IMG/VR virus record: IMGVR_UViG_3300007512_000009
Coordinates: 1 to 64,000 of that record
Reading direction: 5' to 3' (one strand)
Origin: a virus
DNA length: 64,000 bases
Shown piece by piece: positions 1 through 64,000 of the stretch. The notes under the pieces were generated by a model. It worked only from the letters and a program-made list of their open reading frames with translations, made no database searches and was not told the DNA's origin. Position numbers and translations under genes: made by a program. Every line of letters starts with the position of its first letter. The stretch's first letter is position 1.

Positions 1-429
1 TTTAAACAATACTTAAGAGAAATAGACCTAAACCCAGAAGAACCACCGTTCGACCCAACGGAACTTCCAGGCTTTCCATACTTACCATATGACCCGATGG
101 TGCCACCAAATCCTTATATGCCGGCTCCTCTACCCGACCCGTCGCAACCTAACCTACCAACCACACCAGAGTACCCTGATTTACCAGAGTATCCTAATAA
201 TCCTTATTGGGACCCCGACCTATTCCCACAATGGCCCTTCCCACCAGAGTATGTTCCATCAGGGCGTTTGCCTGAACCACCGTGGATACCAAGCAGGAGA
301 GATAGTGATGGCGATGGTATTCCAGACTGGGACGACGTTGACCCTCTAGACCCTTTAAATCCTAGTTTAACACCAACAAACCCATTAGCCCCAGAATATG
401 ATGAAGATGAAGATAATGTTATCGTTTAA
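1..429 (+). CDS. Pro/Asp-rich low-complexity protein with capsid-targeting-like leader (5' partial)
   Basis: Frame 1 is open from base 1 (FKQYLREIDLNPEEPP...) into the 97..429 ORF, so the start lies just upstream of the window. Contains DSDGDGIPDWDDVDP, a Ca-binding-like loop. Confidence 0.75.
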   Translation, partial: FKQYLREIDLNPEEPPFDPTELPGFPYLPYDPMVPPNPYMPAPLPDPSQPNLPTTPEYPDLPEYPNNPYWDPDLFPQWPFPPEYVPSGRLPEPPWIPSRRDSDGDGIPDWDDVDPLDPLNPSLTPTNPLAPEYDEDEDNVIV

Positions 430-1168
430 GCAATACATCATAGAAGAGTTACCGACAAAGGAAATCAAAATTTCTGAGTTTCCTAATCCCCTATCTGCAC
501 GTCTAAAAGCAATCTTTCAAAAGAAGGGTGATATGGATGGTAGTCAGGGTGATGATGTGGTTAAAACCAAATCAAAAAGTTGGAAAGCAGGAAAACTTCG
601 CCCATCTCAATCAGCAATATATCTTGGTAAATCACTAGGAATGGCCGTTGGTGGTGTAAAAGGTGGAAATTTGGGTTCTATCGTTTCTAATGATAAACAC
701 ATTCTTGACGGTCATCACAGATGGGCAGCAACTATGCTATCAGAACCAACAGCAAAAATCGGAGGTATTGAAGCAAATCTAGGAATTGGTGATTTAGTTC
801 CTGTGCTTCGTGCGTTGGGTGATTCTATTGGTAATGCACGACGAGGTGAACCAACTGGTGGAGATATTAACATCTTTAAAGCAACAGTTAAAGATGCTAT
901 AGATGCTCTAACCACTGGTAAAAACATGGCCCCCCAGTTTTATAACAAAGAAAAATCACTTGCTTGGTTGGAATCAATTGGTGGAAAAGAAGGATTAGCA
1001 AAAAGACTTAAAGACCTACAAAGTCATAGACCACCAAAAGGTGCACCACCACGAATTGAAATGCCTGTTATTGATGCAGATAAAGGTGATGAGAAGTTAG
1101 CGGCTAAACTTCTAAGAAAAGGTAAACTGGATGTACGTGAACCGTATGCAAATGGGCAACAAGCATGA
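416..1168 (+). CDS. ParB/Sulfiredoxin-like domain protein with capsid-targeting-like leader
   Basis: Start moved to ATG at 416 (MLSFKQYIIEE). LRPSQ...IVSNDKHILDGHHRWAA matches the ParB/Srx DGHHR motif. Confidence 0.75.
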   Translation: MLSFKQYIIEELPTKEIKISEFPNPLSARLKAIFQKKGDMDGSQGDDVVKTKSKSWKAGKLRPSQSAIYLGKSLGMAVGGVKGGNLGSIVSNDKHILDGHHRWAATMLSEPTAKIGGIEANLGIGDLVPVLRALGDSIGNARRGEPTGGDINIFKATVKDAIDALTTGKNMAPQFYNKEKSLAWLESIGGKEGLAKRLKDLQSHRPPKGAPPRIEMPVIDADKGDEKLAAKLLRKGKLDVREPYANGQQA

Positions 1169-1911
1169 AATCATTCAAGCAATATCTTAAAGAATCGACA
1201 GTATTGATGGACTTAATCAATAAATACGATGACCCATTCAGTTTTCTTGCAGCCTCTATGGATGCTATTGCTAACGGTACTCTCAAACTAAAACAAAGAG
1301 GACTAGCAAACGCTCGTGAATTGATTGCCGCTTGGAATAAAGTAAAGAAAAGAAAAATCAAACTGAAAGAAGCAACCGAATACATCTTAGAAAGAAGACA
1401 AGATTTAGTAAAGGGTTGGACATTTAAAAACAAGATTGCTACATCCACCACCGACTATAACTATTATCACATCCAACATATAATTAAAGAACCTAAAAAA
1501 TTTGGTTTAGATAAAAAGAAAATATTAAAAATTATTGAAGATAGTGCTAAGAATATGAGTGTACCAAACATCGAAGCATATGTAGAAGACCAATACGAAT
1601 CCCTTGGGAATGGTATTGTGGACAATGATGTATACATCGAAGAATACCTGAAGAAAAAAGGTTATTGTATGTTTGTCGTTGATAAGACACACGGTAGTGT
1701 TGAAGGATGGGATGAAAAATCTTGCAAAATGGGTGCAAAGGCTGTAGACGATAATTACCTACCATACGAAAGAGATGGATTCAAGTTGTTTGAAATTAAA
1801 CCTGTAAAGGGTAGACCTAAATACATCACCAACAAACTAGACTGGAATGACTTCGTAGAAGGTAAAAAAGCAAAACGAAAGTATGTTTCACCAATGGCAC
1901 AATTCAGATGA
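1165..1911 (+). CDS. Hypothetical protein, putative head-internal protein
   Basis: 248 aa. Leader MKSFKQYLKE, second LKE site near aa 68, ATGA overlap with the upstream gene. Confidence 0.75.
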   Translation: MKSFKQYLKESTVLMDLINKYDDPFSFLAASMDAIANGTLKLKQRGLANARELIAAWNKVKKRKIKLKEATEYILERRQDLVKGWTFKNKIATSTTDYNYYHIQHIIKEPKKFGLDKKKILKIIEDSAKNMSVPNIEAYVEDQYESLGNGIVDNDVYIEEYLKKKGYCMFVVDKTHGSVEGWDEKSCKMGAKAVDDNYLPYERDGFKLFEIKPVKGRPKYITNKLDWNDFVEGKKAKRKYVSPMAQFR

Positions 1912-2357
1912 TTTCATTTAAACAATATGTCGTAGAGTTATTCGAAAAACCATACAAGTGGAAAAAGAAAAAAGATGATGATATAGAAGCAGTGTATCAA
2001 TCAGCAACAAGTTCGAAAGATATAATAAAGGTTATATTTTCAAAGGGGTGGTCAAGAGGAATTGATAACTTGTTATTTACAGTTGGCGGTGACACCGATA
2101 CCACTGGTGGTGGTGATGCATTCAGAATAATGTCAACCGTGTTGGATATTATTAAGGACTATATTAAAAACAATGACCCAGAAGGGATAAAGTTCGCCGC
2201 AAATAAGGACGAACTCTTTGGTCAAGACTCTGAAAAAACACAAAGTCGAGAGAAACTTTATAATAAAATGATTGAACGGTTTGCTAAAAAGGCAGGATAT
2301 AAGGTGCATGCGGATAAACATAAGTACGGTACACAGTATAAGTTGACCAAAAAATGA
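1908..2357 (+). CDS. Hypothetical protein, paralogue family A (GxGxA..STV...F.A...R.KLY)
   Basis: Leader MISFKQYVVELFEKPYKW. Motif GGGDAFRIMSTVLDIIKDY...SREKLYNKMIERF. Confidence 0.8.
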   Translation: MISFKQYVVELFEKPYKWKKKKDDDIEAVYQSATSSKDIIKVIFSKGWSRGIDNLLFTVGGDTDTTGGGDAFRIMSTVLDIIKDYIKNNDPEGIKFAANKDELFGQDSEKTQSREKLYNKMIERFAKKAGYKVHADKHKYGTQYKLTKK

Positions 2358-2824
2358 TTTCATTTAAGCAATACATCACAGAGTTATTCGACAATCCACT
2401 GAAATGGAAAGAGTTTATCAAATCACCGAGAGCAAGAAAAGCAGAGTTTCGTGTAGGTGACTTTGGATATATTATCACTATTGAAATAGGTGACAAAGGA
2501 ATAGCACAACGAATGGGCGAAAAAGTGGCAGCATCAATTGAGTTTGGACTTGCAGATGAAAAAGGTGTATCAAAAGACGGTAGACAAAATAAACACAAAA
2601 TCTTAAACACAGGCAATGCAGGTTTAGTATTCTCTACAGTCATTGATTATGCAAAATATGTTATCAAACAAGAAGGTATCGGTAAGGTCATATTCACTGG
2701 ATGGGAGCCGTCACGACAAAAGTTATATTGGAAGTTGATGAAACGATTTTCGGGAAGCATTTTTAAGGGTGGTGTCGAACGAAAAGGTTCACGGTTCGTT
2801 GGACATATAGACAAGATAAAATAA
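2354..2824 (+). CDS. Hypothetical protein, paralogue family A
   Basis: Leader MISFKQYITELFDNPLKW. Motif TGNAGLVFSTVIDYAKY...SRQKLYWKLMKRF. Confidence 0.8.
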   Translation: MISFKQYITELFDNPLKWKEFIKSPRARKAEFRVGDFGYIITIEIGDKGIAQRMGEKVAASIEFGLADEKGVSKDGRQNKHKILNTGNAGLVFSTVIDYAKYVIKQEGIGKVIFTGWEPSRQKLYWKLMKRFSGSIFKGGVERKGSRFVGHIDKIK

Positions 2825-3180
2825 TGAAATCATTTAAAGAATTTGTTAACGAACATTATGATGAATACGGTATTCCAATGGATGGTGGATTGAACCATGA
2901 CCATGATGGTATGGGACCACATAGTCATCCATGGGATGCACCGTTTGATTACGATAATTGGCCTCCATTAGAAGATTGGGAGAAGGAATGGGACCCAGAT
3001 GACCAAGACGGTGATGGGAAAAAAAATTGGGAAGACGATGATTATGTTCCACCAATTCCATGGGACGAAAACAATCCAGACCACCCAGATTATGTTCCTC
3101 CAGGCCCCGTTGGACCATTTTACCCAAACGCCCCTTTATACCCAAGCGACCCACCACAAGACCCACATTGGATAGTTTAA
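2824..3180 (+). CDS. Pro/Asp/Trp-rich peptide with capsid-targeting-like leader
   Basis: Leader MKSFKEFVNE. DQDGDGKKNWEDDD loop. Confidence 0.75.
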   Translation: MKSFKEFVNEHYDEYGIPMDGGLNHDHDGMGPHSHPWDAPFDYDNWPPLEDWEKEWDPDDQDGDGKKNWEDDDYVPPIPWDENNPDHPDYVPPGPVGPFYPNAPLYPSDPPQDPHWIV

Positions 3181-3181
3181 C

Positions 3182-3616
3182 ATGGGTTTATTTTCTTCAC
3201 CATCTGAAATCGACATACAGTATGAAAACGACACTGATATAAGAGGTACATTTAAAGCAGGTGATACCGACTATAAAGTGTGGGGTAGACACAACTACCT
3301 AATGAGCGGAACTAGTTTGGGTGAGAATGTGTGGGAAATGTTTTTCGCTATGTGTGAAGATGATGACAAAATTTATGGTTTGCATGACACCAAACCAAAC
3401 GGTGCAGGAAATGCAGCCAAGGTGTTTGCAACGGTGATTGAATTCATGAGATATGTAAATAAAAAACATCAACCAAGCGATTTTGTTTTCTCTGCAAAAG
3501 ATGAAAAGCAACAAAGAATATACCTAAAGTTGATTGAAAGATATCAAAAACTTGGGGAAATAAATAACATATCCACCTCTGAAAAAGGAAACATAATTAA
3601 ATTTGAAGTCGTTTAA
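3182..3616 (+). CDS. Hypothetical protein, paralogue family A (no leader)
   Basis: Motif GAGNAAKVFATVIEFMRY...FSAKDEKQQRIYLKLIERY. Confidence 0.75.
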   Translation: MGLFSSPSEIDIQYENDTDIRGTFKAGDTDYKVWGRHNYLMSGTSLGENVWEMFFAMCEDDDKIYGLHDTKPNGAGNAAKVFATVIEFMRYVNKKHQPSDFVFSAKDEKQQRIYLKLIERYQKLGEINNISTSEKGNIIKFEVV

Positions 3617-4805
3617 GCAATACATCTTAACAGAATCCAAAAATACACACCTAGAGCATCTTGAAGATGAAATCTGGAATGCGGGTTCTGCTGGCGCTGA
3701 CAACGCTATCAAATTTTTAAAAGGTGTATCAGACATGCTTACCAGCAATGTCAGTTCGTCCCACAATGTTACGGTTAAGTGGGATGGTGCACCTGCTATT
3801 ATTGCAGGAGTAAACCCAGAAAACAATAAATTCTTTGTTGGAACAAAAAGTGTATTTAATAAGGGTACACCAAAGATTAACTACACTAGTAGGGATGTTG
3901 ATAAAAACCACAGTGGTGACCTTGCTGTTAAGTTGAAAATTGCTCTAAATGAACTACCTAAAATTGGAATAAAGGGTGTGCTTCAGGGTGATTTTATGTT
4001 TGACTCCAGTAGTCTGGGTTCTATGAAAATGGACGGTAAAAGTCATACTACTTTCACACCCAACACCATAACTTACGCAGTGGAAGATGGTAGTCCTCAG
4101 TCTAAAGCAATTAAAGGTGCTAAAATGGGTATAGTATTTCACACTGAATACAAAGGTAAAATACTTGCTGACATGAAAGCATCATTCAGACCGAACATCA
4201 AAAAACTTAAAAAGACCAAAGCGGTATGGTTCAGAGATGCTGATTTTAAAGACGAAAGCGGTGCATCTACTTTAACTACTGGTGAAAAAAAATCTGTCGA
4301 TAAAGCAATCGAGAATGCATCTAGTAAACTAAGTAAGGCATCGGGATTTATTGATAACCTCCAAAGGGACATAACACCTAAAATAAAGACTTATGTAAAC
4401 AGTACGATTAAGAACGGTTTGTCCAATTCCGATTATAAAGGTTTCGTGTCTTATATAACTGACCAGTTTGACACAGCCATTAGTAAACTAAAGACAGACA
4501 GAGGCAAAGAGAATAAATCCAAAAATCGTGATGATGCTCTAAAATATCTTAAGACCAATAAATCGGGTCTTACCTCCCTGTTTGATTTACACAAATCATT
4601 GAGTGTAGCAAAAATGATGTTGATAAAAAAACTCGAAAAAATAGGTGGTATTGGTACATTTATTAGAACGGATGACGGATTCAAAGCAACAGCACCAGAG
4701 GGATTTGTGGCTGTTGATGATACAGGAAAAGCCTTAAAATTAGTGGATAGACTTGAATTTAGTCGGGCCAATTTTACGGTTGCAAAAAACTGGGTTAAGG
4801 GCTAA
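3603..4805 (+). CDS. ATP-dependent ligase-fold nucleotidyltransferase (RNA-ligase-like; resembles the DUF6267-type protein of marine T4-like phages)
   Basis: TTG start, leader MKSFKQYILTE. KNTHLEHLED N-terminus; motif I VKWDG, motif III LQGDF, motif IV EGFVA, motif V LKLVDR. Confidence 0.7.
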   Translation: MKSFKQYILTESKNTHLEHLEDEIWNAGSAGADNAIKFLKGVSDMLTSNVSSSHNVTVKWDGAPAIIAGVNPENNKFFVGTKSVFNKGTPKINYTSRDVDKNHSGDLAVKLKIALNELPKIGIKGVLQGDFMFDSSSLGSMKMDGKSHTTFTPNTITYAVEDGSPQSKAIKGAKMGIVFHTEYKGKILADMKASFRPNIKKLKKTKAVWFRDADFKDESGASTLTTGEKKSVDKAIENASSKLSKASGFIDNLQRDITPKIKTYVNSTIKNGLSNSDYKGFVSYITDQFDTAISKLKTDRGKENKSKNRDDALKYLKTNKSGLTSLFDLHKSLSVAKMMLIKKLEKIGGIGTFIRTDDGFKATAPEGFVAVDDTGKALKLVDRLEFSRANFTVAKNWVKG

Positions 4806-4811
4806 GACTGT

Positions 4812-4819
4812 TATAAATA
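4812..4819 (+). promoter_or_regulatory. T4-type late promoter TATAAATA
   Basis: Exact octamer in the intergenic gap upstream of the ORF at 4864. Confidence 0.75.
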
Positions 4820-4863
4820 TATTGAATTTTTATCTTTTACAAACAACAACGAGGGAAATAAAA

Positions 4864-5064
4864 ATGGCTAGTAAAGAATGGGTAAGGTTTAATGAAGACG
4901 CAAAAGCAAAACAACATAGAACAGTACATGTTGAAAAATATGGTGGTGAATTTGTCTATCGTGGTAACAGCAGAGGCTGGCACTGGGTAAACGGTACTTC
5001 AACACCAAAACCTGAAGTTGCATCATTTAGCAAAAAGAAAAAAACAACAACAAAGCAAAAATAA
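4864..5064 (+). CDS. Small basic hypothetical protein
   Basis: Start moved to ATG at 4864 behind a GAGG RBS. 66 aa, Lys-rich tail. Confidence 0.7.
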   Translation: MASKEWVRFNEDAKAKQHRTVHVEKYGGEFVYRGNSRGWHWVNGTSTPKPEVASFSKKKKTTTKQK

Positions 5065-5405
5065 TGAGCAATAGGGTTGATTATCTTAGAGAACGTGTGA
5101 TACGTAACATTATTGATAATGTTGTATTAAGCGAGGCGCCCGGCTCACCTGCTGTTGGTGGCGATGGTGGTGGTGGTACTAAATCAGGCGGCGGTGACAG
5201 TTATTTTACTGGAGGAGTTGCTGGGATGGAATTGGATAATGTTTTCTTTCCAACGGCAGATGTTATGAAACAAAAAATACAACAACCACAGTTTAATAAA
5301 GCACAACAATTATGGTTTATGAATAACTGGCAAAAATTACCACGTAATATCCAAGCACAAATGTTAAATTTATTAAAAAAGAAGAAGAAAAGATATGAAT
5401 ATTAA
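5064..5405 (+). CDS. Hypothetical protein
   Basis: 113 aa, coupled to its neighbours. Leader ends VVLSE, followed by a Gly-rich linker. Confidence 0.7.
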   Translation: MSNRVDYLRERVIRNIIDNVVLSEAPGSPAVGGDGGGGTKSGGGDSYFTGGVAGMELDNVFFPTADVMKQKIQQPQFNKAQQLWFMNNWQKLPRNIQAQMLNLLKKKKKRYEY

Positions 5406-6327
5406 TTTTGAACAGTTTGACCCACTTGATAGAAAATCAAAGTCTACCATTATTAATGAGCAAAGAAAAAGAATGCCTAGAGGTGATATGCTTCAAAAGA
5501 TTATGAGTATGATAAACCAAGGTAAAAAAAAGAAAAGAGGCCCGCAACCTCAGGGAGCAGAACGCTCTATGATGCCTGGTGGTATGGATGACCTTGGTGG
5601 ATTGATGGGTATGATGCAAGGTCAGCAAAAACCTGGCCAAATGCCCCCAGAGATGGATATGTGGGATGCTTACTCTGGTAAAAAACAAAAATTCATGACA
5701 AAAAATGCTGAAGAAGGAAAGCCTGGACTAGAATCTTCAAGAGATATTAATGGTAACATCATGAAAGGTTACATGGATGCAGCCGCCTCAATGAGAATTT
5801 CACAACCCTCTGGTGGTAATGACCCAACTAAATTTAATGTTCCTCATGGGTCGGGTAGTGACCCAAGGATGGTTCGTGGATTATCACCAGAAGATTTACC
5901 ATTACAAATGGATTATAAACAATTAGACCAAATAAAGAAACCGTCATTAGAAGCAGGAATGAAAGACCCTCAGGTTGCCGCACCACATCAAACGCCTGGC
6001 GCACCTGTTGATATTCCAGATGGTATGGGTGGTACTGACCAACAAAAATCGCAAGCAATGAAAGGGGCCGCATTCTTTGGTGGTAAACCAGAAATGCCTG
6101 AACCACAACAAGGTGGAATGCCTGGCGGTGGTGGTGACATGGGTAGCATGATGCAACAAATGATGGGTGGTGGTCAACCTCAAGGTGGTGGTCAACCTCA
6201 AGGAATGCCTCCAATGCCGAAGATGGGTGGAAAAGAAGGTCAAGCACCAGACATGATACAAAAACTAATGTCAGACCCAAAAATCAAAAAATTTTTGCAA
6301 AAATTAATGCAAGGTATGAAAAAATAA
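5395..6327 (+). CDS. Gly/Met/Gln/Pro-rich, probably disordered protein
   Basis: 310 aa, low complexity. Includes an 18-bp duplication (GGGQPQ x2) at 6166-6201. Confidence 0.75.
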   Translation: MNINFEQFDPLDRKSKSTIINEQRKRMPRGDMLQKIMSMINQGKKKKRGPQPQGAERSMMPGGMDDLGGLMGMMQGQQKPGQMPPEMDMWDAYSGKKQKFMTKNAEEGKPGLESSRDINGNIMKGYMDAAASMRISQPSGGNDPTKFNVPHGSGSDPRMVRGLSPEDLPLQMDYKQLDQIKKPSLEAGMKDPQVAAPHQTPGAPVDIPDGMGGTDQQKSQAMKGAAFFGGKPEMPEPQQGGMPGGGGDMGSMMQQMMGGGQPQGGGQPQGMPPMPKMGGKEGQAPDMIQKLMSDPKIKKFLQKLMQGMKK

Positions 6328-6328
6328 A

Positions 6329-6853
6329 ATGTCACTACAGAATAAAATATATCTACAAAGAATAATTCAGAATCTAAATGAGGCGAATTGGTTATCACCC
6401 ACCCCACCCCAACAGTCACCATGGCCACCAGAAACACCAGCCGAAGAAAACCCTTTTCAAGAATATTGGCCATTAAGACCACCCAAAAAAGTACCACATA
6501 GACCCGATTTTACCCCACATGATGAAATTCCAGGCGGGGCTGGTGGTGGAATGTCAGAAAAACAATTATTAAAACTTATCTGGTGGTTAATACATCAAAA
6601 GACTAGTTTGCTGGATGATAATTTTCTGGGTAGATTGTATTTAGGTCTACCAGAACCACCTAGTGATGCATGTAGGGCTGACCCCGTTTGTTATCAAGAA
6701 TACCTTGATGCATTATGGGCTTGGTTAGAAGATGCACTAGGTGACGCATTACAGGACTATTGGGATGAATATCAAGACTGGCTTGAAGACCATCCAGGCA
6801 GTAGTTTTTGGGATTGGTTACTCGCAATAGATTGGGGTCAGATGTTCTACTAA
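6329..6853 (+). CDS. Pro/Trp-rich hypothetical protein with leader type 2
   Basis: Leader MSLQNKIYLQRIIQNLNE, shared with the ORF at 15035. Confidence 0.75.
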   Translation: MSLQNKIYLQRIIQNLNEANWLSPTPPQQSPWPPETPAEENPFQEYWPLRPPKKVPHRPDFTPHDEIPGGAGGGMSEKQLLKLIWWLIHQKTSLLDDNFLGRLYLGLPEPPSDACRADPVCYQEYLDALWAWLEDALGDALQDYWDEYQDWLEDHPGSSFWDWLLAIDWGQMFY

Positions 6854-7254
6854 TGTCTGACCATAATAAAGAAATACGAAATTTAACGGAATCCGTTAAT
6901 AACCTATATGAACAAGGTGGATGGCCTGGTGGTAGCGGTCAAATTGGAAGGTCTTTATGGCATTTGTTTTTATGGTGGCAATTCCAGAGGCGGATGCAAA
7001 AAATACTTGATGGAGGCGGGCTTAAGGGCTGGGCTCTTCGTATCTTCATGATGGGCTGTGACATGGGATGTTTATTTCAGATGTGGTTAGATGCAGGACA
7101 ACCTAGCAACTTTGAAGAATGGTTAGAAAGCCTAACGAATCCTTCTGATGATGATGATGTTACCCCTGATGACGGTGGTGGTGGTGGAACTGATACTAAA
7201 CCCCCACCCCCCATAGAATATCCAAAGAATTGGCCACCACCAATGCGGGCATAA
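6853..7254 (+). CDS. Trp/Gly/Pro-rich hypothetical protein
   Basis: Start moved to ATG at 6853 (TAATG overlap). Leader MSDHNKEIRNLTESVNNLYE. Confidence 0.7.
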   Translation: MSDHNKEIRNLTESVNNLYEQGGWPGGSGQIGRSLWHLFLWWQFQRRMQKILDGGGLKGWALRIFMMGCDMGCLFQMWLDAGQPSNFEEWLESLTNPSDDDDVTPDDGGGGGTDTKPPPPIEYPKNWPPPMRA

Positions 7255-7262
7255 TATAAATA
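7255..7262 (+). promoter_or_regulatory. T4-type late promoter TATAAATA
   Basis: Exact octamer directly after the stop codon at 7254. Confidence 0.7.
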
Positions 7263-7281
7263 ATAATAAAGGAGAAACGTT

Positions 7282-7425
7282 ATGATAGAAACAACAACAA
7301 TGTTAGCAAGTGCAGAAGGTTTTGTAGGAACTATTTGGTTCACAGCCTTGGTATTCATTGCGGGCGCATTTATTGGTGCACCAATGTGGAACTGGGTTAA
7401 AGCAAAATTCCCTTGGAATCAATAA
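7282..7425 (+). CDS. 47-aa single-pass membrane peptide (not in ORF track)
   Basis: AAGGAG RBS. MIETTTMLASAEGFVGTIWFTALVFIAGAFIGAPMWNWVKAKFPWNQ. Confidence 0.7.
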   Translation: MIETTTMLASAEGFVGTIWFTALVFIAGAFIGAPMWNWVKAKFPWNQ

Positions 7426-7438
7426 TAAGTAAAAATAG

Positions 7439-9574
7439 ATGGATTCATCAGATTTTATTAAGCAGTATATCCTCAATGAAAAACGTGATAAAGGGATAGT
7501 TTTTACCTTTGGTAGATTCAGTCCACCTCATGTAGGTCATGAATTATTAATTAATAAAGTCTTAAAAGTTGCTAAGCAACATAAGTTTGAACATGGAATT
7601 TATGCGAGTAAATCCCATGACAAAACAAGAAACCCTTTAAAATACAAAGACAAAATAGCATTCATGAAAAAAGCATTCAAGAATGCTAATGTTATTAACG
7701 ACCCTAAATTAATAAATCCGTTTTTTGTTGCAAAAAAACTCAGCGACAACGGATACAAACATGTAATCTTAGTTGTTGGTGGTGATAGAGTAGATGAAAT
7801 GGATAAAAACATTAGACCATACATCAACCACTCAGACCCAAATAAATCTTTCAACTTCGAAACTTTCAAAGTGGTAAGTGCGGGTCGACGTGACCCAGAC
7901 TCAAGTGATGTATCTGGTATGTCTGCATCTAAAATGAGAGCAACGGCAGCCGATGGAGATTTTGAAACTTTCAAATCTGGTGTTCCATCTGGAATGTCTG
8001 ATAAAGATGCACAAAAAATGTATAATACCATAAGGAAAGAAATGGGTATAAGAGAAGAAATAGAATCATTTTTTGATAGCATAGAATTGTTAGGTATCTC
8101 AGAGGAGAAATTAGTAAATCTAGCAAGAGAAAGACTATCAGAAGATGCTTTAAACTACATGAACCTTAACGAACAATCAGAAGATTCAAAACCAACCTTG
8201 GTTGTACTTTCAAAATACAGTGATAAAGACGACCAGAGTAATACAATAGAAAAAGTGGAAAAATCTGCAGATGAAATGGGTATCGATTTTTATTCAATAT
8301 CAGTAGACGATGCTTATATTGTAGACGAAGACATGTCTGACAATGAATTGGTTATCCATAATTATGATGGTAAAAACAATAAAATAACTATCGATACTGA
8401 AAACACGGTATGTTGGCCACGTGGTGGTGTATTAACAAATTTTTCTGGTGTTGGTTTATTAAGTGTGTTACAAGATTCAGACATATTTTGTGTTAATAAA
8501 CTGAGCAATATGGAATTGGCTAGAAACAAATATGCTACTGCGATGCTCCTAGAGAGGGAACAAATCTCATCACCCAGAACAGCACTAGTTTCTAGTGAAG
8601 AAGCAATTGATATAGCATTGGAAAAAATAGGTGGTGAATTCCCTGTCGTATTAAAAACTCTAACTGGTGCTGAGGGTATTGGTGTTTCTATTGTAGAATC
8701 GTATGAATCACTGGTAAGTGTATTACAATCTTTATGGAAATTTGATGCTGAAGTGATTATGCAGGAATATTTTGAGATTGAACACGATATAAGAACAATT
8801 GTTCTAGACAATGATATTATTGCCAGCATAAAAAGAGTAAAAGGCAGTAAAGATTTTAGAACCAATAAATCATTGGGCAATGACACAGAGTTGTACGAAC
8901 TTTCTGAAAAAGAGAAGTCATTAATATTAAAAACAGCAAAAGCATCTGGTTGTTATCTTTGTGGTGTAGACCATATAACTGTCGGTGAAGATGACCACAA
9001 AATCTTAGAGGTCAATGGTTCGCCCGGCAGCGGTGCTGACAAATATACAATTTATTTTGGTGATGAAGAATCGGGTGACGGTAAAATGGTCATTGATTAT
9101 ATAGTTGAATATATCACTGATAAAGACAACTGGAAATATTCTTCTAGAGAAATCGGTATGATAGAGCAAGTTGAAATTGAAGGTATTGGTACTCTTAATG
9201 CTAGAGCAGACACTGGAAACACTGGTCTTAACTCATTACATGCTGAGGATATTACAGTTGAAGATGGAAACGTTACATTTACCACAGAATTCGGTAAAAG
9301 TATAACTCTACCTCTTGATGATACCTCTAAAATAAGAATAGACAATGACCTAGAAAAAAGACCTGTTGTATTGTTTAATATCAAAATGGGTAAGAAGTCC
9401 TATAAAGATGTGCCGTTTACACTAAACGATAGAGATGGTATGGACTACTCGGTATTGCTTGGTCAAGATTTCTTAAAAAGAGCAAATTTTTCTGTTAATG
9501 TCAAAAAGAAATATGAACTGTCAGAGGATGAAAAAAAGATTTTAAATATTAAATTTAACCTTCTTGAGGCATAA
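7439..9574 (+). CDS. Triple fusion: HxGH cytidylyl/nucleotidyltransferase + RimK-type ATP-grasp ligase + RimK-associated retropepsin-like protease
   Basis: GRFSPPHVGHELL and MSASKMR (nucleotidyltransferase); ARNKY, PVVLKTLTGAEGIGV, QEY, DIR, LEVNGSPG (ATP-grasp); ARADTG...RPVV...FTLNDR...VLLG (aspartic protease). Confidence 0.85.
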   Translation: MDSSDFIKQYILNEKRDKGIVFTFGRFSPPHVGHELLINKVLKVAKQHKFEHGIYASKSHDKTRNPLKYKDKIAFMKKAFKNANVINDPKLINPFFVAKKLSDNGYKHVILVVGGDRVDEMDKNIRPYINHSDPNKSFNFETFKVVSAGRRDPDSSDVSGMSASKMRATAADGDFETFKSGVPSGMSDKDAQKMYNTIRKEMGIREEIESFFDSIELLGISEEKLVNLARERLSEDALNYMNLNEQSEDSKPTLVVLSKYSDKDDQSNTIEKVEKSADEMGIDFYSISVDDAYIVDEDMSDNELVIHNYDGKNNKITIDTENTVCWPRGGVLTNFSGVGLLSVLQDSDIFCVNKLSNMELARNKYATAMLLEREQISSPRTALVSSEEAIDIALEKIGGEFPVVLKTLTGAEGIGVSIVESYESLVSVLQSLWKFDAEVIMQEYFEIEHDIRTIVLDNDIIASIKRVKGSKDFRTNKSLGNDTELYELSEKEKSLILKTAKASGCYLCGVDHITVGEDDHKILEVNGSPGSGADKYTIYFGDEESGDGKMVIDYIVEYITDKDNWKYSSREIGMIEQVEIEGIGTLNARADTGNTGLNSLHAEDITVEDGNVTFTTEFGKSITLPLDDTSKIRIDNDLEKRPVVLFNIKMGKKSYKDVPFTLNDRDGMDYSVLLGQDFLKRANFSVNVKKKYELSEDEKKILNIKFNLLEA

Positions 9575-9589
9575 ATATAAAGGTTAAAT

Positions 9590-9597
9590 TATAAATA
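9590..9597 (+). promoter_or_regulatory. T4-type late promoter TATAAATA
   Basis: Exact octamer upstream of 9622, followed by an AGAGGA RBS. Confidence 0.75.
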
Positions 9598-9621
9598 CAT
9601 GAAAAGAGGATTATCACTACC

Positions 9622-10131
9622 ATGAAAACATATAAACAACTAATTGAGTCTATAGTGTCCGCACTACCCAGAACGTATACTGGTCATGTTCAGGATGGTC
9701 CCACTAATTCTGACACAGATGGGAATTTTCAAGATATCGAAAACCCAGAAATTGCAGATAGAATTAATGCAGCCCTAGCACACCTAAATAGACTTCCCAC
9801 TTCTAATCCTAAACAAAGAATTTCAGAGATAAAAGTGGCACTCAGTCATGCGGGTGTAGACTTTGACCACACTAGTGTAGGTATTAATGAAGGTGAAATG
9901 TTTGAAGTGCCAGCAAAAAGATGGGGCGGAAGACTAGGAATGGACGAAGATGGGAACTGGATAGATGATGATGGATTTGGAAATAATCCTCATGTTATCC
10001 AATTCGAATGGACTAGAAATGACCACATGTGGCACCTTGATGCAACGATGAAACCTGCTGTGTTGGGTGAGCAGTGGGAGTATGACCCAATAGATGACGA
10101 AGGAGAACCCAATTGGGATTACTGGAATTAA
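9622..10131 (+). CDS. Hypothetical protein with capsid-targeting-like leader
   Basis: Leader MKTYKQLIE, close to T4 IPII/III MKTYQEFIAE. Confidence 0.75.
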   Translation: MKTYKQLIESIVSALPRTYTGHVQDGPTNSDTDGNFQDIENPEIADRINAALAHLNRLPTSNPKQRISEIKVALSHAGVDFDHTSVGINEGEMFEVPAKRWGGRLGMDEDGNWIDDDGFGNNPHVIQFEWTRNDHMWHLDATMKPAVLGEQWEYDPIDDEGEPNWDYWN

Positions 10132-10171
10132 ACCTAAAGGGTATATTATAAAGTGAATTTTTTTGATTATT

Positions 10172-10570
10172 ATGACAACAAAATTTGATAGATTGACTAA
10201 CAAAAACTATGTAATGTATGCAATGAAGCACTATAATAATCCTCAGTGCTTAGATATTGAAGAATTTTATAGTGATTTAAATAGAATAAAATACCTAAAG
10301 AGATTGTTTAGACGGTATTTGACATCGGGTGAGTTAAAAGAACGACTGGTTCTTAATCACTTAATCATCCTTTATAACGTATTCGGAATTGTGCCCACAA
10401 CTAGAATGTTATTCTATAGAATGGAGAAAGAATTCCATCCGATTTTAAAAACATGTATAGTTTACTTAAACATGTTACCAGAAGATAAAAATGCGGACAA
10501 AGTACATGAGGTAGATTTGTTAGTGATACCATTAGATAATAAAGTAATAAAGATATTAAGGGAAGTATAA
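10172..10570 (+). CDS. Conserved T4-like phage hypothetical protein
   Basis: YAMKHYNNPQC...DLNRIKYLKRL...LKERLVLNHLIILYNVFG, a pattern typical of T4-like phages. Confidence 0.8.
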   Translation: MTTKFDRLTNKNYVMYAMKHYNNPQCLDIEEFYSDLNRIKYLKRLFRRYLTSGELKERLVLNHLIILYNVFGIVPTTRMLFYRMEKEFHPILKTCIVYLNMLPEDKNADKVHEVDLLVIPLDNKVIKILREV

Positions 10571-10574
10571 CACA

Positions 10575-11150
10575 ATGGTAGCGATATTTGACACATTTGT
10601 TGCTTACAAATTCATTAAAATCTTGACTACACCGTGGGAAAAAACAGACGCATTTAAACTCGGATTGATTGACAAAAAGGGTAATCCTCTTGTTAAACGT
10701 TCTAAGTTGAAAACCGATAAACAAAAGAAAGCATACACCATCGTTCATGTTCTAGTTTGGAACATAAAAAGATTATTAGATAAAATACCAATGACCCGCA
10801 CAAAACTGGGTTCGTTTGCTACTGCACTATGGTTACTTAAAGACAAAAAAGTAATTAAAAAGAAAGATACAGTAGAGAGTGTCTTTCTTGAATATACTGG
10901 TTTAAAACTAAAAAAGAAAAACATTATGGAATCATATCTAGATGGTGATAACCAAATAAAGGCTGGTATTTACATGTCTAGAAACACACTTCCTGAATTA
11001 TATGACTTTATAGATAATAAGGATACTATCATAGTTGAGCAGGAAACCCCTGAGGGTGAAATGTTAGGTGTTTTTATTTTTTCAGGTATCCATAAGAAAA
11101 CAGGTAATAAGGTGGTATTTTCAAATGAAGACGTTCTCAGAATTAGTTGA
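10575..11150 (+). CDS. Conserved T4-like phage hypothetical protein
   Basis: AYKFIKILTTPWEKTDAFKLGLIDKKG N-terminal pattern. Confidence 0.75.
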   Translation: MVAIFDTFVAYKFIKILTTPWEKTDAFKLGLIDKKGNPLVKRSKLKTDKQKKAYTIVHVLVWNIKRLLDKIPMTRTKLGSFATALWLLKDKKVIKKKDTVESVFLEYTGLKLKKKNIMESYLDGDNQIKAGIYMSRNTLPELYDFIDNKDTIIVEQETPEGEMLGVFIFSGIHKKTGNKVVFSNEDVLRIS

Positions 11151-14100
11151 TAGTTTAAATGAAGATATAATATCCGAAGCAGTACCTGCTATGTCTTCTG
11201 GTAAGTCCGTAGCATCTTCTATGACCAATGCCACTGTTTCAAACCAAACGGCATACGCAGCCAAACCTATGGGTTGGAACAGATTAATAACAAGAGATGG
11301 TAGGGTAACTGCACCAACTACAAAGAAAGATTTTGTAAGAAACCTAATATCAATTATCGGTCAAGAAGAAGCAGAAAAATACCACAACGAATTTAAAGAA
11401 TATGTAGATTTGTTATGGGGTAAACGTGCTCAAGGTCATAGCGATTTGATGATTGACGTTGAAAAATCATTTGATAAATCAAACAGACCATACACTGAAT
11501 TTGAATTTACCACCACTGACGTTGAAAACATGAGGGATGGTCAAGGTGGTTATAGAGATGATGGTCAAGGTGGTTACGATGATGGTCGACAACCGACAAT
11601 GGATATCCAAGGTGGCGGTTACGATGGGCCTCTTATTGAACCACCAGATTGGACTGGGATATTTCCAACTACTGATGTATGTGCAAACCCGCCCTGTGGT
11701 CCACAGGATAGACCAATCCCACCACACAAACCATTTACAATAGGTCATGAAGGGGAAGTCGAAGATATACCACCACACACTGGGGCTTGTGAGTTCCCAC
11801 CTTGTTATGTAGACACTGGTGGTGACATCAACGTACAAACTCAAGACCCAAACCTAGGAATTGGGGATAGTGGAGAAGATGACCCTGACCCAATAGATAC
11901 CTCAAGTGTTGGTGGTGGTGACACAGTAATACCACCAACCATAGACGTTCAGACACAATCTGGAGATTCTAGTATAACACCAAGCGGTACTATTGACCCA
12001 ACAGACGATAATCTTTACATCGGTGGTGGTGATACCGACCCCGTCGACCCTGACGATGATTTTGAACTAAAAGGTAAAAAGAAAAAATGGTCAAATTATA
12101 ATGCATTTTTAAATGCTATGGGGTGGGATAAAAAATATGCAGTACAAGAAAAGTACACTTTAAATGATTTTCGTAGCAACAGTTTAAGTGAAGCAGAAAC
12201 GTTGCACTGGAATACCTTAGACGATGCTGAGAAAAAAGATTTCGCTAAACACGCTAAAATGAATGCTAATATTGTTTTGAAAAAGTCTTGGAAACAACTA
12301 AAATCTTCTGAGAAGAAAAAGTTAGCACAGATGATTAAGAAAACAACTGGTGGTGAGTTTGCTCTTGAAGAAGAACTCACACCTTCCCAAGCAAAGAAGA
12401 AAGAAGAAATCGTTCTTTCATTGAAGAAAAAGAAGAAAGAATTTCAAGAACGATATGGTAATGACTGGGAAAGTGTGATGCATGCGACTGCTACTAAGAT
12501 GGCAAAGAAAAATGAATCCATTAATGAAGACGACAATACCATAGGGATGGAACAATTAACTGCGTTGTTGGGTAGATGGGGTTCATCAGTTGTTCCAGGC
12601 ACGCCCCCTGATTACGACGGAGATGGCGTTGTGAACATGGCAGACATTTTGTGGCTTCTTGACCACTGGGGAGAAGATATTATAATTGGTTTCAATGGTG
12701 ATGACCAAGAAACACCACAGTTGGGTCTTGCACCATCTATTAAAAACAATGGTAACAAGGGTATATTGTCACGTGGTTTATTTGGTGAATCTATGTTGAG
12801 AGAAAGACCTACACCTCCCACACCTACCAAATATCCACAATCACCATATCCACCAAGACCACCTGACCCCATACTTCCAGGCGATGTTGTACCTGTGTCA
12901 CCAGATGGTGAACCATGGGACATCGAGGAAGCAATCGTTCGTGGTGATAGAAGCGGTGGAATGCCAACAGGTGCAGACCGTGGTAGTGATGAAAAACCAT
13001 TAATGAAGTGGTTGACTGAACTAGAAAGAGAACTAAAGAAAATGCGTTCTTCTTATGATAACGTAGATGCAGATGTTGCTATTTGGTTATATGGTAAGGG
13101 ACGTTCAGCAAAACAAACTGCAAAAGTCCTTGCTACCAGAAAAGAATCCGTTGAACTGGGTGAAGCAAAGATTTCCAGAAACCCTCAACTAAAAATCGGA
13201 CTCCATAAAGGAATCTCCGTTGGTAAGGGTAAAAAAGTCATCCTATCTAAAGGAATAAAGGGTAAAGGATGGACTCTAAATGCGGGTGACGAAGTAATTG
13301 CTTATCCGTATGATGGTGACAGGGTTGCAATACTCAATCCCAATAACGCTTGGGAGTTTGTAGCAAAACGACACATCAAAGGTGGATTTAGAGAATCCGC
13401 TAACGAAGCAGTAGATGAAGCAAAAGACAAACAAGGACATGTTACATTTGAGTTTAAATCACTTGCAGATTCATCAAAATTTGAAAAAGAGTTGAGAATT
13501 CTTAAACGAAAATTTAGTAAAATGTTCAATACCAAGTTATCTGGAAAAGAAGTGACCATACTTTTTGATAAAAGGTTTAGTACAAAAGATGAAGAATTCA
13601 GCACAAAAGATGTAGATATGGTTAGGGTTTTACAGCAAAAGCATAAAGGAAATCTATTAGATTGGTCTGGTAAAAACCCATTCGGTGTTGACACCAGACT
13701 ATTGAAAAAATCTGCATCAGACCTACGAAAAGAATCCGTAGATGCAACACGTTTTGTACGTGCACATGGTAAAACACCACGTGGTTCGGGAACTTGGTTC
13801 TTTACAATCCATCGAGGCGGTATTGAATTCGATAAGCATAAAGAAGGTAAAGATTATGTTAAAATCAAAGATACTTATTATACAGCCGCTGCCAAGAAAG
13901 CAGAAAAAATGCTTAAAAGTAAAAAACTATTTGTTGCTGAATCTGTAATTGTTAATGAAGAACTTGACCTAAGAGCATTTATTGAAAAAATCAAAAAAGC
14001 CTTTAAGATGAGGGATTTCGATAAAAGTGAACGAGCAAGAGCAAAAAGGATAAAAAAAGCAAACAGACAGTATAGTAAACTTTTAGGTCTACATGCTTCT

Positions 14101-14838
14101 TTTGACCCACTTGCTGAAGCAACCGTTTCTGAAGCACGAACGAAAGATGCTATCTTGGTTGTGCTCGATTCAATTGAAAAACTATCTAAGAAACACAAAT
14201 CAACCGTTGACAACATAGTTAAAGATACCAAACTTAAAAAAGATTTTGTGCAAGATGCAGTAGAATTTTGGTTGGACGATAAGAAAATCAAAAAGATGGG
14301 GTCTGGAAGGAATACCCATTACATGCCAGAATCTAACAGATATAGTCTTAGTGATTTTTTTGAATCAGTAGAAGAAGAAACTCCTGCTACAAACACAGCA
14401 GGTGTTGCTCATACTGGTGATGACCCAAGAGTTGGGATTAAAAAGAAAAAGAAGAAAAAGAAGAAAGGTGAATTATCCCCTAGAGGTATGACGATGATGA
14501 TGGATAATGCACAAGAAATTGGTGAATCCCTTGAACGTTCACTTCGTAGTTTAGCAACAAGTGATGAAACACCAAGATTTAGAAATGAATATTGTGGTCA
14601 TCCTGTTTTCAAGGTGAGCGAAGGTGAATTTGGTAAATGCAAAACTAGACGAGCAAAGGGTGAACGATGGAACAAATTCTTTGAGGATGATTCACCAAAT
14701 TATGGTGTTATTAGAAAATACTCAAGACGAAATCCAAATAAACCAATTGTTATTCAGAATGAACTAAATGGTGAAATGTCGATTTATCGTCGCAGAATGA
14801 ATGACCAACGACTAAAGCACAATAGAAGGATGAAATAA
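11125..14838 (+). CDS. Large mosaic putative head-internal polyprotein
   Basis: Start moved to ATG at 11125 (MKTFSELVDSLNE). Modules are separated by E-rich linkers. Contains a dockerin-like motif and a C-terminal GHPVFKV...RWNKF...IRKY...NPNKPIVIQNE..GEM domain of T4-like type. Confidence 0.8.
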   Translation: MKTFSELVDSLNEDIISEAVPAMSSGKSVASSMTNATVSNQTAYAAKPMGWNRLITRDGRVTAPTTKKDFVRNLISIIGQEEAEKYHNEFKEYVDLLWGKRAQGHSDLMIDVEKSFDKSNRPYTEFEFTTTDVENMRDGQGGYRDDGQGGYDDGRQPTMDIQGGGYDGPLIEPPDWTGIFPTTDVCANPPCGPQDRPIPPHKPFTIGHEGEVEDIPPHTGACEFPPCYVDTGGDINVQTQDPNLGIGDSGEDDPDPIDTSSVGGGDTVIPPTIDVQTQSGDSSITPSGTIDPTDDNLYIGGGDTDPVDPDDDFELKGKKKKWSNYNAFLNAMGWDKKYAVQEKYTLNDFRSNSLSEAETLHWNTLDDAEKKDFAKHAKMNANIVLKKSWKQLKSSEKKKLAQMIKKTTGGEFALEEELTPSQAKKKEEIVLSLKKKKKEFQERYGNDWESVMHATATKMAKKNESINEDDNTIGMEQLTALLGRWGSSVVPGTPPDYDGDGVVNMADILWLLDHWGEDIIIGFNGDDQETPQLGLAPSIKNNGNKGILSRGLFGESMLRERPTPPTPTKYPQSPYPPRPPDPILPGDVVPVSPDGEPWDIEEAIVRGDRSGGMPTGADRGSDEKPLMKWLTELERELKKMRSSYDNVDADVAIWLYGKGRSAKQTAKVLATRKESVELGEAKISRNPQLKIGLHKGISVGKGKKVILSKGIKGKGWTLNAGDEVIAYPYDGDRVAILNPNNAWEFVAKRHIKGGFRESANEAVDEAKDKQGHVTFEFKSLADSSKFEKELRILKRKFSKMFNTKLSGKEVTILFDKRFSTKDEEFSTKDVDMVRVLQQKHKGNLLDWSGKNPFGVDTRLLKKSASDLRKESVDATRFVRAHGKTPRGSGTWFFTIHRGGIEFDKHKEGKDYVKIKDTYYTAAAKKAEKMLKSKKLFVAESVIVNEELDLRAFIEKIKKAFKMRDFDKSERARAKRIKKANRQYSKLLGLHASFDPLAEATVSEARTKDAILVVLDSIEKLSKKHKSTVDNIVKDTKLKKDFVQDAVEFWLDDKKIKKMGSGRNTHYMPESNRYSLSDFFESVEEETPATNTAGVAHTGDDPRVGIKKKKKKKKKGELSPRGMTMMMDNAQEIGESLERSLRSLATSDETPRFRNEYCGHPVFKVSEGEFGKCKTRRAKGERWNKFFEDDSPNYGVIRKYSRRNPNKPIVIQNELNGEMSIYRRRMNDQRLKHNRRMK

Positions 14839-14839
14839 G

Positions 14840-15034
14840 ATGGGTATTTTTAAAGATAAATGGGCAGAGAACCTGATGAGGTCTAAAAAAGAACAAGCCA
14901 GTGAACCTTCGGAAGGTCTTGGTGATACAGTTAAGAAAATTACTAATGCTATGGGTATAAAACCTTGCGACGAGTGTGAGGAGAGAAGGAAAAGTCTTAA
15001 TAAGAAATTCCCATTTAAAAGGAAGAACAAATAA
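14840..15034 (+). CDS. Small CxxC protein
   Basis: GLGDTVKKITNAMGIKPCDECEERRKSLNKKFP. Confidence 0.7.
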   Translation: MGIFKDKWAENLMRSKKEQASEPSEGLGDTVKKITNAMGIKPCDECEERRKSLNKKFPFKRKNK

Positions 15035-15364
15035 GTGTCTTTACAAAACAAAATATATCTACAGAGAATACAACAAACCATTAAAGAACAATCCGCACAC
15101 GGCCATGAAGGACAATCTTGTGAGGAAGCACATCCAGACATGTCACATGAGGAGTGGGAAGCAACCCACGATGACCATGAAGGGTGTTCAACCTGTGGAG
15201 AATCCGTTATTACTGAAGAACAATTAACTGAAGCATTAATGGTTTTAAGTGAAGATAAAAAAGAAGTATGGAATCCATTTCCAGAGAGTTGGTGGAAACC
15301 TGAGCCTAAAGAAGAACCGACACTTGGTAGTCCAATGAAACCATTACATAAGTACAAAGTATGA
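15035..15364 (+). CDS. His/Cys-rich hypothetical protein with leader type 2
   Basis: GTG start. Leader MSLQNKIYLQRIQQTIKE, then HGHEGQSCEEAHP...CSTC. Confidence 0.7.
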   Translation: MSLQNKIYLQRIQQTIKEQSAHGHEGQSCEEAHPDMSHEEWEATHDDHEGCSTCGESVITEEQLTEALMVLSEDKKEVWNPFPESWWKPEPKEEPTLGSPMKPLHKYKV

Positions 15365-15657
15365 CTTTACAAAACAGACAATATTATAATAACATCCACG
15401 GTCTTAAAGAGGCTAGAGAGAAAACGCTTACTGTACTGTTTAAAACAGACGAGCAGATGATGGAACGGATATATGAAAGAGATTTGAAACGTGAGTTTAA
15501 GAAACTTTATAAGTCTACTAACTATGTAAAAAAGGGAAACTTCCGAGGTTTTGAGGTTGTATTCAAAGGTGAAGTAAAAGAACTAGTAAAAGTAACGAAA
15601 TACATTGAGAAATTGGACAGGAAAAATAAAATCTACGATAGCAAGGTGTTTTCATGA
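15361..15657 (+). CDS. Hypothetical protein with leader type 2 variant
   Basis: Leader MTLQNRQYYNNIHGLKE. ATGA overlaps on both sides. Confidence 0.7.
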   Translation: MTLQNRQYYNNIHGLKEAREKTLTVLFKTDEQMMERIYERDLKREFKKLYKSTNYVKKGNFRGFEVVFKGEVKELVKVTKYIEKLDRKNKIYDSKVFS

Positions 15658-15905
15658 AATCGTTTAAAGAATATCTAGAACTAAAAGAACATGACCCATG
15701 GAATTATCCAAACATTGACCACGACACATATCATGACTGGCTAAATTCATTGTCGTGGTGGGACAGACTTTTTGGAGTCCCTGGCCCTGAATACATGCCC
15801 AAAGGTTGGAGAAAACCAGTACCAGTACCACCAACACCATCAAAACCTGCCGACCCAATGAACCCTACAGACCCTTCAAACCCCATGCGTCGAGAAACAT
15901 ACTGA
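15654..15905 (+). CDS. Pro/Trp-rich peptide with capsid-targeting-like leader
   Basis: Leader MKSFKEYLE. Confidence 0.75.
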   Translation: MKSFKEYLELKEHDPWNYPNIDHDTYHDWLNSLSWWDRLFGVPGPEYMPKGWRKPVPVPPTPSKPADPMNPTDPSNPMRRETY

Positions 15906-15920
15906 GTAAGGAAAACAAAA

Positions 15921-16442
15921 ATGAAAAAAATAATCGCACTGACAATATTATTATTAGCAACAACCGCAGTTGCTCAGAATCTGGAGGTAAATCATGATGA
16001 AAAAACTAATAATGGTGTTCGCAACGTTGACAATGACAAGCGGATGCGAAATGTTCCAAGAGGTGACTGGAGAGGCGCCAGCGAACACATCGAGTACAGT
16101 CGTGGACAGCGTACGAGAGCAGAGAGAACAGACGGACGAAATAACGAACGCATCAGAGGTGATTGGAAACGACTTAAAGAAGATAGACGACCAAGCAAAT
16201 TCAATTTTGAACGACATCGCACTAGTTCCAGAGGACAGAAATTACAACATCGACCCGACTCTAGAGAGCATAGAGGATTCCGCAGAAACAATCAAGGAAA
16301 CCGTGGACAACTCTCAGAAAGAGCAAATAAGGATAGACGAATCTCTAGAGGATTTAGAGCAAGCAAACAATCGTGTTGCTGCCGCTGTGGGTCAGATAGA
16401 GGAACTAGAGGACCTAGTCACAGAGTACGAACAGTCCGATAG
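15921..16442 (+). CDS. Secreted Arg-rich protein overlapping the lipoprotein gene in another frame
   Basis: AAGGA RBS and signal peptide MKKIIALTILLLATTAVA. Frame stays open across a 449-nt overlap. Confidence 0.6.
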   Translation: MKKIIALTILLLATTAVAQNLEVNHDEKTNNGVRNVDNDKRMRNVPRGDWRGASEHIEYSRGQRTRAERTDGRNNERIRGDWKRLKEDRRPSKFNFERHRTSSRGQKLQHRPDSREHRGFRRNNQGNRGQLSERANKDRRISRGFRASKQSCCCRCGSDRGTRGPSHRVRTVR

Positions 16443-16908
16443 GGAAGTTCGTAAAGAAGCACTAGAAAACTTATACGAGAACATTGCATTGTTCTTCACA
16501 ATTGGTTTTGCACTTATTGTGGGTGGTATATTTGTAATGTTCTGGGTAAGCAGAAAACTCGGTGGGACGATATTAGCAATCGGATTCCTTACTGTAGGTT
16601 TCGCAACCGCAAGTCAGTATTATCTTGAAGAGATGGCTCAAGTTGGGTTATACATCTTTATTGGTGGGTTCTTATTGACTGCTGTTATTGTTGGATTTAT
16701 GTTACTTAACGGAAAACATAACGAAAAAGCATTACTTGAAATTGTAGAACTCATTGAAGAAATGAAAGAACACCTTGACGATGAAGAGAGAAAAGAAATC
16801 TTTGGACGAGATGGGTTTGCTAGTCGTCTAACAAGTCCTATGACAAAGAAAATAGTATCTCAAATCAAAATCAAAAATGGATTTAAAAATTTAAACAAAA
16901 ATAAATAA
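15994..16908 (+). CDS. Lipoprotein with periplasmic coiled coil and C-terminal TM helices (unimolecular-spanin-like architecture)
   Basis: GGAGGT RBS; lipobox TSG-C18; about 140 aa of acidic heptads, then about 3 hydrophobic segments and a soluble tail. Confidence 0.75.
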   Translation: MMKKLIMVFATLTMTSGCEMFQEVTGEAPANTSSTVVDSVREQREQTDEITNASEVIGNDLKKIDDQANSILNDIALVPEDRNYNIDPTLESIEDSAETIKETVDNSQKEQIRIDESLEDLEQANNRVAAAVGQIEELEDLVTEYEQSDREVRKEALENLYENIALFFTIGFALIVGGIFVMFWVSRKLGGTILAIGFLTVGFATASQYYLEEMAQVGLYIFIGGFLLTAVIVGFMLLNGKHNEKALLEIVELIEEMKEHLDDEERKEIFGRDGFASRLTSPMTKKIVSQIKIKNGFKNLNKNK

Positions 16909-16952
16909 TAACAGTTTTAAACCCGTACAAACAGATAAAAAGGATTATCAGT

Positions 16953-17351
16953 ATGAAACCGAACAATTTTAGAAGTCTAAGCGAATCAGCGAGAAAGGTA
17001 TTAAATAGAGAATACACATGTTCTCCTACTAAAGAGCAGTTACAATCACTTATCACTGAGCAAGGTACAACCATGCCTGGCGAGGCAGCAATTCAATCAA
17101 TCATGAGCAACTGGGGTAATAATAACTGTGGTGGCCCATGGTGTGGAGATTTTAATGGTGATGGAGTTGTTGATGTACAAGACTTGCTATGGGTTCTTCA
17201 CAATTGGGGAGATTTTGGTCCTCAAGGCGCTCAAGCACCTGCACCTACTTTGACTACACAACGACCATCACAACGACCAACAACTGGAGGAGTCATGCGT
17301 CCCCCATCACAACGACCACAACGAAGCAATTTTGGGATTCGGAAGACGTAG
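16953..17351 (+). CDS. Dockerin-like/EF-hand motif protein with leader type 3
   Basis: Leader MKPNNFRSLSESARKVL. IMSNWG...CGDFNGDGVVDVQDLLWVLHNWG. Confidence 0.75.
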   Translation: MKPNNFRSLSESARKVLNREYTCSPTKEQLQSLITEQGTTMPGEAAIQSIMSNWGNNNCGGPWCGDFNGDGVVDVQDLLWVLHNWGDFGPQGAQAPAPTLTTQRPSQRPTTGGVMRPPSQRPQRSNFGIRKT

Positions 17352-17408
17352 ATAATAATATAAACCCAGACTTGATAGAAAATTGATGTAGTTGGTTGTT
17401 CACTTAGT

Positions 17409-17861
17409 ATGAAACCAGAAGATTTCAGAAATTTAACAGAAAGTGCTAGGCAGATTTTGTCTGGTGAACCTTCATCACTAGTTGAATTCAACAACATGTT
17501 ACAGCCTAACTATCTTGAACGTGAATATGACCTTGATGACCTACCAGACGACCTCTTCCCAGAAAAAGAAGAAGAACCAGAAGAAATAACCCCCAACCCA
17601 TATGGTCTAACTCTTTTGGGAATTTTAGGTTTATTATCGAGAGGGCTTACATTTGCTCAAATTGCCGGAATGTATGGTGTACCCATATGGTTTGTGTTGC
17701 TGTTTCTGAGGGCAAACCCAGATTTGAGTCCAGACAACCCAATCACTGACCCATATAAACCAGGCGGAAAGGAAGAAGGCAACCCAGAGCATCCCGGCTG
17801 GGGTGGTGGTAGCAGGTGGAGAGTTGGTGCACCATCAGATAACCAACCACACCAAGCATAA
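17409..17861 (+). CDS. Pro-rich hypothetical protein with leader type 3
   Basis: Leader MKPEDFRNLTESARQIL. Central hydrophobic segment. Confidence 0.7.
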   Translation: MKPEDFRNLTESARQILSGEPSSLVEFNNMLQPNYLEREYDLDDLPDDLFPEKEEEPEEITPNPYGLTLLGILGLLSRGLTFAQIAGMYGVPIWFVLLFLRANPDLSPDNPITDPYKPGGKEEGNPEHPGWGGGSRWRVGAPSDNQPHQA

Positions 17862-17865
17862 ATTT

Positions 17866-18438
17866 TTATAAAATTTCGAAAAAATAATACTTACAGATGA
17901 AGTAGGAATCCACGATATCACTGACTGGATTACCTACTTTTTCTCTATTTGGAATCATTATTTCTTTTAGGTCGATACCAGTTTCTTTCAACCAAGCATC
18001 ATACATATCGTCTTTGGTTGCATTGCCTTTACCAGTAGCAAATTTTTTAATAACTGATGGGGAGTAAGTATCGAACGGTGTGTTTGATTCCCAAAGTTTG
18101 TGTTTCAATAACCCTGTATTTTCCGCAACTTGAAATACACGACCAGTTGCGTTGAATGCATACCCTTCTATTGCTACAAAATCGAATTTGAAACAATGCT
18201 GAACCGCCCAATGAGATATCATCTCAAACCGTTCTTCATCTGATTTATGTTTTTTGGGCTGCAAAGTTCCGTGAAACTCTGAGTGTTCACCGAATTTCTT
18301 TGCTAGTTTTTTAACCGAAGTCAAATAATAAAATTGACAATTTCGGAAATCCCATCGTTTTCCAATATGAGTACATATTGCAGGGGATGTCATACTATAA
18401 TCTATGCCGGCTATCCGTTGCATATTTTTATTTATCAA
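17866..18438 (-). CDS. RuvC-like Holliday junction resolvase/nuclease
   Basis: IAGIDYSMTSPA, VAIEGYAF, KKFATGKGNATK, DIVDSY. Confidence 0.8.
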   Translation of the reverse strand: MINKNMQRIAGIDYSMTSPAICTHIGKRWDFRNCQFYYLTSVKKLAKKFGEHSEFHGTLQPKKHKSDEERFEMISHWAVQHCFKFDFVAIEGYAFNATGRVFQVAENTGLLKHKLWESNTPFDTYSPSVIKKFATGKGNATKDDMYDAWLKETGIDLKEIMIPNREKVGNPVSDIVDSYFICKYYFFEIL

Positions 18439-18442
18439 TTTT

Positions 18443-18580
18443 TTAGAATATTGTCAAGAGGAATCGTCCGATGACAACACCGATAAAAAAACCACCAACA
18501 ATAAACACCCCAGTTCCAATGCGTTCTCCCACACTACCTTCCATCCTTAATAATTTAATAATTCTGTTCCATCTCTTCAT
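18443..18580 (-). CDS. 45-aa membrane peptide (not in ORF track)
   Basis: MKRWNRIIKLLRMEGSVGERIGTGVFIVGGFFIGVVIGRFLLTIF. Fills the gap between the protease and RuvC-like genes. Confidence 0.6.
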   Translation of the reverse strand: MKRWNRIIKLLRMEGSVGERIGTGVFIVGGFFIGVVIGRFLLTIF

Positions 18581-19370
18581 TCAACATCTCCAATTCTATC
18601 CAATCTAGGTGTTTAGCAATAATAACTGCTGAACATTCCGTTATATCGTCAACACCTTTATAATTTTTCAGTACCGTAAACGTGCTTATAATCCCAACCA
18701 AGTATTTTTTACCTTCAAATCTGGTAAAAACCCCACCACCGCTATCACCAAACCAAACTGATATTGGTCTTGGGATAAATTTCATAGTATTTGGTTCTTC
18801 AACAATTGTACCGAAGTACCTGAACACTTTGTATTTACTGTATTTTTTATATCCAAAGGAGAAACCGACAGTTGTTATTGGGTCATACCTTTCCATCCAT
18901 TCAACACATCCAATTTTTGCGGGTTTGTATTTTGAATCACACTCTAAGAAAATAATACCAATATCATTTTTTACCCGCCCTAATGTATTGCTGTAATGGG
19001 GATGCAACACCATTTTCTTGACACCAATTTCTTCATCGTCACCAAACTTTACCGAGAAAATTGAATCATCGTCTATACAATGACCTGCCGTTAGAACTAC
19101 ATCAGGACGAATAAGAGTACCACTACCAATTAATCTTCCATCCGAGTCATGTAGACTACCTACAGACGGATAAGGGTCGTTGCCTTGAGTTACCCTGTTG
19201 AACCATTCTGATAGTGGGTCAACAAGAAGAACGGAATCAACAGGAGTAACAGTGTTGTTTATTTCTGGTGTGGGGACTGGGACTAAATCGGAGGATGAAT
19301 TTCTGCTAACACATCCTATTATTAATAAGCATAACAAAAGGACTGAGAAATATTTAGTTGTCCTAACCAT
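18555..19370 (-). CDS. Trypsin-like (S1) serine protease, lipoprotein
   Basis: Lipobox LIIG-C. Triad motifs VLTAGHC, NDIGII, GDSGGG. Confidence 0.9.
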   Translation of the reverse strand: MVRTTKYFSVLLLCLLIIGCVSRNSSSDLVPVPTPEINNTVTPVDSVLLVDPLSEWFNRVTQGNDPYPSVGSLHDSDGRLIGSGTLIRPDVVLTAGHCIDDDSIFSVKFGDDEEIGVKKMVLHPHYSNTLGRVKNDIGIIFLECDSKYKPAKIGCVEWMERYDPITTVGFSFGYKKYSKYKVFRYFGTIVEEPNTMKFIPRPISVWFGDSGGGVFTRFEGKKYLVGIISTFTVLKNYKGVDDITECSAVIIAKHLDWIELEMLNEEMEQNY

Positions 19371-19376
19371 ACGTAT

Positions 19377-19384
19377 TATTTATA
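19377..19384 (-). promoter_or_regulatory. T4-type late promoter (TATAAATA on minus strand)
   Basis: TATTTATA on the plus strand, 6 nt before the protease start codon. Confidence 0.7.
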
Positions 19385-19434
19385 AGCCGTGGCACCTTTA
19401 ATAACAATACTGAGTGAAGAGGAGAATATTCTCG

Positions 19435-20340
19435 TCAAGGACAAACGCTCTCATGAAGGCAGGTTAACTCGTCGACTTCGGTGGGATTCAATCTTCTCCC
19501 AACCACCCAAAAACATGTCTTTTCATTTTCGGTGTCAATGTTCTCTCTCATCCATCGATGTGCCTTCCCCTCATAGATGTCATCCAACGGAACATCTCCA
19601 ATATTTTCCCAAACAGATTTTGAGTACGCATGCTTGGTCAACACAATCTCATAATCATCAAATTCTGTTATCTCTTCTTCTGGAAAATTCTCGTATTTGA
19701 ATCTATCGAGATGCTTATTGATACTTTTAGTCCTATCACAAAAAGAAACACCCACAATGCGTTTTACCTTTTTATTGTACTTTTTAAGACCACGTATGAT
19801 ACCTGCAAATTGGATACCACTTCCCACTGGAATCACCAAATTATCTAATTCATCAGGTATGTTTGCAACTTGGTCGGTAACACCATCGAAAATCGCTTCT
19901 GGGTTGGACTCTAGAGAGATTGCAAATTTGATTAACTTGTATCCGTTATGTGCGATGATTTTCTTTTTAGCACCTGCATCAATAGCAGTGGTCATACCGT
20001 GTCCTGCTACAATGCGAATGTCCGCACCATAGAACTTACTCAACCGCATCATATGGTGGTTGTAAAGTGTTTCCTTTTTAGTACCACCGACAGCGATTAT
20101 GCATTTGAATCCGTGTTCCTGTGCAACCTTTGCGATGATAGCGGATTGGGGACTGTGCACACTGCTAGCAGTGACTACACCACCGTTGTGATTGTCCCTA
20201 ATGTCATCGTGGATTTCATCGAAAAGTTGTACCGCTTGACGTACCTTACCACCATTAACGTGAGTATCCCCAAAGGGTGTGTAAAGGTCATCACGTTTGT
20301 AGAAAATTTTATTATAATACTCGACAGGGGTAACGTCCAC
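19435..20340 (-). CDS. PLP-dependent enzyme, ACC deaminase/D-cysteine desulfhydrase-like (TrpB fold)
   Basis: YKRDDL...NGGKVRQ (PLP Lys), PVGSGIQFAG, LDDIYEGKA. Confidence 0.8.
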   Translation of the reverse strand: MDVTPVEYYNKIFYKRDDLYTPFGDTHVNGGKVRQAVQLFDEIHDDIRDNHNGGVVTASSVHSPQSAIIAKVAQEHGFKCIIAVGGTKKETLYNHHMMRLSKFYGADIRIVAGHGMTTAIDAGAKKKIIAHNGYKLIKFAISLESNPEAIFDGVTDQVANIPDELDNLVIPVGSGIQFAGIIRGLKKYNKKVKRIVGVSFCDRTKSINKHLDRFKYENFPEEEITEFDDYEIVLTKHAYSKSVWENIGDVPLDDIYEGKAHRWMRENIDTENEKTCFWVVGRRLNPTEVDELTCLHESVCP

Positions 20341-20344
20341 ATTG

Positions 20345-20352
20345 TATTTATA
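20345..20352 (-). promoter_or_regulatory. T4-type late promoter (minus strand)
   Basis: TATTTATA directly upstream of the PLP enzyme start. Confidence 0.7.
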
Positions 20353-20373
20353 GAAAGATTTCTAGACCCACAA

Positions 20374-20635
20374 GATACCCCTCTCCTGATATCGAGAAGG
20401 GGGTATTTAAGACAGATGTTCAGCATGTTCACGGAGGGGCGGGAATATATCTTCCCGTGTCCACGGAGCCGGCTGGCTTCTTATCTTATGAGCCCCTACC
20501 GTGCTCACGGAGAGCGTTTCTTGTACCTTCCTTGACTTTCCGTGGTCACGGGGAGATGTTGACCGTCAATCATTGACGATACCCCTTCCTGATATCAGAA
20601 AGACATATGACGACGTACTGTCAGTGCCATATGAA
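20374..20635. other. GC-richer non-coding segment with direct repeats and hairpins at a divergent strand switch
   Basis: GATACCCC-T(C)TCC-TGATATC at 20374 and 20578; four CACGG(A/G)G copies; several short inverted repeats. Confidence 0.55.
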
Positions 20636-20644
20636 TAATATGGG

Positions 20645-20673
20645 TTGACAGAAGCCTCTCGGCATGGTATAAT
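20645..20673 (+). promoter_or_regulatory. sigma70-type early promoter
   Basis: TTGACA-17 nt-TATAAT with extended -10 TG. Confidence 0.9.
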
Positions 20674-20720
20674 ACACGTTGGAATTAATATTCGAAACAT
20701 ATACAGGAGATATTCGAAAA

Positions 20721-21926
20721 ATGACAGGTAAAACACTAAAACGAAAAAATGACTTCCTTGAAGCAATGCGTAATGCAGGTATGGGTTCAGAAGTAACTCG
20801 ACAAGACTTGCTCGACCTTTGTGCTTCAACAGGTATCTACAATGTAATCCCATCGTGGATAACTCATGACAAGACTCGTCGCACAAGTGATAGAAATGTC
20901 TTTGCAATGCATGAGTTGGGTTATGTTGCACAAACTCCTGAAGCGGTTGTTCCTGCCCCTGCCCCTGTGCAGGGTGCAGTTGAGCAACCTTCTTTAACTA
21001 CTGCGTCCATGATTATGGGTATGACTGGTGGTGAACGAGATACTCTCATTCCTGAAAAAATCAACACATATGTCCCATGGGGTAACTTCAAAGATGTTGC
21101 ACAAATCGTGAAAGCAAAGATTTTTTATCCTTGCTTCGTGACTGGTCTTTCAGGTAATGGTAAGACCACCATGATTGAGCAAGTATGTGCGAAAGCGAAG
21201 CGTGACTGCTATCGTGTGAATATCACTCGTCAAACTGACGAAGATGACCTACTAGGTGGATTCCGCCTAATCAACGGTAACACAGTGTGGCAAGACGGCC
21301 CAGTTGTTTCCGCTATGAAAAATGGTGGTGTTCTTCTTCTTGACGAAGTTGACCTTGCATCACATAACGTTATGTGCCTGCAACCTGTCCTTGAAGGTAA
21401 AGGTGTTTTCCTTAAGAAAATCGGTGAATGGGTAACACCTGCAGCCGGCTTCACAGTGTTCGCAACCGCAAATACCAAAGGTAAAGGTAGCGATGATGGT
21501 CGCTTCATCGGTACTAGCGTTATGAACGAAGCATTCCTTGACCGATTCCCTGTGACACTTGAGCAAGAATATGCTCCTCAAAACACTGAGGAAAAAATTC
21601 TTCGCAAAGCGATGGAATCAGTGGATATCGACGATAATGATTTCGCAAAGCACCTAACCAAATGGGCAGGTATCATCCGCAAGTCATTCTACGAAGGTGG
21701 AGTTGATGAAATAATCTCGACTCGTCGCCTCGTGGACATCGTGAAAGCACTCGCAATCTTTGGTGGTGATAAGCCCAAAGCACTCGCAATGTGCCTCGCT
21801 CGATTCGATGATGACACCAAGCAAGGTTTCATGGATTTATACGACAAGGTTGACGGTGATGTTGACCTTAACAATGTAGCAGACACCGACGCAACAGACG
21901 AGGATTCAAACTCATGCCCATTTTAA
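20721..21926 (+). CDS. MoxR/CobS-type AAA+ ATPase of T4-like phages
   Basis: Start moved to ATG at 20721 after AGGAGA. Walker A GLSGNGKT, Walker B LLLDEVD, ATANTKGKG, LDRF. Confidence 0.9.
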   Translation: MTGKTLKRKNDFLEAMRNAGMGSEVTRQDLLDLCASTGIYNVIPSWITHDKTRRTSDRNVFAMHELGYVAQTPEAVVPAPAPVQGAVEQPSLTTASMIMGMTGGERDTLIPEKINTYVPWGNFKDVAQIVKAKIFYPCFVTGLSGNGKTTMIEQVCAKAKRDCYRVNITRQTDEDDLLGGFRLINGNTVWQDGPVVSAMKNGGVLLLDEVDLASHNVMCLQPVLEGKGVFLKKIGEWVTPAAGFTVFATANTKGKGSDDGRFIGTSVMNEAFLDRFPVTLEQEYAPQNTEEKILRKAMESVDIDDNDFAKHLTKWAGIIRKSFYEGGVDEIISTRRLVDIVKALAIFGGDKPKALAMCLARFDDDTKQGFMDLYDKVDGDVDLNNVADTDATDEDSNSCPF

Positions 21927-22015
21927 TGTACGACGATTTCGATACTCAGATTCAATGTGAAGAGATGGAAGGGTTCATCCCTTCTGCGGAGGACTACCAA
22001 GAATGCATATCTTGA
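21914..22015 (+). CDS. 33-aa acidic peptide (not in ORF track)
   Basis: MPILMYDDFDTQIQCEEMEGFIPSAEDYQECIS. Bridges the AAA gene and the ORF at 22003. Confidence 0.45.
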   Translation: MPILMYDDFDTQIQCEEMEGFIPSAEDYQECIS

Positions 22016-22191
22016 GCCACCCAAACACACTTGAATTGTTTTCATTTAAAATTTTGCATCCTGATTTGGTTCAAGTCAAAAAAGACTGTAAACCATACAC
22101 TGAAGACATCCGTGATGGATTTTACTCTATGCGACTTGCCCGCCAACTATGGGAAGCACTAATATCACAAGGATTTGAAAGGTCACTATGA
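22003..22191 (+). CDS. Small early protein, family B
   Basis: C-terminal ARQLWEALISQGF. Confidence 0.65.
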   Translation: MHILSHPNTLELFSFKILHPDLVQVKKDCKPYTEDIRDGFYSMRLARQLWEALISQGFERSL

Positions 22192-22418
22192 ACCCCGAAC
22201 TTCGCTCAAAAAACTATATTTTAACCAAACGTGGGACAGGTTGTGCATATATGTTTAAACCATATACAGGATGTGTCAAAGTGTTAATTAATAATGGTCA
22301 CGGATGGCGTACATATGATTCCGCTATGGTTGCGGGTAACTACGCAATCGCACAAGCAAGGACATTTTGGGATTCCCTAATTAAACAAGGATTTAATAAA
22401 CAACATGAAAACGCATGA
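22188..22418 (+). CDS. Small early protein, family B
   Basis: C-terminal ARTFWDSLIKQGF. Confidence 0.65.
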   Translation: MNPELRSKNYILTKRGTGCAYMFKPYTGCVKVLINNGHGWRTYDSAMVAGNYAIAQARTFWDSLIKQGFNKQHENA

Positions 22419-22887
22419 AATAAAAACATTTAGAAAAACGTACAGACAATATATCAAGCCTTGTGTATTTGAAGGTTACAGACTCGCTGTCCTCTTTGAC
22501 GAAAAAGACACAGTTAAAAACCTTGGTGCTAGGTGGGATAAAGAAGAACAAATTTGGTGGATTCCAAAAGACAAGTTAAACAACAACGATGGTAGGGTTG
22601 GAACTGTTCATGAGTATTTGAATGCCAACAGCATGATTGTTGGTCAGTACGGTGCTAATGCAGATGCGGGATATATCGAACAAAATGGTACACCTAAAAT
22701 GTATTCCCTTATGCATAATGGTAATACGGTATCTGTTGCATGGTACGAAGAGTACGATGCAGTAAGATTCAACCGAGAAGGTATTGCTAGCGAATGGATG
22801 ACCATTGAAGAAGGTAGAAAATATTGGGATTCTCTAATACAAGGTGGATACAGCCGTATGTGGGGGACACACCCAAAAAATGTTTGA
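22405..22887 (+). CDS. DUF5710-like domain fused to a family-B module
   Basis: LAVLFDEKDTVKNLGARWDKEEQIWWIP; C-terminal GRKYWDSLIQGGY. Confidence 0.7.
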   Translation: MKTHEIKTFRKTYRQYIKPCVFEGYRLAVLFDEKDTVKNLGARWDKEEQIWWIPKDKLNNNDGRVGTVHEYLNANSMIVGQYGANADAGYIEQNGTPKMYSLMHNGNTVSVAWYEEYDAVRFNREGIASEWMTIEEGRKYWDSLIQGGYSRMWGTHPKNV

Positions 22888-22912
22888 CATACTACAGCCG
22901 TTGTGGTATAAT
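22884..22912 (+). promoter_or_regulatory. sigma70-type early promoter
   Basis: TTGACA-17-TATAAT; spacer contains AGCCGTT. Confidence 0.9.
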
Positions 22913-22976
22913 ACACGTTAAGCCCCATGGGGCTAAAAAACAAAACCGTTTCTAGAATATAAAGGAAGAAACAAAA

Positions 22977-23420
22977 ATGGATATGAAAAATAAATATAGC
23001 GTTATTAATTATAATTTTGATGATGTAAGTCCAGAGTGGACATACGACAATTTGACAGATGCACGAAAAGCATATGTAGATAGAATTTTAGAATTTGGTG
23101 AAGCCGTTGGGATTGACCTCTCAGAGATGACCTTCTCAAGAAAGCAACTTAAAGCAGTATCTCTCAGTTTTAAGGACAACGATGACGTTCCGAACTGGAT
23201 TGTAAAAGACCACGACCGTCGTGCAATGCAAGGTGTGTATACTATACCAGAAGTTGTTGAAAAGTTTACTGGTGAGTCACCATTGTCGACAATGGTATTA
23301 GTAATAAAAGAAGATGCTGAAGAAGATGCTGACCAATCAGCATACCAGTATGATGACATCGACCCGACCTCTAGTGAGATTGAGTCAATTATTGCTGAAC
23401 TTGAAGAATCCGTAAAATAA
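22977..23420 (+). CDS. Hypothetical early protein
   Basis: 147 aa, AAGGA RBS, acidic tail. Confidence 0.75.
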   Translation: MDMKNKYSVINYNFDDVSPEWTYDNLTDARKAYVDRILEFGEAVGIDLSEMTFSRKQLKAVSLSFKDNDDVPNWIVKDHDRRAMQGVYTIPEVVEKFTGESPLSTMVLVIKEDAEEDADQSAYQYDDIDPTSSEIESIIAELEESVK

Positions 23421-23435
23421 GAAAGGTCTGAACTC

Positions 23436-23708
23436 ATGTTAATCAGAAGTACGTTTCAATATTCCGATGCTTTAAAAGCAATTATTAAGTTAAACAATAA
23501 AATTGATAATGGGGACTTTCAATGGATGCCAATTGAGCAGAGAATCGGGGCTTTATATTCAGCCAATATCGTTGCTGAAACTTTAATGAAGCAAGATGAG
23601 GGTTATTTTACTGATGACGAAATTTATTTTATGATGGGTGCATATAATTCAATCGGTGATGAAATAAACAAAATAACCACTGGTGACCATTCAGAAGACT
23701 GGAGTTAA
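23436..23708 (+). CDS. Hypothetical protein
   Basis: 90 aa, within the early operon, AAGG RBS. Confidence 0.65.
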   Translation: MLIRSTFQYSDALKAIIKLNNKIDNGDFQWMPIEQRIGALYSANIVAETLMKQDEGYFTDDEIYFMMGAYNSIGDEINKITTGDHSEDWS

Positions 23709-23711
23709 TGA

Positions 23712-24032
23712 GTGTTAAAAGTAACTAATAATGGAAAAATAGTACATGCAGTTCTTACCTTCCCAACTAACGAAGAAAGAACCAAATTTTTCGAAACTAA
23801 TTGTTTAGAAAAACACGGTATATCCGAGAATACGTTGGATACAAAAAATGCTTGTTTCATTGATAGCATTAATATTAATCGTTTAGCGGAAATTATTAAA
23901 TTTACTAGAGATAATTTTAGTGGTGTTGAATTTAATACTAGTTGTGGTGGTAATAACCTAAAAGACTGTAGTAAATATGAACGAAAACACGGTAGCCTTT
24001 GCAATTATTGTCAATATATGGAGTTCGGTTAA
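23712..24032 (+). CDS. Hypothetical protein with C-terminal Cys cluster
   Basis: 106 aa, GTG start, GGAG RBS; CGGNNLKDC...CNYC. Confidence 0.6.
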   Translation: MLKVTNNGKIVHAVLTFPTNEERTKFFETNCLEKHGISENTLDTKNACFIDSININRLAEIIKFTRDNFSGVEFNTSCGGNNLKDCSKYERKHGSLCNYCQYMEFG

Positions 24033-24038
24033 AAAAAG

Positions 24039-24398
24039 ATGATTAAAGCACATAATAACAATAATAATAAAAAATTAAAAAGGACTGACAGTGACACTAT
24101 TTTGATAAATCTTAATAATGTGACACGTGCAGACCTTAACAAATGTTTAAAAAATGGTATTTGTGAAGTTAAAACCACCAACAATAAAGGTGTAGAAGAG
24201 GTAATTTATTGTACCCTTAAAGAATTCCATATGGAAAGTGAAAAAGCAAATGATTGGGTTGATTATTCCTATGAGAGTAATATCCTTGTTGTTTGGGATA
24301 TGAACGGAGATGAATGGCGAGGTGGAAAATGGGTTCAAGTTCACATAAATAATATTACACACTTTGAACAACTAACAGGAGTATTGAGAACATCATGA
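24039..24398 (+). CDS. Hypothetical protein (SH3/WYL-like beta barrel possible)
   Basis: LKNGICEV...YCTLKE...VVWDM...W...I pattern seen in T4-like small proteins. Confidence 0.65.
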   Translation: MIKAHNNNNNKKLKRTDSDTILINLNNVTRADLNKCLKNGICEVKTTNNKGVEEVIYCTLKEFHMESEKANDWVDYSYESNILVVWDMNGDEWRGGKWVQVHINNITHFEQLTGVLRTS

Positions 24399-24595
24399 TT
24401 ACATATAATATCGGAGATTCAGTAGTAGAAAGAGATTCTAAAAGAAAAGGTAAAGTTTTAGACCTTCTAGAAGAAAAAAATCCAAACACGGGCGATATCA
24501 CATATTCTGCGGTTAAAGTCCAATTCCCAGATGGGGAAACAGATTGGGTAAATACAGAAAAAGTTTCTATCATGTTAATAGAAAATAGCAGTTAA
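24395..24595 (+). CDS. Small SH3/Tudor-like protein
   Basis: YNIGDSVV...GKVLD...VKVQFPDGETDWV. Confidence 0.65.
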   Translation: MITYNIGDSVVERDSKRKGKVLDLLEEKNPNTGDITYSAVKVQFPDGETDWVNTEKVSIMLIENSS

Positions 24596-24644
24596 TAGAA
24601 TCTTTTAATATATCTTTCCTAATAAATACTTTTGGAGAGGATAC

Positions 24645-24887
24645 ATGTCTATATCTAATAAAAAGGGGAAAAACGACTGGAAAGAACCCGAAGATAAGAC
24701 TAAATGGCTTCTTGATTTGATTGAGGCAGGTGAGTCAGTGGTAAAAGGATATGAACAATACCTATTAAATAGGGTAGACCACATAGAGTTAGCAAAATTG
24801 ATGACAATGCTACATGATTTATTACCAATGTCTATTAATGACAATTATGATGATGATGGTAATGAAAAAAAGAAGAAGAATAGTTGA
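24645..24887 (+). CDS. Hypothetical protein
   Basis: 80 aa, GGAGAGG RBS. Confidence 0.65.
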   Translation: MSISNKKGKNDWKEPEDKTKWLLDLIEAGESVVKGYEQYLLNRVDHIELAKLMTMLHDLLPMSINDNYDDDGNEKKKKNS

Positions 24888-24912
24888 CATCTTAGAGCCG
24901 TTCTGGTATAAT
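24884..24912 (+). promoter_or_regulatory. sigma70-type early promoter
   Basis: TTGACA-17-TATAAT; spacer contains AGCCGTT. Confidence 0.9.
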
Positions 24913-24994
24913 AAACATTCGTTAAGAGGATACGCAATCTCCCGATGGGTTGAGTGTCTGACAAAGTGAAGCATCGGAAAAAGGAGAACTGATT

Positions 24995-25273
24995 ATGGCA
25001 ATGCCCTCAGTTTCGAAACGTAGACAGGTAATCAACTACCTAACTAACTCTGACAATGGTCTTACTGCTTCAGAAGCAAAAAGCCGTTATGGAATCAAAC
25101 GACTTGCAACAGTTATGCATTACATTAAGGCTCAACTTGAGTCAAATGGTAATTGGGAAGTTGTTACAGAAACCACACCACGTGGTAACACTCGATATTT
25201 TATCAATGACATTCATCCAAACCGTACTTACGGTTTTAACCGAATGGGTAAACGAGTACTTGCTACTGCATAA
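24995..25273 (+). CDS. Winged helix-turn-helix DNA-binding protein
   Basis: VINYL...GLTASEAKSRYGIKRLATVMHYIK, then a beta wing. AAGGAG RBS. Confidence 0.75.
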   Translation: MAMPSVSKRRQVINYLTNSDNGLTASEAKSRYGIKRLATVMHYIKAQLESNGNWEVVTETTPRGNTRYFINDIHPNRTYGFNRMGKRVLATA

Positions 25274-25300
25274 CCTTCTTCTCAAAAGAAGGAATTCCTC

Positions 25301-25334
25301 TCTAGTGGTGGAGGAAGATACGACCACCACTAGA
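25301..25334 (+). other. Perfect 11-bp hairpin followed by an (AC)n run before the RBS
   Basis: TCTAGTGGTGG-12 nt-CCACCACTAGA. No U-tract, so not a typical terminator. Confidence 0.55.
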
Positions 25335-25369
25335 TTTGAACACACACACACACACAAGGAGATAAAATT

Positions 25370-25585
25370 ATGGCAAACCCCTACGAGTTACGATACGACA
25401 TTTACCAGAACGCAAGACAATCATTATCGGAAAAATTCTATAATGATTACGAAATTTGGAATAACTGGCAGTTTGATGAACAGGCAAAGGGTGAGTGTCC
25501 TATCAAGGAACGACCGTTAATGCCGACACACGAACAAGTTTTGGTAGAAGCAGAAAAAATTTACAGTTTTGTTCAACAAAAATAA
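25370..25585 (+). CDS. Conserved T4-like small protein
   Basis: MANPYELRYDIY...PTHEQVLVEAEKIYSFV; AAGGAG RBS. Confidence 0.8.
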   Translation: MANPYELRYDIYQNARQSLSEKFYNDYEIWNNWQFDEQAKGECPIKERPLMPTHEQVLVEAEKIYSFVQQK

Positions 25586-25612
25586 ATAGATTTTCTTTGA
25601 TAAGTGAATAAC

Positions 25613-25762
25613 CGTTCCTGTGGAAAAGCAGAGGCATTTTTAGACCCTAATACCCTATGCGGGTGTGATGGTGAAGATGATGTAAGATTCATTACCACTT
25701 TACACTGTGGGGCCTCGCAGTGGGAACGATAATTGATGAAAGACCCCTTGTACAAGGGGTCT
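25613..25762. ncRNA. Candidate structured non-coding RNA ending in a strong hairpin
   Basis: CGTTCC(25613)/GGAACG(25723) closing stem, internal CACTG/CAGTG stem, palindromic AGACCCCTTGTACAAGGGGTCT. Confidence 0.35.
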
Positions 25763-25770
25763 TCGTCTTA

Positions 25771-25778
25771 TATAAATA
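25771..25778 (+). promoter_or_regulatory. T4-type late promoter TATAAATA
   Basis: Exact octamer 4 nt before the ATG at 25783. Confidence 0.7.
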
Positions 25779-25782
25779 ATAT

Positions 25783-26049
25783 ATGGATAAAGTGTATGAA
25801 ATTGTTGAGGTTATTTGGGTTGATGCTGAAGAAATCGGTGAAACTGGGTGGAACAACCTAAAATCCCAAATCCGTGATGCTAAGAAACCTTGCCCTAAAA
25901 TGAAATCTGTAGGTTACCTAGTTTATCAAAATGATAAACATATATCTCTATTATCCACCGTGGGAAAAGATTTAGCATCTACTTTAGAAAAAATACCCTC
26001 AGGGTTTATAATTGAAATTAACAAGTTAACCAAGGTTGAAAAAAAATAA
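25783..26049 (+). CDS. Small phage hypothetical protein
   Basis: VEVIWVDA...GW...SVGYLV...KIPSGFI. Confidence 0.75.
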   Translation: MDKVYEIVEVIWVDAEEIGETGWNNLKSQIRDAKKPCPKMKSVGYLVYQNDKHISLLSTVGKDLASTLEKIPSGFIIEINKLTKVEKK

Positions 26050-26052
26050 AAA

Positions 26053-26343
26053 ATGATTTACGAATATAAATGCCGTGAATGTGAAGAAATATGGGAAGAA
26101 ATTCTTCCTATGTCGAAGTTCGACAAGCCCATGAAAAATAAATGTCCACACTGCGATGCTAAAAAAGGTAGCGTTTACAGATACGTAAGTACTGCACCCG
26201 CAATGCAAATGGATATGCAAATGGACATCAAAAAACCACATAATATGGGTGGATTCCAAGATGCAATGCAACGAATGGTGGAGTCGCCTGGCGTAAAAGG
26301 TACACCAGAGGCAGAACTACTTAAAGGTAAACATCTGAGTTGA
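26053..26343 (+). CDS. FmdB-like zinc-ribbon protein
   Basis: MIYEYKCREC...CPHC. Confidence 0.8.
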   Translation: MIYEYKCRECEEIWEEILPMSKFDKPMKNKCPHCDAKKGSVYRYVSTAPAMQMDMQMDIKKPHNMGGFQDAMQRMVESPGVKGTPEAELLKGKHLS

Positions 26344-26368
26344 CAACCGAAAGCCCGTAGTGTATAAT
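26340..26368 (+). promoter_or_regulatory. sigma70-type early promoter for purZ-kinase
   Basis: TTGACA-17-TATAAT with TG extension, 37 nt upstream of purZ. Confidence 0.9.
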
Positions 26369-26405
26369 AATATTACAAACGAACTCTAATTAGAAAAGGA
26401 AGTAT

Positions 26406-27497
26406 ATGATGATTGAAAATGGTAAGGTAAACTTTTTGATTGATGGACAATGGGGAAGCACTGGTAAAGGTAAACTAGCAGGTTATCTTTATAGTAAACA
26501 TCCAGAACTGACAATGGCAATAAGTGATAATATGCCTAATGCAGGACATACTTTTACAAGAGATGGAAAGAACTTCATTTTTAAAGCACTACCTACTGGT
26601 GTTCTATTTGACGGAGTGACATCGCTAATCGGACCACAATCAGTTATTGGTGAAGAACAATTTCAATACGAAATGGAAATGGTAAAAAATGAAATTGGTC
26701 ATTACCCGAAAATCATAATTCACCCGATGGCATGCGTTGTCACAGCAAGTGATAAAGATGCGGAAGCAGAAATCGTCAGCAAAATGGCAAGCACTGGACA
26801 AGGTTCGTGTGCAGCCACTGTTAAGAAAATGTGGAGAGCGGGCGAAGCAAACCTTGCTAAAAACAGCAAAATCTTAGAACCTTTCGTGGGTGATACACAT
26901 GAATTTTTACAAGAAAATTTAAAGAATGGTGGAACAGCACTTTCAGAAGGAAGTCAAGGTTTTGACCTTTCAATGAATTGCGGTCATTCTTATCCCCATA
27001 CAACATCTCGTGATTGTCTTATCGGTCGAATGATGGACAACGCAGGTTGTTCGGTCAAATCAGTTGGTAGTATCATTGCTTGTCTTCGAACTCTGCCTAT
27101 TCGTGTAGGTAGCACAGAAAATACCAGTGGCCCCTACTACGATGACCAAGTTGAACTAAATTGGGGTGATGTTTCAAATATGTGTGGGTATGATGTTGAA
27201 GAAAAAACAACAGTGACTCAAAGAATCCGTCGTGTGTTTACAATGTCGGAACAGCAAACACGCAAATTCTGTGAGTACGTGCGACCAGACTATGCATTTT
27301 TGAATTTCGTTAATTACTATGATGAACCAATGGACAGACTAGATGCAATAAATGATGTAGCAAGCATTTTGAATGAATACGGATGTGATTTAACACTACT
27401 TGGTACTGGTGCTGAACTCGATGCAATGGAAATGACTGACAATGCAACCATATCTACACAACATACAGAATTGTTAAAAAATACTCAATGTTTATGA
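26406..27497 (+). CDS. purZ: PurZ-type N6-succino-2-amino-2'-deoxyadenylate synthase (PurA paralogue)
   Basis: IDGQWGSTGKGK (Ser in place of the PurA catalytic Asp), PNAGHT, EGSQG, TTSRDC, GPYYDDQVELNW, TTVTQRIRRVF, FLNFVNY in place of TKLD. Confidence 0.85.
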   Translation: MMIENGKVNFLIDGQWGSTGKGKLAGYLYSKHPELTMAISDNMPNAGHTFTRDGKNFIFKALPTGVLFDGVTSLIGPQSVIGEEQFQYEMEMVKNEIGHYPKIIIHPMACVVTASDKDAEAEIVSKMASTGQGSCAATVKKMWRAGEANLAKNSKILEPFVGDTHEFLQENLKNGGTALSEGSQGFDLSMNCGHSYPHTTSRDCLIGRMMDNAGCSVKSVGSIIACLRTLPIRVGSTENTSGPYYDDQVELNWGDVSNMCGYDVEEKTTVTQRIRRVFTMSEQQTRKFCEYVRPDYAFLNFVNYYDEPMDRLDAINDVASILNEYGCDLTLLGTGAELDAMEMTDNATISTQHTELLKNTQCL

Positions 27498-28078
27498 GTA
27501 ATAACACAATAATTCATTGCGTAATAGGGCAAGCAGGCTCTGGTAAATCAACTTTTATACTCCAAAATTTTCCATCGGAAGAACACATTTTTTACAACGT
27601 GGGTTCTATCCTAAGAAAGATGTTCGGTGCCAGCATTGGCAAGAAACAAGATGGTAATAAAAACACGTGGGATTTTGCAGACCCTTTAGTTTATAACGTG
27701 TTTGACCATTGTCATCATATATCAAGAACTCATAATGTACCAATGGTTTCTGATGGGTTTCCGAGAAATATTAATCAACTGGACTATATAGACAAAGTGC
27801 TTAGAGTCGCTGAATATGGTAAAGTTGAAATAAACTTTCATTTATTAGATATCAGTGAAAAAGAGCAGGTACGTAGAATATTGGAAAGAAATGGTCAACT
27901 TGACCAGTACCATATAGAAAGGATTGCTGAATCACGACATAACTTTGAATGCGTTATAGAACGTCTTGAAGGTATCCTTCTTGGTGAAACCGAAAACCTT
28001 GTCTACAACTTAAACTGGTATAAACAAGAAAACGGTTCATTTCAAAAAATTAGTACAGTTAAGCATTCTAGAATATAA
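27488..28078 (+). CDS. Adenylate-kinase-like nucleoside monophosphate kinase
   Basis: P-loop GQAGSGKST, NVGSILR, DGFPRNINQ, RRILER. Overlaps the end of purZ by 10 nt. Confidence 0.85.
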   Translation: MFMSNNTIIHCVIGQAGSGKSTFILQNFPSEEHIFYNVGSILRKMFGASIGKKQDGNKNTWDFADPLVYNVFDHCHHISRTHNVPMVSDGFPRNINQLDYIDKVLRVAEYGKVEINFHLLDISEKEQVRRILERNGQLDQYHIERIAESRHNFECVIERLEGILLGETENLVYNLNWYKQENGSFQKISTVKHSRI

Positions 28079-28081
28079 ATA
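28074..28081 (+). promoter_or_regulatory. T4-type late promoter TATAAATA
   Basis: Exact octamer upstream of 28089. Confidence 0.7.
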
Positions 28082-28088
28082 ATACGTT

Positions 28089-28646
28089 ATGGCAGATTTT
28101 AGTATTAACATCCCAGACGAATATTTAGATGGTTCTGAAGACTTCGGTTTCACTACTATAGATTCTAATGAATTTGAACAAGCCGAGGCAGTAGAAAGAG
28201 AAATTACTGCTGATGTCGCTGAAGAATTAACATCGGGTCTTGTATCAAAAATAACAGGTCTTGAAGGAAAGATTAATGCGGTTCTTTTAAGGCTTAATGA
28301 TTCGACTCAAGACGATGACGATTTGATTCAATCTATTGATATGGTACGTATTGAAGAAAAAATTGATAAAATCCTCTCTATGGAAAACACGGAGATGATG
28401 TCTGCTCTAAACCAACAAGGAGAGAACATCCGTGCAGTTATTGATGAAGTAGAGGAAAGGAAAAACTTATTAGACGACCAATATAAAAAGAAATTATCAG
28501 AGGTCGAAAAAACGGTTATGCCTCTATTAATCAATCTAACTAAAAACCCAGAACGAGAGTATTTAAAGTGGCCCGACCGAGCGTCAAAGGTAAGGGGTTA
28601 TATACAAAGAGTATTAACACTCACAAGAGGAGATGAAAGTACTTGA
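28089..28646 (+). CDS. Conserved T4-like coiled-coil hypothetical protein
   Basis: DFGFT N-terminus and PLLINLTKNPEREYLKWPDR C-terminus. Confidence 0.75.
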   Translation: MADFSINIPDEYLDGSEDFGFTTIDSNEFEQAEAVEREITADVAEELTSGLVSKITGLEGKINAVLLRLNDSTQDDDDLIQSIDMVRIEEKIDKILSMENTEMMSALNQQGENIRAVIDEVEERKNLLDDQYKKKLSEVEKTVMPLLINLTKNPEREYLKWPDRASKVRGYIQRVLTLTRGDEST

Positions 28647-28688
28647 CAAAATTTGTGACAGTGAACTTTTTAGGATTATTTTTATATT

Positions 28689-29372
28689 ATGAAAACAAAA
28701 CAAAACTTTAACCATATCGGTCTAGCCGACTCGATTATCGAATTAGATACCACATATCGTAACAATAAACGATGGTATAAAATACCAAATGGGGAACTCT
28801 ACCCCAGTGTCACAACCGTTACTGGTTGGGGAAAAAGAGCATTTTTTGCTGAGTGGCGAAGAAAAAACCCAGAAGAATCAAAATTATCGCTATCAAGAGG
28901 TACTGCTTTTCACTCTCTAGTTGAAAACTACCTTAACAACGACGAAGATTTTTTAAAAGGTCAATCTTCCGATTGTATGTTTTTGTTTGAGCAATTTAAA
29001 TCATTACTGGATGGAAAAATTAGTAATATCCGTGCACAAGAAGTGCCATTGTATAGTAATACATTAAGGTTAGCCGGCAGGGTAGACTGTGTTGCAGATT
29101 ATGATGGTACTTTAAGCATTATCGACTTTAAAACTAGTAAAGCAGAGAAAAAAGAAGAATGGGTTGAAAGTTATTTCGCTCAAGCAACTGCTTATGCTAT
29201 TATGTGGAAAGAAATGACTGGTGAAACAATAGACCAAATTGTTATTTTGATATCATCTATGGACGGTTCAAGTCAAGAATTTGTTAAAAAACCTGTTAAG
29301 TACGTACCCGTCTTAAAAAAGATGATAGATGGGTATTGGAAAGACAACATACCACACGATTTTAGTTATTAA
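28689..29372 (+). CDS. PD-(D/E)xK (RecB/Cas4-like) exonuclease
   Basis: YPSVTTV, RGTAFH, AGRVDC, IIDFKTS, QATAYA. Confidence 0.9.
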   Translation: MKTKQNFNHIGLADSIIELDTTYRNNKRWYKIPNGELYPSVTTVTGWGKRAFFAEWRRKNPEESKLSLSRGTAFHSLVENYLNNDEDFLKGQSSDCMFLFEQFKSLLDGKISNIRAQEVPLYSNTLRLAGRVDCVADYDGTLSIIDFKTSKAEKKEEWVESYFAQATAYAIMWKEMTGETIDQIVILISSMDGSSQEFVKKPVKYVPVLKKMIDGYWKDNIPHDFSY

Positions 29373-30985
29373 GGTGATGTTTTCCTCATATAGGTTACAT
29401 CTATTCTTGGCCTCCAATCTATTATATTTGCATCTTTAGAAAAGTATTTGCATTGATTAATCCAATATACAAAATAAGTTGGTAATTCATCGGCTGGAAC
29501 ATTCGGCCAATCAAACTCGGCAGTAAGGCCATTGGTATCGTAAGGATAATATAACATCAGTCTGCAATCGCCTGTCCTGTTAGTCATAGCATCAGTCACC
29601 AAATCAGTAACGTTAATATGATATTGCGTTCCTTGCTCTACATCAAATAATTGAGAATATGTTGCTCCATTGGCGATTGGGAACTCTAAATCTGATGTGT
29701 CTTTGACATCAGTTGTTCCAACTGAACTACCTCCACTTGCTCCCCAATAACTGGCACTTCCAGCATGTCCGCCAGTAAAGTCCGTTACATCAACTATGTT
29801 CACGCCTGATGCACTGGCCAGTGCATCACTAACATTACCATCATTGCCTGCATTATCCATTGTAAGTGTAATTTTAGTACCACTTGAACCTTGTTTTGCA
29901 GTAATACCCAAGTCGTGGCCTGATTGACCATTTCCCTCCGAGGCATATATGAAGCGACCAGCGACCACCCCATTAATAGCATTGATAATAAAATCTGCCA
30001 CCATGTCATCGTTTTCAGATGCGTCAAGGGTGCCAATTGTGATTGTGTTAGGAGCGGCCGTTGCTTGATTGATATCATCTTTGTCTTCATCAAGTAAAAT
30101 TGTAACAGCCGTGCCACCTAAACCACCCGCAGAGGTTGGTATCGATATCGTAAACGAAGCGTCCGCATCGCTGGTGGTGTAGCCAGTTGTATCAATCGCA
30201 TCCACTGCAGTTGCAAGTCTATCTCCACCTTTATAAGACCACCATCCTGTATTTTCCATTGAACCTGCTGTATAACCGTTTGATGCACCGTCTGCACTAG
30301 ACCCTCTAGTAACTCTGGCAACTCTTATAGTAACATCTCCTTGAGCAAGATGTGATGGTACAACTGGCGGATGGTTTCCATCAGTCTGTTGGAATATCCC
30401 ACTAGCATCAGCATCTCGGGCATGTGTTTGTACTGAATCTACCGTTAATACTAATGTTGCTCGAACGACAGTATCACCAGTAGTAATACCATCAATAGTA
30501 ACCCCACCCGATGGGAATGGTGAGGGATTCCCCCAATCGGAAGATTTGAAATACATTGTGCCTCTTTTTGCGGGTGTTGATAACCATCCGTCCCTCCAAA
30601 CACCAACACCACCACCGGCTAGAGAATCTTCATGGTTGAAACCATAAGAAAAATCTGTAGACTGCACGTTGTTGTGACTGCCAGTCCAGATATGAGTAAA
30701 GGCTGAACCTATTGTAAAATAACCGTCGGAACTTGACCCAGCGTATAAATGATGTATGTCTTGGTCGTACAGGTACGTTGCACTGGTAGTACCTGTACCG
30801 CCCAAACCAGAACCATGGTCTGTATATGTTGCACCAAGGTCACCCCTGACATCGTATAGTGTCATGTCTTCTGTTGGATACCATCTTGATAAAAGTAAGG
30901 TCGGGTTGGGCGTATCAATATCAGTGAATCCTATATCAGCATCTTGATGTCTTAAGGCTGTTAATCTATGTCTTGCAAGTGTCAT
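29369..30985 (-). CDS. Putative virion-associated protein, Gly/Thr/Ser-rich, with beta-sandwich (DNRLRE-like) termini
   Basis: 538 aa. C-terminal YFSKD...RPRIDVTY; central insert ending FTGG. Confidence 0.6.
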   Translation of the reverse strand: MTLARHRLTALRHQDADIGFTDIDTPNPTLLLSRWYPTEDMTLYDVRGDLGATYTDHGSGLGGTGTTSATYLYDQDIHHLYAGSSSDGYFTIGSAFTHIWTGSHNNVQSTDFSYGFNHEDSLAGGGVGVWRDGWLSTPAKRGTMYFKSSDWGNPSPFPSGGVTIDGITTGDTVVRATLVLTVDSVQTHARDADASGIFQQTDGNHPPVVPSHLAQGDVTIRVARVTRGSSADGASNGYTAGSMENTGWWSYKGGDRLATAVDAIDTTGYTTSDADASFTISIPTSAGGLGGTAVTILLDEDKDDINQATAAPNTITIGTLDASENDDMVADFIINAINGVVAGRFIYASEGNGQSGHDLGITAKQGSSGTKITLTMDNAGNDGNVSDALASASGVNIVDVTDFTGGHAGSASYWGASGGSSVGTTDVKDTSDLEFPIANGATYSQLFDVEQGTQYHINVTDLVTDAMTNRTGDCRLMLYYPYDTNGLTAEFDWPNVPADELPTYFVYWINQCKYFSKDANIIDWRPRIDVTYMRKTSP

Positions 30986-30994
30986 TTTTAATTA

Positions 30995-31777
30995 TTATGA
31001 ACCACAAATTCTGATATCAGCAGTTCCTGTACCATCAATTACTACTCGTAGTCCTTCTGGTTTTGATGCTTCAATGAATATTGTTCCAAATTTAAGTAGT
31101 GGGAATCCATGCGCCAAAGCACCGCTTCCTGCTGTTAAACTGGTTGCTGCCGTTGCTCCAATATAAACATCTGAAGGCCCCAAATTTGTAACTCTGAATC
31201 CTGTGGTGAATGTACCTGCGGGAAGGGTTGTTCGTGCTAGGTCTGAGGTTTGGTCGATTGTAACGCCCCCTGAGGTAAATCCGTAAGAGGGGATAGCAAC
31301 AGTAAGAACATCAACATCACCGATGTTATTTGTGCTGGCTGCCAGTTTAACATCACCTGTTATTTGTGCAGTAATACCAAGAAGACCATTAGAAGCAACA
31401 CAAACTGTAGCACCGACACCAAAACCTTTAACTGTACTAATGTAATCTAAAGTACCACCTACGATTTTATCCACAGTACCACCATGTAATGTGACACCAG
31501 CAATACTTAGAGATGCACCACCACAAATTTCGATTGGTACTGCTAAAGTACCTGATGTGTTACCTGCACACGGTACGAATGTTTGACTTGGTGCATTGGT
31601 ATATGCGATAGGCAGTGGTGCGGTATTTGTTAATATAGAGTCTACACCATCACCTCCAACATTAATTTTAACTTCCTGCCAATGTCCAACATTGTCCCCA
31701 CCATAATCAGTGGCAAAGGTAGCCCCCGAAGGGTCGGTTGATGTAAGTTGAACGTTATCAGATGTTATTTGAGCCAT
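30995..31777 (-). CDS. Putative virion structural protein
   Basis: 260 aa, Gly/Thr/Ala-rich, beta-strand character. Confidence 0.6.
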   Translation of the reverse strand: MAQITSDNVQLTSTDPSGATFATDYGGDNVGHWQEVKINVGGDGVDSILTNTAPLPIAYTNAPSQTFVPCAGNTSGTLAVPIEICGGASLSIAGVTLHGGTVDKIVGGTLDYISTVKGFGVGATVCVASNGLLGITAQITGDVKLAASTNNIGDVDVLTVAIPSYGFTSGGVTIDQTSDLARTTLPAGTFTTGFRVTNLGPSDVYIGATAATSLTAGSGALAHGFPLLKFGTIFIEASKPEGLRVVIDGTGTADIRICGS

Positions 31778-31867
31778 TATCGGTATTCTCCAATATTAAT
31801 ATATGTTGACAGATATTATCTACTTATTATATATAAAATGTAAAAATACACAAAAGGGAGCATACTT

Positions 31868-32086
31868 TTGATTGAATCTACCGAATTTTGTAAGAAGGTT
31901 GAGAATCTTATTCTCAACGACACTTATGATAACTATATAGAGGCTGTTCTACGAGTATGTGATGAGGAGAGTCTTGAACCTTTTATGGGAGCAAGATTGC
32001 TTAGTCAACCCATCAAAGAGAAAATTAAAGAAGAAGGTCAAACAATAAATTTATTGCCGTCTAAGACTAAACTTCCTCTTGAATAA
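31868..32086 (+). CDS. gp33: Late transcription coactivator
   Basis: FCKKVE...YIEAV...LLSQPIKEKIKEE...NLL; directly upstream of gp32. Confidence 0.8.
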   Translation: MIESTEFCKKVENLILNDTYDNYIEAVLRVCDEESLEPFMGARLLSQPIKEKIKEEGQTINLLPSKTKLPLE

Positions 32087-32092
32087 CAATAA

Positions 32093-32121
32093 TTGACTAA
32101 ATACAGCCGTTCTGATACAAT
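32093..32121 (+). promoter_or_regulatory. sigma70-like promoter for gp32
   Basis: TTGACT-17-TACAAT; spacer contains AGCCGTT. Confidence 0.8.
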
Positions 32122-32181
32122 ACACATTAATCGTTTATACAAAACTCCGTTTACACACAATACAAAAAAAGGAAAATATAT

Positions 32182-33090
32182 ATGAGTTTTAGCAAGATGA
32201 AAAAGTCCACAGGAAACACTAGCAATCTGATGGACGAACTAAACAAAATCTCTTCAGGTAGTGGTAAGAAAGACTACAATGACGAGAGATTTTGGAAACC
32301 AACACGTGATAAATCAGACAATGGATACGCAGTTATCCGATTTCTTCCACCTGTAGATGGTGAGGATGTACCATGGGTTCGTGTCTTTAATCATGGGTTT
32401 AAAGGTAAAGGTGGATGGTTGATTGATAATTGTCCTACAACTATTGGTAAGAAATGTCCTGTTTGTGAAGCAAATAATGCATTATGGAACAGTGGTCTTG
32501 AATCAGACAAAGACATTGCTCGTAACCGTAAGCGAAAATTACAATACATTTCAAATATCGTGGTTGTTGAAGATTCAAAAAATCCTGATGCAGAAGGTAA
32601 AGTGTTTTTATATAAATTCGGTAAGAAGATTTTTGATAAGATTCAAGAAGTTCTTCAACCAGAGTTTGAAGATGAAGACCCAATGAACCCATTCGATTTC
32701 TGGAAAGGTGCAAATTTTAAAATTAAAATACGCAAAGTCGGTGGATTTGTGAATTATGATAAAAGCGAATTCACTACGCCAACTGCTTTTGCAGATGGTG
32801 ATGATGGAGCACTAGAAATAATCTGGAAAAAACAATATAAGTTGCAAGAATTTATTGGTGATGACCAGTTCAAATCGTATGATGAATTGAAATCACGGAT
32901 GGACATGGTTCTTGGTGGTGGTGGTGTTGCTACATCTGCTGTGGAAGTGTCTGAAAAGAAAGATATCCCATATCCAAAGAGTAATCCATTTGGTGAACCG
33001 AAAGCGGAAGAAAAAGCGGAAGAAGTAAGCGATAGTGAAGAAGGTGAAGATGCATTAGCCTACTTTGAAAGACTCGCTAACGAAGATTAA
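32182..33090 (+). CDS. gp32: Single-stranded DNA-binding protein
   Basis: DERFWKP..DKSDNGYAVIRFLP, CPTTIGKKCPVCE, FDFWKGANFKIK, acidic tail ending ALAYFERLA. Confidence 0.97.
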   Translation: MSFSKMKKSTGNTSNLMDELNKISSGSGKKDYNDERFWKPTRDKSDNGYAVIRFLPPVDGEDVPWVRVFNHGFKGKGGWLIDNCPTTIGKKCPVCEANNALWNSGLESDKDIARNRKRKLQYISNIVVVEDSKNPDAEGKVFLYKFGKKIFDKIQEVLQPEFEDEDPMNPFDFWKGANFKIKIRKVGGFVNYDKSEFTTPTAFADGDDGALEIIWKKQYKLQEFIGDDQFKSYDELKSRMDMVLGGGGVATSAVEVSEKKDIPYPKSNPFGEPKAEEKAEEVSDSEEGEDALAYFERLANED

Positions 33091-33113
33091 TTTTTTATAA
33101 TTTATTCTTATTT

Positions 33114-33151
33114 ACAACGGACGTGTCTAATTAGTTTAGTACGTCCGTTGT
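33114..33151. terminator. Bidirectional intrinsic terminator
   Basis: ACAACGGACGT/ACGTCCGTTGT 11-bp stem between convergent genes, with T-rich flanks. Confidence 0.75.
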
Positions 33152-33160
33152 TTTATATTA

Positions 33161-34639
33161 TTACCACTGATTCGAAGGTATATGAGGGTTATAATCATTT
33201 CTAGAAGACATTGGTGGTTGGGAAAACGAATTATTTTCTATGTGGGTAATTAAATTATTATTATTTGTAGGACTACTAGGAAATATGGTGGGAACGTTAT
33301 CAGCCATTGAAAGTCTTGTATTTTCTCTTTGCAGTTCAAGACCAGTATTTGATGGTACTGATTGAACATCACCACCGAGGCCCAACATGTCCCTGGCCGC
33401 ATCTGCTATGTCATCACCAATCCAAGGTATATGTGTCAACATGTTTATAACATTGTTAATTGACTTTTTCAATTGTGTAAATATCCAACTAAAGAAATCA
33501 CCAACCGCTTCAATAGGAATAGCAACAAGTCCCATGACCAAATTAAATCGGCTTTTTAAAGTTGACCCAATATTACCAAAGAAATCACCAATCAAATCAA
33601 CAAAATTAATGTCTTTTAAGTCTTTAAAAAATTTAGCCGCACCGTCTAAACCTATCCAACCCATCACTGTTTCTAGCAAGCCCAATACTGAATCCATTAC
33701 TAATTCTGGCATACCAACCATCCAATTTAGTAAAAATTGTCCCAAATCTTCAAGTGCACCTGTGATGTCACCAGAAAACAATTTTTGGAATCCACTAATT
33801 AAATTACCAAAAATGCCTTCAAACACTGCGGAAAAATCATCCATCGATATCAGTCCAAAGGTGAAAAATTCTATAATGCTACCTATAAAGTCACCAATAC
33901 CACCTAGTATATCACCGCTTGCAAATTTATCCCAAGAGCGTATGGTTGCTTCTACCAGTGACCATATTATAGAAATCGGTAAAAGAAACTTAGAGAATGC
34001 TTTACCTAATTGGAAAAATACCTTAAATATCTTTCCCATATGTTTAAATTGAGGAGCAATGAATTTAAAAACAAACTTACCTATTTCAATAAATGGTTTA
34101 AGTATTTTACCGATAACCCTAAAAAACTTACCTAGGGCCTTAAAAAATGTACCAACCTTTTGTAGTCTTCCACCTTTAGAAAAAACTGTTAACCATTTAC
34201 CCCATTTGATGTTTGCAATCCACTGGAAAAAACTGTTTATTTTCTTTACCCCAGGCAACTTACTCATAATTGACCCAACCTGACCAAAAATTCCAGCAAC
34301 AATTCCTGCTGCCAATGCAGGTACTGCTAATAAAAGCAGTTTAACAATACCTGTTAAATTAGTATCTTTAAATGGTTGCGTCATCTCTGATTTAGCATCA
34401 AGGAATGCGTCTTGAAAACCTTCAAGAAGATTTAACATAAAACTTTCACGCTCTCTCTTTTCTTCTTTCGCTTTGGTCTTGGACTCTTGGCCCATTTTAC
34501 TAATACCCGCAGAAACTTTTTTAACTTCCTTGGTTTGTTTTGCATCTTCTACATTAAGTGCTTTTTCATTAGCAAGCATAATATTCTTAGTGAATATACT
34601 TGTTATCGATAGATTTTCTGGGTTATTATCATTAGCCAT
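33161..34639 (-). CDS. Tape measure / baseplate hub protein (gp29-like position)
   Basis: 492 aa of amphipathic helical repeats, downstream of gp26/gp51. Confidence 0.7.
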   Translation of the reverse strand: MANDNNPENLSITSIFTKNIMLANEKALNVEDAKQTKEVKKVSAGISKMGQESKTKAKEEKRERESFMLNLLEGFQDAFLDAKSEMTQPFKDTNLTGIVKLLLLAVPALAAGIVAGIFGQVGSIMSKLPGVKKINSFFQWIANIKWGKWLTVFSKGGRLQKVGTFFKALGKFFRVIGKILKPFIEIGKFVFKFIAPQFKHMGKIFKVFFQLGKAFSKFLLPISIIWSLVEATIRSWDKFASGDILGGIGDFIGSIIEFFTFGLISMDDFSAVFEGIFGNLISGFQKLFSGDITGALEDLGQFLLNWMVGMPELVMDSVLGLLETVMGWIGLDGAAKFFKDLKDINFVDLIGDFFGNIGSTLKSRFNLVMGLVAIPIEAVGDFFSWIFTQLKKSINNVINMLTHIPWIGDDIADAARDMLGLGGDVQSVPSNTGLELQRENTRLSMADNVPTIFPSSPTNNNNLITHIENNSFSQPPMSSRNDYNPHIPSNQW

Positions 34640-34645
34640 ACGATT

Positions 34646-34653
34646 TATTTATA
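34646..34653 (-). promoter_or_regulatory. T4-type late promoter (minus strand)
   Basis: TATTTATA 6 nt before the tape-measure ATG. Confidence 0.7.
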
Positions 34654-34655
34654 CC

Positions 34656-34838
34656 TTAAAATTTGTTCTGCTCATTCTTTTTATTTTCTTCTTTAATAAA
34701 TTTAGTTAATAAAGTTATGTATACTTGTCTTTCCCATGGTAACATATTTTCTAAATCATTCAATGAATAGTTGTGGTGTTGCATCATTGAAAAATTTGTT
34801 TGATAATAGTTAATTAACGTATCATGACAAAGACCTAT
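34656..34838 (-). CDS. gp51: Baseplate hub assembly protein gp51 reading frame (not in ORF track; no ATG at the expected start)
   Basis: IGLCHDTLINYYQTNFSMMQHHNYSLNDLENMLPWERQVY...; lies in the -1 frame relative to gp26. Confidence 0.8.
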   Translation of the reverse strand: MGLCHDTLINYYQTNFSMMQHHNYSLNDLENMLPWERQVYITLLTKFIKEENKKNEQNKF

Positions 34839-35530
34839 GCGAAAAAATCCTGTAGTTTCTCCATTGTAACTGAATTTTCATTTAAACAACTATCACATTT
34901 GAAATTTATCACTTTTTGCATTTTAGGCATCGTTTCAAAGAATTTTTGTATCTTCTCAAATTGCAAGTGGTTAAGACTATCTACGAAATCTGATAGTTCT
35001 TCATCTGTAGAATCTTTTGCCTCATGAACTGTTTTAGCATCATAAATCTTGTCTATGCACATATTTACCACTTTAAGAGGGTTTTCCTTCATGTTTGGTG
35101 AATCAAGCATACCAAAAGTAGGATATCTCATAACAACACCAATGTCATCAGTCAGTTGAATTTTGCTGTCATGACCTTCAGTTTTAATAACACCGACATC
35201 AGAAAGGTTTACTCCGACAAGACATTCATGTTCACATTTTTCACACTTTAACTTTAGTTTGACCGTTTCACCTACCGATTTCGACCTCAAATTTAAAAAT
35301 AGATATTCAATATCAAAAACGGGTAGTGTTTGAACATCAACGTCATCACTTTCTATACAGTTATTAATGATGGTTTTAACTGCATTTGCTAATTCTCTGT
35401 CATCTTCCGATTCAACGGCCATCAATAAAATTTTTTCTTCTTTAACCAAAAACGGTCTATAGTTAATTGTATCACCGTTAGACGGTAATTTTAGACTGTA
35501 TTTTGGTGTTGCAACTTTTGGTAGTGCCAT
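34835..35530 (-). CDS. gp26: Baseplate hub assembly protein / tail assembly chaperone
   Basis: MALPK...YRPFLVKEEKILL...DIEYLFLNLRSKSVGE...LQDFFA. Confidence 0.93.
   Translation of the reverse strand: MALPKVATPKYSLKLPSNGDTINYRPFLVKEEKILLMAVESEDDRELANAVKTIINNCIESDDVDVQTLPVFDIEYLFLNLRSKSVGETVKLKLKCEKCEHECLVGVNLSDVGVIKTEGHDSKIQLTDDIGVVMRYPTFGMLDSPNMKENPLKVVNMCIDKIYDAKTVHEAKDSTDEELSDFVDSLNHLQFEKIQKFFETMPKMQKVINFKCDSCLNENSVTMEKLQDFFA
34841..34847 (-). promoter_or_regulatory. Candidate -1 slippery heptamer T TTT TTC
   Basis: gp26 ends GAT TTT TTC GCA TAG; a -1 shift enters the gp51 frame. Confidence 0.55.
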
Positions 35531-35550
35531 ACTATATCATCTCCTATAAA

Positions 35551-36303
35551 TTATAACCAATTACCCATACCCCCAATGTTGAAGCCAGTTATCTCCTGTA
35601 AAGTAGCCGCTCCACCATCTGCCCAAACCTCAAACAATTGTGAAAAGTTGAATGGATTACCATACTCTCCACCTAAAATTCCTAACTCCTGCAGAGTACC
35701 ACCCAGACCTTCGTCGAAATTTCTTACTGCAGGTACATCATATAAAAACTCTGCGGCCACTGCACCACCAAAAGAAATAATGGTGGGTACATACCTTCTG
35801 AATGCTAGGGTGACTGATTGTTGAGCAATAGCACCACCACCTTCATTGCTGAGCGTTAATTCACCGATTGCTTTAGGGAACACTTCTTCTACCCTTATTC
35901 GATAAATGGGCATATCAAACTCATTGAGTACGTATATGTACATATCACATTTGTAGTCATCATAATAGGCAAGTCTACCACTTCTTGGGTCTACTATACC
36001 ATCCATCCAAGTTTCAAAAACCCTTCTCTCCCACATATCTTTACCCAAAAATAAATTCAATGTTATTTCTGAACCATAAAGTGAATCATATGGTATCTCT
36101 CTTGAAGGCCCTGCATAATTTTTATCGGGTGCGGTGGCAATTGACCTGCCGGGCGCTGAAACTGAATTACACATTAAACTCATCCTGTTGCCCTGAGCGA
36201 AGTCGGAAATACCTAAAAATCCACTAAATTCAATTAAGTATTTGTTTGGTGTAAATACACCAAACTTCTTTATATTATTTATCATTCTATCTATTCTTGG
36301 CAT
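35551..36303 (-). CDS. Tail-tube-fold baseplate/tube initiator (gp54/gp19-like)
   Basis: LMCNSVSAPGRSI...FETWMDGI...Y...VEEVFPKAIG...V.LAFR. Confidence 0.8.
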   Translation of the reverse strand: MPRIDRMINNIKKFGVFTPNKYLIEFSGFLGISDFAQGNRMSLMCNSVSAPGRSIATAPDKNYAGPSREIPYDSLYGSEITLNLFLGKDMWERRVFETWMDGIVDPRSGRLAYYDDYKCDMYIYVLNEFDMPIYRIRVEEVFPKAIGELTLSNEGGGAIAQQSVTLAFRRYVPTIISFGGAVAAEFLYDVPAVRNFDEGLGGTLQELGILGGEYGNPFNFSQLFEVWADGGAATLQEITGFNIGGMGNWL

Positions 36304-36317
36304 GTTTATTCTCTAAG

Positions 36318-36325
36318 TATTTATA
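36318..36325 (-). promoter_or_regulatory. T4-type late promoter (minus strand)
   Basis: TATTTATA upstream of 36303. Confidence 0.7.
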
Positions 36326-36329
36326 ACAA

Positions 36330-36971
36330 CTACCGCAAACTATCCATAACATCGTCATGACTTTTCTTCCAGACTCTTTGTTTAGACCATTTCTTAAATT
36401 GTTCAGTTGGCAATCGTATTGCTGAGTTCCAATCGGGAGAAGGTATTAATAACATTTCCGACCTGAACCTAGTCCTTAGGTATTTTTTAAAACAGGGTTT
36501 ATACCATTTTAACCTTGATGCACTCTTTAACCAGTCATATGTAACCCTGAGTCTTGTGAACTCATCATATTGGGTGTTATTTGAATAGTCATCCAAATGG
36601 TTTAATAGTATTTGTCTATATCTTGGTGCAATGTAGTGTAGGTTAAGACCCGTGATGTATGTTTTAGTCACGTCCAAGGTTATGACAAGAGGGAAGGTGT
36701 CGTAGTATTTAAGTGTGGCCCTACCCTTAGGTAGATATCTGAAAGTAAACATTTTACCAGTCTGGTCACCAGAAACAAGACTTCTTAAAGAAGTCTGAGG
36801 GCCTTTTTTAATATGTGATGCCTGTGCAACATCATCATATCCATATTTTTTACCTTCTGAGATTCTGCTAACAGTATCTTTGAACCATCTCCATGATTGT
36901 TTGGTTTCTGGGTCAACCTCAGACATAGAGGAAAGAGTTTTAAGTTTACCAAATGGATTCCGTTTAGCCAT
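36330..36971 (-). CDS. gp2: DNA end protector protein
   Basis: GKMFTFRY...YYDTFPLV...GLNLHY...CFKKYL...LPTEQF. Confidence 0.92.
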   Translation of the reverse strand: MAKRNPFGKLKTLSSMSEVDPETKQSWRWFKDTVSRISEGKKYGYDDVAQASHIKKGPQTSLRSLVSGDQTGKMFTFRYLPKGRATLKYYDTFPLVITLDVTKTYITGLNLHYIAPRYRQILLNHLDDYSNNTQYDEFTRLRVTYDWLKSASRLKWYKPCFKKYLRTRFRSEMLLIPSPDWNSAIRLPTEQFKKWSKQRVWKKSHDDVMDSLR

Positions 36972-37425
36972 GTTTCTTTTTTTTATTTCCTTTTTTATAT
37001 AACACGTCTTCTGTTAAAATCTTAAAGTTCCATCCCTTGTTTTCAGCAAATTCTCTGGCTGCTTTCCATTTAGCACTGTTAACACCCCATCTCATAACTT
37101 CTGTTATATACCTTCTAGTAGGTTTTTCTCTCTTTTCTGGTGCTTTGCACTGTGCTTTTGGTTTAACTTCAATCAAAGTTATTTCTTTAAAACCCTTTTT
37201 ATTTATTGTTTCAACTATGAAATCAACAAAATACCTGTGTATTTTGTTGTCTTTCGGTGATTTATATGGAACAACCACCTCTTCTGAACCCCAGTTTAAA
37301 ACTGAACTGGTGCTGTCACAAAAAACCATAAATCGTCTTTCCCATAAAGACCTATATACCACTTTGGTTGGGTCACCTAGATATTTTGAAGGATTTTTTA
37401 CTCTGTATTTTCCCTTATATGCCAT
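36964..37425 (-). CDS. gp4: Head completion nuclease
   Basis: MAYKGKY...KYLGDPTKVVYRSLWE...WGSEE...YFVDF...EVKP...KWKAA. Confidence 0.95.
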   Translation of the reverse strand: MAYKGKYRVKNPSKYLGDPTKVVYRSLWERRFMVFCDSTSSVLNWGSEEVVVPYKSPKDNKIHRYFVDFIVETINKKGFKEITLIEVKPKAQCKAPEKREKPTRRYITEVMRWGVNSAKWKAAREFAENKGWNFKILTEDVLYKKGNKKKKHG

Positions 37426-37436
37426 AATCTATATTT

Positions 37437-37481
37437 TATTTATAAATAACTATAGGTATTTCTGTATATGCTTTATAAATA
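37437..37481. promoter_or_regulatory. Overlapping divergent late promoters (TATTTATAAATA) plus a second TATAAATA
   Basis: Minus octamer 37437-37444, plus octamers 37441-37448 and 37474-37481, between divergent gp4 and gp48. Confidence 0.75.
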
Positions 37482-37499
37482 AACTGGGAGTTATTATAA

Positions 37500-38651
37500 A
37501 TGGTAGATAATCAAGACGTACAAGCAAGTGGTGGTATTTTTGGACAATTGTCTGATGCTGTTACTGGGACACTTGCAGATTTAGGTAATCTAGGTTTAGA
37601 CCAAATGGCTGCCTCAGGTAATTTAGATAACTGGGATGGTCAAAACCCCACCAACCTAGAATATCCACCAACGATGCATTCTAATCCTAATGAGGGTAAC
37701 ATTATTTTGTTTAAAATGTGGAATAAAAAGAGTGCTAAATTTAGTGGTACTCAATTTTCTACCAGAAATTTTGTAGAAACTGAGACTGAGCAAATAGATA
37801 ATTTAAGCCAAGGGTCATGTCCCGCTTGTCATCAATATTCAAATTCTTCAGTATTTTCACACGATTTTGGTGCAAATTGTAACGAGGTAACTAATGAAAC
37901 TGTTGTTGAAGAAACAAGAGAATTAGTTGAAGATACTAGGTTAGGTAAAGCAACAGAAGAATCTAAAGATACTATTGCACTTTTTATGCCTAGAGGACTT
38001 AAAAATTCTGATACTATTGAATACTCTGATGTAGATTTTGGTCTTATCAAGGGTATTATGGAAGGAAATTTAGCATCTTTAATTCCAGGCATGGCACAAA
38101 AGGCAGCAGGTCTTGTTGATGGTCTTGCTCAGATAACTAACACCGAATTGAATACATCATCTGCAATAAACGCAATAACGGGTGCTGTTAGAAACCCTAG
38201 ACAAGAGCAGTTATTCAACGGTGTTGGATTCAGAACTTTTGATTTCACCTTCAATTTCTTTCCTAAGAATGCAAATGAATCTTTATTAGTTAAACAGATA
38301 TGTGATGTTTTTAGATTTCATGCTTATCCAGAATCTGTTGGTGCTAATGCTTTTTGGCGATTTCCTTCAGAATTTGAAATTAAATTTGCAAACTTAACTG
38401 TTCCTACAGCAAACCCATGGCAGCAAATACAAGGTCTATTTGGTGTAGGAGATGACGATGTTGAACAAATACAAGAAAATTATTGGATTAATCGAGTAGG
38501 CAGATGTGTTTTAACCAGTGTTAATGTAGAATATTTTCCGAATGATGCAATGTCTACATTTAGAAGTGGTGCACCTACTGCAGTAAATCTTAGTCTTACC
38601 TTCCAAGAAATGCATCAAATGGATAGGGCAGCAATAAAATTAGGTTATTAA
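37500..38651 (+). CDS. gp48: Baseplate tail tube cap
   Basis: IALFMP...NPRQEQLFNGVGFRTFDFTFNFFP...FPSEFEI...CVLTSVNVEY...LTFQE. Confidence 0.9.
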   Translation: MVDNQDVQASGGIFGQLSDAVTGTLADLGNLGLDQMAASGNLDNWDGQNPTNLEYPPTMHSNPNEGNIILFKMWNKKSAKFSGTQFSTRNFVETETEQIDNLSQGSCPACHQYSNSSVFSHDFGANCNEVTNETVVEETRELVEDTRLGKATEESKDTIALFMPRGLKNSDTIEYSDVDFGLIKGIMEGNLASLIPGMAQKAAGLVDGLAQITNTELNTSSAINAITGAVRNPRQEQLFNGVGFRTFDFTFNFFPKNANESLLVKQICDVFRFHAYPESVGANAFWRFPSEFEIKFANLTVPTANPWQQIQGLFGVGDDDVEQIQENYWINRVGRCVLTSVNVEYFPNDAMSTFRSGAPTAVNLSLTFQEMHQMDRAAIKLGY

Positions 38652-38652
38652 T

Positions 38653-39579
38653 ATGGTTTATTTTAGTAAATTTCCAAGAGTAAACTACACCTTTGATAAT
38701 GGTAAAACCAATAAAATGGCCATTGACATTATGAAAAGAGTGGGGTTTAAAAGCACTACCAAGGCCAACGCAGGTATGTTTGCTGAGCATAATGTTATGG
38801 ATGGTGATACACCAGAAATGCTAGCACATAAAATCTATGGTAGTTCCGAACTACACTGGGTCATTTTGCTTTTTAATGACATTATTAACCCTGACTATGA
38901 CTGGCCAATGTCTAGTAGAAAATTGGAAAGTTTCATTAAGAAAAAGTATCCAGGCAAGGCATTTTTTGTTACAGATGAAAGCGGTGGAACAGGAACTTTT
39001 GCTGATGTACATTTTGAGAGAAATTGGACTGTTCTTGGTATAGATGGTAATACATATGATGATTTACAAAAAACATCTTATGGTCAAACAAATGCGGCCT
39101 TGATACATAGATGGAATAAGAGTCTTTCAAAACTAGAAGTGACAGGTGTTTCAGGTACTTTTTCTACAGGTGACTATATTGTTGCTATTGGCACTTCTGC
39201 AGACGGTTCTACATATAATGTCGGTGCATATCTTGCTAGGGTCGTTGACCAAAACCATGCATCAGTACATCATTTTGAAAATTCAATAGATAAAACTATA
39301 CTTAATCCACTTGGTGCACCACCAACTGGTGGTACTGGGGAACAAGCAGTTGTTGGTCATACCGCTGGCGGACAGACCATTGGTACAACAGGTGATAATT
39401 CAACATATGATGATACTTTATTGCAAAACTATATTGTCGGTTTAACCGACACATATACTAAAACCAATTTTGAATACGAAACAGAAGAAAATGAAAAGAA
39501 AAGAACAATTAAATTGGTTAGGCCAGATTATATAGCCAAAGTGGTTAGAGAATTTGAAGCATTGATGAGGAGTAGATAA
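38653..39579 (+). CDS. gp53: Baseplate wedge subunit with insertion
   Basis: YFSKFP...DGDTPEMLAHKIYG...HWVILLFN...DWP...NFEYE..EN..KR.I. Confidence 0.9.
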   Translation: MVYFSKFPRVNYTFDNGKTNKMAIDIMKRVGFKSTTKANAGMFAEHNVMDGDTPEMLAHKIYGSSELHWVILLFNDIINPDYDWPMSSRKLESFIKKKYPGKAFFVTDESGGTGTFADVHFERNWTVLGIDGNTYDDLQKTSYGQTNAALIHRWNKSLSKLEVTGVSGTFSTGDYIVAIGTSADGSTYNVGAYLARVVDQNHASVHHFENSIDKTILNPLGAPPTGGTGEQAVVGHTAGGQTIGTTGDNSTYDDTLLQNYIVGLTDTYTKTNFEYETEENEKKRTIKLVRPDYIAKVVREFEALMRSR

Positions 39580-39581
39580 TC

Positions 39582-41111
39582 TTGCCTAAAGAACACGACT
39601 CATATGAAATATTAAATGATGTTGTAATTGGTAAGGTTGAACTTATCTCAGATAACGGTGGTGCATTAAATGTTACAGATATGGTAAAACATATCAGCAT
39701 TTACGAAGACATAAAAAAACCATATCTAACTGGCTATGTTTACATACAGGATGCTATGAATATTAGTAAACATCTTCCTATAACTGGACATGAAACGTTA
39801 TTGATAGACTTTAAAACGCCAGGTATTGAAAATTCGCAATATATTACCCTTGAGATGGATGTGTTTTCTGTTACTGATAGAACCCGAACGAAAAACGATA
39901 GAGCAGAAATGTATAAGTTGAATTTCTCTTCGAAAATACGAAAAATCAACGAACAAATAAGGATAAACCAAAACTTTAAAGGTTCATGTTCCAGTGTGAT
40001 TAGTCGACTAATAGAAAACATCTTTCCAAAAGACACAATATTTAACATTGAACCAACCCAATATGACTTTGATTTTGTAATACCAAATTTAAAACCACTG
40101 GATACAATTGAGTTTATCTCTAAGAAGGCAATTTCTTGTACCCCACCACACAATGCTAACTTCATGCATTATGAATCAATGGTTGATGGTCAAGTTTTCG
40201 TGTCTTTAGGATTTCTTACAAATAACGATGTGGTAAGAAATTATGAAATGAGAACCAGTGGTTATTACGGAGATAATCTTCTTAAACAAAGATTTAATAT
40301 ACAAGATTTTGAACTAGTTGGCGATTTTAATAGGTATGAAGACTTATCCAATGGTGTTTACATGAGTACCTTAGTTACCCATGACATAACCACAAAACAA
40401 ATAAAAACCTACCGACAGACTGGTGCTCATCATGAGAGTGACACTATTGAGGAGTATGGTATATTACCCCAAAAAAGCAAGTGGACTAGTGTATCTGTTG
40501 TAAATATGGGTTTAGACCACGTAGGTCCAACATATTTTAGGCCTAAACAAATGTACGCATATACTGGTGACATGGGTGCACCAACATCAAATAATCCCAG
40601 CCCTACATGGTATTATAAAGAAGACGGACAATATTTTTTTAGCGACGATGGTAAATTGCTTGACCAAGAATCAGTTGATATGATTGAAGAGGGTAGTGAC
40701 ATTACAATGCGTGAAAACAATTCAGTTAATTTCAACCCAGAAGATTATCTTCTGAAAAATAGAATGACCTCTGGTGCACTTGGTAATACTAGGATAAATA
40801 TAAGGGTAGCGGGTGATTCAACATTAACTTCAGGTATGATAGTAAGCATAAAAGTACCTTCAACTGAACCCTTAGACAAAGATAGTACCGAGTGGTGGGA
40901 CCCATATTATAGTGGTAAGTATATGATTACCGCAATTAGACATTTAATTGATAACATTGGTGGTGGATATACTAGCATTTTAGAGTTATCTAGAGATTCG
41001 TTACCCAATAAAATACCAGACAAAAAGACTTTCGATTTAGGTGAGGATTATAATGAATCTGCATGGCGTAGAGTAGAAGAATTACAACAAGGTAATCTTT
41101 TAGGAATATAA
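39582..41111 (+). CDS. Baseplate hub protein (gp27-like)
   Basis: TTG start; I.IYEDI...LTG...D...LPITGHE; C-terminal GDS.LTSG...SGKYMITAIRH; position before gp5. Confidence 0.75.
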   Translation: MPKEHDSYEILNDVVIGKVELISDNGGALNVTDMVKHISIYEDIKKPYLTGYVYIQDAMNISKHLPITGHETLLIDFKTPGIENSQYITLEMDVFSVTDRTRTKNDRAEMYKLNFSSKIRKINEQIRINQNFKGSCSSVISRLIENIFPKDTIFNIEPTQYDFDFVIPNLKPLDTIEFISKKAISCTPPHNANFMHYESMVDGQVFVSLGFLTNNDVVRNYEMRTSGYYGDNLLKQRFNIQDFELVGDFNRYEDLSNGVYMSTLVTHDITTKQIKTYRQTGAHHESDTIEEYGILPQKSKWTSVSVVNMGLDHVGPTYFRPKQMYAYTGDMGAPTSNNPSPTWYYKEDGQYFFSDDGKLLDQESVDMIEEGSDITMRENNSVNFNPEDYLLKNRMTSGALGNTRINIRVAGDSTLTSGMIVSIKVPSTEPLDKDSTEWWDPYYSGKYMITAIRHLIDNIGGGYTSILELSRDSLPNKIPDKKTFDLGEDYNESAWRRVEELQQGNLLGI

Positions 41112-41114
41112 CTT

Positions 41115-42314
41115 ATGAGGAAAGAGTTAACAGATGAATTAGGATTTGCTTGGTTTCAAGGAGTTGTTGAAGATAGAAACGACCCATTGATGCTTGGTAG
41201 ATGTCGTGTCAGATGTCTGGGTTTTCATACTATGAACAAAGATAGCCTTCCCACAAAAGATTTACCGTGGGCACATCCTATGAGTCCAATTACATCTGCA
41301 TCTATGAATGGTATAGGTCAAACACCTTTGGGTATGGTGGAGGGAACATGGGTAATAGGTTTCTTCCGTGATGGATTCGAGAAACAACAACCAATAATAA
41401 TAGGTACTTTGCCTGGTATCCCGCAGGAAGTATCGAATCCTGAATATGGTTTCAATGACCCTACAGGTACATATCCTAAAGACGATTACATTTTCGAGCC
41501 TGATACTAATAGACTCGCTAGGGGCATAACTAAAGATACCATTGTAGAAACTAAGATGGATAATTTGGATATAATGGACGAGGCTACATCCACAGGTGTA
41601 TCAAGCACCGTTCAAGAACCTTACTATGATAGTGCTTCTTTATATCCATTCTCTCATGTTACAGAAACAGAAAGCGGTCACATCGTACAAATGGATGATA
41701 CCCCAGGCAACGAAAGAATAAACATACATCACAAATCTGGTGCTTTCATAGAAATACTACCAGATGGTTCTATGGTTAGAAAATCTGCGGGTGAAAACGG
41801 ACTAGACTGGGTTACCGTAAATAACCAATATGTGCATGTTAAGGGTAATCAAAATATTACAGTAGATGGTAATGCAAACATTTATATTAAGAATGACTCC
41901 TACACAAAAACAGATGGTAATAGTAGGGTGGATGTAGTGGGTAATTATGAGTTAAATGTGGGTGGTGTCGCAACATTCAATGCCGGTAGTGGTAATTCTG
42001 TTATTAATATGGAAACTGGCTCTTTAAATATAGATAACGCTACTGGTATAAATCTAAACGGTGGTGGTGTGGGTAGTAATGTGTTTAGTGATGGTGAACC
42101 CTCTGACGAATCACCGATTATAATATTACCACCAGAGGGTTGGGAGTATCCTGATGGTGATGGTGGTGATAATTGGCAATCATTACATGAAGTTACTCCA
42201 GAATCCGTAGGATTCCCAGAAAATCCAGAAGTCGGTGACGAAACAACATTAGCAAATGGGAATAGTTATGTTTGGACTGGTGAAGAATTCGGGGGTTGGG
42301 TAGAATTGGAATAA
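41115..42314 (+). CDS. gp5: Baseplate central spike, no lysozyme domain
   Basis: WFQGVVEDRNDPLMLGRCRVR...LPWA OB fold; YP..HV..TESGH..QMDDTPGNERI; beta-helix repeats. Confidence 0.93.
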   Translation: MRKELTDELGFAWFQGVVEDRNDPLMLGRCRVRCLGFHTMNKDSLPTKDLPWAHPMSPITSASMNGIGQTPLGMVEGTWVIGFFRDGFEKQQPIIIGTLPGIPQEVSNPEYGFNDPTGTYPKDDYIFEPDTNRLARGITKDTIVETKMDNLDIMDEATSTGVSSTVQEPYYDSASLYPFSHVTETESGHIVQMDDTPGNERINIHHKSGAFIEILPDGSMVRKSAGENGLDWVTVNNQYVHVKGNQNITVDGNANIYIKNDSYTKTDGNSRVDVVGNYELNVGGVATFNAGSGNSVINMETGSLNIDNATGINLNGGGVGSNVFSDGEPSDESPIIILPPEGWEYPDGDGGDNWQSLHEVTPESVGFPENPEVGDETTLANGNSYVWTGEEFGGWVELE

Positions 42315-42317
42315 GAT

Positions 42318-44552
42318 ATGGTAGATTTAAATTTATCAAAAAATGCAGAAACAGCAAAAACAATTGTAACTAGTTTACAAAACTCTGGTGTTGATTTATC
42401 CATATCTGAAGAAGATAATTCTGAAATAGTAGTTACATCATCACGTGATTTAACTATATCAGAAACAAATGATATTTCTGCCTACAAAAAAGAAATCTTA
42501 GATGAAATTTCTAGCAAAATAACCACTAGTGACACTGGTACTTATCCCAAGAGAGTGTTTAGGACTGCCTCAATATCATCTGATTCTGGTATAGTTAAAT
42601 TACAGTCGCAAATAGGTTCACAAGGTGTCGCTACTATTAATGGTAGCACTGGTGAGGTAGAAGTAGTAAACAGTGTTTGTGGTGAAACTGGTGATGTTCA
42701 CGTGGTTTGTACATTCAATAGTGCAACTGGTGCAGTAGAAGGTGTAAACTCATTTAATGGTGCTACTGGTATAATAGAAGGTGTTAATAGTATAAATGGT
42801 TCTACTGGTGCTGTTACTCTAACAGATTTGGTTGGAGTTAGTACCTTTAATGGTTTATCTGGTGCTATAGACACCTCATCTCTCGTTTTAACAGTTGCAG
42901 GTCTTAGTGCAGGCTCATCCGTACAAACGATGAACGGATTGGTAATAAACCAAGGTAAATCTGGTGACTCTTTATCCATAGCAATAGGTGGCACTGCTTT
43001 AATCGGTGCACCACTGGATGCAGATACTAACTCACTAGGTGCTAATATAGCAATAGGAAATGGTGCACTTGGTACCAATACCACTGGATTATATAATACT
43101 GCAATCGGATATGGTGCTATCTATAGCGATTCTGATGGAACTGGTAGTGTAGCAATTGGACATGCATGTTCTTACAATGCCAATGGTTCATATAATACAT
43201 CCATTGGACACCAAGCATTTAAAAACGGTGATGGAACCAAAAATGTCGCCATAGGACAAGAGGCATTATATAATGCAGGTGTGATTAAGAACGGTTTGTC
43301 CAATTCCGATTATAATGTTGCTATTGGTGCTAGTGCAGGTCACGGTTTATCTCATGGGATTAACAATATCTTTATTGGATATGATACCCGACCAACTGCT
43401 TCAGAAATTAGCAATCAAATTGCAATAGGTAACACCTCAAGTGCATATCTATATACGGCTGCAGGTATTTCTGCGGGTGGTGCTACATTTGGTAGTAATA
43501 TAATTGTTCATGGTGGTATTTCAGCGAATTCAGGAATTTCAACTGCAGGAAACTTGAATGTGGGTGGTGGTACACTTCAAGGAGTAAACAATTTTGATGG
43601 TGGTACTCTGTCATTCGTTGGTGCTGGTAATATAATCCATAATAGTGGTGGGATTTCTTCGAGTGTAGTGCAAGCAACAGCAGTTATTGGGACTTGGATG
43701 GTTAATAAGGCAGGATTTTCTTCAGATGGTTATCTCCGTCACAGTGGTGGTATTTCCGCTGGCGGAAATTTAGAAACCCAAGCAGATTTGCACGTTGCAG
43801 AAAATATAGAACACGTTGGAGATACTAATACAAAAGTGGGATTCACCACGGACAGAGTAGAATTTGTCGCAGGTGGTGTTACATTTGCATACGGGGTATC
43901 TGGTGCATTTTATGCTAATAAGGGTATTACAGTAACTGGAAATGTATTAATTAGTGGTGGTATTTCAGCAAATGCAGGTATATCTACCTCAGGTCGAGTA
44001 GATGCAAACAAATTGTGGGTAACGAATGGGATATCATCAGACCATGCCATAACAACGTCCCATAACATTATCGGTTCATTCGGTAGGTGTACTAGTTCAG
44101 GTATTTCTTCAAATGCAGGTATTTCAACTGCAAGCGGAATTCAATTTTCTGATGGAAGCATTGCAACATCATATACAGACACAATAGGTGTTTACGTAAC
44201 TAATGGAAGTAGAACGATTACAACAGGAATAAAAGGAAGAAAAATAATACCCTATGATTGTACAGTTACCGAGTGGGTTGTTACTGGTTCTACTTCAGGC
44301 AGTATAACGTGGGATGTTAACTGGGGTAAAACGTCTGCATGGCCTAATGCACTTGCATCTGTAGGATTTAGCGGTAATGGTTCATCACCGCAACTGGGTG
44401 CAACAGCATCGCAATCCTATGTCTTAATACCTACCGCTTGGACAAAATCGGGATTTAGTGCGGGTGATGTTATACAATTTGAAGTAGATTCCGTGTCTAC
44501 TATAACTGACTGTGAATTGGCATTAAAAATTAAAAGGATGGATGGTACATAA
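42318..44552 (+). CDS. Tail fibre/adhesin-like protein
   Basis: 744 aa. V.S.NG.TG repeats, N.AIG (YadA-head-like) repeats, GISA/GISS repeats, C-terminal beta-sandwich. Confidence 0.8.
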   Translation: MVDLNLSKNAETAKTIVTSLQNSGVDLSISEEDNSEIVVTSSRDLTISETNDISAYKKEILDEISSKITTSDTGTYPKRVFRTASISSDSGIVKLQSQIGSQGVATINGSTGEVEVVNSVCGETGDVHVVCTFNSATGAVEGVNSFNGATGIIEGVNSINGSTGAVTLTDLVGVSTFNGLSGAIDTSSLVLTVAGLSAGSSVQTMNGLVINQGKSGDSLSIAIGGTALIGAPLDADTNSLGANIAIGNGALGTNTTGLYNTAIGYGAIYSDSDGTGSVAIGHACSYNANGSYNTSIGHQAFKNGDGTKNVAIGQEALYNAGVIKNGLSNSDYNVAIGASAGHGLSHGINNIFIGYDTRPTASEISNQIAIGNTSSAYLYTAAGISAGGATFGSNIIVHGGISANSGISTAGNLNVGGGTLQGVNNFDGGTLSFVGAGNIIHNSGGISSSVVQATAVIGTWMVNKAGFSSDGYLRHSGGISAGGNLETQADLHVAENIEHVGDTNTKVGFTTDRVEFVAGGVTFAYGVSGAFYANKGITVTGNVLISGGISANAGISTSGRVDANKLWVTNGISSDHAITTSHNIIGSFGRCTSSGISSNAGISTASGIQFSDGSIATSYTDTIGVYVTNGSRTITTGIKGRKIIPYDCTVTEWVVTGSTSGSITWDVNWGKTSAWPNALASVGFSGNGSSPQLGATASQSYVLIPTAWTKSGFSAGDVIQFEVDSVSTITDCELALKIKRMDGT

Positions 44553-45664
44553 TGGCTGAGTATAATGGTTCAAGTGTAGTTATTTATTATGTAGATGGTG
44601 GAGCAGGTAGTGATTCCAATGCGGGAACAGGGGTAACTGCGGCCTGGAAGACTTTGGAGAAAGGATTCGATGAGATGTCAGGTTTTAATGATGGTGATGA
44701 ACTCCGCATTATGAAAACAGGCAATGATGCAGTTAATTATAGACCTGCAACAGCGTTAACCGCAGATTGGGCGAGTAAAGAAATCATTATGAATGGTGCA
44801 GGCACTTCTACTGATGGTGGTCTTGTGGATGGGACAATCATAGAAATAAATGGCAGTTCATTGGATAGTTCTACCCCGATGGTGAAGGTCACCAGTTCGT
44901 CTCTTGACGCAACTATTTTTTCACACATTAAATTTCAGGCTGCTGATACTGCTCAACATTGTGTAGAGGCAACGGTTGCTAATGCACACAATGTCACCTT
45001 TGTGAACTGTCAGTTTACTCAGGCAACCAGTCATGGGTTGTACACTAACAATCTTGCTAATTATTGGAACTTAATTAACTGTAGGTTTGATAATAACGGT
45101 GGTGAAGGTTGTCATATGCAATCCTCCAACTTTAATTTAGTTTATAAATGTTTGTTTGACCATAATGCTGGTGACGGTGGTAGGTTTGGCATTTTTGCCA
45201 GAATCACAGAATGTATATTTCATAGCAACGGTGATGATGGGTTGTACGTAAGCAATTCGGGCAGCATGGTTTGTAATTGTATTTTTGATGAAAATAATAG
45301 TGATGGTGTATACAGGACAGGAAGTGGTCAAAGTTGTTTTGTCAATAACGTTTACAGCAACAATGGTTCACAGCCGCACAACACAGCATCGGGTACGGAA
45401 ACAAGAAACTTTTATAATGCCTATTTTGGCAATCCATCAAACAGGCTAGGGTACACATCTGGTACAGACCACCAGTCACTTTACAATTATATTCAGGGAG
45501 CAACGACTGAATGGGGTTCAACACCAGACCATGATTACACACCAGACTATAATTCAGATTTGATTGATGGTGGGATGCCCACACAATTTAGGTCGTTTGG
45601 AAGCACAACAGACACAATAGGCCCAAACAAATGGGTGAACACAGAAAGTATTAGCGTTTTTTAG
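44552..45664 (+). CDS. Right-handed parallel beta-helix (pectin-lyase-like) tailspike-type protein
   Basis: YYVDG..GSDSNAG start; repeated NC.F..N..G strands. Confidence 0.75.
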   Translation: MAEYNGSSVVIYYVDGGAGSDSNAGTGVTAAWKTLEKGFDEMSGFNDGDELRIMKTGNDAVNYRPATALTADWASKEIIMNGAGTSTDGGLVDGTIIEINGSSLDSSTPMVKVTSSSLDATIFSHIKFQAADTAQHCVEATVANAHNVTFVNCQFTQATSHGLYTNNLANYWNLINCRFDNNGGEGCHMQSSNFNLVYKCLFDHNAGDGGRFGIFARITECIFHSNGDDGLYVSNSGSMVCNCIFDENNSDGVYRTGSGQSCFVNNVYSNNGSQPHNTASGTETRNFYNAYFGNPSNRLGYTSGTDHQSLYNYIQGATTEWGSTPDHDYTPDYNSDLIDGGMPTQFRSFGSTTDTIGPNKWVNTESISVF

Positions 45665-45674
45665 GAGGTTTATT

Positions 45675-45941
45675 ATGGCTAGTCCAATAGCAAGATTATT
45701 TACAGATTCAGCAGGCGGAGTCATTTTAGCACCAGGCGGTGGTAATGTATTTGTCAATGGTCAACCGATTTCTGTTATGGGTGATATTGTTCAAGGACAT
45801 GGTGAGCATGCTCATTCTGCACCTACTATATTAACTGGTTCTAGCACAGTACGTGCAGGTGGTAAAGGTGTTGTCAGAACAGTAGATACAGCAACTTGCG
45901 GTCACGATGTCATTTCTTCTTCTAATGTATATGCAGGATAA
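45675..45941 (+). CDS. gp5.4: PAAR spike-tip protein
   Basis: PIARL..D..GG...NVFVNGQP...GD....H...H...GSSTV...G...D.ATCGH. Confidence 0.9.
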   Translation: MASPIARLFTDSAGGVILAPGGGNVFVNGQPISVMGDIVQGHGEHAHSAPTILTGSSTVRAGGKGVVRTVDTATCGHDVISSSNVYAG

Positions 45942-45948
45942 CTAAATT

Positions 45949-46785
45949 ATGACACTTTATTCACACGAAACATTTTCTACAGTATTAACTAACCCTGATG
46001 GTACTACAGGAGCAATACCTATTTCTTCTCCACCTTTGTCTGAAGAGGAAAAAGATGTAATTGCTCTAGCATTTGGAACTACTAGTCCATTTAAAAATCC
46101 AATGGCCAATTATATTACTACTAGTCAGAATGGTTTAAGTGGTGCAAGTGTCCTTTTGGTGGCTAGAAATGAGGATGCAGAAGATGAATTGTATGGTCTA
46201 TTAACATCCACTATTAGTAATGTTGTGTCATTACACGATAATTTAAATAGTAGCGACACAAATCCTAACTTTTTAAATCACACTAATAGGCTTAGTGGTA
46301 CTTCTGGTGGTAAAACCTATTTAAATAATGACGGTGGTCTATATGGTTTTGGTGGTCTTCAAGGTATAGCATCTTCCTATAACAATGTCAGAGAGGCTAT
46401 GAGGGGACAAACAGCATCTGTAGAAGACAACTACTCAATATTTTTTACTAGTATATTGACTGTGGGTGAAAGCATAATGTCTGATATTATGGATTTTGGA
46501 AAAGATGGTAGTGGTGTAACTGGACAAATTGGTGGTATCACAATTAGCGAATTAAATGCTGACCAAATATCAACAATAAACACCACAGCAACAGATTTGA
46601 CCACGGCTGTTGTCGATAACATTGATGCAGATAACACTCACCTTTCTATAGCGGTAGATTACCTCAAAAAGTTCGGTAACGGTATGCGTATTTTGGGGAT
46701 GAACAAAGACACATACTTTGGAAGAAAACTTTTAGATGTGATGCAAACAGATATATTAGAGGACGAATTGGACGATTTAACTTGA
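45949..46785 (+). CDS. Hypothetical, probably virion-associated protein
   Basis: 278 aa within the late operon. Confidence 0.65.
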   Translation: MTLYSHETFSTVLTNPDGTTGAIPISSPPLSEEEKDVIALAFGTTSPFKNPMANYITTSQNGLSGASVLLVARNEDAEDELYGLLTSTISNVVSLHDNLNSSDTNPNFLNHTNRLSGTSGGKTYLNNDGGLYGFGGLQGIASSYNNVREAMRGQTASVEDNYSIFFTSILTVGESIMSDIMDFGKDGSGVTGQIGGITISELNADQISTINTTATDLTTAVVDNIDADNTHLSIAVDYLKKFGNGMRILGMNKDTYFGRKLLDVMQTDILEDELDDLT

Positions 46786-46786
46786 A

Positions 46787-46803
46787 TATAAATATTATAA
46801 ATA
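46787..46803 (+). promoter_or_regulatory. Tandem late promoters TATAAATA x2
   Basis: Octamers at 46787 and 46796. Confidence 0.7.
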
Positions 46804-46837
46804 CAGTATATTTTATATTCAAAAATTTTACTAGGAA

Positions 46838-47491
46838 TTGATGATTTTGTTAAATACAACGGAAACAAATAACCAACTTGGTATTGACGTAATGGGGTCA
46901 TGGGTTGAAGTAGGAATGGTATTGGCCGCTATTGCTGTTGGTGTATTTCTAGCAATCCCTGCTATTAAATCAATAATCAACAAAAGAAAAACAACATACC
47001 CCTGCTCCCAAAAATTTAGAAAGACCCATTCTAGAATACATGAATTTTTAACCGAGATTAGGGTCAAAATGGGTGCTGACCGTGCTTCTATGCTTCAATT
47101 TCATAATGGTGGAAAATTTCTAGATGGTTCTTCAGTAAAAAAGTTTTCTTTAACACACGAATCTTGTGTGGTTGGAATATCAGAATCGATGTCCCTAAGA
47201 CAAAACCTCTTAGCATCTACGTTTGTTGAAGCGTTAGAACACTTATCAAAAGATGACCCAACAATAGAGGTAACGTCTAATCTTCATGATAGCCACTTTA
47301 AAAGACACTTGGAAGCAAACCATACCTTAGTTTTTTCTTTAGTCCCTATAAAAGATGTAAGGGGTGCATTGACAATAGGATTCCTACTAGTTGAGTGGTG
47401 TAATTGGGACAAAGCAGATTTAATAAATGACGATAAGGTACTGGTTGAAATACCTCAGTATGCAAGACACATAGAAGGACAACTATACTAA
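46838..47491 (+). CDS. Single-TM plus GAF-like domain protein (T4 holin T-like architecture)
   Basis: TM segment WVEVGMVLAAIAVGVFLAIPAI, then ADRASMLQFHNGG...THE...LVPI...IGFLLVEW. Confidence 0.55.
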   Translation: MMILLNTTETNNQLGIDVMGSWVEVGMVLAAIAVGVFLAIPAIKSIINKRKTTYPCSQKFRKTHSRIHEFLTEIRVKMGADRASMLQFHNGGKFLDGSSVKKFSLTHESCVVGISESMSLRQNLLASTFVEALEHLSKDDPTIEVTSNLHDSHFKRHLEANHTLVFSLVPIKDVRGALTIGFLLVEWCNWDKADLINDDKVLVEIPQYARHIEGQLY

Positions 47492-47492
47492 T

Positions 47493-47873
47493 ATGGCCAG
47501 ATGGAAAGACCTAGATTTAAACTTCACAGCACATCCTGTTACAGGTGATTTAACCACACTGGAAGATGATGATGCTGTAAAAAGGTCAATAAGAAATATT
47601 GTTTATATGTCGGCATACGAGAAACCTTTCCACCCAGAGATAAATGTGGGTATAAGAGATTTGCTATTTGAACAACTATCACCAATCACAGCATTACGTA
47701 TTAGAGAAAAAATAATTGACTCAATAAAAAACTTTGAACCAAGAGCAAATCTGATGGAGGTTCAAGTTTTTGCTGATGCTGACAGGAACTCATTTGCAGT
47801 AAAAATATACTTTAGGATAGTCAATCTACCAGACCCTATTGTACTTGATTTAACACTAGAGAGGTTAAGATAA
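47493..47873 (+). CDS. gp25: Baseplate wedge / sheath initiator
   Basis: KDLDLNF..HPVTGD...AVKRSIRNIV...EKPF.P...FEPR. Confidence 0.95.
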   Translation: MARWKDLDLNFTAHPVTGDLTTLEDDDAVKRSIRNIVYMSAYEKPFHPEINVGIRDLLFEQLSPITALRIREKIIDSIKNFEPRANLMEVQVFADADRNSFAVKIYFRIVNLPDPIVLDLTLERLR

Positions 47874-47874
47874 C

Positions 47875-49713
47875 ATGGCTACTACTAATTCAAATTTAAC
47901 CATTAATAATTTAGATTTTGATGCAATCAAAAACAATCTTAAAAGTTACCTGTCTGGACAGACTGCATTTACAGATTATAACTTCGAAGGTGCTGGTATC
48001 AACATCCTTTTAGACCTTTTAGCATATAATACCCACTATGAGGCCTTTTACAATAACATGATTGCTAATGAAATGTTTTTAGATAGTGCCATAGACAGAA
48101 GTAATATTGTTTCTATAGCAAAGCATCTGGGATATGTACCAAACTCAGTTAGAGGTTCTCAAGCAACAGTGAATGTCGTTCTTGGCAGCACGGTTGGAAT
48201 AAATGCAGGCGATTATCTTTCTATAGGTAGCGTTTTTTCAACAACTAAAGATGGCACCAACTACACATTTGTAAATACCAGTACTTCTACTATAGACCCA
48301 GATGCATCTAATGGATATCACATTAATAATTTAGTTATAACTGAAGGTAAATACGAGTCACATTCTTGGATTAAAGATGATAAACAATCAGACCAGAAAT
48401 TTATTATACCTTCAGCAAATGTAGACACAACATCATTAATAGTCAGAGTACAAAACTCTACTACTGATGACTCTGGTTATAGTGATGGTTGGAATTTATC
48501 TACAGATTATAATGAAGTTACATCCACGTCTAGAGCATATTTTCTACAAGAAGTAGAAGGTGGTAAATTTGAAATTTATTTCGGTGATGGTGTAGTGGGC
48601 AAAAAGCCTGACGATGGTAATTTAATTATTGCTAAGTATTTAACTTCTAACGGTTCTGTTACTAATAACATAGGTGTTAATGACGCAAGCGGTTCTAGGT
48701 CGTTTTCATATGGTTCTGGTAATGCGGTATCTGTAGTATCACCATCAGCAGGTGGTTCTGAAAGAGAATCAATCGATTCAGTTAGATTTTATGCACCTCT
48801 ATCATACCAAACTCAGGGTAGAGCAGTAACTGTAGACGATTATAAATCAATCTTAGTCAGCGATTACCCAGACATTGACTCGATTAGCATTTGGGGTGGA
48901 GAAGAAAACGACCCACCAGAATATGGTAGGGTAATTATTGCTTTCAAACCATCATCGGGTACTGTCATCTCACAAACAACAAAAGATAGTATTATTGATA
49001 CTTTAGTTTCTAGTAAAAATATTGTGGGTCTTCAGGCTAAGATTATTGACCCTAATTACATTTATATTAGGGTCAATACAGAAATTAATTATAATCCCGA
49101 TTATTTGTCTATTAGTGCTGACTCTCTTAAGACTTTGGTCAATAACGCAATAATTAATTTCGGTGATACTAACTTAGACAAATTCGAAAAAGGTCTTAGA
49201 TATTCAAAACTTATTAAAGAAATCGATGATGTCGATACAACTGCTATATTAAGTAATGAAACATCATATAATATGGAATATAGACTCTACCCTGTTGAAG
49301 ACCCAGTTAATGCTTCATATGTTGTAGACTTTTTAAATCCCATATATCATCCACACAGTGCACACTCTTCTGTAGTTAGTAGTACACCATTTTCTTATAC
49401 AGATACAGCAGACAACATCCAAAGAACAGCGTATATTGATGACGATGGAGATGGACTTTTAAGAACTTGGTATTACTTGGGTGGTTTAAAAACGGTAATT
49501 AATAGCAACATAGGAACTATAGACTATGCTAGTGGTGTAATAAATATTAACAACATTACCATTAACTCTGTAGTTTCTGATGCATTTATTAAGATTATTG
49601 CTCAACCAGCCAACAAAGACATAGACAGCAGAAGAGATACAATCTTGTTGATTGATAATGATGACCCTACTGCGATAACAATAACAACAACTCCGAGTAC
49701 TTATTTAATCTAA
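47875..49713 (+). CDS. gp6: Baseplate wedge subunit
   Basis: LDFDAIKNNLKSYL...DYNFEG...LLDLLAYNTHY...AKHLGY...GG.ERES...RAVT..DY. Confidence 0.95.
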   Translation: MATTNSNLTINNLDFDAIKNNLKSYLSGQTAFTDYNFEGAGINILLDLLAYNTHYEAFYNNMIANEMFLDSAIDRSNIVSIAKHLGYVPNSVRGSQATVNVVLGSTVGINAGDYLSIGSVFSTTKDGTNYTFVNTSTSTIDPDASNGYHINNLVITEGKYESHSWIKDDKQSDQKFIIPSANVDTTSLIVRVQNSTTDDSGYSDGWNLSTDYNEVTSTSRAYFLQEVEGGKFEIYFGDGVVGKKPDDGNLIIAKYLTSNGSVTNNIGVNDASGSRSFSYGSGNAVSVVSPSAGGSERESIDSVRFYAPLSYQTQGRAVTVDDYKSILVSDYPDIDSISIWGGEENDPPEYGRVIIAFKPSSGTVISQTTKDSIIDTLVSSKNIVGLQAKIIDPNYIYIRVNTEINYNPDYLSISADSLKTLVNNAIINFGDTNLDKFEKGLRYSKLIKEIDDVDTTAILSNETSYNMEYRLYPVEDPVNASYVVDFLNPIYHPHSAHSSVVSSTPFSYTDTADNIQRTAYIDDDGDGLLRTWYYLGGLKTVINSNIGTIDYASGVININNITINSVVSDAFIKIIAQPANKDIDSRRDTILLIDNDDPTAITITTTPSTYLI

Positions 49714-49717
49714 TTAT

Positions 49718-51772
49718 ATGGCACTAATCCCCCTACATCTTGGACAAGATGGTATTACCCTTCATGCTATTAGTGGTATATCTGCCAGTGTTGATGATGG
49801 TGCATCTCACCAAAATAAAGACAGGATTCCTGAATTTGTTGCTACTGACCATACGTCTTTTATGACTTTTTTACAAGCATACTATGAATGGATGGAAACA
49901 GAAGGTAATCCTAAATATGAATCTCTTAAAATGTTAGACAGAAGAGATGTGGATGATACTGTTGATGATTTTGTTAAATACTTCTCTAAAGAGTTTATTC
50001 AGAATTTCCCAGAAACATTTGCTAGTACTAGTACAGACAAAAGAAAACTTATTAAAAACATTAAAGATTTTTACTATGCAAAAGGCACTGAAAAATCCTA
50101 TAAGTTATTGTTTAGACTTTTATTTGATGAAACACCTGAATTTAAATATCCAAGTAATGAAATAATAAAAGCATCAGATGCCAATTGGACAGAACCATTA
50201 GTATTAAAACTATCTAAAACTAACGATATATCCAATATATTCGAAATGTTGGGTAGAAAACTAGAACAAAGACACCCGTGGTCTAATGAAATTTTAGCAT
50301 ATGGATTTATTGAAAATATGTTAACATACCACAAAGAAGGTTATGGTGTTATTGAGGTAGAGTTATCAGGCATATTTGGTGACTTTGAATCAGAGAAAGA
50401 AGTTCAAATCACTTTACCTAGTGGTACTACAATATATGAATACGTTTATCCAACCTTAGCAAGCATAGGAGTTTCTTCTGGTGCCAGCGGTACTAATTAT
50501 TCTGTGGGCGACCAAATTACTATCAGTGGAAGCAGTATGGGTGTTGGTGCGTTAGGAGAGGTTACATCAGTTGGTCTTAGTGGTGAGATAAACAGAATTG
50601 AACTATTAAATACAGGTATTAATTACAGGTCTATTGAAAGTTTAACCGCTACAATATCTTCTAACGGTGGTACTGGTAGTGGTGCTACTCTTGGTATTAC
50701 TGGTGGTGGTAACATTCAAAGGAAGAAAGGATACTGGTCTGGGAATGCAGGGTTGTTAAGTTCTTCCAACAAATTACAAGACAATGACTACTACCAATCA
50801 TTTTCTTATGTGATTAAATCATCTAAAAATCTTAAAGATTATGCGGATACGGTAAAGAGAATTATACATCCCGCAGGGTTCAAATTATTTGGTAATACTC
50901 TTCTATCCGAAATCATGTCTGCAGGGGGTACTTTAAGTCCCACACTTAAAAAATATGAAGTACCGCTTAGTGGTCATTATACACCATATAGGTTTACAAC
51001 TGAAAGAAATCTCAGAGCAAACGGTATTGGTGGGTCTGGTGGAACAGACTTATATCCAGACGGATATGGTTGGTCTGCGGGTGCAACTGGATTTGTAGTG
51101 GGAGAAACAGCAAGTACTGTCCATGCAGTTGTCGGTGGTTCTGGCCCTCTAGGGGGTGTTACTCATAGAAATGAAAGTATAGGTTCGGGTGCATCACATG
51201 GAACTGCTGATTCTCAAGGGCCTGGTGGTACACTGAATGGCCCTCAGGGCAACCAGTTTAATGTTGTAGGTGGTATTTGGGGAGCATCTGGAATGTCATC
51301 TGGTGAAACTGGTTATGGTTCAACGCTAGCAGGTGCTGGCTATTGGGAGATTTATTGTCACCCCAATTCTAGAAACATAACCAATATACCCAACAAAAAA
51401 GGTCTTACAACAGATAGACTTTTCTTAACTTCAGCAGAAGGTCAATTAAATGGTTGGGGTATTTGTACTGGTCAGTTTGATGTGGGTGAATACATAATAC
51501 AAAAGAGTCCTCATTCACAATTAGCCATAGGCAAAGTTGGTGCTGTTGATTTTATGGGTGGTATGTTTTATATTGATGTTAACACCATAAGCGGTGTTTT
51601 TCTACCTTATAATCAAGATATGATTGGTGGCTCTGTAGGATTAGCAACTGGAAAGTCTTGGGGTAAAACAGGTTACATAAATAGTATAGGTCGTAGTGTA
51701 GGTTCAACTACTAACTATAACGAAATGAATTATGTAACCATTCAAGACTTCTTATTTGGAATAGAGAGATGA
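49718..51772 (+). CDS. gp7: Baseplate wedge initiator (gp7-like)
   Basis: IPEF...FLQAYYEW...FY.AKGTEKS...LF; LQDNDYYQSFSYVIKS...HPAGFKLFG; lies between gp6 and gp8. Confidence 0.8.
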   Translation: MALIPLHLGQDGITLHAISGISASVDDGASHQNKDRIPEFVATDHTSFMTFLQAYYEWMETEGNPKYESLKMLDRRDVDDTVDDFVKYFSKEFIQNFPETFASTSTDKRKLIKNIKDFYYAKGTEKSYKLLFRLLFDETPEFKYPSNEIIKASDANWTEPLVLKLSKTNDISNIFEMLGRKLEQRHPWSNEILAYGFIENMLTYHKEGYGVIEVELSGIFGDFESEKEVQITLPSGTTIYEYVYPTLASIGVSSGASGTNYSVGDQITISGSSMGVGALGEVTSVGLSGEINRIELLNTGINYRSIESLTATISSNGGTGSGATLGITGGGNIQRKKGYWSGNAGLLSSSNKLQDNDYYQSFSYVIKSSKNLKDYADTVKRIIHPAGFKLFGNTLLSEIMSAGGTLSPTLKKYEVPLSGHYTPYRFTTERNLRANGIGGSGGTDLYPDGYGWSAGATGFVVGETASTVHAVVGGSGPLGGVTHRNESIGSGASHGTADSQGPGGTLNGPQGNQFNVVGGIWGASGMSSGETGYGSTLAGAGYWEIYCHPNSRNITNIPNKKGLTTDRLFLTSAEGQLNGWGICTGQFDVGEYIIQKSPHSQLAIGKVGAVDFMGGMFYIDVNTISGVFLPYNQDMIGGSVGLATGKSWGKTGYINSIGRSVGSTTNYNEMNYVTIQDFLFGIER

Positions 51773-51779
51773 TACTAAT

Positions 51780-53771
51780 ATGGCATTAAAAGCGACACTA
51801 AAAACTCATATTTTACAAAAATTAATAGATGATTTTCGTATAAATTCTGGTAATTCAAATTTTATCTTTGTTGCAAGAGGAACTTCGTGGTCAAACGACA
51901 GTTCTGCACCAACATATGTTGATAACACAGAATCATATAATGATTTACATAAGAGAATGATTGCCGCTAAAAGGATTACATCCACTGATGCCTATCTTAT
52001 GGTCCCCAAAAATACTTGGGTTAGTGGTACTACCTATAGTATGTACACAGATGACGATGATATGTCTGGAATCACATTTTGGTCTACAAATTCAGAAAAT
52101 AACATATATAAATGCATCTATAACGGTCAAACTGGTGGTAACACATCTAGTGCATTAAATACCTCAGATTCTCCAAGAGGCACATCAAATAATGTAATAA
52201 CTACTGGTGATGGATATCAATGGAAATTCATGTTTAAAGTACCAGAAAACTGGAATAGATTTATCACTGACGACTACATTCCAGTTAAAAAGTTGACACT
52301 ACAAGATGGGGTTTCAGAAAAGTTTGATGATGAAAGACAACTACAATATCATGTGCAATATAATGCTGTAAATGGTTCTATAGATTATATCGATATAACT
52401 AGTGCAGGGAATTCGTATGGTAATAACATCAACGCAGTATATACTGATGCTAACCCAGCACTCCCTAAAACTATATTAACGGATGCGACAACTGGTGAAG
52501 GTACTACTGGTACTGGTGTTCTTAGAACCGTAGATTCTACCGTAGACGATTTTTATAATTCCTACTCGCTCAACATTGTTAAGGGTACAGGAATAGGTCA
52601 GTTCAGAAGAATTCAAGACTATAAAGGTGAAACTAGAACATGTACCGTAGATAACTGGACTATATTACCAGACACATCTAGTTTTTTCGAAATAATGCCC
52701 GAAGCAATCATTGATGGTGATGGTACTGGGGCTGTAGCCAGACCATTTTGTGATGGTGTTACTCTTAGCGGTATTGAAGTTATTAATAAAGGTAGCGGTT
52801 TTACTAGAGCAACCGTAAAAATAAAAACTACTAATAGTAGTGGGGCAACATTTGAACCAATATTAAGTCCATATGGTGGTCACGGTTCAGACCCAGTTTC
52901 CGAAATTCCACCGACCAGACTTATGATTTTAGCCAAACTAGACAGGGATGAATCGGGCATTACTTCTGGAAAATTGTATACTGGTTCTTTTCCTTTAAGA
53001 AACGACTTTAGACAATATGGTATAATCAGAAATCCTACGTTAGCAACTGGTGATAGTAAAGGTAAAATCGCAGGTTCAGAGGTAGACTCTGTTACAGACA
53101 TTAAAATCAGTGCCGCCACAGGTTCTGTTTATGGTGCTGGCGATTTTGTAGAGGATGATATTGTATTTGGGGAATCTAGCATAGCCTGCGGTAAGGTATT
53201 ACAATGGTTTAGAAATACTGATATTTCAAAAGGCACTCTTAGGTTATTAAATGTAGGTACTAAATTCAAAATTGGTGAATATGTTGTAGGATTGGGTACT
53301 GGTAGCGATTGGTCTTCAAGTAACAAAGGTAGTGGCTATGTACAATACCAAGACGAAACGGACATCACTCAAACTAACAACCATTATAGGTTGACTACTG
53401 CATTAGAAATTAGGTCAACCGCAGGGAATTCTGGTGACACCTATGGTATTGCCCATAGCAATAGATTTGATTTAGACCAAATTATCATGGGTTCATCTGG
53501 TAGTTCTGCTACTGTAATTGAATATATTCCAAGCGGTGGACAAACTGCAACGTTGTATTTAAGTAATGTTATCGGTAGTTCTGGTGCAGATTATCACGGA
53601 TTTACTGTAGGAGAAAACCTGTCAGGGGTAACTGTTTCGTCTGTAATAAATAAAATATATATACCCGAATTTAATAAAGGTTCAGGTCAACTGTTATATA
53701 TAAATAATGTAACACCTGTCAGTAGACATAATGAACAGGAAGAGGAAATTAAAATTATCATAGACATATGA
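51780..53771 (+). CDS. gp8: Baseplate wedge subunit
   Basis: W.SGTTY...YKCIYN...DGYQWKFMF...DFRQYGIIRNP...SGQLLYINN..PV.R...Q.EEIKIII. Confidence 0.9.
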   Translation: MALKATLKTHILQKLIDDFRINSGNSNFIFVARGTSWSNDSSAPTYVDNTESYNDLHKRMIAAKRITSTDAYLMVPKNTWVSGTTYSMYTDDDDMSGITFWSTNSENNIYKCIYNGQTGGNTSSALNTSDSPRGTSNNVITTGDGYQWKFMFKVPENWNRFITDDYIPVKKLTLQDGVSEKFDDERQLQYHVQYNAVNGSIDYIDITSAGNSYGNNINAVYTDANPALPKTILTDATTGEGTTGTGVLRTVDSTVDDFYNSYSLNIVKGTGIGQFRRIQDYKGETRTCTVDNWTILPDTSSFFEIMPEAIIDGDGTGAVARPFCDGVTLSGIEVINKGSGFTRATVKIKTTNSSGATFEPILSPYGGHGSDPVSEIPPTRLMILAKLDRDESGITSGKLYTGSFPLRNDFRQYGIIRNPTLATGDSKGKIAGSEVDSVTDIKISAATGSVYGAGDFVEDDIVFGESSIACGKVLQWFRNTDISKGTLRLLNVGTKFKIGEYVVGLGTGSDWSSSNKGSGYVQYQDETDITQTNNHYRLTTALEIRSTAGNSGDTYGIAHSNRFDLDQIIMGSSGSSATVIEYIPSGGQTATLYLSNVIGSSGADYHGFTVGENLSGVTVSSVINKIYIPEFNKGSGQLLYINNVTPVSRHNEQEEEIKIIIDI

Positions 53772-53790
53772 TAATGGAATAACTACTAAT

Positions 53791-56700
53791 ATGCCACAAA
53801 ATTACGACGCACAATTGTTTAATAAAACCCCTTATTATGATGACTATGATGAGGACAAGAGATTTCTTAGGTCTTTATTTAAGCCAGGCGTTGCTATTCA
53901 AGCACGTGAATTGACTCAACTTCAGACTGTTCTTCAAACGCAAATTGAAAGAATGGGTAGTCACATATTTGATAATGGAGCAGTAATCGCAGGTGGTGGT
54001 ATTGCTGAATCTAAAATCAACTATGCACGATTAGGTACTGCTGATGCATTAACTTCTACTGCATTAAGCAGTTTAGTCGGCCAGCAAATTTATGACCCGA
54101 ATCACATAAACGGTGTTGTGCTACACGTACTTAGTGGTTCTACTTTAAGTTCAGACCCTAATCAAGTAGTATTTTACCAATATACATCCAATGGTATTTT
54201 CACAGAGGGTACTCAAATAGGTACTACTGGTTCTGACAGCGTTGGTGTGACTTTTTCAATTGCTAATTCAGGTACTACAGCACCATCAATCGGGGCTGAT
54301 GCAAACATATTTACAGTAGATGACGGTATTTTCTATGTTGATGGATATTTTATTAGAAATTCAAAACAATCAGCAGTACCGTACTACACAACAGGTAATT
54401 ATAGTGCCACCACTGGTGATAGTAGATATAGAGGGTTCGGAAGCCCAACATCATCTGTAGGTTGGAGTGTTGAAAGAACAGTAACAGACCATAATGGTGA
54501 TGTTAGCCTTCGTGACCCATCTGCAGGATTTAACAATTATAATGCGCCGGGCGCAGACAGATATACAGTAAATCTTACATTAAGTCATGTCCCATTTGAT
54601 GGTTCTATTGGAAGTGCTTCTGGTCTTACATTCGATAATAAGGATTTTGTTGAATTGGTAAGGGTAGTGGGTGGTAGTAGTACAAAAACAGTAAAATACA
54701 CAGATTATGCAGAAATTGAAGAAACTTTTGCTAGAAGGACTTTCGATGAATCTGGTAATTACACAGTTAATGCACCTAAGTTGAGGGTAATATCTCACGG
54801 TTCAGTGTTCTCACCATCTGATAGTACAAAATTTGCTGTGGGTATTGACCCTAATAAGTCTTATGTGGGTGGGTTTGAGGTAGATACACAAAGTGTTGCA
54901 TATCTTGAGGTAGATAAAACTAGAGATATAGGTGAAGTACCTGCATATGGTGAAAATCTTGATACAGCACTTGGTAATTATGTATTAGTTAATAGAACTG
55001 ATGTTGATGGTGGATTTGGTGGTGCATCTCAAGGAGATTTTAATGAATCTGCACTAGCAATGAGCAAGCAAAGGTCTTTTAGTATCTGGAAAGATTTCTC
55101 AATCTCTGGTACATCAATTGGTTCATGTAATCTTAGAACAATTGTCAATAACCCTGATGATAAAAATCTCAAAGCGTACCTTTTCAATGTGGGTATGAGT
55201 TCCGATGGTGCATCTGGTTATAAGTTTTCCTCTGCAGGATATCTAGTTGCTGATGATACAGGGAGCGGACATACTGGTGCTACTGGTGTTTTCTTTAAAC
55301 TCAAAGCAGATGCTAGTGGTTGGACTGGACCACATGATGCAGGTAAACGCTCTCTTATATTCCCAGTTGCAAATAATAAAACAATTGGTAAGTCTGGTCC
55401 TGCATATGAATCAAAATACAATTCTAAATTTGTAGTACAAAAAACTTCGACAGCACACTTTAGTAGTGATGCGGATGGTTCTACAGTTTCCATGTCTGAT
55501 TCTATAGGTTTATTAGACGCAGATGATGATAATTATGTAGTATGGTTTGGTGCAACTTCTGATACTTATACAGGTGTGTCTGCCTCTATTTTAGACCCCT
55601 CTGAATATAATATAAAAATATACGGTGCTGACTCTACCAATGCTAAATTTGTTTTAAGCCTTGTGGGTATGTCTGGACCAGCAGATGGTTCTACAGCATC
55701 GATTTTACATCCAGTAATCTATAATTCAAACAGGATTACTACTAATACTGGTCAAAAAGTATACAGGACTCTTACCCAGACTACACAGTCTTCTACAACA
55801 GTATCTACCTCAGAAACTGTATATTTTAACGGTGCTACGTCCGCTAAATTTATTTTAAACCATGCTCATGTTTATGATGTAAAAGAAGTTTCTAATGAGG
55901 GTAACGACATTGCTCTGAGCGATATAACCATAGAAGATGGTCAAAGACAGTCTGCATTCCATAGAAGTTCTGTTTATATCCCTGTAAGTTCACTAGTACT
56001 GGTTGGTTCGGAATACAGATGCCTGTTCACCTATGACTACTATGCACACTCTGGTATTGGCCCAGTTACAGTTAACAGTTATCCAGATTCGTATGAAGAT
56101 GTCCCAGAATTTAATGACCCAGATAGCGGTAAAATTTTAAAACTAAGAGAACATATAGATTTTAGACCTGTACAAAATTCTGATAATACTTATACAGAAT
56201 TTGGTATACCATTCTTTAAAAATAATAACTCATATTCTCAAATAGGCTATAGTTACTATTTACCCAGAATAGACAAAATTTCACTTTGCAAAGATAGAAC
56301 ATATAGAGTCATAAAAGGTGTACCTTCAATAAATCCACAATCACCACAGACATCCTCTGAGGACATGGATTTGTATTTGTTGAAAATTAAACCTTACGTA
56401 TTTAACCTAGGTAAAGATGTCGATGCAAAATACATTGACAATAGACGATTTACCATGAAAACAATAGGTGAATTAGAAAATCAAGTAGAAAACGTTGAAA
56501 GGGACAGACATCTAGAATCGATGTATACCTCTGCGGTCGCTCTAGGGGCTGCAGTGACATCTACGACTCTTATTGAAGAAGGTACTCTAATAGACGATTT
56601 TAGTGGACATGCATTTGGTGATGTATCAAATAGAGATAACAATTGCAGTATGGACTTTAAAGACAGAGGGCTTAAAGCACCATTTACCACAAATGCATTA

Positions 56701-58866
56701 AAATTTGATGTTAACACATTACCTTCAGGGTTAACATTGACTTCTGGTAGAGTTGTAACTTACGACTTCACAGAAGAGAAGGCACTAGGTGTATCGTTTG
56801 GTACTAGTTCGCTGAAAGTCAACCCTTATGGTAATACAGATTTCTTAGGTTATCTAAAACTAAATCCTGCATCTGATTTTTGGTATGATACAGAAACCAA
56901 TCCAGAGGTTTTGGTCAATTCATTTGGTGAAAACAACCAATATCAAACAACAGGGAACGCATGGCAAGCAGGACGTTCTGCGGGTTGGGGTAGCGAATAT
57001 GGTGAATGGAGAAGTCACTGGTTGGGTTCAGAAGAGTTGAATGAAACCATGTCGAAAGTAGACCCCTTAGACAGAAATTATAAATTACCAGTAAAATCAG
57101 CAAGGGCCCAGTTACCTGACAGAGTTCTAAGAGAATCTAACGATAGAACAGTGGATGAAAGTATTGTTCCTTATATGAGGTCAGTAGGTGTTACTTTTGA
57201 TGCTACTGGTTTATTGCCTGGTTCAACAGTTTATGCTTTATTTGATGGTGTATTGGTGGGTGCATCCGGCACAGGTTACTCGGTTAGTAGTCAAGGTGCA
57301 GTTAGCGGTAGAGTTACAGTTGGTAACTCCTATTTAACAGGTGAGAAGACATTTAGATTAACAAACAGTAATACAGACACTTTAAGTAGTACAACAACTG
57401 CAGCCGATGCTAAATTCTATTCACAAGGTTTGTTAAATAGCAAAAGTTCTAATATCATCTCAGATAGACCTGCTATGTCTAGAAGGAAATCTGTTAACAG
57501 CGATAGCATCATTAGCGGACCATATTTGAACACAGTGGATGGTAATTATTCTTCTGTTCAAAACGGATTAGACCCTCTAACACAAGAAATAATTGTGGAT
57601 GCGGGTGCTTTCCCTCAAGGTGTATTCTTAAGTAGTGTTGAGTTATTCTTTAAGAAAGCAGATACTTCTTTACCAGTAACAATCGACATCAGACCCGTTG
57701 TTAATGGTGCACCACACGATTTCTTAGTAGTACCTCATTCAGAAGTTACAGTATTACCAACTACAACTTCGGACGGGCCTAATGGTGGATTAGGAACTAA
57801 ATTTAGTTTTGAATCACCAGTTTATTTACCGCCTGGAAATTGGGCTATCGGTATAATGTCTAATAGTAGCAATAATATATTGTTTAAGGCAGAAGTTGGT
57901 AATGTTTGGTTAGATATAGATGGTACACAAAATGCAAACTCAGACATCTATGGTGGTATGGGATACGGTAATGGAATTCGCCCAGGCAAAATGTTTAAAC
58001 CTTTAAATAATGGTTCTAGACAAAGTAGCAGTCTTGAAAGTGTTACCATGAATGTTCATAGGTGCAGTTTCAGTGGTGGTTCTTTAACCAAAGAACAAAG
58101 AACTCTAATATTAGATGCTACAATGTCATCAGGTTCAACAGCATATGGTCATATAGCAAACGTTGTTAGCAATGACCAGTTATTTACATCAAGTAGCGTA
58201 AGACCTATTTATGATTTGAAGGTCAATGGTGTTAGGTATTCTGGTATTATACCAAATAAAGATGTTACTTTAGTGAAACAAGAAACAATAGATGAAACAG
58301 GTGATATGCAATTAGAGGTAGAATATGGTAGCACTACATCTTCCCTATTAACCCCTGTGTTAGATATGGATAGGATTGGGTCGGTGTTAATCCATGATAG
58401 ATTTACTTGGGCTGTAGTTGGTGCTGATACTGGTTCGGTTCTAGGTGAAACACAAAAGAACTCTGCAGGAGCACCTACTATTGCAAGATATGTATCCAAA
58501 AAATTACATTTTGGTAATTTGATTGCTGACGATTTGAGGGTCTATCTAGACATTGCTCGAAATCAAGGACATGTCAAAGTATTCGCTAAGGTAAACAACG
58601 ATGATGAAGATTTTAACAATATAAAATGGGTTCAACTATATAAGGATGGTGATGCTGAAAAGGAATGGTGGACCGACAGCCAAGCGGAAGTGCTAACACC
58701 AATAGAATTCATGCCGCAGTCCAGTCCAGTTGTCACTTCTTTAGGTGAATTTGATGTTTATGCAATCAAGATTGTGATATTTGGTAGCGATTTGGGTGAA
58801 GGGGATGCAACAGGGATGCCAACAATCAAGAATTTGAGAGCGGTAGCACTAAAGTCTACGGTTTAA
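53791..58866 (+). CDS. Large baseplate/fibre-attachment protein (VrlC/DUF4815-like)
   Basis: PYYDDYDEDK.F...LFKPG..IQARELTQLQ...APGADRY...ARRTFDESGNY...LIDDF. Confidence 0.85.
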   Translation: MPQNYDAQLFNKTPYYDDYDEDKRFLRSLFKPGVAIQARELTQLQTVLQTQIERMGSHIFDNGAVIAGGGIAESKINYARLGTADALTSTALSSLVGQQIYDPNHINGVVLHVLSGSTLSSDPNQVVFYQYTSNGIFTEGTQIGTTGSDSVGVTFSIANSGTTAPSIGADANIFTVDDGIFYVDGYFIRNSKQSAVPYYTTGNYSATTGDSRYRGFGSPTSSVGWSVERTVTDHNGDVSLRDPSAGFNNYNAPGADRYTVNLTLSHVPFDGSIGSASGLTFDNKDFVELVRVVGGSSTKTVKYTDYAEIEETFARRTFDESGNYTVNAPKLRVISHGSVFSPSDSTKFAVGIDPNKSYVGGFEVDTQSVAYLEVDKTRDIGEVPAYGENLDTALGNYVLVNRTDVDGGFGGASQGDFNESALAMSKQRSFSIWKDFSISGTSIGSCNLRTIVNNPDDKNLKAYLFNVGMSSDGASGYKFSSAGYLVADDTGSGHTGATGVFFKLKADASGWTGPHDAGKRSLIFPVANNKTIGKSGPAYESKYNSKFVVQKTSTAHFSSDADGSTVSMSDSIGLLDADDDNYVVWFGATSDTYTGVSASILDPSEYNIKIYGADSTNAKFVLSLVGMSGPADGSTASILHPVIYNSNRITTNTGQKVYRTLTQTTQSSTTVSTSETVYFNGATSAKFILNHAHVYDVKEVSNEGNDIALSDITIEDGQRQSAFHRSSVYIPVSSLVLVGSEYRCLFTYDYYAHSGIGPVTVNSYPDSYEDVPEFNDPDSGKILKLREHIDFRPVQNSDNTYTEFGIPFFKNNNSYSQIGYSYYLPRIDKISLCKDRTYRVIKGVPSINPQSPQTSSEDMDLYLLKIKPYVFNLGKDVDAKYIDNRRFTMKTIGELENQVENVERDRHLESMYTSAVALGAAVTSTTLIEEGTLIDDFSGHAFGDVSNRDNNCSMDFKDRGLKAPFTTNALKFDVNTLPSGLTLTSGRVVTYDFTEEKALGVSFGTSSLKVNPYGNTDFLGYLKLNPASDFWYDTETNPEVLVNSFGENNQYQTTGNAWQAGRSAGWGSEYGEWRSHWLGSEELNETMSKVDPLDRNYKLPVKSARAQLPDRVLRESNDRTVDESIVPYMRSVGVTFDATGLLPGSTVYALFDGVLVGASGTGYSVSSQGAVSGRVTVGNSYLTGEKTFRLTNSNTDTLSSTTTAADAKFYSQGLLNSKSSNIISDRPAMSRRKSVNSDSIISGPYLNTVDGNYSSVQNGLDPLTQEIIVDAGAFPQGVFLSSVELFFKKADTSLPVTIDIRPVVNGAPHDFLVVPHSEVTVLPTTTSDGPNGGLGTKFSFESPVYLPPGNWAIGIMSNSSNNILFKAEVGNVWLDIDGTQNANSDIYGGMGYGNGIRPGKMFKPLNNGSRQSSSLESVTMNVHRCSFSGGSLTKEQRTLILDATMSSGSTAYGHIANVVSNDQLFTSSSVRPIYDLKVNGVRYSGIIPNKDVTLVKQETIDETGDMQLEVEYGSTTSSLLTPVLDMDRIGSVLIHDRFTWAVVGADTGSVLGETQKNSAGAPTIARYVSKKLHFGNLIADDLRVYLDIARNQGHVKVFAKVNNDDEDFNNIKWVQLYKDGDAEKEWWTDSQAEVLTPIEFMPQSSPVVTSLGEFDVYAIKIVIFGSDLGEGDATGMPTIKNLRAVALKSTV

Positions 58867-58874
58867 AAAGAAGA

Positions 58875-58882
58875 TATAAATA
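58875..58882 (+). promoter_or_regulatory. T4-type late promoter TATAAATA
   Basis: Exact octamer upstream of 58904. Confidence 0.7.
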
Positions 58883-58903
58883 CTAATAGGAAAATAGTAA
58901 AAA

Positions 58904-60382
58904 ATGGGAACATCGACAACAACACCACCTTCAGGAACAACATCAGACCCAGTACCTAGTCTGTATTTGTCTGATACATTTTATACATGGTATAATAATA
59001 CCAATGATTTGATTAACAAAGTAAATCCGATTGAGGTCTATACCATTCGTGGTATTACTCATAGTGACCATAGTGTTACCTATCAAGCAGGTGGTACTAA
59101 TGATTTCGAAGGTGTTACCCTTGATGATTTAGGAAATGGTAACTGGAGAATTGGTTACATCCTTCCAGAGAAGATTACTGGTGGTCATACTTGGTATCAA
59201 CATGCTGATTTTAAAAAGGGCCCATCTGGTCACATTGCAAATAGTTTTTGTGGTAGAACTGGTGAAATCGTTGGTGCGAATACCGTAAGTGGTAGATATC
59301 CAGAAATAACTGGTGGTACAGGTAATATTACTGGTTGTGTCATCGAAATTAATAGTCTTTTGGCATCAGCAGGTGGTACTATCTCCCTTACTGCGGGTGA
59401 CATTTCTGGTTCTCTTGGACGTGCTACTGGCCCACAAGGTTACATATTAGGTTCGACTGTTGATGGGTCACCAATCCAAGAACCAATCAGATTGTTCCAA
59501 GGTTACGTTGATACCTTACAGGATGCTTTGTTTTTGGTAGGACATGCGGGTGACACAGCAGGTATTGGTTCTCCACCGAGAGCAGTATTCGGTAGCAGTA
59601 CAGTACCTTCTCACCCAAGCCATTCGAGTTCTTTGGTAACAATTGATTCGATAGGTATGTCTGGTGCTTCATATGACCAACACGGTCTTGTAATTAGCCA
59701 AAACCTCAATAAAGGGTATCATATTAAGTCCTCCACTGGTGGATTTGGTCTAGCGGCCTCTGGAGGCGTCTACATTGATATTCAAAGCGGTGCAGGTAAC
59801 ACTGGTTCATTTGTTATCAAAAAATCTACTGTTGCAGAATCTGGATACTCTGCAGGTACTGAATTGTTTAAAATAGACCCCGACAGTACCATGCATTTAA
59901 CCAATATAATTCAGGATTCTGCAAGCAACACAGCAACTGGCGTATCGGCTGGATATTTTTTAATTTCTGATGCTAACAGTAAAATGGTATGGAAGAATGC
60001 ACCAGAGGGTGCATGGGAGTATTCTACTGACTCTGTCATAGAGAATGCACAATGGTTCAAACTGAATAATGTTCCTGATAATGTCATAGGGTCGACCGAT
60101 AGTCACATGTTAACAGTTTATTGGAGTAATGGTTCAGCCCAAGGTCAATATTCCCCAACTGGTACAATGAAGGTGCAAACCACGGCCGACAGTGCCGACG
60201 CAGTTACCATTTCAAATACAGTAACATTCCACGGAAACGGCTCTAATGATGGCGGAGGTACTATAATTAACAAAGTATTTGGCGAAAAAACGATGCTTGT
60301 TGAACCCAATGGTCATGCTGGCCAGTTCTATATCTATCACAGCCCAAGAGGTGGAAACCTTGAATACTATATATGGTCATAA
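58904..60382 (+). CDS. Putative short fibre / virion protein
   Basis: SDTFYTWYNNTN N-terminus typical of fibre anchors; Gly/Ser/Thr-rich. Confidence 0.65.
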   Translation: MGTSTTTPPSGTTSDPVPSLYLSDTFYTWYNNTNDLINKVNPIEVYTIRGITHSDHSVTYQAGGTNDFEGVTLDDLGNGNWRIGYILPEKITGGHTWYQHADFKKGPSGHIANSFCGRTGEIVGANTVSGRYPEITGGTGNITGCVIEINSLLASAGGTISLTAGDISGSLGRATGPQGYILGSTVDGSPIQEPIRLFQGYVDTLQDALFLVGHAGDTAGIGSPPRAVFGSSTVPSHPSHSSSLVTIDSIGMSGASYDQHGLVISQNLNKGYHIKSSTGGFGLAASGGVYIDIQSGAGNTGSFVIKKSTVAESGYSAGTELFKIDPDSTMHLTNIIQDSASNTATGVSAGYFLISDANSKMVWKNAPEGAWEYSTDSVIENAQWFKLNNVPDNVIGSTDSHMLTVYWSNGSAQGQYSPTGTMKVQTTADSADAVTISNTVTFHGNGSNDGGGTIINKVFGEKTMLVEPNGHAGQFYIYHSPRGGNLEYYIWS

Positions 60383-60417
60383 CAAAAATGAAAAAAAGGT
60401 TAAATTAATAAAAAAAT

Positions 60418-61425
60418 ATGGCATCAAAAACAATAAGATATAGTTATTTACTAACAGGTGGTAGAGTGAGTGGCGGCTCTGGTGGAACACCAGACAACGA
60501 TGACCTTACCGAACATGGTGCGAGTACGTATAGAACATATACTGTAGGTATCGATGATAAATTTTCAAAAGGAGATTCTAAACGAGCAAGAGGCAGTGTG
60601 ATGGAAGCACTTGGACCATATCCATATGGAACAGAATATATATTATACGCTGAAGGTGGATGCGGTGATTTTGTTTTGGGTACTACTTGCCAACAGCAAG
60701 TTGGTGGTGAAACATTAAATGCAATAGTGACATTATGGGAACACACTACTAGCCATAACTTTAACATTTGGCCAGGTAATACAAATGGATATATTCTTGG
60801 TATAGCAAATGTTGGCCCGACTGGTGGTACAGGACTCAACGGGCCGACGGGGCCTGGACACAGTGGTGGTTACACAGCCAATAGTGCAGGTACTGGTGGA
60901 AAAGTTTTTCATGGTACTACACATGGTTGGTCTGGTGGTGGTTGTTCTTGGGATGTTAGGGACATAAATAGAATAATAAATCCAGACGATTACAGAACTG
61001 TATGTACAGATTTCGAAATAGATGCTATCACCCAAGGTATTGATTATACTGCTTTATTATATAATGAAAGTGGTAATACACTGGATTTGACCAACACCAT
61101 TACCCACATGGAAGAGTTAAAACATAAAATATATAACAACCACACTATTTACGGTACTGCCAATGCGAATTTTTCTATAAGTGGATGTGTAATAATGGAT
61201 TCCAACGGAGATTCTTTTACTATAAATGCTATTTCAGGTGGAACACCAGATAATGGTAATGTATCTCAGTTTACTACTCTTTATTATCATTGGTCTATAG
61301 CCGATGATGCATTTGATGTAATTAGAGATGGAATTCTTTCTGACTATACAGCAGGAACTGGTGGTAGCCAAGGAGCATTAGATTCTGTTCATAAATTACG
61401 AACACTATACGATAGCAGGAATTGA
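60418..61425 (+). CDS. Hypothetical virion protein
   Basis: 335 aa, Gly/Thr-rich, in the late cluster. Confidence 0.6.
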   Translation: MASKTIRYSYLLTGGRVSGGSGGTPDNDDLTEHGASTYRTYTVGIDDKFSKGDSKRARGSVMEALGPYPYGTEYILYAEGGCGDFVLGTTCQQQVGGETLNAIVTLWEHTTSHNFNIWPGNTNGYILGIANVGPTGGTGLNGPTGPGHSGGYTANSAGTGGKVFHGTTHGWSGGGCSWDVRDINRIINPDDYRTVCTDFEIDAITQGIDYTALLYNESGNTLDLTNTITHMEELKHKIYNNHTIYGTANANFSISGCVIMDSNGDSFTINAISGGTPDNGNVSQFTTLYYHWSIADDAFDVIRDGILSDYTAGTGGSQGALDSVHKLRTLYDSRN

Positions 61426-61434
61426 ACATAAAAT

Positions 61435-62184
61435 ATGGCTACACCAACATCCAGACAGACTCTTAAAGAATACTCACTACGAAGGTTGGGTCATCCTGTC
61501 ATCGAAATTAATATTGATGACTCTCAGATGGAAGATAACCTTGATGATGCTATCCAATTCTTCCAAGAATACCACTTTGATGGTGTGCTTCAAGTATATT
61601 TAAAACACCAAGTCACATCAAGTGATATAACTAATGGTTATATAGACATGGATGCTGTTGATTCGAATGTAGTTTCTGTAACTAAACTATTCAATCTCGC
61701 TGTAAATTCAGTAAATCTCTTCGATGTTTCCTACCAACTTGCATTGAACGACTTCTTTGGTACTTTTACTTCAGGTACTTTAACTAATTACACACTAAAC
61801 AAGCAACACCTAGAAATGTTGGAAGACATTTTAGACCCAGAAAAGAATATACGATTTAATAAGGTGCAAAATAGATTATATGGTGATTTTAATTGGAGCG
61901 ATGATTTGGATGCTGATGATTATCTTGTTATAGAAGCATATTCAAAGTTAGACCCAGAAACTTATACAGAAATTTATAATGATAGACTATTAAAAAAATA
62001 TACTACTGCATTATTTAAAAGAACATGGGGCAGTAACTTATCGAAATTTGAAGGTGTTCAATTGCCTGGCGGAATCCAATTTAACGGTCAAAGGATTTTG
62101 GATGAGGCTAGAGAAGAAATTCAAAAGATAGAAGAAGAGGTGCAAGAAACTTATGAATTACCACCAGACTTCAGTGTAGGATAA
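61435..62184 (+). CDS. gp13: Neck protein
   Basis: P.SR..LKEY.LRRLGHPVIEIN...YHFDG...LKKYTTALFKR.WG.NLSKF.GVQLPGG. Confidence 0.95.
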   Translation: MATPTSRQTLKEYSLRRLGHPVIEINIDDSQMEDNLDDAIQFFQEYHFDGVLQVYLKHQVTSSDITNGYIDMDAVDSNVVSVTKLFNLAVNSVNLFDVSYQLALNDFFGTFTSGTLTNYTLNKQHLEMLEDILDPEKNIRFNKVQNRLYGDFNWSDDLDADDYLVIEAYSKLDPETYTEIYNDRLLKKYTTALFKRTWGSNLSKFEGVQLPGGIQFNGQRILDEAREEIQKIEEEVQETYELPPDFSVG

Positions 62185-62203
62185 AAGGGGTTAAATAACA
62201 TTT

Positions 62204-63076
62204 ATGGCTATTAATCCACATTTTAAACCCCAAAAAGGTGAACAAGATATAATTGAAGACTTGACCGTAGAAACGATTAAAATTCACGGTCATGATTTTA
62301 TATATTTACCAAGAACACTAGTTAAAGAAGATGAATTGTTTGGTGAAGATGTACTATCTAAATTCACCAATGGGATAGAGTTGGAAATGTATATTGAATC
62401 TGTAGACGGATTTGAGGGCGAAGGTGATTTTATCTCTAAATTTGGTCTTGAAATTAGGGATTCGATGAGTTTGGTATTGTCTAAGAAAAGATTTACACAA
62501 GAGGTGACACCTGTAGTACCTACTGTTTTAACTCCTAGAGAGGGGGATTTGATTTATTTTCCCAAAACACAGGGTATTTTTGAAATCAAATTCGTAGAAC
62601 ATGAAAACCCATTCTACCAATTAAACAAACTATATACCTATAAACTTTCATGTGAGTTATTCCAATACAGTCAAGAAGATATCGATACTGGTTGGACAAA
62701 TGTGGATAAAATTGAATCCGACAGGATGGATTTTGTCGTTGAATTAACTATGACTGGTGGTGTAACTGGTACGTTTGAAACTGGTGAATATATATTTGAT
62801 AATGCAACGTATGCTACTTCAACCAACACCGCAGAAGTTATCAAATGGACATCTTCTACTAAGGTTATGCAAATTGCAGGTCAATCTGGTAATATCGGAC
62901 TGGTTGGGGTCACAGGACAATGTGGTGGATATGCAGTTGTCGGTTCTACAGCATCACCATCAACTACTACTGTCATCCCTACAGACACCTATTCCGATAA
63001 TAGGGATTTCCAAATTGAAGCAGATGATATATTTGACTTTACTGACCAAGACCCATTCTCAGAGGGTAATTATTAA
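62204..63076 (+). CDS. gp14: Neck protein
   Basis: EQ...EDL..E.IKIHG...YLPR...FGED..SKF...EGDLIYFP...EHE.PFYQL...DPFSE. Confidence 0.95.
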   Translation: MAINPHFKPQKGEQDIIEDLTVETIKIHGHDFIYLPRTLVKEDELFGEDVLSKFTNGIELEMYIESVDGFEGEGDFISKFGLEIRDSMSLVLSKKRFTQEVTPVVPTVLTPREGDLIYFPKTQGIFEIKFVEHENPFYQLNKLYTYKLSCELFQYSQEDIDTGWTNVDKIESDRMDFVVELTMTGGVTGTFETGEYIFDNATYATSTNTAEVIKWTSSTKVMQIAGQSGNIGLVGVTGQCGGYAVVGSTASPSTTTVIPTDTYSDNRDFQIEADDIFDFTDQDPFSEGNY

Positions 63077-63918
63077 TGTTTGAGATTTTTTATAACAAAG
63101 CAGTAAGAAAACTCACAGTAGCAATGGGTTCTCTGTTCAACAATATTCATGTTGTAAGAACCGATGCTGATGGTGATATCACATCTCAAATTCGTGTACC
63201 CTTAGGTTACGGGCCGAAAGAAAAATGGATTAGAAGACTTAGAGAATCCAACTCTCTTGCGGATGATACTAATGATGTAGAAATTACTTTACCGAGATTA
63301 AGTTTCGAAATGAATAGTATCCATTATGACCCTGCTAGAAAGAAAAATACCATGCAAAAAAGATGGTATAGACACACCGATAATACTAAATTATATACAA
63401 ACTACATAGAAGTACCCTATGATTTTGAGTTTAGTGTTACTGCTATGGTGAAATTTATGGAAGATGGGTTGTGTATTATGGAGCAAATTTTACCATATTT
63501 CACTCCTGAGTTTACTGTTACTATCAACTTTAATGACATTAATCAATCTGTTGATATCCCTATTATCCTTAACTCTGTAGAAGTGAATGAAGAATATGAA
63601 GGTGATTTTGATGCACGAAGATTGATTACTTTTGACATGTCGTTCACAGCGAAATCCAACGTGTTTGGCCCAACAAAAACAAGCCAACCTATTCAAACAG
63701 CAATTGCTACTATCTGGGAGCCAAATTCATTCTACCACGATGGTACATCTCTTGGTATGTCTGGTACAACTGCAGCCATGTCCAAACTTACTGTCGGTGT
63801 TACGGGACCAAGTGGTGCGTCTTCTGGTGTGGATACCTTCACTGGATTTACTGTGGGAACTAGAGTTTATGGTATGACTGGAGAAGATGGTATAAGTCTT
63901 GATGGAACTAATTTATGA
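63076..63918 (+). CDS. gp15: Tail sheath stabiliser / tail terminator
   Basis: FYNK..RK....G.LFNNI...VPL.YGPK.K...LPR.SFE...VPY...EQILPYF.P. Confidence 0.95.
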   Translation: MFEIFYNKAVRKLTVAMGSLFNNIHVVRTDADGDITSQIRVPLGYGPKEKWIRRLRESNSLADDTNDVEITLPRLSFEMNSIHYDPARKKNTMQKRWYRHTDNTKLYTNYIEVPYDFEFSVTAMVKFMEDGLCIMEQILPYFTPEFTVTINFNDINQSVDIPIILNSVEVNEEYEGDFDARRLITFDMSFTAKSNVFGPTKTSQPIQTAIATIWEPNSFYHDGTSLGMSGTTAAMSKLTVGVTGPSGASSGVDTFTGFTVGTRVYGMTGEDGISLDGTNL

Positions 63919-64000
63919 GTGATAATGATAAAAAGAAAAGTGTTAATGAAAAAATTGCAGATGCTCTCGATATAAACCTTGATAATGATAAAACAAAACC
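63915..64000 (+). CDS. Start of the next gene, probably terminase small subunit (3' partial)
   Basis: ATG overlaps the gp15 stop: MSDNDKKKSVNEKIADALDI. gp16 normally follows gp15. Confidence 0.5.
   Translation, partial: MSDNDKKKSVNEKIADALDINLDNDKTK

What the first reader, a model, noticed from the sequence alone, without database searches (positions are those of the whole stretch)
27488..28078. Adenylate-kinase-like gene coupled to purZ: candidate dedicated dZMP kinase
Seen: an NMP-kinase ORF (GQAGSGKST, DGFPRNINQ) overlaps the purZ stop by 10 nt, under the same promoter. Known: in characterised Z pathways dZMP is phosphorylated by host guanylate kinase and NDK. Inference: this phage supplies its own AK-fold kinase for dZMP (or for the dGMP/dAMP balance), an accessory step I do not recognise from described Z clusters.
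Basis: partly seen in the sequence, partly recalled or inferred. Interest (0 to 1): 0.75.

Follow-up and report, generated by a model that had tools for sequence, protein, structure and literature searches.

The report
Phage kinase gene paired with PurZ
A marine T4-like phage carries, joined to its PurZ gene (first step towards the DNA base 2-aminoadenine, Z), a divergent adenylate-kinase-like gene whose relatives are found almost only right after PurZ in several unrelated phage types, so it is probably a phage-supplied Z-nucleotide kinase, a step so far credited to the host.

Summary

- All 8 informative family representatives lie directly after PurZ.
- 27 of 37 informative IMG/VR PurZ loci carry the kinase there, on at least four phage backbones.
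- In three loci the kinase is fused to a dUTPase_2 (all-alpha NTP pyrophosphatase) domain.
- 41 related T4-like loci lack both genes.

Kinase-linked PurZ forms its own clade, apart from phiVC8 and S-2L PurZ. Those genomes have DatZ and no kinase. The eight genomes sampled from the kinase-linked clade lack DatZ and carry dUTPase-type genes instead.

This phage also encodes a true PurB. It therefore covers dGMP to dZDP itself if the kinase takes dZMP.

The dZMP substrate is inferred, not shown. The inference rests on the invariant AK-type Gln (adenine-type base reader) and on pathway logic.

No paper in the searched library describes a kinase in Z clusters. This scan had already noted PurZ-kinase pairs and a kinase-pyrophosphatase fusion on other DNA.

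Verdict: new variant of a known kind. Interest 0.65.

The parts
26340..26368 (+). Sigma-70-type promoter-like site TTGACA-17-TATAAT, 37 nt upstream of purZ
   Evidence: 12 of 12 consensus matches, the best site in 25700-29500. No + strand terminator-like site lies between purZ and the kinase. Pattern match only.
26406..27497 (+). purZ (N6-succino-2-amino-2'-deoxyadenylate synthase), 363 aa
   Evidence: PDB phiVC8 PurZ E 3.6e-52 and S-2L PurZ 7e-31, with the GSTGKG motif. phrog_1211 at 2.8e-60. NCBIfam amino_Aden_PurZ is the best hit, at 208.9 bits, below its cut-off of 300. It lies in the kinase-linked PurZ clade.
27488..28078 (+). Divergent adenylate-kinase-fold NMP kinase, 196 aa (194 aa from the more likely start ATG 27494, which overlaps the purZ stop as ATGA). 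Candidate dZMP kinase.
28089..28646 (+). Co-oriented 185-aa acidic, helix-rich ORF of no known family. It follows the kinase only in the T4-like group and is not part of the conserved PurZ-kinase pair.
   Evidence: No Pfam or PHROG family. A 184-186-aa ORF holds the same position in T4-like relatives. It is absent after the kinase in other backbones.

Best explanation
The ORF encodes an active, fast-evolving member of the adenylate-kinase fold. It has become a dedicated component of a second type of 2-aminoadenine (Z) gene module.

Proposed route in this phage:
1. PurZ converts dGMP plus aspartate into the succinyl intermediate.
2. The phage's own PurB (outside the window) releases dZMP.
3. 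This kinase transfers a phosphate from ATP, or possibly dATP, to dZMP to give dZDP.
4. Host nucleoside-diphosphate kinase makes dZTP for the phage family-B polymerase.

Shown here: gene structure, AK fold, retained catalytic residues, purifying selection, near-exclusive and deeply conserved adjacency to PurZ, and the fusion to a dUTPase_2 domain.

Inferred: that the acceptor is dZMP, that the two genes are co-transcribed and translationally coupled, and that the phage DNA contains Z.
For: (1) Fold and chemistry.
- AF2 model pLDDT 89.6.
- P-loop Lys18, Arg41, Asp87, Arg91, Arg132 and Arg143 align with the catalytic residues of AK.
- Gln95, four residues after the Arg of DGFPR, is invariant in every family member. 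From my own knowledge, this position is Gln in AMP-specific AKs, where it reads adenine N1/N6, and Asn in UMP/CMP kinases. An adenine-type base, A or Z, is therefore expected.
- The two other base-contacting segments of AK (TGD, and G-x-L-V-x-D) are replaced, the latter often by an N-P/K-N loop.

(2) Linkage.
- 8 of 8 informative family representatives from a 1.8-billion-protein library lie directly after PurZ (with 46, 39, 99 with 101, 100).
- 27 of 37 informative IMG/VR PurZ loci carry a strong match there.
- The backbones differ: T4-like PolB/gp32 phages; UDG-PolA/DnaB phages of 40-90 kb; a 262-kb phage; and a terminase-adjacent context.

(3) Joint presence or absence. 41 related T4-like loci lack both genes.

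(4) Fusion. In L035, L036 and L037 the kinase and a dUTPase_2 domain form one ORF directly after PurZ.

(5) Clade pattern.
- The kinase-linked PurZ clade is separate from the phiVC8/S-2L clade.
- Eight sampled genomes of that clade lack DatZ. Seven carry dUTPase-family genes, and the eighth (G020) has the fused dUTPase_2 domain instead. DatZ-bearing genomes lack the kinase.

(6) Pathway completeness. This phage encodes a true PurB, with TIGR00928 above its cut-off. It has no T4 gp1-type, guanylate-kinase or NDK gene in the 126 kb held. PurB co-occurs with PurZ plus kinase in 3 of 3 T4-like genomes, against 0 of 3 PurZ-less ones.

(7) Co-divergence of the two genes: Mantel rho 0.44, p 0.001. 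Purifying selection.
Against: - No assay, and no ligand-bound model. The substrate is inferred.
- The same Gln would also fit AMP or dAMP.
- The family lacks the equivalent of the AK LID arginine (E. coli R156 / AK1 R138) and the following DD. Activity could therefore be weak or altered.
- The kinase evolves about twice as fast as PurZ (median identity 22% against 43%). One complete phage of the same PurZ clade does without it: in L030 the slot holds a dATP/dGTP diphosphohydrolase. The kinase is thus dispensable in some settings.
- Published work credits host GMP kinase with this step (bioRxiv 10.1101/2025.10.22.683976), so a phage copy is not strictly required.
- The association may go back to a single origin of a two-gene cassette. 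Many of the linked loci are therefore not independent events.
- The genome record is about 70% complete.
Confidence: 0.55

Rival explanations
1. It is an ordinary phage adenylate kinase (AMP/dAMP + ATP giving two diphosphates). It would boost adenine-nucleotide turnover during infection, and its position beside PurZ would have no pathway meaning.
For: AK fold, and the AK-type Gln four residues after DGFPR. The nearest relatives outside the family are canonical ADK domains (P0026, P0040, P0050). JGI's automatic name is 'adenylate kinase family enzyme'.
Against: - The family is found almost only directly after PurZ (8 of 8 informative representatives).
- It is absent from 41 related T4-like loci that lack PurZ and from the 50,697 deposited phage records.
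- It scores far below the AK family thresholds (Pfam 21.7 against 26.8; NCBIfam adk 32.5 against 168).
- Its base-contacting segments are remodelled.
- Making dADP would work against adenine exclusion.
- Hosts already carry an essential Adk (general knowledge).
Confidence: 0.15
2. It is a Z-pathway enzyme, but its main role is to drain the adenine deoxynucleotide pool. It might use dATP or dADP as phosphate donor, or disproportionate dADP. With PurZ, which can spend dATP, and the Dut-like hydrolase, it would replace the missing DatZ.
For: Genomes of the kinase-linked clade lack DatZ, whereas DatZ-bearing genomes lack the kinase. The kinase lies next to, or is fused with, dNTP hydrolase-type domains. 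PurZ uses ATP and dATP as donors according to the introduction of bioRxiv 10.1101/2025.10.22.683976.
Against: Host Adk and NDK already interconvert dAMP, dADP and dATP, so the gain is unclear. Nothing in the sequence speaks to donor preference. This reading is compatible with the main explanation, since dATP could be the donor for dZMP phosphorylation.
Confidence: 0.12
3. It acts on guanine nucleotides. It might run dGDP back to dGMP, or buffer dGMP, to feed PurZ with substrate.
For: PurZ needs dGMP. This T4-like phage has no MazZ, DUF550 or MazG homologue in the 126 kb held.
Against: The invariant Gln is the adenine-reading residue of AKs. There is no similarity to guanylate kinase beyond the P-loop. 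Many family members sit beside Dut-like or dUTPase_2 domains, and published DutZ enzymes of the dUTPase family make dGMP from dGTP (PMC12884076).
Confidence: 0.08
4. It is not a nucleotide-monophosphate kinase. It might be a polynucleotide 5'-kinase-like or small-molecule kinase, or a non-catalytic nucleotide-binding partner of PurZ.
For: Foldseek also lists bacterial polynucleotide kinases and PFK-2 kinase domains at similar E-values. One LID arginine is missing.
Confidence: 0.05

Closest known systems
Short-LID adenylate kinases (AK1 type; e.g. PDB 5YCB, 2C95, 8PVW) and UMP/CMP kinases
   Different: About 17-20% identity. It scores below the Pfam and NCBIfam thresholds. The TGD and G-x-L-V-x-D base-contact motifs are replaced. 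The LID Arg-x-Asp-Asp is missing. The T4-like group has an extra C-terminal beta-hairpin. It is encoded only beside PurZ.
Host guanylate kinase in the published Z pathway (PurZ, host PurB, host GMP kinase, NDK)
   Same: It would carry out the same step, dZMP to dZDP, as stated in the introduction of bioRxiv 10.1101/2025.10.22.683976.
   Different: It belongs to a different NMP-kinase family, with no Guanylate_kin match. It is phage-encoded and gene-coupled to PurZ.
T4 gp1 deoxynucleoside monophosphate kinase
   Same: The concept is the same: a phage-encoded kinase that brings a non-standard dNMP (hydroxymethyl-dCMP) to the diphosphate. gp1 does not act on dAMP (annotation of NC_000866).
   Different: No detectable sequence relation. 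No gp1 homologue occurs in the 126 kb held.
Accessory genes of known Z clusters: MazZ, DatZ, DUF550/DUF5664, DutZ and DmtZ (PMC8342488, PMC12884076)
   Same: It occupies the slot directly after PurZ that MazZ, DatZ or DUF550 fill in S-2L, phiVC8, K300 and BUCT555. In other lineages it is followed by, or fused to, dUTPase-type domains.
   Different: Those genes are all hydrolases or transferases that shape the dATP/dGTP pools. None is a kinase, and the word 'kinase' does not occur in the text of PMC12884076 or PMC8342488.

Membership tests
Adenylate kinase family (Pfam ADK PF00406; NCBIfam adk TIGR01351) | Score above the curated family threshold | tested here: not met
   Pfam ADK 21.7 bits against a cut-off of 26.8. 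NCBIfam adk 32.5 bits against 168. Some relatives pass the Pfam cut-off (L025, 30.6 bits).
Adenylate kinase family (Pfam ADK PF00406; NCBIfam adk TIGR01351) | Three-domain NMP-kinase fold (CORE, NMP-binding, LID) | tested here: met
Adenylate kinase family (Pfam ADK PF00406; NCBIfam adk TIGR01351) | P-loop GxxGxGK(S/T); Arg of the NMP-binding helix; DGFPR; Gln at +4 that reads the adenine of AMP | tested here: met
   GQAGSGKST, G37/R41 and D87-G-F-P-R91...Q95 are invariant or nearly so across 21-31 family members.
Adenylate kinase family (Pfam ADK PF00406; NCBIfam adk TIGR01351) | Full set of LID arginines and the Asp-Asp pair (E. coli R123, R156, D158, D159, R167) | tested here: not met
   R132 and R143 align with R123 and R167. 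No counterpart of R156-x-D-D exists: the LID is reduced to 'RNGQLDQY'.
Adenylate kinase family (Pfam ADK PF00406; NCBIfam adk TIGR01351) | AMP + ATP giving 2 ADP activity | not testable with these tools
   Needs an enzyme assay.
Z-genome (PurZ) gene cluster component | Encoded next to a genuine PurZ (Ser in the GSTGKG motif, PurZ-type best hits) | tested here: met
Z-genome (PurZ) gene cluster component | Linkage to PurZ conserved across divergent phages and lost together with PurZ | tested here: met
Z-genome (PurZ) gene cluster component | Demonstrated role in dZTP synthesis or adenine exclusion | not testable with these tools
   Needs biochemistry or in vivo Z-incorporation tests.
Guanylate kinase (the enzyme published for dZMP phosphorylation) | Match to Guanylate_kin (PF00625) beyond the P-loop | tested here: not met
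   No Pfam hit at E up to 1. The phrog_1815 'guanylate kinase' match covers residues 9-23 only, E 0.0078. No PF00625 match in the genome.
T4 gp1-type dNMP kinase | Sequence homology to T4 gp1 | tested here: not met
   phmmer of T4 gp1 against all ORFs of the 126-kb record gave no hit at E up to 1.

The most novel reading that the evidence does not exclude
A whole, uncultured clade of PurZ phages makes Z-DNA with a different helper set from the textbook PurZ-MazZ-DatZ triad. The clade includes PolB-using marine T4-like myoviruses. Its helper set is PurZ, a Z-selective AK-derived dZMP kinase and a Dut-type dNTPase, plus a phage PurB in the large phages. In this reading the kinase is a fourth phage-encoded, base-specific step. 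It prefers dZMP over dAMP and so acts as an extra adenine-exclusion filter.
Probability: 0.35. Interest if true: 0.8.

Novelty: new variant of a known kind. Interest (0 to 1): 0.65.

Why it matters
Z-DNA biosynthesis is described as PurZ plus pool-shaping hydrolases, with phosphorylation of dZMP left to host guanylate kinase.

- A dedicated phage kinase would add a new enzymatic component to this pathway.
- It would define a second, widespread architecture of Z modules.
- It would extend probable Z genomes to marine T4-like, PolB-using phages.
- It would provide a compact enzyme for the in vitro or in vivo production of dZTP and Z-DNA that synthetic-biology groups already attempt with purZ-mazZ-datZ constructs.
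- It would be a natural example of re-tuning the adenylate-kinase base pocket for a 2-amino purine.

Tried and rejected
- DNA search of the 3.4-kb region against deposited phages: no match.
- tblastn of the window kinase and of a distant member (P0031) against 50,697 phage records: one weak hit in a 635-kb uncultured phage and none.
- The search for related loci with the kinase alignment failed because the alignment has no conserved 7-10-column stretch. PurZ was used as the anchor instead.
This is weak evidence, because word-sharing candidates were capped.
- P0026 (1626 aa, best hit outside the family) was checked as a possible fusion. It is five canonical ADK domains and is irrelevant.
- First attempt at clustering loci by flanking genes merged almost everything because of shadow ORFs. 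It was redone with stricter filters.
- Sequencing runs: no RNA holder listed. Only marine DNA metagenomes hold the stretch, so nothing can be said about expression.
- Complex prediction was not used. I do not claim that PurZ and the kinase bind, and PurB acts between them.
- Contexts of P0024 and P0033 were uninformative because the contigs end at or just before the kinase.

Full report
**1. The observation**

The window is the first 64 kb of a 126,210-bp IMG/VR virus record. The record is about 70% complete and has 36.5% G+C. It has T4-like gene content: gp32, a family-B polymerase, and Mre11/SbcC-like genes.

ORF 27488-28078 (+) encodes 196 aa and carries GQAGSGKST and DGFPRNINQ. It overlaps the TGA of the upstream 363-aa ORF (26406-27497). 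The overlap is 10 nt from the first ATG, or 4 nt (ATGA) from the second ATG at 27494. Gene callers use the second start (P0001, 194 aa). Relatives mostly show the 4-nt overlap. Residue numbers below refer to the 194-aa form.

The upstream gene is a genuine PurZ.
- Its best solved relatives are phiVC8 PurZ (E 3.6e-52) and S-2L PurZ (7e-31). These score well ahead of archaeal PurA and of PurZ0.
- It has GSTGKG where PurA has GDEGKG.
- It matches phrog_1211 at 2.8e-60. Its best NCBIfam hit is amino_Aden_PurZ.

A 12/12 TTGACA-17-TATAAT site lies at 26340-26368. No + strand terminator-like site separates the two genes.

**2. What the protein is**

Sequence profiles place it only weakly in the P-loop NMP-kinase world.
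- Pfam AAA_17, AAA_33 and ADK all score below threshold.
- NCBIfam adk scores 32.5 bits against a cut-off of 168.
- The best solved sequence relative is an adenylate kinase at E 0.0018.

The family keeps the following residues:
- P-loop Lys18.
- Gly37 and Arg41 of the NMP-binding helix.
- Asp87-Gly-Phe-Pro-Arg91.
- Gln95, which is invariant in every member examined.
- Arg128 and Arg132.
- Arg143.

From my own knowledge of the AK family, the residue four positions after the Arg of DGFPR is Gln in AMP-specific AKs, where it reads adenine N1/N6. It is Asn in UMP/CMP kinases. This points to an adenine-type base, A or Z, as acceptor.

Two things differ from AKs.
- The two other base-contacting segments (TGD, and G-x-L-V-x-D) are replaced. 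The second is often replaced by an N-P/K-N loop.
- The LID lacks the Arg-x-Asp-Asp element.

The gene is under purifying selection. dN/dS is 0.084 against L011 and 0.06-0.17 in other T4-like pairs.

**3. Linkage to PurZ**

*Family size.* An exhaustive HMMER pass over 1.84 billion representative proteins found only 31 hits at E up to 0.001. A profile search of 5.8 billion proteins found about 43 clusters. All are metagenomic, and the only name given is 'adenylate kinase family enzyme'.

*Context of the representatives.* I looked up the genomic context of ten. Eight were informative, and all eight lie directly downstream of a PurZ-type gene: P0021, P0022, P0028, P0029, P0030, P0031, P0032 and P0047 (with 46, 39, 100, 99 with 101). 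Two contigs were too short to tell.

*The converse test.* I fetched 40 PurZ loci from IMG/VR and searched them with a kinase profile.

| Result | Number of loci |
|---|---|
| Uninformative (contig ends at PurZ) | 3 |
| Strong kinase match directly after PurZ (E 1e-13 to 1e-73) | 27 |
| Weak match | 3 |
| No match | 7 |

*Backbones.* Flanking-gene clustering and Pfam scans show at least four:
- T4-like phages.
- Phages of 40-90 kb with UDG-PolA ... PurZ-kinase-dUTPase-DnaB.
- A 262-kb phage with RNase HII-PurZ-kinase ... GyrB.
- A context with the terminase two genes away.

*Fusion.* In L035, L036 and L037 the kinase is fused in one ORF to a dUTPase_2 domain. That domain belongs, from my knowledge, to the all-alpha NTP pyrophosphatase superfamily that also includes MazG.

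*Joint absence.* In 41 T4-like loci related through the neighbouring PD-(D/E)XK exonuclease (40-58% identity), neither PurZ nor the kinase is present. Within this backbone the two genes come and go together.

**4. Two kinds of Z module**

A PurZ tree of 44 sequences, made with the quick IQ-TREE setting, splits at its midpoint into two groups.

- *First group:* phiVC8, Vibrio phage K300, BUCT555, S-2L and metagenomic relatives. None has a strong kinase match.
- *Second group:* 31 rows. Of these, 25 have the kinase, 3 have the fused form, 2 are cut by contig ends, and 1 has none (L030). An inner 26-row clade has SH-aLRT support of 99.

In L030 the slot after PurZ holds a PF18909 dATP/dGTP diphosphohydrolase.

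Whole-record searches confirm the split.
- phiVC8, S-2L, K300, BUCT555 and MaF61 have no kinase match. Their post-PurZ slot holds MazZ, DatZ or DUF550.
- DatZ (PF12917) is present in phiVC8, S-2L and one metagenomic genome of the first group. It is absent from all eight sampled genomes of the second group that carry the kinase. Four of these eight are 93-100% complete.
- Seven of those eight genomes have a dUTPase-family gene. The eighth, G020, has the fused dUTPase_2 domain instead.

PurZ and kinase divergences are correlated (Mantel rho 0.44, p 0.001). The kinase evolves about twice as fast (median identity 22% against 43%). The simplest history is a single origin of a PurZ-kinase cassette that then moved between phage backbones. 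The many linked loci are therefore not independent origins. Retention of adjacency down to about 37% PurZ identity and about 15-25% kinase identity is still strong evidence for functional coupling.

**5. The rest of the pathway in this phage**

The 126-kb record has no DatZ (HD_3 or YfbR-like), DUF550, MazG, dUTPase_2, NDK or guanylate-kinase match. It has no T4 gp1 homologue.

It does encode a true adenylosuccinate lyase PurB. TIGR00928 scores 340.6 bits against a cut-off of 326.2, and both Lyase_1 and ADSL_C domains are present. The gene lies at G000 81372-82775, between the Mre11/SbcD-like and SbcC-like genes.

PurB is also present in the two other large PurZ-plus-kinase T4-like contigs (48% identity). 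It is absent from three PurZ-less T4-like contigs of 102-128 kb. It also occurs in the 262-kb PurZ-plus-kinase phage, but not in complete small phages of the second group.

A Dut-family gene lies next to the polymerase gene, at G000 105206-105817.

If the kinase takes dZMP, the phage itself encodes every base-specific step from dGMP to dZDP.

**6. Mechanism and rivals**

*Best reading (0.55).* The protein is an AK-derived kinase dedicated to the Z pathway, and it phosphorylates dZMP.

*Rivals.*
- An ordinary AMP/dAMP kinase (0.15). This is disfavoured by the near-exclusive PurZ linkage, the sub-threshold scores and the remodelled pocket.
- A dATP/dADP-draining phosphotransferase that stands in for DatZ (0.12). 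This partly overlaps with the main reading.
- A guanine-nucleotide kinase feeding PurZ (0.08). This is disfavoured by the invariant Gln.
- Not an NMP kinase at all (0.05).

*What counts against the main reading.*
- There is no assay.
- One LID arginine is missing.
- The kinase evolves fast.
- One complete phage of the same clade lacks it.
- Host GMP kinase is reported to suffice in the characterised systems.

**7. Comparison with what is known**

Searches of the held literature found no paper that places a kinase in a Z cluster. The terms used were PurZ with dZMP and kinase, with adenylate kinase, and with guanylate kinase; PurZ0 with kinase; and aminoadenine with monophosphate kinase.

- The two most recent surveys list DatZ, MazZ, DUF550, DUF5664, DutZ, DmtZ/NDT and DpoZ only (PMC12884076; bioRxiv 10.1101/2025.10.22.683976).
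- The original Science papers are not in the library and could not be checked.
- Deposited phage genomes hold no member of this kinase family.

This scan has met the theme before on other DNA. Earlier notes describe a kinase-pyrophosphatase fusion beside PurZ (e1-3413255), a PurZ0-like gene with an AK-like partner (e1-5356845), and large myoviruses with PurZ plus PurB (e1-1939373, e1-5733645). I re-derived the fusion and the absence from deposited phages independently. I could not reproduce the claim of kinase-PurZ fusions in cellular genomes with this family.

**8. Verdict**

The substrate remains inferred. I class the finding as a new variant of a known kind: an AK-fold NMP kinase recruited into a second architecture of the Z-DNA module. 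Interest 0.65.

Noticed in passing
G000 81372-82775 (outside the window; L105:1396-2799): The phage encodes a PurB adenylosuccinate lyase (TIGR00928 above cut-off; Lyase_1 + ADSL_C), inserted between the Mre11/SbcD-like and SbcC-like genes. It co-occurs with PurZ plus kinase in 3 of 3 T4-like genomes and is absent from 3 of 3 PurZ-less ones.
   Followed up: partly
G000 105206-105817 and the next ORF (L092:1246-1857, 1854-2201): A 203-aa dUTPase-family protein with an N-terminal extension lies directly upstream of the family-B DNA polymerase. It is followed by a 115-aa ORF with a sub-threshold DUF1599 ('nucleotide modification associated domain 1') match. It could be a DutZ-like dATP/dGTP hydrolase rather than a plain dUTPase.
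   Followed up: partly
L035:7376-8359, L036:7137-8690, L037:7125-8141: Single ORFs fuse the PurZ-linked kinase to a dUTPase_2 (PF08761) domain directly after PurZ, in 32-45-kb phages.
   Followed up: partly
L030:7175-8072: This is the one kinase-less member of the kinase-linked PurZ clade. The slot after PurZ holds a PF18909 dATP/dGTP diphosphohydrolase followed by a dUTPase, an apparent swap of helper genes.
   Followed up: no
window 26053-26343: A small FmdB-like Zn-ribbon protein (Zn_ribbon_8) lies upstream of PurZ in all T4-like relatives, either directly or with one small ORF between. It may be a regulator of the early operon.
   Followed up: no
window 28689-29372: A PD-(D/E)XK exonuclease (phrog_298) is conserved in T4-like relatives with and without PurZ. 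It was used here as the backbone anchor. S-2L also has a PD-(D/E)XK nuclease near its PurZ.
   Followed up: partly
window 7439-9574 and 3603-4805: A 711-aa protein has an N-terminal cytidyltransferase-like domain (phrog_3041/395). A 400-aa protein matches phrog_455. Both lie in the block of leader-bearing genes noted by other first-stage notes.
   Followed up: no
L009:2173-3661 and L009:7350-7844: In the PolA-type phages the PurZ-kinase-dUTPase block lies among MT-A70 methyltransferase, ThyX and NADAR-domain genes, and the polymerase carries a fused UDG domain.
   Followed up: no
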